Assembly: GCA_964619725.1 (NCBI GenBank)
Contig: CAZUFC010000068.1
Span: 1-45,136 of the forward strand
DNA: 45,136 nt
From: an uncultured bacterium
Lineage (GTDB): Bacteria; CSSED10-310; CAZUFC01
Direction: 5' to 3'
Shown here: piece by piece, positions 1-45,136 of the stretch
Layout of the letters: each line of letters begins with the position of its first letter
Position numbering within the stretch: position 1 is the stretch's first letter
Notes under the pieces: generated by a model
Told to the model about the DNA's origin: nothing
What the model saw: the letters and a program-made list of their open reading frames with translations, nothing else
Databases searched by the model: none
Translations under genes and position numbers: made by a program

Positions 1-55
1 CACAAATTGTCAAAAGTTTTGAAAGAATTGTAACCCCGGCTTGATCAGTCCCAAA
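1..55 (+). repeat. Repeat family A, conserved tail, truncated by window start
   Basis: CACAAATTGTCAAAAGTTTTGAAAGAATT-GTAA-CCCCGGCTTGATCAGTCCCAAA matches 35520-35569 and the reverse complement of 27552-27608. Confidence 0.92.
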
Positions 56-75
56 TCTTTCAATCCTCTGTAATC

Positions 76-327
76 TCACGAAGAACCGAAGTTGAAATAA
101 GCAAACACGCCGTAGATGACCAATATGACGGAAATCACAGGTCCCAGAAGCGCTATAGTTATCCCCAGCCAGGGTTCCAAAAGTCGGCTCAGCTCAAGAA
201 AAACCATTCCCAGCAGCATATACTTCATACCTGAGACGTTCGCTTTCAGTTTCAGGTTTTCCTTTTGCTCCTCCGAGACCGTTTCGTTCCCGCTGTTCAA
301 CTCATTTTTAGCTTGATCATCGCCCAT
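76..327 (-). CDS. Small hypothetical membrane protein (2 TM segments)
   Basis: 83-aa ORF 12 nt downstream of the LysM gene; acidic N-terminus then two hydrophobic stretches. Confidence 0.65.
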   Translation of the reverse strand: MGDDQAKNELNSGNETVSEEQKENLKLKANVSGMKYMLLGMVFLELSRLLEPWLGITIALLGPVISVILVIYGVFAYFNFGSS

Positions 328-339
328 GGTTTTCTGTTC

Positions 340-939
340 TCACTCTGCCTTCACATAGATGACTAAATCTTGCCCGGGATGAATAAGACTCGATTCTGAT
401 TCGAGACCGTTCCAGAATCGTAACTGCTTCAGCGAAACCTTATGCTTCCGGGCTATGGAATATAGTGAGTCGCCTCGTTTGACCCGGTAAGTCGCGGGTT
501 TGCGACCGGGAACAGGTATATCGACGGTCTTGCCCGTCTTAAGCTCCCCGCCGGATTTCGCTCCGTTGAATCGAAGCAGCTCCTCTAACTCCAGGCCGGC
601 TTTGTCCGCAATGCTTTCCCACGTATCGCCTTTTCTGACCTCATATTCCATCATATATTCCGTTTTTGGAATCTCCGGTGTCGGCTTGAGGCCTTCCGTC
701 TCAACAGAGTCATCTTCGCCGGGTTCTTCTGTCGCAATCTCCTCCGATTCTGATATACCCCTTACCGGCGTCTCATCTTCCGATGTCGCTTTATCTGGGG
801 CAACATCCTCCTGAACCGCCGTCGCCGTTATTTCCGTTTCCTTTTCGTCCGGCTGTGGAGATTCGCCGCAACCGAAAACCGCAACCAATAGCAATAATGC
901 CATAATTGAACAAAACGCTTTCTCCCGTTGTAAATTCAT
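340..939 (-). CDS. LysM peptidoglycan-binding lipoprotein (acidic linker, 2 LysM domains)
   Basis: Start moved to ATG 939 (GGAGG upstream); lipobox-like VAVFG-C; YEVRKGDTWESIA and YRVKRGDSLYSIA...LIHPGQDL LysM motifs. Confidence 0.9.
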   Translation of the reverse strand: MNLQREKAFCSIMALLLLVAVFGCGESPQPDEKETEITATAVQEDVAPDKATSEDETPVRGISESEEIATEEPGEDDSVETEGLKPTPEIPKTEYMMEYEVRKGDTWESIADKAGLELEELLRFNGAKSGGELKTGKTVDIPVPGRKPATYRVKRGDSLYSIARKHKVSLKQLRFWNGLESESSLIHPGQDLVIYVKAE

Positions 940-1016
940 TCTGCCTCCGCTTCCTTTTATCTTATTATCCGATGTATTCATGCTGTTTTCTGAAAACATG
1001 GTTTTGCACCAGCAAA

Positions 1017-2072
1017 CTAATTTTCCATCAGCAGTCCGTCTTCCCAGACCATGGCCGGCGGCTTGAAACCCAGGCGCCGCCACACCCGTAAATTGATCTT
1101 CCATAACAGCTTATCGATTTCACGGCTGTGAAATCCCTGTTTAATATTGCCTGAGATGCTTTTCCTCAGCATACCGGCAAGATCAGCGACCAGCTCATCC
1201 TGGTCAGGTTCCCAACCCAAAGCGAACCCTCTCTCGTTAGGATCGCCGGAACCTGCCGTCGGGACAATTAAATCTAATTGAAAATTTACCAGATAACTCA
1301 ATACGTCCTTCGTTAAAATAGCCGGACAGGGCCAATACAACAGCAAACGCGTGTTCAAAGCGTTTTTGTCCAGCATGACTGGCGCTTCCGCCGAATTGGA
1401 TACCGAAATCAACCCAGTTTCAGAATATCCGCCTTTGTCCAGCGATTCTCTGATCCGTTTCCGGTCGCTTGTACAACATAATACCTTTACCGGCCTTAAT
1501 CCCTTGAAAACTTCGGTAAACTTCGTCATCACTCTTTCGATCGACGGCAACAGATAAATATTATGCAGCGCCGTTAACTCCACATTCGATGATTCCTTTA
1601 ACGCCTCGTAAGATAAAGAAATTATCGGCGGCAACCTGGTTTCTATCATCTGGAAAAATTCATATCCATTCAATCCCAACAGCAAAACCGCATCAGGTAC
1701 GGCCACATCAAACGTCCGCTTTAAACGCTGCATCTGAAAAGGCGGATTTATTTCCACTATCTCAGCCTCACCGTCCAACTCTTCAGAAATCCGAAATTTA
1801 ATTTCGTTCATCATTTCATTTGACTCAGGACAGAACAACATGATTATCGGCCCTGACCGCTTCTTACGCTCCTCAAACTGCTTACTCTCTTCCGTAAAAA
1901 AATCAGCAGGCTCCCCCTCATCCTCCGTCGGGCGCTCCGTCTGCTCCATCGATTCATTAAACGAACCGCTCTCTTTCCCTCCATGGGCGCATCCGAAAAT
2001 AATCACAGCCAGGAAAAGCATGCTGACAAAAAACACGAATATTATTGATCGAAAAATTCCTGAATGTCTCAA
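1017..2072 (-). CDS. Putative lipoprotein resembling ABC-type substrate-binding/periplasmic ligand-binding proteins
   Basis: TTG start with GGAGG; IIFG-C lipobox-like; PDAVLLLG and C-terminal WKINLRVWRRLGFKPP resemble the ABC_sub_bind family ending. Confidence 0.6.
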   Translation of the reverse strand: MRHSGIFRSIIFVFFVSMLFLAVIIFGCAHGGKESGSFNESMEQTERPTEDEGEPADFFTEESKQFEERKKRSGPIIMLFCPESNEMMNEIKFRISEELDGEAEIVEINPPFQMQRLKRTFDVAVPDAVLLLGLNGYEFFQMIETRLPPIISLSYEALKESSNVELTALHNIYLLPSIERVMTKFTEVFKGLRPVKVLCCTSDRKRIRESLDKGGYSETGLISVSNSAEAPVMLDKNALNTRLLLYWPCPAILTKDVLSYLVNFQLDLIVPTAGSGDPNERGFALGWEPDQDELVADLAGMLRKSISGNIKQGFHSREIDKLLWKINLRVWRRLGFKPPAMVWEDGLLMEN

Positions 2073-2090
2073 TCGATTCCTCCAACCCGA

Positions 2091-2119
2091 AGAGTAAAGC
2101 AGTACAGAAAAGAAATCAA
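2091..2119 (-). promoter_or_regulatory. Putative sigma70 promoter for the 2072 lipoprotein
   Basis: TTGATT-17 nt-TACTCT on the minus strand. Confidence 0.45.
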
Positions 2120-2150
2120 GAGACCCGATAAGCGGCCGTCATTATTTCTG

Positions 2151-2180
2151 TTGCAAAACGGTACATAAACGAATTATTAT
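2151..2180 (+). promoter_or_regulatory. Putative sigma70 promoter for the beta-CASP gene
   Basis: TTGCAA-18 nt-TATTAT. Confidence 0.45.
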
Positions 2181-2233
2181 AAACGTCGATGTTCTAACGG
2201 TCATGTAACTAAGCCGCCATAAAGGATTTCGAG

Positions 2234-3625
2234 ATGAATTTTACAATTAAATTTTTAGGAGCTGCCGGAACCGTCACCGGCTCAAAGTTTCTGACTACAA
2301 TCAGCGATACGGGAACTTCTTTGCGATTTTTAGTTGATTGCGGATTATTCCAAGGCAAAAAAGAATTGAGGACAAAAAACTGGCAGCCTTTCCCTCATGA
2401 TGCGACGCAAATTGACAGCATCTTCATCACGCATGCGCATCTGGACCATGCGGGTTACCTGCCCCGGCTGTGTCGAATGGGTTTCAAGGGCGATGTTTAT
2501 TGCACCGAACCCACTCGTGATTTACTGAAAATTACGCTTCTGGATTCAGCTAAAATACAGGAAGAAGAAGCGGAATACGCCAATCGAAAAGGATTCTCAA
2601 AACATAAACCGGCCCTGCCGCTTTATAATACGGCCGATGCTGAAAAGGCGCTGGATAAAATCAAAATTCTGCCTTATGAAAAATTAACCAATATAGCGAA
2701 AGAGGTAAACGTTCTTTGCAGTCACGCCGGTCACATACTCGGCTCGGTCATGTACACCTTTAACGCAGGTTCAAAATCCGTTCTGTTTACCGGCGATATC
2801 GGACGTTTCGGAAGTCCGGTTATGCCTGAACCTTTTCTGCCCGAATCAATCGATACTCTCATCCTGGAATCCACATACGGAGATCGCACTCACGAAGACG
2901 CCGGCGCCAAAGAAATACTTGAAAAAGAGATTCTGGAATCCGTCGACAGAAAAGGCGTGATCGTAATACCCGCTTTTACCATCGGAAGGACGCAGACGCT
3001 TCTTTATCTTATCCGCGAACTTGAAGACGAAAAGCGGATACCCGTTCTATCCGTTTTTATGGACAGCCCCATGGCCATCGACGTCACTCAACTCTATCGA
3101 AAACATGCGGACCGTCTGGACCCGGAAACGCGAACCCTGGTCGAACAGGGCGACAAACCCCTGTTGCCTGACGGGTTGAAAATATGCCGCTCCCGCGACG
3201 AATCCATGACCATTAATTCCGTCAGAAAAAACGCCATTATTATTTCAGCATCAGGAATGGCTACGGCCGGAAGAATTCTGCATCATCTGAAAATACGCAT
3301 GGACGAACCTGAAAATACGGTGATCTTTCCGGGTTACCAGGCCGCCGGAACAAGAGGTAGACGCATACTGGACGGCGAAAAACATATTAAAATTCACGGC
3401 AGATACATACCCGTCAAAGCAAAAATAGTTAATCTGGAAGGCTTGTCCGCTCATGCCGATTACAGGGAAATCCTCTCCTGGCTGGAAAGATTCGATACTC
3501 TGCCCAAAAAAATATTCCTGGTTCACGGAGAACCAGAATCTTCACAATCACTGGCTCAAAAAATAAATGAACAATTCGACCTGGTACCCGTCATCCCAGG
3601 TTACCTGGATGAATACAGCGTATAA
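2234..3625 (+). CDS. MBL-fold beta-CASP ribonuclease (YSH1/CPSF73-like bacterial family)
   Basis: LGAAGTVTGS, LVDCGLFQG, THAHLDH, AGHILGS, FTGD, ESTYG, ASGM, SAHAD, VHGE motifs. Confidence 0.93.
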   Translation: MNFTIKFLGAAGTVTGSKFLTTISDTGTSLRFLVDCGLFQGKKELRTKNWQPFPHDATQIDSIFITHAHLDHAGYLPRLCRMGFKGDVYCTEPTRDLLKITLLDSAKIQEEEAEYANRKGFSKHKPALPLYNTADAEKALDKIKILPYEKLTNIAKEVNVLCSHAGHILGSVMYTFNAGSKSVLFTGDIGRFGSPVMPEPFLPESIDTLILESTYGDRTHEDAGAKEILEKEILESVDRKGVIVIPAFTIGRTQTLLYLIRELEDEKRIPVLSVFMDSPMAIDVTQLYRKHADRLDPETRTLVEQGDKPLLPDGLKICRSRDESMTINSVRKNAIIISASGMATAGRILHHLKIRMDEPENTVIFPGYQAAGTRGRRILDGEKHIKIHGRYIPVKAKIVNLEGLSAHADYREILSWLERFDTLPKKIFLVHGEPESSQSLAQKINEQFDLVPVIPGYLDEYSV

Positions 3626-3668
3626 CCCGCATTTTTGTCAGTAAGGATTGCCGCCGGTTCCTGCTGTC

Positions 3669-3732
3669 AAGGGTCGCGAAGGGACGCAAGAGACGTAGAA
3701 GACCGAAGAAACCAAAGGGACTTAAAGGACTT
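3669..3732 (+). repeat. Degenerate 9-nt tandem array (consensus AAGGGACNN), about 7 units
   Basis: aagggtcgc-g-aagggacgc aagagacgt agaagaccg aagaaacca aagggactt aaaggactt; inverse array at 27403-27446. Confidence 0.7.
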
Positions 3733-3765
3733 GAGTTGAGGTATGAGCGGTTTTTGTTGCTGTTT

Positions 3766-3794
3766 TTGACTTTGCGTTCAGCGGGGATTATAAT
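3766..3794 (+). promoter_or_regulatory. sigma70 promoter of glnS
   Basis: TTGACT-17 nt-TATAAT. Confidence 0.8.
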
Positions 3795-3902
3795 TCATTG
3801 TTTCGTTCCGTTTTGCGAATCGACGGGATCGCAAGAGCGGAATTTTCATTTCGTCAACGGCTTGAAACGCCTTTGCATTTCTTTCAGGAGGTAAGGAAAA
3901 AA

Positions 3903-5612
3903 ATGACGGCCCAAGAGAATGCTCCAGCTCCTAATTTCATACGCAACATCATCATCGAGGACATCAAAAACAACAAAAACGACGGCAAAGTGAAGACTCG
4001 TTTTCCTCCTGAACCTAACGGCTATCTTCATATCGGACATGCCAAGTCGATCTGTTTGAATTTCGGTATGGCAAGGGAATTCAACGGCCCCTGTCATTTG
4101 CGATTCGACGACACTAATCCGATAAAAGAGGAAGCCGAATATGTGGAATCGATGAAAGAAGACATAAAGTGGCTGGGTTTTGATTGGGGAGAACATCTTT
4201 ATTTTGCATCGGATTATTTCGATCGCCTGTATGAATACGCGGTTGAACTTATCAGGAAAGGCCTGGCTTATGTCGACAGCTTAAGCCCGGAAGAAATCAG
4301 GCGCTACCGGGGGACATTGACTGAACCCGGACAAAACAGCCCTTACCGTGAGAGGTCGATTGAAGAGAACCTGGACTTGTTCAAGCGCATGAAGGACGGC
4401 GAATTCAAGGAAGGCGAAATGGTCCTGAGGGCAAAAATAGATATGGCATCGCCCAACATGAACATGCGGGACCCTGCCGTTTACAGAATCCTCAAAGCCT
4501 CACATCATCGCACAGGCGATAAATGGTGCATTTATCCCATGTACGATTTCACGCATTGTCTCTCGGATTCCATTGAAGGTATAACCCATTCCCTCTGCAC
4601 GCTTGAGTTTGAAGATCATCGCCCCTTATACGACTGGTTTCTCGACATGCTGGAAGTGGAATGCCATCCTCAGCAGATTGAATTCGCCAGGTTGTTCCTG
4701 AGTCATACAGTCGTAAGCAAGCGAAAGCTCTTGAAATTAGTTCGGGAAGGTTACGTGGATGGTTGGAACGATCCGCGCATGCCCACTCTTTCCGGCATGC
4801 GCAGGCGGGGTTACACTCCTGCCGCCATACGTAATTTCTGTGAAAGAATCGGGGTCGCCAAGCGGGAAAGCATGGTCGACATTGCCCTGCTTGAACATTG
4901 CCTGCGGGAAGACCTGAATATGAACTCGCCCAGGGTTATGGGCGTCCTGAATCCTCTGAAAGTGGTTATTACAAACTATCCGGAAGATAAAACCGAGGAG
5001 CTGGATGCGGTTAACAATCCCGAAAAAGAGGAAGAGGGTACCCGGAAAGTTCCTTTTTCCAGAGAGTTGTATATAGAACGGGATGACTTCATGGAAAAAC
5101 CGCCCCGGAAGTTTTACCGGCTTGGTCCCGGCAGAGAAGTCAGACTGCGATACGCCTATTACTTGAGATGCGAAGATGTGATCAAGGACCCCGCAACCGG
5201 CGAAGTAAAAGAACTGCATTGCACCATCGATCCGGCCACCAGAGGCGGCTGGTCGCCCGACGGAAGAAAAGTCAAAGCCACCCTCCACTGGGTCTCTGCA
5301 GCTCATGCCCTGGATGCGGAAGTCCGCCTTTACGAGAACTTGTTCACTAAAGAAAACCCCAATGAAGAGGAAGAAGGGAAAACTTTCATCGATTACCTCA
5401 ATCCCGACTCTTTAAATATACTTAAATCATGCAGGGTTGAACCCTCTCTGGCCGAAGCTGCTCCCGGCAGCCGATTCCAATTCGAAAGAAAAGGGTATTT
5501 CTGCGTGGATACGGAAGACTCCTCAAAGGATAATCTGGTATTCAACCGCACTGTCTCTCTTCGTGATACCTGGGCCAAAATCCAGAAGCGCGGGAAAAAA
5601 CAGCAGAGTTAA
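3903..5612 (+). CDS. glnS: Glutamine--tRNA ligase
   Basis: Start ATG 3903 after [35 protein letters not shown] (KMSKS-like), [10 protein letters not shown]-terminal FQFERKGYF...FNRTVSLRD. Confidence 0.97.
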
Positions 5613-5720
5613 TCGGAAAACCCGGATAAAAAGTAAAACGGAACTTCGAAAAAAACAATTCTGTATTGTTCCTATTCGAAAAACGCCTCTTTGAACATTG
5701 CCGAAATCGATTGCGCCTGC

Positions 5721-8030
5721 TTATTGCTTCTCCTTCGTTTCTTCCATCACTTCCCGGATCATCTGTTTCATCTGCTCGCGGTTCATATCTGAACCTTCCC
5801 ATTTCAGTTTTATGGGATCGCTGGCCTCGCCGAAATACAACGACTGATGAGGAAACGGAATTTCGATATTCAGTTCGTCGAATCGTTTCTTTATTCTTCG
5901 GTTCATTTCACGTCCTACGTGCCATTGTTTGATGGGAAGCGTCTTTATTCGGGCCTTGATTATCAGAGCAGAATCGCCGAACTGGTCCAATCCCAGTATT
6001 TCAATCGGCTCAAGTATTTCCGGCTTGTATTCCTCATCCTCCATAATTTCAGCGCCGATCTCCTTCAATACTTCCATAACCCGGTCCACATCTTCTTTGT
6101 AAGCCACGCCCACATTGAAGACGTAATAGGAAAATTCCTGGGTCATATTGGACAGCGAGTTGATGGTTCCGTTCGGAAATACGTGCACGGTACCATCAAG
6201 CGAACGCAGAATGGTCGTCCTTAAATTAACCTGTTGGACCAGTCCGCCCGTGCCGTCGATTATGGCTACGTCCCCTTCTCTAATCCTGTTTTCAAATATT
6301 AAAAACAATCCGCTGATGACGTCCCGGACCAGGTTCTGCGCTCCGAAACCTACCGCCAGTCCTATGATCCCCGCACCGGCTATTAAGGGTTTTATGTCGA
6401 ATCCCAGGTCCGCAAATATCATCATTACCGTTATCGTCACTATCGTTATTAAAAACGTCTTTCGAAATACTCTTTCCAGCGTCGTTACCCGTTTCTCCGC
6501 TTCCTGAATCGATATTCCGCCGACTTTCACCATCCGCGATTCAGCCTGCTTCCTGGCCTTCTTTATGATGAAATAGGCCGTCTGAATCAGAAGCATCGCC
6601 AAAAGCACAGTGAAGGGTATTCGAAGTATCCGTTTCACCAGCTCTCCGTTTAATCGTATGAATTTATATACGTTTAATCCCCATATTTCCAGCAAAAACA
6701 GGCACGCTGCAGCAACCAGAATTCCGTAAACCGACTTTTCAAGTATATTCACATATCTGTTCACCTGCTTCTCCATATCCGGGTACCTCTCTCTTATCCC
6801 CACCGCCACGTCAAATATCTTCTTGAACGCATATTTCCATAATAACGACAAGCCTGCAGCTACTATTATCAGGACGATACTTTTCAGCGTCGCAGCAAGC
6901 ACAGCTTTGAAAATCGTCGAAAAACCCAGGAGCGACAGGACGGCCAGAAAAGCAAAATACATGATCGCCAGAATATAGGCTTTGCCCGCCAGGTAATTCC
7001 CCGACCGCTTCAATCCCAATAACCAACGGGGATCATCGTCGCCTGTCCTTAGCGACAGCGCCTTCTCTATGCTCTGCTTCCATTGAGCAAATATTATCGC
7101 TATCATTATCACCAATCCGATTTTCAAAACGGAACTCAGAAAAACTACGAGCGTCCTCCGCATAAAAACGCTGCACGGTATGATCAGAATAAACATCCAT
7201 AATGCGAATAAAAATATCCGGCGACTCCAGATGAAAATATAATTGGCCGTATCATCCTTCATTTTCAGGACCCGGCCGGCCGACGCTTCAGGCGAAAGTA
7301 CATGAAAAGCGAAATTTTTCGCTGCCGAATACGCCGTCAAGGCGATCAACCAATACAAAAATAATAACTTGACCGGAGCAGAAACGGCAGTCAACAGAAA
7401 AAAGATATAAAAAATGATGAAAATCGCTCCCCAGGTCAATACCCTTAATAAAGCGCTGATGACGGCATTGAACAACCCGGATAATGTCGACTCGTATTTT
7501 TTAACGGACCGTTTCTTTTCAATTTTTTTAATGAAAATACGCATTATGATCCAGGCCGCCGCTCCCGCCAAAAAAGCGATCAAAAATTTAATCAAAATCG
7601 AATAAACATACTGACGGTTTTCTTTTACGCTCATATACTGCTTTATTTTCGAATAACCCAACGGAATCTGACCCGTTTCATCACCCAATTTTTTAATCCC
7701 CTCAATGATTTGGGATTTGTAGTCGTCGTAACTCCTGAATATGTTGGCGGGAACCCATTCAACTTTCGGAAGAGCCTTCTTTTCTTCGGCCCTCGCCTCC
7801 AGAGCGATCAAAATTTTTTCTAAATCAGCGGCCAGTTGTTTCGATTTTTCTGGATTCTCCAATAATTGAATAACTTCCTTCAATTCGGCAATGTGAGTTT
7901 TCTGTAAATCAGCTTCTGGCGTCTCCGAATCAGAGATTACGGACTGAGAAGTCGCTGAATGGGGAACGAAAACGACTGCGGAAAAAAACAACATAGCGGA
8001 CAGGAGAAATTTAAATGTTTTAAAATTCAC
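5721..8030 (-). CDS. Large MscS-family mechanosensitive channel (signal peptide, extra TM helices)
   Basis: AGAGIIGLAVGFGAQNLVRDVISGLFLIFE, GDVAIIDG, NLRTTILR, FPNG, EIPFPH motifs. Confidence 0.92.
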   Translation of the reverse strand: MNFKTFKFLLSAMLFFSAVVFVPHSATSQSVISDSETPEADLQKTHIAELKEVIQLLENPEKSKQLAADLEKILIALEARAEEKKALPKVEWVPANIFRSYDDYKSQIIEGIKKLGDETGQIPLGYSKIKQYMSVKENRQYVYSILIKFLIAFLAGAAAWIIMRIFIKKIEKKRSVKKYESTLSGLFNAVISALLRVLTWGAIFIIFYIFFLLTAVSAPVKLLFLYWLIALTAYSAAKNFAFHVLSPEASAGRVLKMKDDTANYIFIWSRRIFLFALWMFILIIPCSVFMRRTLVVFLSSVLKIGLVIMIAIIFAQWKQSIEKALSLRTGDDDPRWLLGLKRSGNYLAGKAYILAIMYFAFLAVLSLLGFSTIFKAVLAATLKSIVLIIVAAGLSLLWKYAFKKIFDVAVGIRERYPDMEKQVNRYVNILEKSVYGILVAAACLFLLEIWGLNVYKFIRLNGELVKRILRIPFTVLLAMLLIQTAYFIIKKARKQAESRMVKVGGISIQEAEKRVTTLERVFRKTFLITIVTITVMMIFADLGFDIKPLIAGAGIIGLAVGFGAQNLVRDVISGLFLIFENRIREGDVAIIDGTGGLVQQVNLRTTILRSLDGTVHVFPNGTINSLSNMTQEFSYYVFNVGVAYKEDVDRVMEVLKEIGAEIMEDEEYKPEILEPIEILGLDQFGDSALIIKARIKTLPIKQWHVGREMNRRIKKRFDELNIEIPFPHQSLYFGEASDPIKLKWEGSDMNREQMKQMIREVMEETKEKQ

Positions 8031-8337
8031 GATTTAGCCCCCTTCTATCACTTCAAAAAGAAATTTTTCTGTTTTTCATAAATCAAGAGAGAAGCATCGC
8101 TGCTCATTTTATTATATAATTGATTAAAAAATCAGACAAGACTGCCGTTTACAGGGGAGGTCGCCGGCCCGGTCCCGCGGTTTATAGCGATTAGATGCCG
8201 GTCATGCGTTGCGACTTACCGGATTTGGTCAGCATATTTGAAATTTCAGATCGGTTGTTTTATTAGTTATTCTGAAGGATTAATCGGAGAAGTCGATCGA
8301 AGGGTCTAACCTAGTAATGAAGGAGAGGAATCGACAG

Positions 8338-9528
8338 ATGGATGAAAAGATGATGGATGACGTTCGTGAGTTGGCGGGAATAGAGGACCGCGGACCGGGG
8401 AGTGCGGGCGAAGCCAGGGCAGCAGAATACGTTGCCTCCAGGATGACCGACCTGGGGCTTTCGCCTGAAGTTCATAAATTCCGTATGTTGCCGCATTTCG
8501 GATTTTCATGGGCTTTACATGGTTTACTCTGCCTGACAGCCTGCATCCTGGCTTATTATTATCCGTTTCTCGCAGCCTGCATTGTGTTGTTCGCCATTAT
8601 TTCCTTTGAGGGAGACACTTCAGGTAAATTTTATTTTATTCGACGCGTTTTGCCTCCTGGTTCAAGCCGGCACGTGATAGGGAGTTTAAAACCGGGCGGG
8701 AAAGTTTTGAAGACGATATACGTTGCAGCGCACATGGATGCCGGTCAGATGGGATTCCTGTTGAATCCCAAAAACGCCGTGCGGATATCCAGATTATCCA
8801 AAAAGCTTTTTAACGTTCAGCCGCCATTGTTGATGCCGATATTCTGGAGTATGGCGTTCACATTGATAGCCGTTCTGATCCACGCTTTTTTCGGTACGAC
8901 TATCGTTACCGATGTATTGCTTATTGTTGCGATCATATTCAATTTGACGATCATTGTGACGGTTTCCGGTTTTGAATTCGCCAGGATCAGTCCCGGAGCG
9001 AACGACAATGCTTCAGGCGTCGCCGTCATGCTGGATTTGATCCGGAGGTTCCGGCAAAAGCCTTTGCATAACAGTGAAATCAGGTTTATGGGAGTAGGCA
9101 GCGAAGAAACCTTTATGAACGGCATGGCCACATATTTAAATAAAACGGAAAAAATGCTGGACAAAAAGAATACTCTTTTTCTGGTGCCGGAGTCATGCGG
9201 GGTGGGGAAACCGAAAGTAATCATAGGCGAAGGGGTATCAGGAATCGTATATAACGATCCGGCATTATGCGGAGCGGCCCTGGTCGCGGCCAAAAAACTG
9301 GGATACAAGGAAACAGAGCCCATCGTGCTGCGATCCGGCGGTACGGATGTTTCTCCGGCGACCAGGAGAGGATTCGCCGCCACCGGCATCATTTGCACTG
9401 ATGATGACTATTACGTTCCCAATTATCACTGGACCGGCGATACTCCCGAAAATATCGAACCGGAAACGCTAAAAAAATCAGCCGATATTTTCGAGGAAAC
9501 CATTCGAATTGTAGACGATGTTTTCTAA
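8338..9528 (+). CDS. Membrane-embedded M28-family zinc peptidase
   Basis: Start after AGGAGAGG; RGPGSAGE, AAHMD, GANDNASG, SEE, YHWTGD; two inserted TM hairpins. Confidence 0.85.
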   Translation: MDEKMMDDVRELAGIEDRGPGSAGEARAAEYVASRMTDLGLSPEVHKFRMLPHFGFSWALHGLLCLTACILAYYYPFLAACIVLFAIISFEGDTSGKFYFIRRVLPPGSSRHVIGSLKPGGKVLKTIYVAAHMDAGQMGFLLNPKNAVRISRLSKKLFNVQPPLLMPIFWSMAFTLIAVLIHAFFGTTIVTDVLLIVAIIFNLTIIVTVSGFEFARISPGANDNASGVAVMLDLIRRFRQKPLHNSEIRFMGVGSEETFMNGMATYLNKTEKMLDKKNTLFLVPESCGVGKPKVIIGEGVSGIVYNDPALCGAALVAAKKLGYKETEPIVLRSGGTDVSPATRRGFAATGIICTDDDYYVPNYHWTGDTPENIEPETLKKSADIFEETIRIVDDVF

Positions 9529-9767
9529 GCGGGGCTTAAACGAATCTTAAAGATAATCAAAACAGCCGGGTTTCAGGACATGTTTACATAGCCTCCGACA
9601 ATCCCGGATTACACGAATCACTGGTGGAAGACGGGATGGGCGGAAGCTTGGATGGTTGACCTGTCAGGTTGGTTGCGAAGGGCTTTGACCGCTTGCGTTG
9701 TCCTCGATATGCTTCGGATTTACAATCGATGCCGACATGAAAAAAGATCAGCGCTTTCATTTCTTAT

Positions 9768-9796
9768 TTGACAGAAAAAGACATTGGCCATAGAAT
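9768..9796 (+). promoter_or_regulatory. sigma70 promoter of glyQS
   Basis: TTGACA-17 nt-TAGAAT. Confidence 0.8.
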
Positions 9797-9852
9797 TTTG
9801 TTCCTTTTGAGACTCCCTGTCGGGAGTGCAACTTATTACGGGGAGCGTGAAA

Positions 9853-11193
9853 ATGACTATTGATATGGACAAAATCGTATCGCTTTGCAAACGAAGAGGA
9901 TTCATTTTTCCCAACAGCGAAATTTACGGAGGATTGGGCAACACCTGGGATTATGGGCCGTTAGGAGTGGAACTGAAGAATAACGTCAAGAATGCCTGGC
10001 GACGGGCCGTGGTGCAGGAGCGTGATGACATGGAACCGCTTGACGCTGCTATACTGATGAATCCCCGGGTTTGGGAGGCTTCAGGGCACGTCAAAGGATT
10101 CACCGACCCGCTGATTGACTGCAAGCAGTGCAAAAAACGTTTCAAGGGCGATGACATAGAAGGCGACCGTTGTCCGAATTGCGGAGGCGAACTGACGGAA
10201 GCCAGACAATTCAATCTCATGTTTAAAACGTTCATCGGGCCCGTGGAAAACGATGCCTCTATAGCTTTTCTGCGTCCGGAAACCGCCCAGGGCATTTTCG
10301 TTAATTTTCTCAACGTCGTGAATTCCATGCGAAAGCGACCTCCATTCGGCATAGCGCAAATCGGAAAGGCTTTTCGAAATGAAATAACGCCCGGTAATTT
10401 TACCTTTAGAACCCGGGAATTCGAGCAGATGGAAATCGAATATTTCGTAAAACCGGGCGAGGATCAGGAATGGTTCGATCACTGGGTAAAGGAACGCCTG
10501 GACTGGTACATTCGTTTCGGCATCACCAGGGAGAATCTGCGTCTCAGAGACCACGAAGAAGACGAACTCGCACATTATGCAAAATCGTGCAAAGATATTG
10601 AATACTGCTTCCCGATGGGCTGGTCTGAACTGGAGGGTATCGCCAATCGAACGGACTATGACCTGAAAAAACACGCACAATACAGCGGTAAAGATATGAG
10701 TTATTTCGACGACAGAGACAGATCGCGATACATTCCTTACGTCATAGAACCTTCCGCCGGCGCGGACCGTTCTACCTTGGCCTTCCTGGTGGATGCTTAC
10801 CGGGAAGAAAAACTGAAAAAGGGCAAACGCACCGTCCTCGGATTCCACCCGGCCATTGCTCCGGTTAAAGCCGCCGTCCTCCCTCTGCTCCGCAAAGACT
10901 CCGATATCGTCGAAACAGCTAAAAAACTGGCCAGGGACCTCCGAAACCATTTCTCCGTCCGTTACGACGATACGGCCGGTATCGGAAGACTCTACCGGCG
11001 ACAGGATGAAATCGGCACCATTTTTTGCATCACGGTTGACGTTGATTCCAAAGAAGACCAGCAGGTTACCGTTAGACACAGGGATTCCATGGAACAGGAA
11101 CGTATTCCCATCGCAAATGTTGAAGAATACCTACGGAATGAACTCGACGAAGCTTCCCGGAAGGATTCTGCAGGCCATAGCGAACGTAGTTGA
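9853..11193 (+). CDS. glyQS: Glycine--tRNA ligase, homodimeric (alpha2) type
   Basis: [62 protein letters not shown]. Confidence 0.97.
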
Positions 11194-11465
11194 AAGTATT
11201 CCTGCTGCTGATTATGCGAATTATACGGTCGAGGGAATAAACTAACCCGGTCGATTCCCCATTCGGGTTTTCGGCAATACGGATGAACCTCAAACCGAAC
11301 CGATATTCTCCCCTCTCTTCATACGCGATACCCGAAATATTCGTTCTATTGTCTCTCTTTCCCTTTGCCGGTTATTTGCAATAAATTTCTGTTTTTAATA
11401 AAATGAAATGGCAACTGAAGGATGGAAATGCAGTCGACGAGTTATCTGTTTCAGGAATGAACGAC

Positions 11466-11660
11466 ATGAAAGAAAAAAAGGTGCCCTGCGAAATATATTC
11501 AAGAATCGTCGGTTATTTGCGGCCTTTAAAGAACTGGCATAAGGGAAAAACTCAGGAATTCGACGACCGGATGACCTTTAAGGTTAATAAAGATTATAAA
11601 TGTCTCTGCCAATCTCAAAAGAAATCCCTGCTTAGCGAAAATGTTGAAGCTGACCGATAA
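11466..11660 (+). CDS. Stand-alone NrdD-type C-terminal glycyl-radical domain protein (64 aa)
   Basis: CEIYSRIVGYLRPLKNWHKGKTQEFDDR matches the class III RNR C-terminus; AGGA 9 nt before ATG 11466 (ORF track starts at 11403). Confidence 0.85.
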   Translation: MKEKKVPCEIYSRIVGYLRPLKNWHKGKTQEFDDRMTFKVNKDYKCLCQSQKKSLLSENVEADR

Positions 11661-11768
11661 CACTCTATTTCCGTCTCCAAGGATTGCTGATCTAAAAGGA
11701 CGAGGCGGAATGACATTCGAGGCCGTCAATCGTCGACCGTCGATTTAATTTTTCAGTTTTTAATCATT

Positions 11769-13568
11769 GTGCTGCAAAAGAATCCGAACAAAGCCTATAA
11801 AAAGAAACGAAAAATCTCGCTGTCGTCGTCCGCAGTCCAGACGTCAATCCTGATGCTGCTCGTTCTGGCAGCCTCTTTTCCATTTTTAAAGGACAAACTG
11901 CCGAACGGACACGATGCCTTGGAATACCTTCCCCGCCTGGCAGAGTTCGACGTCAGTCTGAGAGCGGGCGAGTTGAAGCCGTCCTGGGCCCCGGATTTGA
12001 GTTTCGGGTACGGGCAGCCGTTTTTTTTATATAATCCGCCTTTGTTTTATTATGTTTCGGCGTTAATTCATCACCTGGGAGGATTCAGTTATACTTTATC
12101 GTTGAATCTGGCAGTGGTATTTTTATTATTCATAGGCGCTGAGGGCATAAGGCGAACTGCGAGAGAATGGTTCGGACCTCACGCAGCCCTGGTTTCCGCA
12201 GCGGCTTTTCTTTTCATGCCTTATCTGCAAGTCGAATTATACGTCAGACGGGCGCTGGCGGAATTTACCGCTATTACCTTAATGCCCTGGACAATATTTT
12301 TCTTTTACAAGTGGATATTTTCAAATCGTTCAAGATATCTAACGGGGTCCGTTATCTCCCTCTCCCTGTTTTTTTTATGTCATAACGCCTTATCATTCGT
12401 TTTTACTCCCGTTCTGGCATTGACGATAATTATTTTCTGCCTTTCGGCAAGAAGCTGGGGAAGCCTGTTTCGAGCAGGCGGCGCATTTGTTCTCGCCTTC
12501 GGCGCCGCAGGATGGTTCCTGTTTCCCGCCTACTTCGAAAAACACTGGATTAAAACTCATAAACTTATTGATGAAGATTATGCCAACCTTTTCCTCAATC
12601 ACTTCGTTTATCCCCGACAACTCTGGTTTTCCAAGTGGGGATACGGAGTTTCCGTCAAGGGCACAGGCGACGGTATGTCCTTCAATCTGGGAAGAATTCA
12701 GTCCATTTTTACTCTCCTGGGACTGGCCGCTCTGCCTTTCAAATCTTTCCGTCAATCTATAAACATACACGGTTTTATCGCCGCATTACTAATCGCAACG
12801 ATTGGAACAGTAATGAGCATCACCAGCGCTGAACCTCTCTATCGACTTGTTATACCTCTCCAATACCTGCAGTTTCCCTGGCGAACGCTTGCACTCCCCG
12901 TCGTCGGCCTCGCACTCTGCGCCGGAGCCTTCTGGGCTCTTTTCAGACGACTTAATCGAGTATTAAATATTCCCATAGTCAGTCTCGCCGTACTTGTTAT
13001 ACTTTTTCACGGTCTGCCTTATGTTAAATTTAAAAATTACAAGGAGATAGATGAAAGAAAGTATTATCCGAAAATGATCGCTGCCCGGAACCTGGCCGTT
13101 ACCACCAGAAGAGAATATGAACCTGTCTGGGTCAAAAAAACCCCGCCGTTTCCGCCCGCCGAAAAATTAAAAATATTCAGGGGAAAGGGGAAGCTCAAAA
13201 TTGAATATGAATCGGTTACGGAATATATTGCACGGCTGCAGAGTAAAGAACCGGTAAAACTGGATTTTTATGTGAACTACTTTCCGGGTTGGATATTGAA
13301 AACGAACGGTCGACTTCTTAAACCGGCAATCGTATCGCCCTATGGGTACATGCGTTTCAACATTCCGCCCGGCGAAAGCGCCCTGAATATCCGTTTCGCC
13401 GGCACGCCGGCACGCAGAACAGGCGACCTTGTTTCACTTTTTTCTGTTATCCTGTTGTTATACTGGACTTTTATTATCGTTTATCGCAATAAGATCATCA
13501 AAAAAGCCGGTTTAACGCGCCCAACAAGAGACGATGAGCTGAATATCCCGGATTTTGAGGAATATTAG
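11769..13568 (+). CDS. Polytopic GT-C-like membrane protein (PTPS-related/YfhO-like family)
   Basis: GHD, WAPDLSFGYGQPFFLYNPP, RALAE, LQFPWR, YFPGW motifs; many TM helices; start uncertain. Confidence 0.8.
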   Translation: MLQKNPNKAYKKKRKISLSSSAVQTSILMLLVLAASFPFLKDKLPNGHDALEYLPRLAEFDVSLRAGELKPSWAPDLSFGYGQPFFLYNPPLFYYVSALIHHLGGFSYTLSLNLAVVFLLFIGAEGIRRTAREWFGPHAALVSAAAFLFMPYLQVELYVRRALAEFTAITLMPWTIFFFYKWIFSNRSRYLTGSVISLSLFFLCHNALSFVFTPVLALTIIIFCLSARSWGSLFRAGGAFVLAFGAAGWFLFPAYFEKHWIKTHKLIDEDYANLFLNHFVYPRQLWFSKWGYGVSVKGTGDGMSFNLGRIQSIFTLLGLAALPFKSFRQSINIHGFIAALLIATIGTVMSITSAEPLYRLVIPLQYLQFPWRTLALPVVGLALCAGAFWALFRRLNRVLNIPIVSLAVLVILFHGLPYVKFKNYKEIDERKYYPKMIAARNLAVTTRREYEPVWVKKTPPFPPAEKLKIFRGKGKLKIEYESVTEYIARLQSKEPVKLDFYVNYFPGWILKTNGRLLKPAIVSPYGYMRFNIPPGESALNIRFAGTPARRTGDLVSLFSVILLLYWTFIIVYRNKIIKKAGLTRPTRDDELNIPDFEEY

Positions 13569-13673
13569 CTTCTTTCTGTCCATAAACGGCGAATTCCCGC
13601 AATGCAACGCCGGTCCGGCCATACAATTCAATTCGGGTTTTGAGTTTATGCAGAACGGCTGGTCTAATTTTAT

Positions 13674-13702
13674 TTGCCGGCGACAAAAAATGCTGTTAGT
13701 AT
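13674..13702 (+). promoter_or_regulatory. Putative extended -10 sigma70 promoter
   Basis: TTGCCG-17 nt-TAGTAT with TG upstream of the -10. Confidence 0.5.
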
Positions 13703-13746
13703 TGTTCGGATGGTCTGAAACGTTAACTTTTTCAAAGGAGCTGAAA

Positions 13747-14448
13747 TTGAAAACAAGATCGTTTATATTCGTAGCTCTCGTTGCATTGCTTTTTTCCCAG
13801 GCGGCATTCGCAGGAATGTACTGGGAAGCTGAAACCACCATGTCCGGCGGCGCTGTCGGCGAACCCAAAACAACCTTTCAAAAGAATTACATGAAAGACT
13901 ACAAGATGAGAACCGAAAGCGACGAATCGATCATGATCCTGGATATGGAATCGGGGAATATGCACCAGCTTAATCCGAAAGAAAAAACATACTTCACCAT
14001 GAACCTGAATGATATGATGGAACAGATGGGTCCCATGAAAGAGATGATGGAAAACATGATGAAGGACATGAAAGTCGAGGAGACGGACGAGACGGAAAAG
14101 ATTGCGGGATACAAATGCAAAAAGGTCAACATTAATATGATGGGCATGAACATCTCCTCCTGGGTCACGGACGAAGTGCCTGGATTTAAAAAATACTATG
14201 ACAACATGAAAAAATTGGCCGAAAAATATGCGGCTAATCCCATGATCAAGAATATGATGAGTCCGGCGATGGAAAAAGTCAAAGGCTTCACCATGAAAAC
14301 GGAAAGCAACGTCATGGGCATGAAAAATGTGATGACGGTCAAGAAGGTCGAAGAGAAGGATATCAGCGACGATAAATTCGAGATACCGAAAGATTATAAA
14401 AAAGTTGAAAGTCCCAGCATGCCTATGATGGGCGGTCCGACACAATAA
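13747..14448 (+). CDS. Secreted DUF4412-like protein, Met-rich
   Basis: TTG start after AAAGGAG; signal peptide ending AAFA; TDETEKIAGYKCKK and DDKFEIPKDYKKV motifs. Confidence 0.8.
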   Translation: MKTRSFIFVALVALLFSQAAFAGMYWEAETTMSGGAVGEPKTTFQKNYMKDYKMRTESDESIMILDMESGNMHQLNPKEKTYFTMNLNDMMEQMGPMKEMMENMMKDMKVEETDETEKIAGYKCKKVNINMMGMNISSWVTDEVPGFKKYYDNMKKLAEKYAANPMIKNMMSPAMEKVKGFTMKTESNVMGMKNVMTVKKVEEKDISDDKFEIPKDYKKVESPSMPMMGGPTQ

Positions 14449-14462
14449 ACGATCCCAATCCC

Positions 14463-14507
14463 CATTTCTCACGCTGTTTCTTCCATTAACGAACAGCGTG
14501 AGAAATG
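14463..14507. terminator. 16-bp perfect hairpin between convergent genes (terminator or REP-like)
   Basis: CATTTCTCACGCTGTT-13 nt-AACAGCGTGAGAAATG; no clear U-tract. Confidence 0.6.
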
Positions 14508-14719
14508 CGGGGAATGAGACTTGCTCTTTTCGTTAAGGGAGCATATACAGAGAAGAAACGCAGTCGAAGACAGACCAACAGCCTATCGGGGATTGTTTTT
14601 CTTCTTATGGAAACACAAATGAGTCTTGATTTTATATAATTTTTATCGCTTCATGCAAATTTCGTTCTGCATGGATTGTAACTTCGAGACACGGATGATT
14701 GATCAAGGCCGGCCCAATA

Positions 14720-15925
14720 TCAGAGGACAGGCGCCAGTTGAAAATTCAGTCCCCAGGTAAAAGCCAGGGCCTGTTTTCCTGATTCGTAGGCCATAGCGAA
14801 ATCCGCCTGCATTTCTTTTCCTCCGAAACCCAGGCCTGCGCTGTAAACTAATTCGGCGCTTGATTCAGCAATATTTTTATTGATGCCGCCCCTCAGGAAA
14901 AGGCGGTTATCCAGGAAATTTTTTTCAGCGCCGAAGGCCAGTCTTCTGTCTTTAAAGGGTGGAGTAGCGGTATTATTGGAGTTCAGGTCGGCATCGAGAG
15001 ATACGGTAAAGTTTCCCGTTCTGTGATAGGCGGCGCCCAGCCGGAGGTGCCGGTCAGTCTGGAAAGAATTGCCGCCTTGCATTTTGAAGCGCGGCCGGTT
15101 CATATTTTTCCCTGAGAAGGCCAGTTGCAGTTCATTCCATTTATAAATAAGACCGAGGTCATAACTTACTGCAGAATCAGTGCGTTTATTTTCGTGGAAG
15201 AATTCGGATGAGCTGTATTCTTCTTCCCAGATATCCCACCGGTCGTAGTAGGTACTGGCTCTGGTCAGTCTGATTCCGATTCCGCATTGCAGTTCATGAG
15301 TCCATTCACCGGGCAAAACGCTGTAACCTGCGGAAAACAGAAGGTTGTTGCTCCAGATTCCGGCGGCTTCGACGGCTGACTGGTTGTTTCCGATGGAACC
15401 GGGGTCTTCTTCCGGATCGGTGGCGTTGATGTTTTCCAGGTCAACGTCAGGGATAACGCCGCCATAAATAACGGCATCGTAAGTCAGGGAGAAATTACGC
15501 CACATAAAACCAGCAGCGCCGGTAAGTTCAAGAGTAAAACCGGCGCCGGGTTCATCGATTTTTTCCAGGAGTCGTATCGTTTTAAAAACCAGTTCCGGAT
15601 TCCCGTACACTTCGGGATCATCGATATCCTTATCTTCCAACAAGTCCCAGAGGTCTTTTAAATTCTGGTAAATTCTTTTGTGCTGCTCGCCTCTCAGGCC
15701 GATCACGGGAAAGAAACCGCCTCCGTTTCCCAAGGCCAGGGCGGCAGGATTCCACAAGGGAGCTTCCGAATATCTCGGGCAGGCGGTAATCGCTCCGCCC
15801 ATAGCCGTTCCCCTGGCCCCAAAGGGCATATAGGGTTCTGACCGGCATAATTCGTACGAGGGACAAAGAAGAATCACAAACAAAGCGATCGATGCTGCTT
15901 TAACTTTACAGGAAATATTTTTCAT
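14720..15925 (-). CDS. Outer-membrane beta-barrel of the TraF_2/PorV/FadL-like clan
   Basis: Signal-like N-terminus; FGARGTAMGGA...LWNPAAL; amphipathic strands YDLGLIY, LRLGAAY, FLRGG, YSAGLGF. Confidence 0.75.
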   Translation of the reverse strand: MKNISCKVKAASIALFVILLCPSYELCRSEPYMPFGARGTAMGGAITACPRYSEAPLWNPAALALGNGGGFFPVIGLRGEQHKRIYQNLKDLWDLLEDKDIDDPEVYGNPELVFKTIRLLEKIDEPGAGFTLELTGAAGFMWRNFSLTYDAVIYGGVIPDVDLENINATDPEEDPGSIGNNQSAVEAAGIWSNNLLFSAGYSVLPGEWTHELQCGIGIRLTRASTYYDRWDIWEEEYSSSEFFHENKRTDSAVSYDLGLIYKWNELQLAFSGKNMNRPRFKMQGGNSFQTDRHLRLGAAYHRTGNFTVSLDADLNSNNTATPPFKDRRLAFGAEKNFLDNRLFLRGGINKNIAESSAELVYSAGLGFGGKEMQADFAMAYESGKQALAFTWGLNFQLAPVL

Positions 15926-16107
15926 TTTTTCGCGTGCAGAGAAGTACAATTAATGTTACCGGGAAATTTGAATCCGTTCGGCAAAAAATCGCCTTACCGG
16001 CCGGTGAACGGTATGAATCGTCTGATTTTTTCTCATTTCAGCTAAAACGAAGAACAGGGCAGGCGATGGACAATCATCTCATCATGCCCCGTCAACGTTT
16101 TAGCGCC

Positions 16108-16881
16108 CTATGGTTCCTTTTTTGACTGCTGTGTGCGCTCTGCCATGTTTAAAAACGGTTTGAACAAATCTATGGGTATGGGGAACAGAGTTGTGGAATT
16201 ATTTTCTGCGGCGACTTCAGACAGGGTTTGCAGATAACGCATTTGGAGGGCGTAAGGACGTTCTCCGATAATTTCAGAAGCTGCAGCCAATTTTTCCGCT
16301 GCCTGGTATTCGCCTTCGGCATTAATGACTTTCGCCCGTCGATCACGTTCGGCTTCGGCCTGCCTGGCCATAGCCCTTTTCATTTCCTGCGGCAGGTCCA
16401 CATGTTTGATTTCCACGTTCGACACTTTAATTCCCCAGGGATCAGTATGCCGGTCTAATATTTCCTGAAGCTGATCGTTGATTTTGTCTCTTTCAGAAAG
16501 CAGTTCATCCAGTTCGACCTGTCCCAGCACGCTTCTCAGGGTAGTCTGCGACAACTGCGACGTTGCGAACATGTAGTTTTCAATTTCAACCACGGCTTTG
16601 TTCGGCGTCATAACCCGGAAATAAATGACCGCATTCACCTGCACCGAAACATTGTCCCGGGTAATGATATCCTGCGGAGGCACATCCATCGCCACTAACC
16701 TCAAGCTAATCCTCTCAAGCTTGTCTATAGGCGGAAACACGAAAATCAAACCAGGTCCCTTCTCATCTTCGAGCATTCTGCCCAATCGAAAAATGACTCC
16801 CCGTTCATACTCCTTCAATATCTTGATCGCACTCATTAAATAGAGTCCGATTATTATGAGGATGATAAACAAAGCATGCAT
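16108..16881 (-). CDS. SPFH/stomatin-like (slipin) protein
   Basis: [62 protein letters not shown]. Confidence 0.95.
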
Positions 16882-16972
16882 CGTCCACTCCTTTCTTGAA
16901 AAAAGCGTTTTTTCTTTCTACTAAATACGACACTTATCCGAATCATTTTATCCTTTTATCCGGTATAAAACA

Positions 16973-18508
16973 TCACTTCCTGGGAGCCACATGAAGCGTC
17001 ATTTTATCGACTCCCAATATTTCCACGTTCACCCCTTTTTCGACATGTTCATCAGCCGTCGCATTCCATATTTCTCCATGAGCAAATACTTTTCCCTTCG
17101 GATTCAGATCGGTAATGGCTTCTCCCGTTTCTCCGATCAGCCCGGTATAGCCGGTTCTGGATTTACGGCTATGAGATTTGACGATCATCATAATCAGCAA
17201 AAACGCCACGATTCCTATACCGATAACCACGGGTAAAATCACCGTGTAGGATACTCTCATAAACGGCAAGGGAGAATCGAACAGCATTACGGAACCCAAA
17301 AACAGGGAAACGATTCCGGCGATAGTCAATAAACCGAAACTTTGCACTTTCACCTCCAGGACAAATAATACAAAAGCGAGAAACATTAATAACAATCCCG
17401 AATAATTCACAGGCAGCAATTGAATTCCATAGGCCGCCACAATTACGCTGATGGCCCCGATGACTCCCGGCAATATTAATCCGGGATTGAAAATCTCTAT
17501 CATTATGGCCATTGATCCAAGGGACAGCAGAACATAGACGATGGAAGGGTCGGATATAATCGCCAGGAATCTCTGTCTCCAGGTCAGATCAACAGGAACC
17601 GTCTCCGCGTTCGCCGTATGCAGAACCTTTTCTCCCGCATCCGTAACCACGCTCATTCCATCGATTTTTTTCAATAAATCTTCCGTGTTGTCCGCCATCA
17701 AATCCACTACATTCAATTCCACAGCCGTTTCCGCCGTTATCGAAACGCTCTCCCGTATCGCAGATTCAGCCCAATCCGCATTCCTTCCCCGCAATTCCGC
17801 TATCGCCCGCATCTTGGCCACGGTATCGTTGAGAACCTTCTGCGACATGATCGAACCCGCCGCTTTTTCTTCCTGCTCCTTTTCGCTTCCCGGCTGCTCA
17901 GGCAAGGGCGTCGCACTCTCAGCTTCTTCTACTTCTTCTACTCCTTCTCCTTCATACTTCTGCCCTTCCTCCGGCGTCTCCTTCAGTTCACTCTCTTTTT
18001 CGGCTTCCTCTTTCGCTTTCTGAGATTCCTCCAGTATTTCTTTCAGCCTCTCCGTCAATTCCTTCTGTTCCTCTTCATCAACGCCTTTTCCGTCAAGAGT
18101 GACCGGATGAGCAGCGCCGATATTCGTAGCAGGACTCATAGCCGCAATATGCCCGGCAATGGTTATGAATGTTCCTGCAGATGTCGCTCCGGCTCCCCGT
18201 GGCGCCACATATATCACTACCGGCACTGCAGAATTCATAATATCGCTTATAATGTCATACGTCGGTTTCAAACCTCCGCCCGGAGTATTCAATTTGACGA
18301 GAACACATTCAGCGTTTCGTCTTTCAGCGGTTTCCAGCGCGGCTTCGATGTATTCTCCCGTCACCGGTATTATCGGACCGTCGATGACGGCTTCTATCAC
18401 TATTCCCCCTCTTCTTTCGCTGCCATTTTTCATATTTTCGGCCGCAGAAACGGTAAATATCAGAATTAAAACGGTGAGGAAAAAGATTGTTTTTCTTCCT
18501 GAATTCAT
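16973..18508 (-). CDS. nfeD: Long-form NfeD membrane serine protease with acidic insertion
   Basis: LNTPGG, ATSAG, TNIGAAHPV, KVLND, RGRNADWA, TM block, C-terminal OB domain GKVFAHGEIWNA; adjacent to stomatin. Confidence 0.92.
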   Translation of the reverse strand: MNSGRKTIFFLTVLILIFTVSAAENMKNGSERRGGIVIEAVIDGPIIPVTGEYIEAALETAERRNAECVLVKLNTPGGGLKPTYDIISDIMNSAVPVVIYVAPRGAGATSAGTFITIAGHIAAMSPATNIGAAHPVTLDGKGVDEEEQKELTERLKEILEESQKAKEEAEKESELKETPEEGQKYEGEGVEEVEEAESATPLPEQPGSEKEQEEKAAGSIMSQKVLNDTVAKMRAIAELRGRNADWAESAIRESVSITAETAVELNVVDLMADNTEDLLKKIDGMSVVTDAGEKVLHTANAETVPVDLTWRQRFLAIISDPSIVYVLLSLGSMAIMIEIFNPGLILPGVIGAISVIVAAYGIQLLPVNYSGLLLMFLAFVLFVLEVKVQSFGLLTIAGIVSLFLGSVMLFDSPLPFMRVSYTVILPVVIGIGIVAFLLIMMIVKSHSRKSRTGYTGLIGETGEAITDLNPKGKVFAHGEIWNATADEHVEKGVNVEILGVDKMTLHVAPRK

Positions 18509-19095
18509 TACTGTTGCCTCCTTATGCGAGGTTCTTTTCCTGATCTTAATCTTCTAATATTTTCCTTGTGTTTCACAGCGACCAGCAAGGCTGTGAAAAA
18601 AGCTGCAGAAATGATCGCCCAATGTTCATTAAAGGCTATGGCGGCAAGAAAAAGCGTTGCTGCAGCGACGAGCGAAGCCAGGCTGACGTACCAGGAAGAA
18701 AGAAGCATGCCGAGCCAGGCTATGAATGCCGGCGCCAAAGCCTGAGGGCTTAGGATCATGAAAGCGCCGGCAGAGGTCGCTACTCCTTTTCCGCCCTGGA
18801 AATTCAAAAAAACAGGAAACATATGACCTATCACAGACGCGACGGCGACGGACGCAAGCACAGTCGGAGAATCAAGGAAAAACGAGGCTATACCGACGGG
18901 AGCCGAGCCTTTGAGCATATCCGCGAGCAGGACGAGGATCGCTCTTTTGCCGCCGGATGTCCGATAAACGTTCGTCGCTCCAATATTTCCGCTGCCGACC
19001 CTTCTGATGTCTACTCCTTTTCGTTTAAGCGCCAGATACCCCACAGGTACGGAACCCATTAAATATCCTATAACAATGAAAAGCAATCCTATCAT
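18508..19095 (-). CDS. plsY: Glycerol-3-phosphate acyltransferase PlsY
   Basis: GYLMGS, DIRRVGSGNIGATNVYR, DMLKG, GHMFP, GGKGVAT, KHKENIRRL. Confidence 0.96.
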   Translation of the reverse strand: MIGLLFIVIGYLMGSVPVGYLALKRKGVDIRRVGSGNIGATNVYRTSGGKRAILVLLADMLKGSAPVGIASFFLDSPTVLASVAVASVIGHMFPVFLNFQGGKGVATSAGAFMILSPQALAPAFIAWLGMLLSSWYVSLASLVAAATLFLAAIAFNEHWAIISAAFFTALLVAVKHKENIRRLRSGKEPRIRRQQ

Positions 19096-19096
19096 T

Positions 19097-20701
19097 TTAT
19101 TCGTTCAATGCCATGATGGATTCAATAAATTTCGCTCCGGATTCGACCGGCTTCAGCTCAACCGTTATATTATCGGTTTCCTCCAAACAAACCGTCAACG
19201 GAGTTATGGGATGCTCCCAACTCAACATGCTTAAATACATCCTGCCGTCTTCCGGCTCCAGGCGCTTATTCAACAGAAAATCCTGAAATTTTTCCAGCGG
19301 CTTCTCCTTTTCCTCTTCATCGCTGTTCTCAGAAAATGTATCGCTTTCCTCCCGTTCATCTTCCGCTTCCTCCTGCAATTCGCTTTCAGATTTTGAAGCT
19401 TCATTCTCTTCAGTCGCTTTCTGCGCCTGTTCCCAGCTTTCCAGGTATTCTTTCCAGGCCGGGTCCCGAAAACGTATAAATTGCTGCAAAAGAAGCTCTT
19501 TTTCCTTTTCCGAAAAAACCCATAAAGGACAGGGGAAGTCATCCATCCCGAATACATACTGCAGCGCCAGCTCGATAAATTGAGGCCGGGCGCTTTTCAC
19601 GGGGCAATTTTCGCCCAGTTCAGGACATTGATGGTGAATAGCCGGACCTGTGTACTGAAATAAGACCGCTGGTTTGCTTTTTAATCCTGCAAGCCATATT
19701 AAATATTTGGCGGCTGGCTCGAAGTCTCCTGCGGCCAAAGCCTCATACGCTGAATCGCATAAAAGGTCGCTGTATCCCGCCGACAGATTCAATTCTTCAA
19801 AAGCTTTACGCGCCGAGGTATACTTCAATGACTTCAACGCCGTTATACCCGTTCGCTCAATAATTTCTTTTCGCAAAACGCTCAAATCCCTGCCTTTAAT
19901 AGACTCATAGATTCTTTCATACTCGTCCGTTCCCCGTATGCGCTGATCAACCAGCGAATTCCAGTAATCGACTATTTGAAATCGCTCGGTATCGTATATT
20001 CTGGTCACTGCAGCCACATCGCCCATCGTCGCTGATTGTGCCGTCAGAATATAACGCAGCTCATTCGTATCCTCTATCTTGTCCGACGGCTCCTGACCAT
20101 CCCCTGCCAACTCCGGTTGCGCCGAACCCTCACTCAGCATGCGCATCCTCTTACGCCAGCCCTCAATCTGAGCATCTTCTTCTCCTTCTCCGTCATCGCC
20201 CCCGATATGATCGACAATACGCCTTATCCGTTCCCCTATGACGTAATTTCGCGCCGCACCTGCCAGATTCGATCCCGCAAAAACTTCTTCAGCCTCCCGC
20301 GCCTTCCGGTGCAGCATTAAAAACAACGCTTCTTCCAATCGACTGCGGATTTCTTCCGCCGATATCCTCAACTGCGTTAAATGCTCCTCTTCCTGCGTCT
20401 CTTTTTTCTTCTTTGAAGCTTTTTTCTCCGCCTTGCTTACCTGGTCGTCCAGACGCGATAAATCCGCTCGCCGCCTGTCATAACTCTGGCGTCTGCTTTC
20501 ATCCTGGAGGATACTCAGAGCCGCAGAACGACGAAGCCACTCACCCAACTTTTTCTTAAATCCCGCATCCTCCGGATCATCATTTTGTTTCTTCAATAAT
20601 GCAGGTGAAGACTCCTCTTCGAGTTGACTCACCTGATTTTTTATTTCTTTCACCGGCAATTGAGAACTGATGCCGGCTATCTCGTAATAATCGGAATTCA
20701 T
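19097..20701 (-). CDS. Hypothetical helical protein with degenerate N-terminal J-domain-like region
   Basis: 534-aa ORF ending 1 nt before plsY; DYYEIAGIS...EIK...ILQDESRRQSYD; no HPD. Confidence 0.75.
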   Translation of the reverse strand: MNSDYYEIAGISSQLPVKEIKNQVSQLEEESSPALLKKQNDDPEDAGFKKKLGEWLRRSAALSILQDESRRQSYDRRRADLSRLDDQVSKAEKKASKKKKETQEEEHLTQLRISAEEIRSRLEEALFLMLHRKAREAEEVFAGSNLAGAARNYVIGERIRRIVDHIGGDDGEGEEDAQIEGWRKRMRMLSEGSAQPELAGDGQEPSDKIEDTNELRYILTAQSATMGDVAAVTRIYDTERFQIVDYWNSLVDQRIRGTDEYERIYESIKGRDLSVLRKEIIERTGITALKSLKYTSARKAFEELNLSAGYSDLLCDSAYEALAAGDFEPAAKYLIWLAGLKSKPAVLFQYTGPAIHHQCPELGENCPVKSARPQFIELALQYVFGMDDFPCPLWVFSEKEKELLLQQFIRFRDPAWKEYLESWEQAQKATEENEASKSESELQEEAEDEREESDTFSENSDEEEKEKPLEKFQDFLLNKRLEPEDGRMYLSMLSWEHPITPLTVCLEETDNITVELKPVESGAKFIESIMALNE

Positions 20702-20933
20702 GCTAAAACATCCATTATGATTAAGTCATAAAAATTTACGATTAATAACATCCCGTCTCATCTGTCGTCGATAAACCCATCGACCTGTAAAGTATACTCC
20801 AATTCATAAAAAAGAAAAACCTGATTGAAGAATCAAAAAAAAAACAGTCAACCGGCGCCTTTCCGCAATCTCCATTCACGATTAAAACATTAATGCCGGA
20901 CAGGCGCGGTGTCTTCTGAGACATTAAGAAACT

Positions 20934-20973
20934 AAAAACGCCCAGGCAAGACTTTTAATCTTGCCTGGGCGTT
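20934..20973 (-). terminator. Rho-independent terminator after the lipoprotein gene
   Basis: 15-bp stem AACGCCCAGGCAAGA/TCTTGCCTGGGCGTT, 7-nt loop, U-run on the minus strand. Confidence 0.85.
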
Positions 20974-21004
20974 CATTCAAGAGGCTGTTGCCGGTGATCC
21001 TCTT

Positions 21005-21367
21005 TTATTCCTCGACCGCTTTGCTGAATTTCATGCTCCCATTTATATACAAATCAATGACGAAAGTTTCGCCGTCGTCCACGTGAAACCAGTCCGGCCC
21101 CCATTCATATTCCGCATCCGCTGCTATCGAATAAAACTTGTGGCGTCCGTCATAATACTTGCTCCTGGTCCTCATTTCACTCCACGGCGCTACCGTCCCC
21201 ACGTAATCGTCATCAATATAATTCTCCACGTAAGCGCCCGTATGGTTGACATATACTATTTTTTCCGTCTCATTCCAATCATCATCCGGATCGATTATCA
21301 AACAGCCGGATGAAAAAAGTAACGGCAGTAAAATTAAAACCGCTAACGCTGAACGTCTTTTATTCAT
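21005..21367 (-). CDS. Small hypothetical lipoprotein (beta-rich)
   Basis: ATG 21367 after GGAGGAG; MNKRRSALAVLILLPLLFSSG-C lipobox; own promoter and terminator. Confidence 0.8.
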   Translation of the reverse strand: MNKRRSALAVLILLPLLFSSGCLIIDPDDDWNETEKIVYVNHTGAYVENYIDDDYVGTVAPWSEMRTRSKYYDGRHKFYSIAADAEYEWGPDWFHVDDGETFVIDLYINGSMKFSKAVEE

Positions 21368-21445
21368 TATGACTCCTCCTTTTTCATTCATAACCAGATC
21401 AAATGCAGGAATGTTTCCCTGTCGAATCATCCCGGATAGAATTGA

Positions 21446-21461
21446 AGCAAAACCTGTGCCA
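21446..21461 (-). promoter_or_regulatory. sigma54 (-24/-12) promoter
   Basis: TGGCAC-AGGTT-TTGCT, exact consensus, about 80 nt upstream of ATG 21367. Confidence 0.8.
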
Positions 21462-21663
21462 GAAATATAAAAGGACGCAGCGGTTGAAATTCAATTGCTG
21501 CAACCTGCGATCAGTTCCGATCTTCGGCGAATCGTGTGCTTGACAGGAGACATATGTTACATTTTTTCACGTTGAGGCTTCGAATCCGCCGCAGTTCTCA
21601 CCGCAGCGTCGTCTCTCCCTGAAAAATGCATCCCCTGTGCTCCTGCGCCGTCTCTTGCACCTG

Positions 21664-22068
21664 TCATGAATAAGCATCTTTTTCAGCTTGACGAATTTCC
21701 GCTTCATTCATGCCGAAATAATGGCCTATCTCATGAATGAGGACTCTTCTGACGATTGCTTTCAGATGTCCGGCGTTACGCGCTGCGGACAGGATGGGAA
21801 TTCTGAAAAGGACCACGGAATCGGGAGCCACATTGCCGTAAAAAGGGCCCCTGTGTTTAAAAGAAACGCCTCGATATAAGCCCAGAAGAGTACCGGGCGG
21901 CCTGACTCCCGTTTTTCTTAAATCTTCCGGAGTGGGCTGGTCTTCAACGAAGACAGACAAATTGTCGATTTTTGTTTTAAAATAATCGGGAAGCCCCTCC
22001 CATTCTTCTTTAACCATTTTTTCAAAATCGTCCATACTCAAATTCATGCAACGGGGCAATCGTCTCAT
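21664..22068 (-). CDS. Zincin-like minimal metallopeptidase (Zincin_1/DUF1025)
   Basis: LLGLYRGV, PDSVVLFRIPI, VLIHEIGHYFG. Confidence 0.9.
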   Translation of the reverse strand: MRRLPRCMNLSMDDFEKMVKEEWEGLPDYFKTKIDNLSVFVEDQPTPEDLRKTGVRPPGTLLGLYRGVSFKHRGPFYGNVAPDSVVLFRIPILSAARNAGHLKAIVRRVLIHEIGHYFGMNEAEIRQAEKDAYS

Positions 22069-22219
22069 AATACCTGATCATTTCCTTTCCAGAATGAAAT
22101 ACGATCGCGATCAATCGGGATCGAATCAGTATCAATATTAAAAAAGCTTCCATAAATGTCAAATTTCGGGATGAGCGCCGGTATTGATGACTTAAACTGA
22201 AAAGTGCAGGAAACGTCGA

Positions 22220-22855
22220 TTATTCCCAGTTGTCCTGGAGTATCGCCTTCCACATGTGCATTCGGACAGCCTTATGGGGATTACATCCGTTTAATGCCTC
22301 GCAGAACTTCCGGTTCAACCTGACCAGCATGGCGTTCAACTCATCAAGATTCAACAGGTCAACTTCCGGCAATCCCTTTATTGGAAGATTTCGAAAGTTA
22401 TATTTGCAGGCATCGACATAGAATTCGCCGTCATCATTTATTTGAACTTTGACGGGCCAGCCGTGAGTTCTACAAATCAGCGGACGGTTCTGATATATAA
22501 TGCATCTGTGATTATATAAAAAGGGACATTCGGCCTGGGCCGCCTCAGCGTCCGACATGCAACTGTAAACCAGCGCCTTGCTTTCCACCATGAGGCGTTC
22601 GGAGAGCGCCAGTTTCTCAAAGCCCTGCCGGATATGATAACCTTCAATAATGAATACCGTAAATTCATGCGAACAGCATTCATCGCAGCCGGGTTTGCAA
22701 TTAACGGCCGCTCCGTATTTTTTCTTCATCAAAGAAAGGCTGTGGTCCACAGCCCCGATCAGCTTCAAATAAGTTTGATATATTCGTTTCTCGTTCTTCA
22801 TTCCGCCCATGATAACATCATGATCATAAAAAATCCCAAGCCTCCGATCCGTCAC
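22220..22855 (-). CDS. YkgJ-family CxxCxxCC cysteine-cluster protein
   Basis: CKPGCDECC, CPFL, CIIYQNRPLICRTHG; true start may be near 22810. Confidence 0.88.
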   Translation of the reverse strand: MTDRRLGIFYDHDVIMGGMKNEKRIYQTYLKLIGAVDHSLSLMKKKYGAAVNCKPGCDECCSHEFTVFIIEGYHIRQGFEKLALSERLMVESKALVYSCMSDAEAAQAECPFLYNHRCIIYQNRPLICRTHGWPVKVQINDDGEFYVDACKYNFRNLPIKGLPEVDLLNLDELNAMLVRLNRKFCEALNGCNPHKAVRMHMWKAILQDNWE

Positions 22856-23039
22856 TCATTGTAATTGTAATGAAAGATCGACAAATATCAAGACGACGCG
22901 CAATAAACATCATCCAATGAAATTCATTAATTACAGGCAATTAAATAGATATATTTTTATTTTCCCTTTTACTCGACCGTGATTCATCATGCCGTCTCTT
23001 CAACCTTGAATGTTTTATTTCAGGAGATCAGAAGCATTT

Positions 23040-25430
23040 TCACGGCATGTTGAGACCATGAATCGAAATAAGATCGATGTAATCGATTTCAATATCTCCG
23101 TTTCCGTAGTGGAAGACCCTGAATTCAATTCCACCTTTTCCGTCATGCCGGAAGGGCAACAGTATATCATTGTATTTTTTAACTTTAATTTGTCCGTTAC
23201 GTAAATGTTCAACCAGGACATCTTTTTGATTAAGGACAAGGGCGCCGCGTTTTTCGACCGCTTCGATACAGGTTATGGGAATATCGTCATCCAGGTCTTT
23301 CGAGCAGGACATCTTAATATTGCAAACGGCCTGGAAGTTACCCGGCGGTAAGGCTATGTAAGGTCCGAAAATCAAGTAATTCGGTTCATCAATCGCTTCA
23401 GCGGACATGATCGCCCCGCCTGAAGCCTCGCTGCGTTCGGCAATTCGCCCTGTGTTGCCCGGGAGTTCTTCAGCTTCAATTCGCAATGCCTCGTTTTTGC
23501 GGAAATGATATTGAGGAGCGGGAGATCGACGAAATCGGCGCTGTTCGGAAAAAGGTCCTCTTTTATTTCCTGGTCCTGCAGCAGCGACCGACCAGCAGTA
23601 AATTCCGGGCGATATACTGTCCCAGGCAGCTTGACCGATTATGCGATCGAGGTTCGTATCGTTTATTTGCAGTTCGTTGATTTCCTCCTTTGAAAACAGG
23701 GAACGGAATCTGACGATGTAATTTTCAGCGCCGTCGACAGGCTTCCATTCGAATCTAAGACGGCGACGACTGATTGAATTGTCCGCAGGAGAAATTATTC
23801 CCGGGGGGCCGAAATTGCCGTCAGCGTTCTCCCGAACAGATAAATTCTGATCCGCCGGAAGCGCTTCATTCATACCGTTCTGGAGATATCCAAGGGCCTG
23901 AAGCATTTCTCTGTGGGGTTTATCGACTGTATGACCGGTTTCCGTCTGAACATCAGCTTCGATTCTATTTTTTATGAATTCAATTAGTTTTTTTGCTTCT
24001 TCCGATTCATCCGGAGATTCAGGATTCGATTCGGACGGATCATCAGAAAGATCGTATGCGAAAATTCGATGCTCATTCCACCAGTATCCTTCCTCAACAG
24101 GAGAATAACAGGCTTTCAGAAGATTATTGACTGCGCACCGGAGTCTTTGCGCTGGTTCAATCTGATCGGGACCTATCTCGATATAAAGAGGCCGCATTTC
24201 TTCAGTTTTATCTTCTGCTCCGGGATGAATATTGAATCCGTCGAGATCGAGCTCCTCGTCTATATTCAGCATTTCTAAAATTGTAGGCATAATGTCGACC
24301 AGGCTGACCGCCCGCTCGATCAGCGTGCAATCAGAATCTATGCCGGGACGCCATATCAACAGGGGGACCCTTACGGAAGCTTCCGACAATCTCCAGGAAT
24401 GATCGAAAAACAGGTCTTCTTCTCCGAAGCATTCTCCGTGATCGGCCGTTAAAATGATGACGCTTTTTTCCAGAAGTTCTAGTTCGGCCAACCGGTAGAA
24501 AAATTTTTCCAGGCAACGGTCGGAATATGATATTTCACCAAGATACATTGACTGATAGTAGGTAAGGTCTGTAATGGATTTATCTTTGATGATCGAGGGA
24601 ATGGAACCCCGGTCGATGTTAATGGGGAATTTTTTCGTTCGGGAAGATTGGGAGTAATGCATTTCATCATATGGCGACGGGGGAGCGTATGGCGCATGCG
24701 GATCGAAAAGATGAAGCCAGAGGAAGAAATTATTTTCAGGTTCTCCGGATATCCATTCCAGTGCATTGCTGACGGTTTCTCCGGCAGCTCTTTGCCATCC
24801 GAAACCCGTATCATCCGTTACGTCGAATCCTTCCGCAAGCCCTGAACTCGAAGCCAACCCCCGTAAACTTAAAAAAGCCCCGGTCCTGAAACCTCGCTTT
24901 TTCAATATTGGAGCTAGCAGCGGAAAGTCCCGGCCCTCAAGGAGGCGACCGGCGTTAGAGCGCAGGCCGTGGCGATCAGGCGCCAGCCCCGTCAACATGG
25001 AGGCATGCGATGGAAAGGTGCAGGGAATCGGGCAGTAAGCATTGATGAACTGCATTCCCTTCCTGGCCGGCATATCCATGAACCGGGTTTTAGTCTCCCC
25101 GGAACCGTAGCAGCCTACTTTGTCGGCCCTTAAAGTATCCACGCTTATCAAAACAACGTTGGACGGCGGCTCTGTTCCGCCGCAACACAGCAAAAAACCG
25201 ATTAATACAATAATCAACAACGCAAAACATGTCAGGACCCACGAAGTCGAAAAAAGAGGCATGATGCCCTGTTTTCCGCCCCAGAAGTCGCCGGAAAACA
25301 AAAATCCTGCTGTTCGCAAACCTCTTTTAATAACTCTTTTCAACCCGTTCCTTTCTATTTTCCTAATTATTCTCCAGGCAGCGCCTTTGAAATTATTTCT
25401 CACAGGACCGTTTCTTGACGGCTGATTCAA
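23040..25430 (-). CDS. Sulfatase/alkaline-phosphatase superfamily enzyme with FN3-like and CBM-like C-terminal domains
   Basis: NVVLISVDTLRAD, TFPSHASMLTG, HLFDPHAPY, TADHGE, VPLL, VDIMPTIL; likely start ATG 25262. Confidence 0.85.
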   Translation of the reverse strand: MNQPSRNGPVRNNFKGAAWRIIRKIERNGLKRVIKRGLRTAGFLFSGDFWGGKQGIMPLFSTSWVLTCFALLIIVLIGFLLCCGGTEPPSNVVLISVDTLRADKVGCYGSGETKTRFMDMPARKGMQFINAYCPIPCTFPSHASMLTGLAPDRHGLRSNAGRLLEGRDFPLLAPILKKRGFRTGAFLSLRGLASSSGLAEGFDVTDDTGFGWQRAAGETVSNALEWISGEPENNFFLWLHLFDPHAPYAPPSPYDEMHYSQSSRTKKFPINIDRGSIPSIIKDKSITDLTYYQSMYLGEISYSDRCLEKFFYRLAELELLEKSVIILTADHGECFGEEDLFFDHSWRLSEASVRVPLLIWRPGIDSDCTLIERAVSLVDIMPTILEMLNIDEELDLDGFNIHPGAEDKTEEMRPLYIEIGPDQIEPAQRLRCAVNNLLKACYSPVEEGYWWNEHRIFAYDLSDDPSESNPESPDESEEAKKLIEFIKNRIEADVQTETGHTVDKPHREMLQALGYLQNGMNEALPADQNLSVRENADGNFGPPGIISPADNSISRRRLRFEWKPVDGAENYIVRFRSLFSKEEINELQINDTNLDRIIGQAAWDSISPGIYCWSVAAAGPGNKRGPFSEQRRFRRSPAPQYHFRKNEALRIEAEELPGNTGRIAERSEASGGAIMSAEAIDEPNYLIFGPYIALPPGNFQAVCNIKMSCSKDLDDDIPITCIEAVEKRGALVLNQKDVLVEHLRNGQIKVKKYNDILLPFRHDGKGGIEFRVFHYGNGDIEIDYIDLISIHGLNMP

Positions 25431-25585
25431 ACAAAGACAATATTATTGAGCGCCAATTCACTGTCGGTGTCAAGTTTTAAGGGTCCGGGTTAATTCAAGG
25501 TAATGGGATGTACCGGATTAGTTTTGCGGGTTCGCTCTGATCATCTGATGAAATCCCCTCTCCAGGTCTACTTTCAGCTCCTTTC

Positions 25586-25613
25586 TTGACTATTGCGGCG
25601 CTATTCTTATAAT
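25586..25613 (+). promoter_or_regulatory. sigma70 promoter of the VWA gene
   Basis: TTGACT-16 nt-TATAAT. Confidence 0.65.
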
Positions 25614-25704
25614 CAGTAATGCCGTTTGATTCTAAACGGTTCAGCCCGCCGTTGTTTATTTCATTTAAAAAATTAACATTAAAAAGCAAGAAAGGAACAG
25701 AAAG

Positions 25705-27156
25705 ATGAATCGGTTTCAATGTGTGTTGGCGTTTTTGGCATTAGGGCTGATGTTTCAAGGTTTATCAGCGATTCAAGCGGAAGAATTTCCTGAAATTATG
25801 TTTATTCTGGATGCGTCCGGAAGCATGTGGGGAACGGCGGGCGGAGAAACCAAAATAGAAGCGGCCAGGAGGGTTTTCGACAGAATCGTACCCGAATTGC
25901 CGGCAGAGGTTAACTTGGGATTAACAGCGTACGGCCACAGAAGAAAAGGCGATTGCAGCGATATTGAAACCATCGTTTCCTGCGGCGCTGCAGAGAGAAA
26001 CATGTTATTGGATGAGGTGAGCAAACTGAATCCCAAAGGAATGACGCCGATTGCCGATGCGGTGAAATCAGTGACCGATGTTTTGAAAACAAAAGAAAAT
26101 GAAACCACCATCATCCTGGTGAGCGACGGAGAAGAAACCTGTCACGCAGACCCATGCGGAGTCGTCCGCTCGCTGAAATCTTCAGGCATAAAATTTATCC
26201 TTCATGTCGTGGGATTCGACGTCGATCATGTCCAGAAAGAACAACTGTCATGCCTGGCTGACGCAGGCGGCGGCGAATACTACGGAGCCGAAGATGCCGA
26301 ATCGCTGTTGATCGCGCTGGAATCGGTGAAAAGCGAAGTCGAAAAACAGGTCGAAAAAGCGAAAACAGTGAAAAAAAGCGTTACGACAAAAATAGGCAAA
26401 TTGCGATTATCTTTTCCTTTCGGAAGCGACATAAGCATCAATGAAATAAAAGTCATCAGAACTTCCGACAATAAAACAGTCAAAACGGTTGAAGACCCCG
26501 GCGCCGAATCTTTGCATCCCCTGCTTTCAGGCGAATATGAACTGCTCGTTGGATTTGCGAATCCGAATTATAAACCACCCACCGAAGTTTCCTTCGGGAC
26601 ATTTGAAATCAACGGCGGAGAAACGACAGATGTCGAAAACGGCGTTGTATCGTTCAACGTCGCCGAGTCATTGAATGAAATGTCCATAGCTGCAGTTACG
26701 GTCGCATCCGATATGCCTGACGGAGTTTCCGTCACTCTGGAATATCATGGAAACGATTATTACCTTTTTAAACCCAAACCCGTTCCGGCAGGGACCTATC
26801 ATTTCAGCATACTCTACAACCGCAGTCCGGAAGAAACGATCATAGCGGATAATATTCAAGTAAAAGCAGGAGAACAAAACGTCATTACCCTGGATTCAGG
26901 CATTATCCTGGTGCAACCCTCTGATGCCCTGGGCAGCGTCTCCGGCTGGAACCTCATACCGGCAGGCAACGAAAAACCGATACTCCAGGTCAGAAGACGT
27001 TGGGACAACCAGGAACCGCTCTGGAGACCGTTCGCTGTCCCCGAAGGAACTTATGATCTCCTTCTCATCTTAAAAGGAATGGATGAACCCCTGCCCGTCG
27101 GCGAAGGTATAGTCATTTCTGCAGGCGAATTGGCGGAGTTTGATTCGGGTTTCTGA
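25705..27156 (+). CDS. Secreted VWA-domain protein with beta-sandwich C-terminal repeats
   Basis: Signal peptide; MIDAS ILDASGSM, GMTPI, LVSDG, HVVGF; repeated GxY modules. Confidence 0.9.
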   Translation: MNRFQCVLAFLALGLMFQGLSAIQAEEFPEIMFILDASGSMWGTAGGETKIEAARRVFDRIVPELPAEVNLGLTAYGHRRKGDCSDIETIVSCGAAERNMLLDEVSKLNPKGMTPIADAVKSVTDVLKTKENETTIILVSDGEETCHADPCGVVRSLKSSGIKFILHVVGFDVDHVQKEQLSCLADAGGGEYYGAEDAESLLIALESVKSEVEKQVEKAKTVKKSVTTKIGKLRLSFPFGSDISINEIKVIRTSDNKTVKTVEDPGAESLHPLLSGEYELLVGFANPNYKPPTEVSFGTFEINGGETTDVENGVVSFNVAESLNEMSIAAVTVASDMPDGVSVTLEYHGNDYYLFKPKPVPAGTYHFSILYNRSPEETIIADNIQVKAGEQNVITLDSGIILVQPSDALGSVSGWNLIPAGNEKPILQVRRRWDNQEPLWRPFAVPEGTYDLLLILKGMDEPLPVGEGIVISAGELAEFDSGF

Positions 27157-27173
27157 GCGCTTGGGTTCTTTGA

Positions 27174-27215
27174 ACCTCACCCCCCGGCCCCCTCTCCATG
27201 AATGGAGAGGGGGAG
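27174..27215 (+). repeat. REP-like hairpin (CCTCACCCC...CTCTCC/GGAGAGGG type)
   Basis: ACCTCACCCCCCGG then 11-bp stem CCCCCTCTCCA-TGAA-TGGAGAGGGGG; single copy in the window. Confidence 0.7.
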
Positions 27216-27402
27216 TAAGATTGGGTTATTTTTTGGCGGGTTAGGGGGTTTAGTTTGGTTTTTTTAACGGGGATTTCAATCAGTCAAAGCTTTTATGAAA
27301 AAATGCAGCCCCGGTAAGATCAGTTCAAAATTTTCGTTTCTTCCTAAGACGGTTAATGTTCAGACGACGGTTTCTGTGTATAGAAATGATTTCATATTCC
27401 AG

Positions 27403-27446
27403 TTGTCCCTTCTGTCCTTTAGGTCCCTTAGGTCCCTTTGTCCTCT
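27403..27446 (-). repeat. 9-nt tandem array (AAGGGACNN on minus strand), about 5 units
   Basis: ttgtccctt ctgtccttt aggtccctt aggtccctt tgtcctct. Confidence 0.75.
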
Positions 27447-27549
27447 CATTAAAGCCCCTGCCCGAATTCAATCACATAGTAATCGCCCCTGGTATAGTTC
27501 ACTTATTCGTTCAGCATGGCGGTGATCAGATATCCGTGTTTTGACGTTA

Positions 27550-27667
27550 CATTTTTAGGGACTGATCAAACCGGGGATACGCTTCTTTCAAGACTTTTGA
27601 CAGTTTGTTTCGATAATCGTGCGTCGGGATCGGGATCGAAATCCTGATCCACATCGAAACAAAATGA
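27550..27667 (-). repeat. Repeat family A (TCATTTT head, NNCGAT hexamers, conserved tail)
   Basis: Reverse complement reads tcattttgtttcgat...cccgatcccgac...acaaactgtcaaaagtcttgaaagaa...ccggtttgatcagtccctaaaaatg. Confidence 0.9.
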
Positions 27668-27886
27668 TGAGAAATTCGGGCAGTACGCAATCTGCAAAGG
27701 GCCGTGAGATATAATATTTTCAATACGCGTTTATGGTTCCATAAGAAGAAAAACAACCCCTGATAATGCTGGACAGTCACACTTTAATCTTTCACAACTG
27801 TTTGCAAATAATTTTTCAATAATATTGGCAAATCGAACGAAAATGAGTTATATTCAAATCGGCAACAATTTTGAGGGAGGTAAAAA

Positions 27887-29638
27887 ATGAAGTGCAGGCA
27901 AATATTTTTTGTCGCCTTTTTCTTTCTTTTTTTTCAGATAGCGGTCGATTCGGCATTGGGAGATGCCCAGAAGCCGGATTGGGCCATCGGCAACAGTTAC
28001 ACTTTTAATCTTAACATAGAAGCTTCTGCGGTATTTGACGGCGGGAGTATCGATCTGACGTGCTGGTCGGACAGCATACCATATTCAGTAACGGGCATGG
28101 ACGTCAAAACTTTGACTCACGGCAGTCAGGCGACACATGAAGTTTATATTCTTGAATATTCGGGCGGCATATCGGCTTCGGGAACAGCGAACATAACGGA
28201 CCCCATTCAATTGAATGCACCGGTGGAACTGCGCAACGCTTCTATTGACGGCGAGGTGTGGATAAGGACGTCTGACCTGGCCACTGTCAAATACTACAGG
28301 CATATCACGGGTGAATGCTGGGTCAAGCCTTTGTTCGTTTGGCAGTATGCGGGCCCTACGGAAATATGGGAAAACGAAGAATATGATCCTCCTACTCAAG
28401 ACATCTATTTCCCGGCATCAGTCGGTGACGTCTGGACGAACTATTTGACGATTTATGCTTTCGGTCATACTTATGCGGACCTGGAAGTATTCGGCATTCC
28501 TTTTTTAATAGATGAAGATTTCGACGACAGCCAGGATTTCATGTTCGAATCAAGCACGCTTTTGCAGGAATGGATGAATTCCTGCTGGTCCTATAAGGCG
28601 TATCATGCGGATTCATTATCCGATGCGGCAGAGACTTACTGGTATTGTCCGGAATCGCTCTGGTTTTCAAAATTTTTAATTCAGAATTTAGTGATCGGCG
28701 ACAGCGGATTAAACGTTGAAGGAGTGGAAATGAACCTGGTGAATTACAGCGTAACGACGGCGACGCCTGGACCAACGGACACGCCGACACAGGCTCCAAC
28801 GTCGACGCCGACTCTGACCCCGACGCAACCGCCGACATTAACCTATACGCCCACACAGGAATCGACAGCGACAGATACGCCCACAGCGATCCTTACGGAT
28901 ACGCCGTCTGCGACGCCGACTCATACGCCAACGGGGAATCCCACAGCGACCCCGACAGAACCGCCTCCCCCAACATCAACGCCCACCTTAACCCCCACCG
29001 AACCCACGGCTCCCACATCGACTCCCACATTAACTCCAACTGAACCGCCGTTTCCTACATCCACGCCGACCAGAACACCGACGGAGATACCCACAGAATC
29101 GCCGGAACCGACTTTCAGTCCCACTTCGACTTATACGAATACGCCTCCGCCCACCAGGACGCCGACCAGGACGCCGACAGATTATCCCACTATCCAGAGC
29201 ACGCCGTCTGCCACTCCCTATATTCCCACGACTCCATCAATCACGCCGACTTATATTTTTACCATGGTCCCAACAACGACTCCTGAACCTTTCACCGGCG
29301 TTCGAATAAGACTGAACAGCACGTATTTCACTCCCGGAGATTACTTCGATCTTAAAGTTCTTCTCGGAAACGAAGGCACTACGCGAGACGTGGACCTTTA
29401 CGTACTCCTCGAAGTTTACGGCCAATTCTGGTTCTATCCCAACTGGACACAGGAGCTGGACAGTTATCCGACATACCTGAGAAGAGGATTCTCGCTGCTG
29501 GATATTCTTGCTTTTGAATGGCCTGACGTCCCGGACGCCGCCACCGGATTGCATTTTATCTCCGCGGTTACTCAGCGTAATAATTTCAATATCATTGGCG
29601 AATACGACATGATCGAATGGGGATTCGGTCCTTATTGA
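27887..29638 (+). CDS. Secreted protein: beta-rich N-domain, long Pro/Thr linker, conserved C-terminal domain
   Basis: GAGGGAGG RBS; signal peptide; about 180-aa P/T tract; C-terminal domain homologous to that at 34936-35280. Confidence 0.9.
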
Positions 29639-30064
29639 CGCAAAAAACATACTATCCCGCTTTCTCTTATGACAAAATGATTCTCCCGTTACGAAAAGTG
29701 AATTTATAAAATCCTGAACTCCCGAAATTACGTCAGAAAAAATTGTAAATAGTCTGATGAAACTGAAACCAGACAATCGATCATAGTATTTATAAAGTAA
29801 AGCTCCTGAGGCTTCGGCATTGGGACAAGAGAGACAATTCATTATATTTAAATAAAAAAACATTAAAAATGTATTCGTTATAGTAATCGTTGTCGGGCCG
29901 TAACTCCGACCCTTGACATTAATGAATTTAATTTTTAGTCTTTCCATTGAGTTAGCGTATTTGACGTCTCCGGAGCACGTCAGCGAACGCGATGAATTGT
30001 GTGAGACGTCGCTTTTCCTGATTTGAATAAGTCCCTGGATAAAAACGGGTTACGATAAAAGGCA

Positions 30065-31579
30065 ATGATTCCCTATACTATTCGAAAAATAATCGAGGTT
30101 TTCAACACGCCCTTGATGTTTGTTCTGACGACTCTAACGCTGTTGATCATACTGTTTTCGGCTTTTGCAGGTTATTCGATGCACGCGGTGAACATATTAA
30201 ACAACCCGCTGCCTGTGAACTATGGAGAAGGAACCTTGCTGAATCTCTGCGTGGAGCTGGCAGAGAAGGGCAATTACTATTGGGACATACATGAATATCC
30301 CTTTATTCACGGGGCATATCCGCCGGTTTTCATGCTGGCATCGTCTCCGCTCATTAAAATGTTCGGCCCCAGGTTCATAACAGGCCGGATTCTGTCGATC
30401 CTGGCTACCATACTGATCGCTCTCATTATATATCGAAAAGTGCGGGGATATTCGCAAAACTCTCTTCTTGCCGTCATCTTCGGACTGTTCGTTTTTACGC
30501 CTAATTTCGTATATGAATTTTCGCCGTTAATGAGAGTGGACATGCCGGCCATTTTGTTCAGCCTGCTGGGACTTTATTTTTACTTCAGGTACAAACCCAA
30601 AAATTCACCCGCCAGATTCCTTTGTCACATCTTTTTTATACTCGGCTTTTACACCAAGCAAAACGCACTGGCCGCTCCCCTGGCGCTGTTCGCCTGGCTG
30701 GCGTTAGTTGAACGAGACTGGAAGGAAATGTTCCTCAACTTGAGTTTATACCTGGCGCCGTTGCTGGGAATTTTTCTGATATACAACCAATCGACGGACG
30801 GAGAATTTTACCGGCATACGATTCCCTATATGGAATTTTACGAGATCAATTACTCCTTTTCACTGGCCTGTTACTGGAGTTTCATCAAACGGACCTGGCT
30901 GCTTTTGATTTTATCCGCGGTTTCTTTATTTCAATTCAGAAGGCTGAACATTTACACGTTTTATTTCCTTTTCGCTTTCATTTTTCTGGTCACTATCGGA
31001 AAAGCCGGCGCCTACATCAATTACTTTATAGAACCTTTTCTGGCGCTCCTCATTCTCAGCGCTTTTTCTGCTCATGATTTTTCAGGTTTCATAAAAAGAA
31101 ACGCTTTTTTCACGTTATTGAACGTCATTTTAATAGTGACCGCCCTGCAACTCATGCCGTCCTTCAACAAATACCAGGATGCCTGGGAAAGGATCACAGA
31201 CGCAAAATATGGAATCATGCAGGAAAAACAACTGGAGGCGACGCGGTATCTGCTGAATCTTTTCGAGGGAGAAGTCATCGCCGAAGAAATGGGTCACCTG
31301 CTGATCAGCGGCAAGGAAGTGATTTTCGAACCTTTTCAATTCCAGCAGATGGCCGAACAGGGACTATGGGACCCTTCCGTTCTGATTCAGGACTGCTTTG
31401 AAGAAAAATTTCCCATTATTCTATCCGGTAGAATCATCGAATCCATGCCCGGGATGACCGACTGCATCAAGAAGCATTATTTTGAACTGCGTCCTCATTC
31501 GAAAATTTACGTACTGAAAAAATACAAGGAAAAAATCTGTACAGACCCTTACCTCAAGAATTTGAAGATATGTCGATAA
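30065..31579 (+). CDS. GT-C-fold membrane glycosyltransferase (ArnT/PMT_2-like)
   Basis: YGEG, YPPVF, GRILS, RVD, YTKQN, GKAGAYINYFIE; many TM helices. Confidence 0.8.
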   Translation: MIPYTIRKIIEVFNTPLMFVLTTLTLLIILFSAFAGYSMHAVNILNNPLPVNYGEGTLLNLCVELAEKGNYYWDIHEYPFIHGAYPPVFMLASSPLIKMFGPRFITGRILSILATILIALIIYRKVRGYSQNSLLAVIFGLFVFTPNFVYEFSPLMRVDMPAILFSLLGLYFYFRYKPKNSPARFLCHIFFILGFYTKQNALAAPLALFAWLALVERDWKEMFLNLSLYLAPLLGIFLIYNQSTDGEFYRHTIPYMEFYEINYSFSLACYWSFIKRTWLLLILSAVSLFQFRRLNIYTFYFLFAFIFLVTIGKAGAYINYFIEPFLALLILSAFSAHDFSGFIKRNAFFTLLNVILIVTALQLMPSFNKYQDAWERITDAKYGIMQEKQLEATRYLLNLFEGEVIAEEMGHLLISGKEVIFEPFQFQQMAEQGLWDPSVLIQDCFEEKFPIILSGRIIESMPGMTDCIKKHYFELRPHSKIYVLKKYKEKICTDPYLKNLKICR

Positions 31580-31986
31580 AGCGGCGTATGTTCAAGCAGG
31601 CGAAATGCCTGTAATCCCGGCGGAATGTTTCGAATTAAAAGCGCCGAGCATTCACAGACGTATCGGACATCCATATTCGCTTCAGAGATTAGCCGGGGGG
31701 ACCTGACCTTCCGAAAACGGTTTTGATGCGGTTCTGTTCCGTAATTTGGATTCATTCGAAATAATTTGTATAATGGGAAGCGTCGGTTTTTAACCGAAGG
31801 GTAGACGGAAAGCTGAAAAATTCATCATGACGATAAATCAAATATTTTTATGGCTGCATGCCTGTCCCTGCATATCCTCCCGGAGGACATCGAAAATGTG
31901 CGAGACATCATCGCTGCCGGATTATTTCGAACCGCGGTTTTGGGATATGTCGGCATCAGAACTCAATATTTTTCAGGAGAAATAAA

Positions 31987-34900
31987 ATGACGAGAAAACT
32001 GAGCATATTGATTACACTTTTTATTCTATTGTGCTGGAGTTATTCTGCGGCATTCGATGCGCCGGATGCGGAATGGGAATCGATACGTGAAATGCAGATT
32101 CACAGGCCGGAGATGCTAGTGTCGCCGACAGGCGCTTTTCATTCATATAAAGAAGGTCTGGGGTGGAATAAGCCGGTCTGGATTGAATTTTTGAACCGTT
32201 ACGGCGATCAATGGGACATATCGATCGATCATCGGAGCGGCAGGCCGGATTTGATTCAGGGCAGCGGTATTCCCTGGATTCCGGGAGATGGAAACGATCT
32301 GGGGGAAGAGTATCTGGATCAGTATGGCCTTGAAGCCGGCGAAGTTCCTGATCCTGCTTTTTTTGAATATTTAGCGTTGCGATTCATAGATGAACATTCG
32401 GGACTCTTTAAAGCGGACAGGGAACAGATCAAATTCGACGAGCAGGGTTCCTATTTCAGCGAACGATACGTATCGCTGCGATTTACACAGAAATATAAAG
32501 GCACAAGAGTATGGAAGAGTCATTTATTTTTTCGGATAAACAACGGGAATCTGATCCAGTTCGGCAGTCATTTTTTTGAAAACGTGACATGTTCAGCAGA
32601 GTCGGAAATAGGTTCTGAGGAGGCTTTCGACAGATTACGGCGCTATCTTTCTCAGCGGTTGCCGGGAGAATATTACATAGTGAGGCCGATAGAAAAGATG
32701 TTCGTCCCTGTCGCTTCAGAAGGAAAAGATTACAAGGCGGGAGAACCGTTCGAAGGGGAAGAGGGAACCGGCTATGATCACAAGCTGGTATACGAGTTGT
32801 ATATAGGAAGCGAGACCAGTTCGATAATCTGGCATGCGCTGACGGACGCTCATACGGGCGAGCTCTTGATATTGCAGGATGCCCGGAAGTTCGGCGTGGT
32901 TCAGGGTGGAATATATCCCGTGACGAACAGCGAACCGGAAGTAATTCGTTCATTTCCTTATGCGGCGGTCAGCAACAACGGGACGAAGACAGCGGACCTG
33001 GGCGGCAATTATTTTTACGACGGCGGCATGACAAGCTGCAATTTAAATGGATTATATGTCCGAATCAGTGACTCCTGCGGAACAGTCGATTTATCGAATT
33101 CCTTTTATCCCGGGAATCTGAATTTCGGGTCGGGAGCCGGAACGGACTGCTCAACGCCCGGTTTCGGAGGCGGCGGTAACACTCACACGTCTCGAAGCTG
33201 TTTTTATCTGATGAACTGGATGAAGGAAAAGATAAGGTATTATCAGCCTGGATTAGCTTATTGGGTGGACGGGAAGTTGAGGGCGAACGGAAACATCAAC
33301 AGCACCTGCAATGCTTACTGGGACGGAAGCAGCGTTAATTTTTACAAATCCGGCGGAGGCTGTTCCAACACGGGCGAACTTGCGGCAGTGATACTCCATG
33401 AAACGTCTCATGGACTGGACGATCACGATCAGAACGGGTTCTCGGCCGACGAAGGTTCCGGGGAAGCGTACGCGGATACGGGAGCTTTTTTGATGACTCA
33501 TTCGTCCTGTATCGGTCACAATTTCAGACCTGGAGTTCCCTGCAGTTTAGGATGCGATTCGAGTTGCACGGGTGTTCGTGATGTTGATACTGCAGAAGAT
33601 GTAACAGTTTGGAACATCGAATCGTCTCCGGCGGATTGCGACCGTTGGAGCTGCCCTTATTGGGGGTATATGGGACCCATGGGATATGAGGGGCATTGTG
33701 AGAGTCTGATAGCGAGCCAGGCCTGGTGGGATGCGATAAAAGCGGTGCGCAACGAAGTAGGCGATGATACGGGATGGGTCTGGGCCGACAGACTCTGGTA
33801 TATTGGACTGGCCGTGTTCGACAGGGCTTACCAGTTGGTTTCGGGCGGACGCTGCAATCCCGGCGCGCAGGTGAACGGCTGCAACAGCGACAGTTATTAT
33901 AACGTTTTACTGGGTATCGACGACGATGACGGAAATCTGGCTAACGGCACACCTCATGGCTGCAGAATCTGGGAGCAATTCAACGCTCACGGAATAGCAT
34001 GCGGCATGCAACCTCAATGTTTTTCCTCCTGTCCGTCCGTAGGAAGGCCTGAAATTGAAGCATTCAGTACGGGCGGAGCGGCCATGATAACCTGGGAAGA
34101 AGTCGCCGGAGCCGATTCATACGAAATATTCCGTAACGACATCGGATGCGATTACGGCTGGTTCCCCATGGGCATCGTCGACTCGACATTCTGGCCTGAT
34201 CATGAAGTCGCCGTAGACAGAACGTATTTTTACGCTGTCCAGGCCATCGGTGAAGATACGGATTGTCGAGGACAAATCTCCGAATGCGAATCCGTCGTCA
34301 TTATCGCCGGTCCGACTAATACTCCAGGTCCGCCCACGAATACGCCCACCATTACCCCTACGCCCACTCCCAGTCCCTGCATCTGGGCCGGATTCAATCC
34401 GCTCGAAAATCCCGTGGACGATAACCGCTACGACAATACCACCTACTTCTACGATGACGGAGATGGAACCGGCAGCGTCAACGAAAACGGCGTTTTGACG
34501 GGCTGGTCTGTTAAAGCCATGGCTGCTGGTCAAATAGCTCTGCGTATCATCAGACCCCTGGCAGGAAACCAATACTCCTTCGTCGGCGGTTCGCAAATGG
34601 TCAATGTCTCCTACGGCTTCAACGACTTTCCCGATTCGCTCAATATTCCCGTCCAACAAGGTGATATCGCCGCTCTCTATTATCCCGCCGGTAATGCTGA
34701 AATCGGACTGAACGGATCAAACGATTATTTGTGGTTTTACGAAGGCGACGTTGCTGATACGGTCACCTTCACCAGAGGAGGAAATTCTTCCCGAAACGGC
34801 TACCAGCTAGTCAGAATCTACGGCGACTGCGACGGTACTCCAACACCCACTCCAACGCCGACTCCTACAGCAACATCCGATACTATGCCTACCATAACGC

Positions 34901-35280
34901 CCTCTCCCGAACCCACTGAAAATTATCTCCCCGATGAACTATGCATGGTCCTGGAACTCAACCAGTCCCTATATACCGAAAACGACCCTTTCAAACTGAC
35001 TTGCCGCTACTTTAACCCCGATACCCCCGAACTCCTGCAGCAGTTCATTATCCTGGATTGCAACGGCCTCCTGTTCTTCTGGCCCTCCTGGTCATCCTTC
35101 GTCGATTATGAATACTTATTCCCCGTTCAAAACGTCTGGACCCAGGATACTATTCTCGATTTCATCTGGCCCGAAAACTCCGGAGCCGCCGACGGCCTGG
35201 TTTTCTTTGGAGCTTTCCTCGATCCGGGCGATATGACTCTGGCGTGCGATATCGCTTCCGCTGAGTTCGGTTTCAATTAG
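31987..35280 (+). CDS. Secreted M4/M36-like zinc metalloprotease with propeptide, FN3-like domain, P/T linkers and conserved C-terminal domain
   Basis: ATG 31987 after CAGGAG; signal peptide; FTP/PepSY-like RFTQKYKGTRV and DAHTGELL; CNAYWDG, HETSH, GEAYAD; TYFYAVQA. Confidence 0.9.
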   Translation: MTRKLSILITLFILLCWSYSAAFDAPDAEWESIREMQIHRPEMLVSPTGAFHSYKEGLGWNKPVWIEFLNRYGDQWDISIDHRSGRPDLIQGSGIPWIPGDGNDLGEEYLDQYGLEAGEVPDPAFFEYLALRFIDEHSGLFKADREQIKFDEQGSYFSERYVSLRFTQKYKGTRVWKSHLFFRINNGNLIQFGSHFFENVTCSAESEIGSEEAFDRLRRYLSQRLPGEYYIVRPIEKMFVPVASEGKDYKAGEPFEGEEGTGYDHKLVYELYIGSETSSIIWHALTDAHTGELLILQDARKFGVVQGGIYPVTNSEPEVIRSFPYAAVSNNGTKTADLGGNYFYDGGMTSCNLNGLYVRISDSCGTVDLSNSFYPGNLNFGSGAGTDCSTPGFGGGGNTHTSRSCFYLMNWMKEKIRYYQPGLAYWVDGKLRANGNINSTCNAYWDGSSVNFYKSGGGCSNTGELAAVILHETSHGLDDHDQNGFSADEGSGEAYADTGAFLMTHSSCIGHNFRPGVPCSLGCDSSCTGVRDVDTAEDVTVWNIESSPADCDRWSCPYWGYMGPMGYEGHCESLIASQAWWDAIKAVRNEVGDDTGWVWADRLWYIGLAVFDRAYQLVSGGRCNPGAQVNGCNSDSYYNVLLGIDDDDGNLANGTPHGCRIWEQFNAHGIACGMQPQCFSSCPSVGRPEIEAFSTGGAAMITWEEVAGADSYEIFRNDIGCDYGWFPMGIVDSTFWPDHEVAVDRTYFYAVQAIGEDTDCRGQISECESVVIIAGPTNTPGPPTNTPTITPTPTPSPCIWAGFNPLENPVDDNRYDNTTYFYDDGDGTGSVNENGVLTGWSVKAMAAGQIALRIIRPLAGNQYSFVGGSQMVNVSYGFNDFPDSLNIPVQQGDIAALYYPAGNAEIGLNGSNDYLWFYEGDVADTVTFTRGGNSSRNGYQLVRIYGDCDGTPTPTPTPTPTATSDTMPTITPSPEPTENYLPDELCMVLELNQSLYTENDPFKLTCRYFNPDTPELLQQFIILDCNGLLFFWPSWSSFVDYEYLFPVQNVWTQDTILDFIWPENSGAADGLVFFGAFLDPGDMTLACDIASAEFGFN

Positions 35281-35334
35281 TGCCTGTCCATAAACTCGAA
35301 TCTCAATTCAAAAAATATTGGTGGACAGCCACTA
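35278..35334 (+). mobile_element. 57-bp MITE/REP-like element (family B), copy 1
   Basis: Terminal inverted repeats TAGTGCCTGTCCA / TGGACAGCCACTA (12 of 13 match); homologous to 45083-45136. Confidence 0.75.
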
Positions 35335-35336
35335 AT

Positions 35337-35391
35337 TAGACTGGCAGGCATTTAATTTTAAATCGAGATTCGCTTTTATGGGCAGGCGCTT
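35337..35391 (-). mobile_element. Family B element, inverted degenerate copy 2
   Basis: Reverse complement aagcgcctgcccataaaagcgaatctcgatttaaaattaaatgcctgccagtcta aligns without gaps to the copy at 45083. Confidence 0.75.
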
Positions 35392-35422
35392 GTTTACTTC
35401 GTTCTAAACACCAAACAATCTG

Positions 35423-35574
35423 TCATTTTATTTCGATTTCGATCACGATTGCGATACCGATGCCATACCGATTACGATACCGACTCCGATACCGATACCG
35501 ATCACGATTGCGATGTCGACACAAATTGTCAAAAGTCTTGAAAGAATTCCCGGCTTGATCAGTCCCAAAAAATG
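35423..35574 (+). repeat. Repeat family A, longest copy (about 15 NNCGAT hexamers plus tail)
   Basis: tcattttat ttcgat ttcgat cacgat tgcgat accgat ... gtcgac acaaattgtcaaaagtcttgaaagaattcccggcttgatcagtcccaaaaaatg. Confidence 0.92.
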
Positions 35575-35721
35575 CTAATTACTTTGGCGATATCGTGCCT
35601 CAAACAACATGCATCTTGAATTTATTTTGATTATTCATTAATCTTTGGTGAACTCTCTTCGACCGCATCCTTCACGGCCAGTCGAAATTAACGATTAAAC
35701 TCATGGGCTCCGGCAGACACA

Positions 35722-37137
35722 ATGACTGAAAAAATTGAAACAATCGCCTGCGATATTTATTCACGCTATTCGCATGCCTCGGAAATTCTCGATATTCTGA
35801 TGAAATCCGTTTCTCGCCCCCTTGTTCTCGACGTCGGAGGCCAACAAAATTTTTTAAAACGTTTCCGGCGGCAATACCAGGTGATTATTGCGGATACGTC
35901 GCCCTTGTCGAAACAATCGGCCGTTCAGGCCGACGGACTCCATTTGCCGTTCAAAGATAATTGCTTCGATGCCGCAGTCAGCCTGGATACTCTGGAACAT
36001 ATAGCGCCTCGGTCAAGAGAAACATTCATCAGCGAGTTGATAAGAACGACTAAAAAATACGTTGTTCTCAGTTGTCCGGTAAATTCCGCGGAGGCGGTTA
36101 AGGCCGAAAACCTTCTGGCTGAATTGTATTCAGGGATAACGGACCAGTCTCATGCTTTTCTGAAGGAACATAGCGAAACAGGCCTGCCACAACTCGAACA
36201 AATAGAAAAAATCGCCCGGAAATTGGAGTACAAAGCCTCCTTCCAACCCTCATTTTTCCTGCCACATTGGTTCATCATCATGACGCTGCAACTCGCATTG
36301 GAAACGCTGCCCTTCGGCAATCCACTGATAAAGGAATTCAACGCTTTTTACAACAGATGTTTTCTGAAACGAGACAGACGCATACCGGCCTATCGTTACA
36401 TGATCATCCTTCATCCGGAACAGGAATCGCTCGAACTTCCGGGAACGCTCCCGGATAAATCGAACTCTTACGATCCGCTTTTCAATAAATCAAGATCACT
36501 AATAGAAAAACTCATCGACTATTGCAAAAACGCCATAGAAACGAAAAAGTTATACGAGGAGATAAAAACCGGTTCCGGGTTCGAGAAAGCCTTTCGTGAT
36601 TTGCAGTCTTACTGCAGACGGGTGCATGAAGAGAAGGAGGCCCTGGAAAAGGAAAACAAGCGAATCTACGTTGATTTTACAGGGTTGAGCGAAACTTATG
36701 CTGAATTGAAAAAAGCCTACGAAAGACTGGAAAAGCATATTCAGGAATTGAGCGAACAGAATGAGCTGATATTTAATCACCGCACATCGCTGGAGAAGAC
36801 ATACGACCGGTTTGCTGAGAGATATAAATCGTTGGAAAAGGAGCATGCCCGCGTTTCTGAAAGCCGTGAGGAGTTAGAAAATCGATTACAGGAGAAGGAC
36901 AAGGAGATACGGAATCACAAGAGTCATATAAAGCAGGTAGAGGATTTTATTGAAAAGGAACGGGCTGATCACAGGGAAAAACTGTTGCGGCTCGAAAAAT
37001 TGACCGGCGAATACGTCGAACTGTCCGGTTACACAAGTAAACTGAAGGAACAACTTGACAGAAAAACAGAACATGCGAAGGAACTGGAAGATTACGTTCA
37101 TGAATTATTGTCGAAGCTTCGCCGTTATGATTCATAG
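35722..37137 (+). CDS. Class I SAM methyltransferase fused to a long C-terminal coiled coil (WbdD-like architecture)
   Basis: VLDVGG, LPFKDNCFDAAVSLDTLEHI; about 190 aa of E/K/L-rich heptads. Confidence 0.85.
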   Translation: MTEKIETIACDIYSRYSHASEILDILMKSVSRPLVLDVGGQQNFLKRFRRQYQVIIADTSPLSKQSAVQADGLHLPFKDNCFDAAVSLDTLEHIAPRSRETFISELIRTTKKYVVLSCPVNSAEAVKAENLLAELYSGITDQSHAFLKEHSETGLPQLEQIEKIARKLEYKASFQPSFFLPHWFIIMTLQLALETLPFGNPLIKEFNAFYNRCFLKRDRRIPAYRYMIILHPEQESLELPGTLPDKSNSYDPLFNKSRSLIEKLIDYCKNAIETKKLYEEIKTGSGFEKAFRDLQSYCRRVHEEKEALEKENKRIYVDFTGLSETYAELKKAYERLEKHIQELSEQNELIFNHRTSLEKTYDRFAERYKSLEKEHARVSESREELENRLQEKDKEIRNHKSHIKQVEDFIEKERADHREKLLRLEKLTGEYVELSGYTSKLKEQLDRKTEHAKELEDYVHELLSKLRRYDS

Positions 37138-37149
37138 AGGATGTGACAA

Positions 37150-39555
37150 ATGAGCAGAGCGCTGATATTCGGATTATGTCCATTGCCGTTTGAAAATACG
37201 ATTAAATCTTTCGGACCCGGCATAAGGGTCTGGCAATTCATTCAACCTTTATTAAAAGCCGGTCATGAACCGGCATTGGCGGCTTTCCGCATACCCGGGA
37301 CTTATCCTCGCACGATTGATCCGATTGTATTCACCGACCGTTGGGGGTTTCCTTACTGGTCGATGGATCAACAGCTTTTTGAGAACCGCAAGCATATAGA
37401 AGAGATTTACAGAAAATTCAGGCCTGACGTCATTCTTGCCTGCACTATTTTCAGCACAAAAGCGCCGATCATGCTTCAGCCGAAGGAACCTTTGTGGATA
37501 GACCTTTTCGGCCATGTAATGGCGGAAGCACAGGCTAAAGCCTACCGGTACGACGATGATTCTTACCTTTATCATTTCTGGAGTTATGAGCGGGAAGCGA
37601 TATGCAACGGAGACGTATTTTCATCGGTTTCGGAATCGCAAAGGCATGCGACCATCGGCGAATTAGGGGCTATGGGGCGACTGAATCGTCTGACCACGGG
37701 ATATGAATTCGTTTATTCGATTCCCTGCGGCGTTGAAAATTCTCCTTACGAACATGACAGGAAAGTTCTTCGGGGATTAGATGTTGATGAGGATGATTTC
37801 GTCGTTTTGTGGAGCGGCGGTTATAACACCTGGACGGACATCGACACGTTGTTCCAGGGTATTGAAATTGCTATGTCCCGAAACCCCAGGATCAAATTCG
37901 TCTCTACCGGCGGCATGATTGACGGACATGATGAAAAAACTTACCCGGCCTTTCTGAAGCTGATAGAGGCTTCTTCTTATCGGGAACGTTTCATTATGAA
38001 AGGTTGGGTGCCGAAACAGGACGTTCACAATTATTACTTTGAATCGAATGTCGGCATAAATATCGATAAATTCATGTATGAAGGTATGTTCGGAAGCAAA
38101 AACAGGGTTCTGGACTGGATGAGAGCAGGATTGCCGGCCCTGGTGGGTGAATTGTGCGAATTATCCCTGATGCTTGAAAGTCAGGAAATAGGATTTAAAT
38201 ATCCCTTGGGAAAACCGGAAATGCTGGCTGAAAAAATAATCGAGCTTTCGCTGAACAAAGATTATGTGGCTCAGGTCGGAAAACAGGCGCTTCAATACGC
38301 CATGGAACATTTAACATTTGAAAAAACGGTCCAGCCGTTCCTTCAATGGATGGAAAAAGCCGAACCAGCCCCTGATAGATACGTCCAGATTAATTTCGTG
38401 CAACCCTCCATGTATTCCCCGAATAAGAACGATGAATGCGGAACGTCGAACAAGGCCGCTGCATCCCTGCGCCGTGAATTGATCCAAAAGAAACGCCAGA
38501 TCGATCAAATCGAACATTACGTCAGACATATAGAAAACGAATTAAGAAAAAGAGACCGTTTTTCATCCAAGGAACTGCTCTATCTCGCAGCGGTAAAATT
38601 CAAAAGAAGATTTCAAAATGTTAAATGCGCTCAAGCCCTGCCCTTCAGCGCTTTGCCGGAAACGCCAAAGGTATCGGTCGTTATTCCCCATTACAATGGA
38701 GCCTCTTATATCAGGGGCTGTCTTCAGTCGGTTCAGGCATCCGGCTGGGCAAACTACGAAATCATAGTCGTCGATGATGCTTCTGAAGACGAGTCCCTGA
38801 CGATCATCAGAAATGAATTTCCAACAGTTAAAGTAATGAGAAACGAAAAAAATATGGGATTCGCCGCTTCCTGCAACAGAGGCATTCGAGAAGCCGGCGG
38901 CCGCATAATCATATTGCTGAACCAGGATACGATCGTGGGGCCGGACTTCATTGAACAGATGGCGAAACAACTGATGCTGAATCCGCTGACAGGCATCGCC
39001 GGAGCAAAATTATATCAGGAGGACGGTCATACTCTGCAACATGCCGGAGGCATTCTGCACGATAATGCTCTGACCGATCACAGGGGCGCCGGCGAGACGG
39101 ATGACGGAAAATATCAGGAGATCGCCGACGTCGATTACGTCACGGGCGCTGCCATGGGTTTCCGGACAGAACTGATTGAACGTATCGGTCTGCTTGATGA
39201 AGGTTACAGGCCGGCCTATTTTGAAGAACTCGATTTTTGCCGGCGTACCGTTGATGAAGGCTTCAGAGTCGTCTTCCTGCCCCAGGCGGCCGCCGTTCAC
39301 TTTGAATCCGTCGTCAGCGGCAAACTTTCGAAAAAATTCCTCAACCGATACCATAAAAACCGTATACGTTACGTGCTGAAAAATTACGGTTTAAAAGAAA
39401 TGGCGACCCGTTTTCTGAAAGCCGAAGTTAAATGGCTCGTTAAAGCCAAACCGAAAGATCATATTCCCGCGCTGCTTAAGGCCTACATCATTAATTTGGT
39501 CCTACTGCCCGAAACCTTTGCTGCCCGCTTCTCGTCAGGAGCGTGGCGAAGATGA
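37150..39555 (+). CDS. Bifunctional glycosyltransferase: GT-B (GT4-like), short coiled coil, GT2
   Basis: WSGGYNTWTD, RVLDWMRAGLP; KVSVVIPHYN, IIVVDDAS, NMGFAASCNRG, LLNQD, YVTGAAM, YFEELDFC. Confidence 0.9.
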   Translation: MSRALIFGLCPLPFENTIKSFGPGIRVWQFIQPLLKAGHEPALAAFRIPGTYPRTIDPIVFTDRWGFPYWSMDQQLFENRKHIEEIYRKFRPDVILACTIFSTKAPIMLQPKEPLWIDLFGHVMAEAQAKAYRYDDDSYLYHFWSYEREAICNGDVFSSVSESQRHATIGELGAMGRLNRLTTGYEFVYSIPCGVENSPYEHDRKVLRGLDVDEDDFVVLWSGGYNTWTDIDTLFQGIEIAMSRNPRIKFVSTGGMIDGHDEKTYPAFLKLIEASSYRERFIMKGWVPKQDVHNYYFESNVGINIDKFMYEGMFGSKNRVLDWMRAGLPALVGELCELSLMLESQEIGFKYPLGKPEMLAEKIIELSLNKDYVAQVGKQALQYAMEHLTFEKTVQPFLQWMEKAEPAPDRYVQINFVQPSMYSPNKNDECGTSNKAAASLRRELIQKKRQIDQIEHYVRHIENELRKRDRFSSKELLYLAAVKFKRRFQNVKCAQALPFSALPETPKVSVVIPHYNGASYIRGCLQSVQASGWANYEIIVVDDASEDESLTIIRNEFPTVKVMRNEKNMGFAASCNRGIREAGGRIIILLNQDTIVGPDFIEQMAKQLMLNPLTGIAGAKLYQEDGHTLQHAGGILHDNALTDHRGAGETDDGKYQEIADVDYVTGAAMGFRTELIERIGLLDEGYRPAYFEELDFCRRTVDEGFRVVFLPQAAAVHFESVVSGKLSKKFLNRYHKNRIRYVLKNYGLKEMATRFLKAEVKWLVKAKPKDHIPALLKAYIINLVLLPETFAARFSSGAWRR

Positions 39556-40988
39556 AAAACATACTGGTACTCGGCATGTGTCCCCTTCCCGGAGACAACG
39601 AAACCCAAACCATAGGTCCGGGAAAAAGAACCTGGCAGTTCGTCAAAACGCTGCTCGATCACGGTCATCATGTCTGCCTCATCGCCAGCAGGCATAAAGG
39701 CGCCTACACGGAAAGAAAACATCCCCGCATTGCGGCGGAAACTCACGATTCCCTCATACGCTACACCGTAGACCAGGAAATATTTGAAAATAGAAAATGG
39801 ATACAGCATATCCACGATAACTTCAGACCCGACGTCGTTCTGGGCGCTACCGTTTATCCCTCCTATATCGCCTGCGGCCTCAATACCGATAAACCCATCT
39901 GGGCCGATCTCTTCGGACACATTATGGCTGAAGCGCAAACCAAATGCAGACTCTTCGACGACGATTTCTACCTCCTGAGATTCTGGAACTATGAACAAAG
40001 AGTCATCGATAAAGCCGATATATTCTCCGTCGTCTCAAATCCCCAATTGCAAGCCACCATTGGAGAACTCGGCATTAGAGGACGACTCAACAAACGATCC
40101 GCAGGTTACTCCTTCATCAGGCTCATACCCTGCGCCGTCGATCTCGAAGCCTACGACAAATTAAAAATTGATGATAATTCCGTGATTGACCTGGAATGCC
40201 AAGACGACGATTTCATCGTCTCCTGGAGCGGAGGCTATAATACCTGGACTGACGTCGAAACGCTCTTCTGTGCACTCGAAAACGCCATGGCTCAAAATAA
40301 CTCCATTAAATTCCTCTCCACTGGCGGGGCCATCGGAGGACACGATGAGTTCACATACCCCCACTTCCTGGAACTCATAAATGCCTCCGTCTGTCGTGAT
40401 AACTTCATCATGAAAGGATGGATTCCTCATGAACTCGTCCCCGCTCACTGGAGACGCTCACACGTCGGTATCAATATTGACCGTATGTCATACGAAGCCG
40501 TCCTCGGCTCTAGAAACAGAATACTCGATTGGATGGGCGTTAAACTTCCTGTAATAACCACTAAAGTCTGCGAATTAACTGAAATTATGGAAGAAAAAAA
40601 GCTGGGGCTTACCTTTGAACCCGAAAAAGCCGATGTTCTCACCAATCTCCTTCTCAACGCCGCTCGGGATAAAAATGAACTCAAACGCTACGCTGAACGT
40701 GCCTACCGATACGCGCAGGAAAAATTTACCTTTGAAGCCACCACACAGCCCCTTCTGGAATGGCTGGAAAATCCTGCAGCAGCGCCGGATAAAAACCGCA
40801 GAGTCGATCTCCCCGGCGCCGGCATAAAAAAAACCAGAATCCTCCGAAGCCACTATATCGCCTCATTGAGAAACACCTACATGAGAGAGGGTCCCATCGG
40901 CACCGTCAAGTGGGCTGTCGACAGGATCAAAGAGGAAATTATCCGAAGAAAAAAATTGATAAGGAAAGATTCCTCTTTCGGTTTTTGA
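39552..40988 (+). CDS. GT-B (GT4-like) glycosyltransferase, paralog of the upstream N-terminal domain
   Basis: ATGA overlap with upstream stop; DLFGHIMAEAQ, WSGGYNTWTD, RILDWMGVKLP. Confidence 0.88.
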   Translation: MKNILVLGMCPLPGDNETQTIGPGKRTWQFVKTLLDHGHHVCLIASRHKGAYTERKHPRIAAETHDSLIRYTVDQEIFENRKWIQHIHDNFRPDVVLGATVYPSYIACGLNTDKPIWADLFGHIMAEAQTKCRLFDDDFYLLRFWNYEQRVIDKADIFSVVSNPQLQATIGELGIRGRLNKRSAGYSFIRLIPCAVDLEAYDKLKIDDNSVIDLECQDDDFIVSWSGGYNTWTDVETLFCALENAMAQNNSIKFLSTGGAIGGHDEFTYPHFLELINASVCRDNFIMKGWIPHELVPAHWRRSHVGINIDRMSYEAVLGSRNRILDWMGVKLPVITTKVCELTEIMEEKKLGLTFEPEKADVLTNLLLNAARDKNELKRYAERAYRYAQEKFTFEATTQPLLEWLENPAAAPDKNRRVDLPGAGIKKTRILRSHYIASLRNTYMREGPIGTVKWAVDRIKEEIIRRKKLIRKDSSFGF

Positions 40989-41149
40989 CTTAATTCTCGC
41001 TTTGTGAGAATTATATTGCAGTTTTTTCTTAATCGGTTAAAATAAAAACTGTGCAGGGTTCGTCTGTGATGTACGAGGGGTAAGAGAGAATTGACGTCAA
41101 AGACGTGACAGGCATTTCATTTGTGTGAGTTAAAAACAGGGTTGTAAAA

Positions 41150-44100
41150 ATGAATAGGGGAACGTTTCCGGAGCTGCCGAAACATTTTGATATCCAGGAA
41201 TATATTGGACAGGGCGGAATGGGTCGGGTGTTTCTGGTTCATGATAAACAGAATGACCGTCAGGCAGCGGTAAAAGTTATTTTCGATCATCTGGCGTCTG
41301 AGATGGACAAGATACGTCGTTTCGACCGGGAGTACCGGTTCATGTTGCGTCTGTCTCATCCCAACGTCGTTCAGGTTTACGATTATGGGCGCACTAACGG
41401 TAAACCTTACATCGTAATGGAATACGTCAGGGGGAAAATTCTTTCTGAATGGATGAAATGGAATGGAGAACCGATTCACAGGCACATGAACAAAAAAGAG
41501 GTTCACAAGAAACTGGTTTCGGCCATGCTGCAGGTTCTCCAGGCTTTAAATTATATTCATTCGCTCAACATCATACACCGTGACGTCAAACCGGGAAACA
41601 TCATGGTCACGGAAGACGGAACGGCAAAAGTGATGGATTTCGGCGTAGCGCGTGACCTGTCGTCGAATTCCATGCTGACGGGCGAATTGATCGTTGGGTC
41701 TCCTGCTTATCTGTCTCCCGAAAAGATCAAAGGTTCGGCCCTGGGACCTGAATCCGATTTGTATGCTGTCGGAGTTCTTTTATATAAATTGTGCGTCGGA
41801 TGCATTCCCTTCGACGACGATTCAATGATCGAGATGGCGATGTCCCACATGCATAGAGCGCCCATGCCGGCGTTGGAATTGAATTCACAAATACCGGAAA
41901 CGCTCAACTGGATTATAATGAAACTTCTGGAAAAGGAACCGGAAAATCGTTTTCGCACCGCCGACGAACTGGCTGAAGTCATCAGACGCTGGATTCAAGG
42001 TAAGTCGGCCGATGCGCTGCTTCGGAAAGAGGAAATACAGAAAACCGTTACAGCGAAAAGAAGAATCTATCTCAGCGGCAGAGAGCGCAGGATTTACCGG
42101 GGTATCGTCCAGGATGCGCAGAACAGGAACCATATCGTCATTACAGGAGAACAGGGTATCGGAAAGACGACTCTGGCCGATTTTATGAAAACGGCAGCCC
42201 GGCAGGAAGGTTATGATGTTCTCTCCATTAACTGTCTCCGATACCCACTCAGCTCCTTCGACCTCCTGGGGAATCTGCTTTCCGGTCTATTCAAAAGAGC
42301 AGAAAAATATTTATCGGACGTTTTTGAGGACTTTTGCCGGCTGCATGGAGCGATCATCCAGAAACTCTTCCCAGCTTTTAACTTCAATGTTACAAGTTAT
42401 GATGCCCTTACCGGTTTCAGCGAGCTGTCCGGTCAGGAACATCGACGGTTTCTGTTCGATTCGCTGACCCATCTCATAAAAAGCTACACGGAAAAACGCC
42501 GCCTGGCCGTATTCATCGATAACTTTCAATGGGCGGACAGCGACAGCATAGACTTTTTCAATCACATTATGCAGAAGGTCAAACAATTCGGAAGAGCGTA
42601 CGCCCGGTCGTTTCTGCCTCCCCGGTTCTTCCTATGCATAGCCTGCCGCCTGGACAGCTCGGATGAACAAACCGAAGTCAAAAGGAAAATCGACCTTCTC
42701 CAACAGGAGTTTTCCTTTGTTCCCATTAAGCTGGAAAGACTGACCAAGACCCAGATACGAAATTTCCTCGTTGAACTGCTCGGTTCGGAAAATATTCCCG
42801 AAGCTCTGTTGAACAAAGTTATGAAAGAGTCTGAAGGAGTGCCGCTTTATATTCATGAAATGTTGAAGCAATACAAGGATGAAGGAGTTCTTGTCCCGAC
42901 TGAAAACGGCTGGCGTTTCAATCAGAAGATGTCGACTTCTTCGTTGACTGGAAAATTACGGGATATCCTGGACGAGCGCTTCCTCAAATTGACCGAAGAG
43001 CAAAAACGCTTGCTGGAATTCGCTTCAGTCATCGGACGCAGCTTTGACTTTGAAATGCTGAAGAAATTGTCGGGTATGGACGAGTCGCTGATGCTCGACC
43101 GCCTGGAGGAAGTCATTCTCGCCGGCATTATTGCTGAAAGAAGAGAAGCGGATGAATACCGGCTGGATTTCCATCACAGTAAATTCAGGGACTACTTTTA
43201 CGAAAACCTGCTGCGTGCTCGAAAACGAAAATTGCATCTTAAATTAGGACATATAGTCGAACGACAGTTCCAACATCAGAAGAATCCCGCTTACGCTTTT
43301 GCGGCCTTCCATTTCACCCAAGCCGGTAAATTTGATGCAGCAGTAGATTATTACCTTAAAGCAGGGAATTCCGCCAGGGCGAACCTGAGTTTCCATGAAG
43401 CCGTCGATTATTACAGGAAAGCTCACGACATCTTCATTAACAACAAAGAGAAATTCGAGTTCGATGAACAAAACGACCATGATAAGCGCCTTATCGCCAT
43501 CATGCATTCGCTGGGGGAAATGCTGCTTTTGGCAGGCAGGTTGAGCGAATCCAAAGAAATACTGGAAAATGCATTCGATATTCTCCTGCGTTCACCCAAA
43601 CCCGAAACACAACAGCAGGTGCAGCTCACTTTTGACCTGGGCGAACTCTACTATCGACTCGGAGAACGCACCCAGGCGGAAAAGATGCTGCTCAACGCCT
43701 ATTCATTGGTTGACGATACTGAAGAAAAAACATCCCTGGCTTCCGTATGCGAAAGCCTCGGTAAATTATACACGGAAGCCTCCGAATACGATAAAGCGGA
43801 AAAATACTGGGATAAAGCCCTCAAAATCAGCGATGAAATCCAGAACGACAGGTCCAAAATAAAAGCCCTGACCGGCAAAAGCTATCTGAATTACTTCAAG
43901 GGAAACATGGAGGCGGCCGAAAGCGAAATAAAGCAGGCGCATGAAATTGCTGAAAAAATGAATGATCCTCTCATAAAGGTCAATACGAAACATAATCTGG
44001 CGCTCGTTCTTTCCATGTTCGGACGATACGACGAAGCTTTTCCGCAGTTCCGGGAAACCGCAAGAATATATGAAAAATCTGGCATGTTGCTGGAACAATG

Positions 44101-45004
44101 TAATTCGAATCATAATATAGGAATAGCCTTGCATAAAACGGGAAAACTGCAGCAAGCTGAGACATACTTCAAAAAAGCGCTGAAGCTGGCGGAAAATATC
44201 GGAAGAAACTTCAGCATAGTGAGCTGCCATTATAGTCTTGCGTTGCTTTATACTGAATTGAGCCGCTACCGTGAAGCGATTGGAATGCTGCAAAAAGCGG
44301 AACAACTGAACGAAAAATACGGGTTCGCCGCACTGGAATTGCGTTTGTATAACCATTACGCCTTTATTCTCTACAGGATCGGGGACCTGGACCGGGCGGA
44401 GCTCAAGATAAAAGAAGGATTGAAAAAAGTAAAATCAGAAGCCGATACGCTGTTGCTTCACAAGCTTTACATCAATGCCTCGAAGATATATTACAAATTG
44501 AAAGAATTCGATCAGGCCGCCCGTTACCTGGAAAAGGCTGAGATGAAAGAGATTCCCGACAAGGACGATTGGGTAAGCTTGAATTCAGCATTCCATAAAG
44601 CCTATCGGAATGTCCTGGAAAAAAGGAATACCGATGAAATGGCAGAACTGTACCGCCTGTTCGATGAAATTAATCGAATATCAAATAAACGGCAGATGTT
44701 GCCGTCGGCATTCATGAAGGCTGAAGCCGAATATGCTGCGGGAAAATATGAAGAGGCGGCGAATTCGTTGATTTACGCATTGGAAGACGTCGACGATAAT
44801 AGGATTGATGATGTAACGAAAATGGAATTTTATGAGCTGACGGCAAGAGCCCTGGAAAAAACAGCCTCGAAAGAAGCAGAGAAGTATTATAAAAGAGCCG
44901 CTGAATTGATGAAAAAAATACAGTCGACTCTGAAAGATTCACCGTATGAAAAGCCTTTCCTGAAAAAACATCAGGTCAAAACGATTACAGACCGTGATCT
45001 TTAA
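41150..45004 (+). CDS. Ser/Thr protein kinase - STAND/AAA_16 ATPase - TPR protein
   Basis: IGQGGMGRV, AVK, HRDVKPGN, DFG, SPE; Walker A GEQGIGKT, Walker B VFIDNFQWAD, GVPLYI, ASVIGRSF; TPR-like helices. Confidence 0.93.
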   Translation: MNRGTFPELPKHFDIQEYIGQGGMGRVFLVHDKQNDRQAAVKVIFDHLASEMDKIRRFDREYRFMLRLSHPNVVQVYDYGRTNGKPYIVMEYVRGKILSEWMKWNGEPIHRHMNKKEVHKKLVSAMLQVLQALNYIHSLNIIHRDVKPGNIMVTEDGTAKVMDFGVARDLSSNSMLTGELIVGSPAYLSPEKIKGSALGPESDLYAVGVLLYKLCVGCIPFDDDSMIEMAMSHMHRAPMPALELNSQIPETLNWIIMKLLEKEPENRFRTADELAEVIRRWIQGKSADALLRKEEIQKTVTAKRRIYLSGRERRIYRGIVQDAQNRNHIVITGEQGIGKTTLADFMKTAARQEGYDVLSINCLRYPLSSFDLLGNLLSGLFKRAEKYLSDVFEDFCRLHGAIIQKLFPAFNFNVTSYDALTGFSELSGQEHRRFLFDSLTHLIKSYTEKRRLAVFIDNFQWADSDSIDFFNHIMQKVKQFGRAYARSFLPPRFFLCIACRLDSSDEQTEVKRKIDLLQQEFSFVPIKLERLTKTQIRNFLVELLGSENIPEALLNKVMKESEGVPLYIHEMLKQYKDEGVLVPTENGWRFNQKMSTSSLTGKLRDILDERFLKLTEEQKRLLEFASVIGRSFDFEMLKKLSGMDESLMLDRLEEVILAGIIAERREADEYRLDFHHSKFRDYFYENLLRARKRKLHLKLGHIVERQFQHQKNPAYAFAAFHFTQAGKFDAAVDYYLKAGNSARANLSFHEAVDYYRKAHDIFINNKEKFEFDEQNDHDKRLIAIMHSLGEMLLLAGRLSESKEILENAFDILLRSPKPETQQQVQLTFDLGELYYRLGERTQAEKMLLNAYSLVDDTEEKTSLASVCESLGKLYTEASEYDKAEKYWDKALKISDEIQNDRSKIKALTGKSYLNYFKGNMEAAESEIKQAHEIAEKMNDPLIKVNTKHNLALVLSMFGRYDEAFPQFRETARIYEKSGMLLEQCNSNHNIGIALHKTGKLQQAETYFKKALKLAENIGRNFSIVSCHYSLALLYTELSRYREAIGMLQKAEQLNEKYGFAALELRLYNHYAFILYRIGDLDRAELKIKEGLKKVKSEADTLLLHKLYINASKIYYKLKEFDQAARYLEKAEMKEIPDKDDWVSLNSAFHKAYRNVLEKRNTDEMAELYRLFDEINRISNKRQMLPSAFMKAEAEYAAGKYEEAANSLIYALEDVDDNRIDDVTKMEFYELTARALEKTASKEAEKYYKRAAELMKKIQSTLKDSPYEKPFLKKHQVKTITDRDL

Positions 45005-45082
45005 TGGGGTCCAATCGCAATAAATAACTACCAGGAGCTGCATTTTGATTTTATCAGATTGTCAAAGCTTCCTTGCCTTATC

Positions 45083-45136
45083 TAGCGCCTGTCCATAAAC
45101 TCGAATCTCGATTCAAAATTTAATGCTGGACAGCCA
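45083..45136 (+). mobile_element. Family B element, copy 3, truncated by window end
   Basis: TAGCGCCTGTCCATAAACTCGAATCTCGATTCAAAATTTAATGCTGGACAGCCA. Confidence 0.8.

Follow-up and report, generated by a model that had tools for sequence, protein, structure and literature searches.

A recurrent C-terminal Ig-like domain as a candidate cell-surface targeting and retention module in the phylum CSSED10-310

Secreted proteins of the uncultured phylum CSSED10-310 share a previously unmodelled Ig-like C-terminal domain (CTD) that probably serves as a common module for targeting proteins to the cell surface and retaining them there. The domain came to light in a 45,136-nt contig (the window), in which two different secreted proteins end in related sequence. 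An earlier note on this contig had proposed a lineage-specific tag for export, anchoring or docking. The tag reading held up in silico, where the export-signal, anchor and docking roles are indistinguishable from one another; "lineage-specific" had to be softened, as 4 of the 387 genomes sampled from outside the phylum contain weaker relatives of the CTD.

The two window proteins carry the CTD behind a Pro/Thr-rich linker. Gene 1 (27887..29638, + strand) encodes a secreted protein of 583 aa by ORF translation, composed of a signal peptide, a body of about 260 aa, a 179-aa Pro/Thr-rich linker (28754..29290, +) and, immediately 3' of the linker, CTD copy 1 (29291..29635, +), which ends 3 residues before the stop codon. 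The body matched no Pfam or NCBIfam family; in our clustering of cargo regions it groups with 4 other CTD-bearing paralogues in its own genome. Gene 2 (31987..35280, +) encodes a secreted metalloprotease of 1097 aa from the ATG at 31987, with the frame also open 5' to an ATG at 31858 (1140 aa). Its product runs from a signal peptide through a protease body, an fn3-like region, a Pro/Thr linker, a middle domain of about 170 aa and a second Pro/Thr-rich linker (34834..34935, +; 34 aa in translation, directly 5' of the CTD) to CTD copy 2 (34936..35277, +), which reaches the last residue before the stop. Both N-termini are signal-peptide-like (MTRKLSILITLFILLCWSYSAAF in gene 2) and neither product has a C-terminal hydrophobic helix, the CTD being predicted as all-beta, so the Sec signals, Pro/Thr linkers and missing C-terminal transmembrane helix described in the earlier note were all recovered. 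The name metalloprotease is likewise reasonable, because gene 2 contains an HExxH motif (HETSHG) and its residues 143-298 weakly match NF038113, the model of a T9SS-dependent M36 metallopeptidase (E 3.6e-6; 25.4 bits, cut-off 885). The product has an M36-like propeptide region. Gene 2 orthologues in CTD-positive relatives (42-60% identity) also hold the CTD in their open frames. The two CTD copies are homologous over their last ~112 residues: a single BLASTP comparison aligned 109 residues with 29 identities and one gap (43.5 bits, E 1e-11). Copy 1 matches a 32-sequence family profile at E 4.8e-37.

The CTD family is large and almost always C-terminal. A profile made from just the two window copies found 213 domains among the ORFs of their own genome (9.2 Mb), and the iterated profile converged on 218 domains in 217 ORFs, or about 3% of all ORFs. 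ORF calling was crude, taking the longest start and a minimum of 60 aa, and will have misplaced some starts. The domain lies within 5 aa of the stop codon in 203 of the 218 copies (93%); the other 15 end more than 5 aa from the C-terminus, only 8 of them by more than 20 aa. Two proteins carry it directly after the signal peptide and a few others internally. Among public cluster representatives, it is C-terminal in 146 of the best 150. The profile search proposed in the earlier note thus returned many strictly C-terminal matches, not a handful of copies or a frequently internal domain.

The CTD is restricted to a few uncultured lineages. Our phylum sample of 14 genomes comprises 11 CTD-positive and 3 CTD-negative members; besides the genome of origin, 10 of the other 13 carry the domain, in 57 to more than 114 copies each. 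Very strong matches (alignment A3, E up to 1e-30) were confined to the phylum, in 10 of 401 sampled genomes. A more distant version is present in at least one other lineage, at 27-31 matches per genome. The scan for related loci used a single narrow pattern, D[VI][YW]G[SE]YWF, derived from a 5-sequence alignment. The literature on the phylum, on type IX sorting and on choice-of-anchor domains yielded no description of the CTD; PMC8248873 does not mention it, and two passages of PMC11878542 leave the term "choice-of-anchor" undefined.

CTD-bearing proteins look exported and carry diverse cargo on long stalks. Of 208 bearers no shorter than 250 aa, 173 passed a signal-peptide heuristic, versus 1292 of 3948 other ORFs, and many of the 35 bearers failing this crude test have hydrophobic N-termini by eye. 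The 40 residues upstream of the CTD contain 19% Thr and 19% Pro, against genome-wide values of 5.5% and 4.9%. A Pro/Thr/Ser linker of at least 15 aa precedes the domain in 137 of 205 bearers (median 41, maximum 403). Single-linkage clustering divided 203 cargo regions into 94 clusters, in agreement with the diverse cargo expected of a tag. Pfam assigns the cargo to families characteristic of extracellular or surface proteins, among them M14, C1, S9, neprosin, beta-helix/PMP, PKD, FG-GAP, Kelch, BNR, LTD, GH114, 5'-nucleotidase and AhpC/TSA. Among 48 full-length bearers, 6 have a C25 domain with propeptide and 3 have a choice-of-anchor domain, of type J in two and type Q in one; the Q and one J domain reach their cut-offs, and the other J scores 29.1 bits, just under 30. 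NCBI names one member of the CTD family "choice-of-anchor J domain-containing protein".

The CTD alternates with a second type of C-terminal sorting signal. At 61% identity across 959 aa, the nearest paralogue of the window protease has no CTD; its C-terminus instead consists of a Pro/Thr linker, the sequence ...PPVPAAG, a hydrophobic helix and finally RRKK. Tails with this tripartite layout ([IV]-P-[AST]...G, followed by a membrane helix and then basic residues) close 173 of the 6725 ORFs that are 150 aa or longer, compared with 1 in a shuffled-tail control. None of the 173 carries a CTD; the two endings never occur together. Yet 75 of the 203 CTD cargo regions have a homologue among these 173 ORFs (at least 200 aa aligned, E <1e-20), at up to 68% identity. 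The genome encodes one exosortase-family gene, and the PEP-CTERM model PF07589 matched nothing in 5 genomes. The CTD and the exosortase-type tripartite signal are two mutually exclusive C-terminal "anchors" of this genome. Occupation of the same slot as a membrane-helix sorting signal on paralogous cargo lends added support to the CTD as a sorting or anchoring tag. It also bears on the idea that the CTD is a structural or folding aid, an Ig cap or intramolecular chaperone carrying no address information. A generic beta-sandwich fold and the many peptidases among the bearers would suit such a role, but a folding aid would hardly be expected to sit on long flexible linkers to unrelated folds, nor to give way on paralogues to a membrane-helix sorting signal, and we judge this reading very improbable.

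Structure prediction assigns the CTD a generic fold. AlphaFold2, run on alignment A2, modelled copy 2 as an eight-strand Ig-like beta sandwich, all-beta and without helix (mean pLDDT 98.0, pTM 0.88). Neither sequence nor fold searches gave a confident match to a characterised domain. The window CTDs matched nothing in NCBIfam at E up to 1, the window proteins matched no dockerin or SLH model in Pfam (E up to 0.1), and 32 family members matched no relevant Pfam model at E up to 10, dockerin/SLH and Por_Secre_tail included; the motif remains as unplaced among T9SS C-terminal domains, dockerins and SLH modules as the earlier note had found it. ESM Atlas returned only unnamed clusters, with a low query recognition value, and of two word-index homologue searches one returned the query alone and the other 11 nameless proteins. 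The sole matches of a PDB profile search were the YWTD propellers of LRP2/LRP6 (best E 4.3e-4). We rejected the CTD as a propeller homologue: the CTD model is a sandwich, so the match is read as a non-homologous motif resemblance (YWF-x-P-x-W).

Fold comparisons place the CTD model in the CARDB/FnIII/Ig-like (E-set-type) fold class, though not in those families. The best matches were the N-terminal domain of a dextranase (Z 10.8), the FnIII domain of RbmA (Foldseek E 6.5e-4, query TM-score 0.65-0.68, Z 9.3-10.0), the CARDB domain 3idu (Z 8.7-8.9), weak carbohydrate-binding matches (8wae, Foldseek E 1.5e-3; the Wzt carbohydrate-binding domain, Z 8.4-9.4) and complement MG domains. The matches, at Z 8.7-10.8 over 94-102 residues, only slightly exceed the background given for the tool (Z 7-8). 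T9SS C-terminal domains were absent among the 49-50 matches listed in each of three fold searches.

Because it is a generic Ig-like (E-set-type) sandwich, the fold does not hint at a function and would suit a binding module just as well. The CTD could be a CBM-like carbohydrate- or ligand-binding or adhesion module that contacts the environment or other cells and has no sorting role; binding to the cell's own surface glycan we count under surface targeting and retention. Fold matches to carbohydrate-binding modules, CARDB and glycosidase accessory domains (Z 8-11) agree with such a module, as do the aromatics conserved in or adjoining predicted loops (YWF-x-P-x-W and F-x-W-P) and the few N-terminal or internal copies, which are usual for binding modules. 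At the sequence level the CTD matched no carbohydrate-binding module. One substrate specificity is, however, implausible for proteases, peroxiredoxin-like proteins, nucleotidases, dehydrogenases and adhesin-like repeat proteins alike, and the 93% strictly C-terminal position together with mutual exclusion from the membrane-type signal on paralogous cargo points to a role in localisation. We consider a pure binding module improbable. The RbmA match raises another idea, that CTDs self-associate into an extracellular matrix or surface lattice, as in that biofilm scaffold. RbmA FnIII is among the best fold matches and a genome can hold hundreds of CTD copies, but the match is no better than those to many unrelated Ig-like domains and the median identity between CTD pairs is just 27.5%, making self-association highly doubtful.

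A targeting and retention module would accommodate these observations as follows. The N-terminal signal peptide would take the protein through Sec, and the CTD would fold independently and be recognised by a shared envelope component, which may be a surface glycan or a protein acting as receptor or shuttle. This contact would then keep the enzyme or adhesin part at the cell surface, borne on an extended Pro/Thr stalk that is probably glycosylated. We infer that the CTD directs localisation and is not cleaved but remains on the protein as an anchor or dock. Long stalks fit an anchor better than a cleaved signal, and so does the tolerance of the CTD directly after a signal peptide or at internal positions.

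The opposite reading is that the CTD is a cleavable secretion signal of an unrecognised, T9SS-like pathway for outer-membrane translocation and attachment. Such a signal would be recognised in the periplasm, cross the outer membrane with its protein and then be removed by a sortase-like peptidase. Its near-strict C-terminal position (203/218) and Ig-like sandwich are what such a signal would show, and the cargo is T9SS-like: gingipain-like C25 with propeptide, M36-like, M14, beta-helix and PKD proteins. Distant relatives of T9SS components are also present. All 14 phylum genomes, CTD-negative ones included, encode PorV/PorQ-like barrels with scores below cut-off, and the window itself encodes one (14723-15949). 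PorU-like proteins occur in 8 of the 14, at about 229 bits to NF033707 (model positions 63-739; cut-off 420). Outside the phylum, SprA is found in 129 of 387 sampled genomes, so T9SS is common among the sampled bacteria.

The T9SS translocon itself was not found in the phylum. SprA (TIGR04189) was detected in 0 of 14 phylum genomes, the genome of origin being 90.9% complete, although the same search recovered it from 129 of the 401 genomes sampled (89 above cut-off). In the genome of origin, PF14349 had no match and PorV proper (NF033710) was not found. The T9SS C-terminal-domain models were also empty, PF18962 in this and 5 other phylum genomes and TIGR04183 in this genome, though for both models the controls also matched no genome. 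The GldM model (TIGR03517), with matches in only 2 of the 401 genomes where SprA had 129, is too narrow to be informative on T9SS motors beyond Bacteroidota. Nor do the distant relatives follow the CTD. Profiling across the 14 genomes, as the earlier note had suggested for co-occurring machinery, showed none of the T9SS-like candidate partners tracking the domain, and has little power with so few genomes. The PorV-like barrel is not phyletically linked to the CTD, its best match beyond the genome of origin lying in a CTD-negative relative, G001. The PorU-like protein is disfavoured as a dedicated sortase, since it was not found in 5 CTD-positive genomes. The GT-C glycosyltransferase encoded between the two window genes (30065-31579), also considered as a partner, was found in the genome of origin only. 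Long Pro/Thr stalks and N-terminal or internal copies would be unexpected for a cleavable signal, and the junction has no conserved cleavage motif beyond a mild L-G-V-x-L. On balance a cleavable signal seems rather unlikely. Also rather unlikely is the reading that the CTD is the address tag of an undescribed sorting or secretion pathway, read by novel outer-membrane machinery that perhaps recruited distant PorU-like and PorV-like proteins. Were that so, the distant CTD version (27-31 matches per genome) would make it a multi-lineage system.

Surface targeting and retention by the CTD has counterparts in several known systems and coincides with none of them. The T9SS C-terminal domains of Bacteroidota and allied phyla (type A, TIGR04183/PF18962) are beta sandwiches at the extreme C-terminus of Sec-exported proteins. 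Like them, the CTD ends signal-peptide proteins with diverse cargo, is lineage-restricted, is present in dozens to hundreds of copies and is borne by diverse hydrolases and adhesins, gingipain-like C25 peptidases among them. Unlike them, it usually follows a long Pro/Thr stalk and is occasionally N-terminal or internal; it has no sequence match to them, measures ~112 aa with eight strands, and belongs to a phylum in whose 14 genomes no SprA translocon was found. PEP-CTERM/exosortase and LPXTG/sortase signals share with the CTD the C-terminal slot after a Pro/Thr linker on signal-peptide proteins, the CTD alternates with a tripartite signal on paralogous cargo, and some of its cargo has choice-of-anchor domains. 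Those signals consist of a short motif with helix and basic tail; the CTD, in contrast, is a globular all-beta domain of 112 aa and has no assignable dedicated sortase-type enzyme.

Dockerin and SLH modules offer a model of non-covalent retention at the cell surface. They are mostly C-terminal with other positions tolerated, occur in many copies and are joined by Pro/Thr linkers to diverse enzymes. The CTD resembles them in its mostly C-terminal position, linkers, diverse enzymes and copy number, and differs in its all-beta Ig-like fold and absence of a Pfam match; we identified no cohesin-like partner or scaffold protein for it. The CTD model superposes on CARDB, FnIII and other Ig-like (E-set-type) domains, but has no sequence-level membership in these families, and none of these families is an address module tied to one position.

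C-terminal sorting domains define how bacterial surfaces are built, and for uncultured phyla they rank with the most useful handles for annotation. CSSED10-310 is known from metagenomes only, and its CTD proteins are now called "hypothetical" or named after a body domain; with a single CTD profile, 57 to more than 200 proteins in each genome would be marked as exported or displayed on the surface. The family is a clean comparative system for the assignment of cargo to surface pathways, because it combines T9SS-like cargo without a T9SS translocon and cargo that alternates between the CTD and an exosortase-type signal. It may also point to envelope machinery not yet known. Being small, with a confidently predicted autonomous fold (pLDDT 98), the CTD should lend itself to expression for structural, binding and pull-down studies.

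A CTD-negative relative has its own shared C-terminal domain, which speaks for swapping of such modules between lineages and so for the targeting and retention reading. In G001, a different domain of ~110 aa forms the C-terminus of 3 of the 6 window-protease homologues; it has 19 matches in that genome and none in 4 others. Its structural model has a mean pLDDT of 53.5, too low to assign a fold, and profile comparison indicates that this domain is unrelated to the CTD (probability 1.9%).

The two window genes encode proteins that end in a common domain. Gene 1 (27887-29638, +) is an open reading frame of 583 aa, and gene 2, the window protease (31858-35280, +), is one of 1140 aa, or 1097 aa from an ATG at 31987 that is directly followed by a signal-peptide-like sequence. 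Their last ~112 residues, hereafter the CTD, align with 29 of 109 positions identical and a single gap (E 1e-11), bearing out the earlier note's claim of a shared C-terminal domain. The Pro/Thr-rich (P/T) linkers that it placed ahead of both copies are present as well, 179 aa long in gene 1 and 34 aa in gene 2. Pfam at E up to 0.1 matched neither the two CTDs nor the two whole proteins, and NCBIfam at E up to 1 offered no model for either CTD; the sole NCBIfam match of the gene 2 protein is a weak one, between an M36 metallopeptidase model and the propeptide region. The family is absent from the Pfam copy used, from Pfam 38.1 (via ESM Atlas) and from NCBIfam 20.0, and no account of it turned up in the literature searched.

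Copies of the CTD abound in the same genome (9.17 Mb in 344 contigs, 90.9% complete, 6.5% contamination), nearly all of them terminal. A profile from the two window domains alone gave at least 150 matches, with 150 of 248 first-look candidates scored. Iterated hmmsearch over crudely called reading frames (29,561 of at least 60 aa) went from 213 to 218 domains and stayed at 218 through two further rounds, in 217 frames. The search for many strictly C-terminal copies that had been proposed thus returned them: 203 of 218 domains end 0-5 aa from the stop, with seven at 6-20 aa, three at 21-100 aa and five more than 100 aa away. Exceptions include two proteins in which the CTD directly follows the signal peptide (ahead of an FGE-sulfatase domain, with intervening sequence, or of a 5'-nucleotidase), one FGE-sulfatase-CTD-FGE-sulfatase protein, one protein with two CTD copies and one neprosin-CTD protein with an extra 130-aa domain beyond the CTD. 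Bearers span 90-2016 aa (median 710). Median pairwise identity among the domains is 27.5% (5th-95th percentile 18.5-40%), so the family is old and divergent rather than a recent burst.

Most bearers carry a stalk-like linker and a predicted export signal. Thr and Pro each make up 19% of the 40 residues before the CTD, against 5.5% and 4.9% genome-wide. A linker rich in P, T and S that reaches 15 aa or more is present in 137 of 205 bearers, with a median of 41 and a maximum of 403. At the junction the sequence runs (P/T)n-P-[ED]-L-G-V-x-L-x-[LM]-[PN], and no strong cleavage motif was seen there. Signal peptides, noted earlier for the two window proteins, are frequent among bearers genome-wide: of those with 250 aa or more, 173 of 208 pass a home-made heuristic, versus 1292 of 3948 other frames, figures that give a contrast and not rates since the heuristic is permissive. 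Many of the 35 failing bearers look hydrophobic at the N-terminus on inspection or plainly begin at a wrong start, and only eight bearers are lipoprotein-like.

The proteins ahead of the CTD are diverse, as the earlier note had anticipated for a sorting tag. Single linkage split 203 cargo regions into 94 clusters, 72 of them singletons and one of 68 members. Pfam assigns families to 21 of 57 cargo segments and to 30 of 48 full-length proteins: peptidases (C25 with propeptide in 6 of 48, M14, C1, S9, InhA-like MAM, neprosin), repeat or adhesin-like bodies (beta-helix/PMP repeats, PKD, FG-GAP, Kelch, BNR/sortilin, lamin-tail domain) and other enzymes (GH114, soluble glucose dehydrogenase, PGA_cap, 5'-nucleotidase, FGE-sulfatase, AhpC/TSA). 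'Choice-of-anchor' names body domains that stand before differing C-terminal anchors; among the 48 proteins NCBIfam finds type J in two, one of them slightly below the cut-off (29.1 bits against 30), and type Q in one. One public CTD member is itself named 'choice-of-anchor J domain-containing protein [candidate division CSSED10-310 bacterium]', and a second 'hypothetical protein'. Fusions of the CTD to AhpC/TSA bodies, which are peroxiredoxin or thiol-disulfide oxidoreductase-like, recur in this genome (locus L022, two adjacent genes) and in a distant lineage, genome family f47 (locus L143, genome G221); an exported redox enzyme with CTD appears to be conserved between the two.

The CTD is predicted with high confidence to be a small beta-sandwich of generic type. 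An alignment of 32 sequences (A2) shows four conserved motifs, L-x-L-N-Q..F..GD.F.L.....N.G, Y.ILDVYG.YWF.P.W, IL.F.WP..AG...GL.FW.A and F-G-[YF], the last 1-3 residues ahead of the stop. AlphaFold2 on A2 gave eight strands (mean pLDDT 98.0, pTM 0.88), and fold searches with this model returned Ig-like sandwiches only. Foldseek matches (best E 6.5e-4) were RbmA FnIII, GH3 FnIII-like, complement MG, CARDB and a porphyran-binding module; VIA-align against 48,161 chains put a dextranase N-terminal domain first (Z 10.8), followed by many unrelated proteins at Z 8-10. We consider it improbable that the CTD is purely a ligand-binding module, a reading for which this list offers a porphyran-binding module among folds of many kinds. 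The CTD profile matched only LRP YWTD propellers among PDB sequences (best E 4.3e-4), which we read as motif resemblance and not kinship.

The family is concentrated in one phylum, CSSED10-310, which is rare, uncultured and predicted to be Gram-negative in a study that does not mention the CTD (PMC8248873). Copy numbers run from 57 to more than 114 in ten of 13 other phylum genomes (families f4, f6 and f7); G001, G002 and G004 hold none, nor do 27 sampled genomes of other phyla. Across 401 sampled genomes at E up to 1e-5, the CTD occurs in 11 of 14 from the phylum and 4 of 387 elsewhere (E 1e-8 to 1e-13): three of family f47 (G053, G221, G371) with 31, 27 and 27 matches when scored fully, and one of family f51 (G057) with 4. 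At 16 loci with this distant form (L132-L147), 13 of 17 domain matches end within 13 aa of the stop, the core ...DvYvAlE.nG.l.FWP.W is preserved, and no P/T linker was found. Cargo is likewise diverse (AhpC/TSA, PQQ propeller, caspase, DUF362), and the public names read 'hypothetical protein [bacterium]'. Scanning 185,579 species genomes for a sequence pattern brought up 21 loci, labelled CSSED10-310 (8), 'uncultured bacterium' or 'bacterium' (12) and 'Gracilibacteria' (1). The last, L048, encodes a CTD bearer whose P/T linker is very long; its label is doubtful because the contig has 48% GC and long frames open in code 11, and it is probably mis-binned or its MAG mislabelled. A search of 1.84 billion cluster representatives yielded 2474 matches with E up to 1e-3, of which 1921 reach 1e-10 or better, and the CTD is C-terminal in 146 of the best 150 of the 2474.

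Known machinery does not track the CTD. Type IX secretion (T9SS) is the only system known to us that reads folded C-terminal domains, and the CTD is found in lineages without a detectable T9SS translocon. The translocon SprA (TIGR04189) was detected in 0 of 14 phylum genomes and 0 of 4 outside genomes with the distant form, an absence that is meaningful within genome completeness of 60-96% because the same model finds SprA in 129 of 401 sampled genomes (89 over cut-off). PF14349, PorV (NF033710), both T9SS C-terminal-domain models and PEP-CTERM matched nothing in the genomes searched, and the GldM model, with 2 of 401, is too narrow to inform. A TraF_2 / PorV-PorQ superfamily outer-membrane beta-barrel lies in the window (14723-15949, -; PF13729 E 1.9e-16; NCBIfam PorV_fam E 6e-12, 45.8 bits, below cut-off 90). 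Such barrels occur in 14 of 14 phylum genomes without detectable SprA, and the window barrel's best match beyond its genome is in CTD-negative G001. C25 peptidases are also in 14 of 14, with 26 matches in the window's own genome (G000), where about half of those listed share an open frame with a CTD. Gingipain-like C25 is strongly expanded, with 8-16 matches in 11 of 13 other phylum genomes (two in G002, one in G004). Most C25 proteins examined have a propeptide and many a terminal CTD; proteins resembling the T9SS sortase PorU lack the CTD (contigs G000:C69:23988-27278, + and G000:C70:1692-4958, +; another at L071 of G003). These proteins of about 1030-1100 aa score ~229 bits to the PorU model (cut-off 420; positions 63-739 of 1095), and occur in 8 of 14 phylum genomes, with none found in five CTD-positive ones. 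No searched component, whether SprA, other T9SS or PEP-CTERM models, PorV-like, PorU-like, C25 or glycosyltransferase, could be tied to the CTD. A T9SS-like cleaved signal served by other machinery is a serious rival, if an unlikely one.

The key new result is that the CTD is interchanged with a tripartite sorting signal. No CTD is found on the window protease's closest paralogue, which is 61% identical to it across 959 aa; after a long P/T linker its C-terminus runs ...PPVPAAG, hydrophobic helix, RRKK. Tails of this form ([IV]-P-[AST]-x4-G, membrane helix, basic tail) end 173 of 6725 own-genome frames of at least 150 aa (for example G000:C92:16848-21464, -), against one in a shuffled-tail control. 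None of the 173 has a CTD, 120 have a P/T/S linker of at least 15 aa, and for 75 of 203 cargo regions attached to a CTD they include a homologue (alignment of 200 aa or more with E below 1e-20, identity up to 68%). Related bodies therefore bear either a membrane-type sorting signal or a CTD, on the same kind of stalk. Matches of the tails to PEP-CTERM, LPXTG-type and similar models are weak and generic, with 1 of 16 scanned reaching the PEP-CTERM cut-off; they look like an unmodelled 'IPA-CTERM'-type signal, a second C-terminal class exclusive of the CTD. The only exosortase-family gene in the genome (G000:C134:13003-13455, -; L128, 35.5 bits) adjoins a gene with such a tail.

A third ending appears in a sister lineage. 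Window protease homologues occur in 13 of 14 phylum genomes and share an open frame with the CTD in CTD-positive ones (for example G003:C103, G008:C7, G006:C20, G012:C283). Three of six homologues in CTD-negative G001 end in another ~110-aa domain, closing with ...GERQV.DTG.CP at the very C-terminus (L064:3836-4195, L148-L159). G001 has 19 matches to this domain, and four other genomes have none. Its AlphaFold model has low confidence (pLDDT 53.5), and by hhalign it is unrelated to the CTD (probability 1.9%).

A C-terminal address or anchor module fits the CTD best. This reading draws on its near-strict terminal position, Sec signals, stalk-like linkers and surface-type cargo, on a share of the proteome that stays roughly constant while genome size ranges from 2.6 to 9.2 Mb, on mutual exclusion and interchange with a bona fide sorting signal on paralogues, and on its replacement by another terminal module in the sister lineage. 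A mere structural cap is very improbable beside that interchange, and we give as little credence to a self-associating matrix module. We think it more likely that the CTD retains or docks its protein than that it is an export signal that is cleaved off, because a stalk is sensible only if the CTD stays attached and because the CTD is, rarely, also N-terminal or internal. Sorting and anchoring domains at the C-terminus are well known as a functional category, and we doubt that this one marks an undescribed envelope pathway.

Directly upstream of gene 1 lies a secreted VWA-domain protein (25705-27156, +) with a beta-rich C-terminal half and no CTD, and between the two CTD genes a PMT_2-type GT-C glycosyltransferase (30065-31579, +), seen in the window's own genome only. 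That window glycosyltransferases glycosylate the P/T linkers is speculation. The downstream stretch (35722-40988, +) encodes a methyltransferase/coiled-coil protein, a GT1-GT2 fusion and a GT4 protein.
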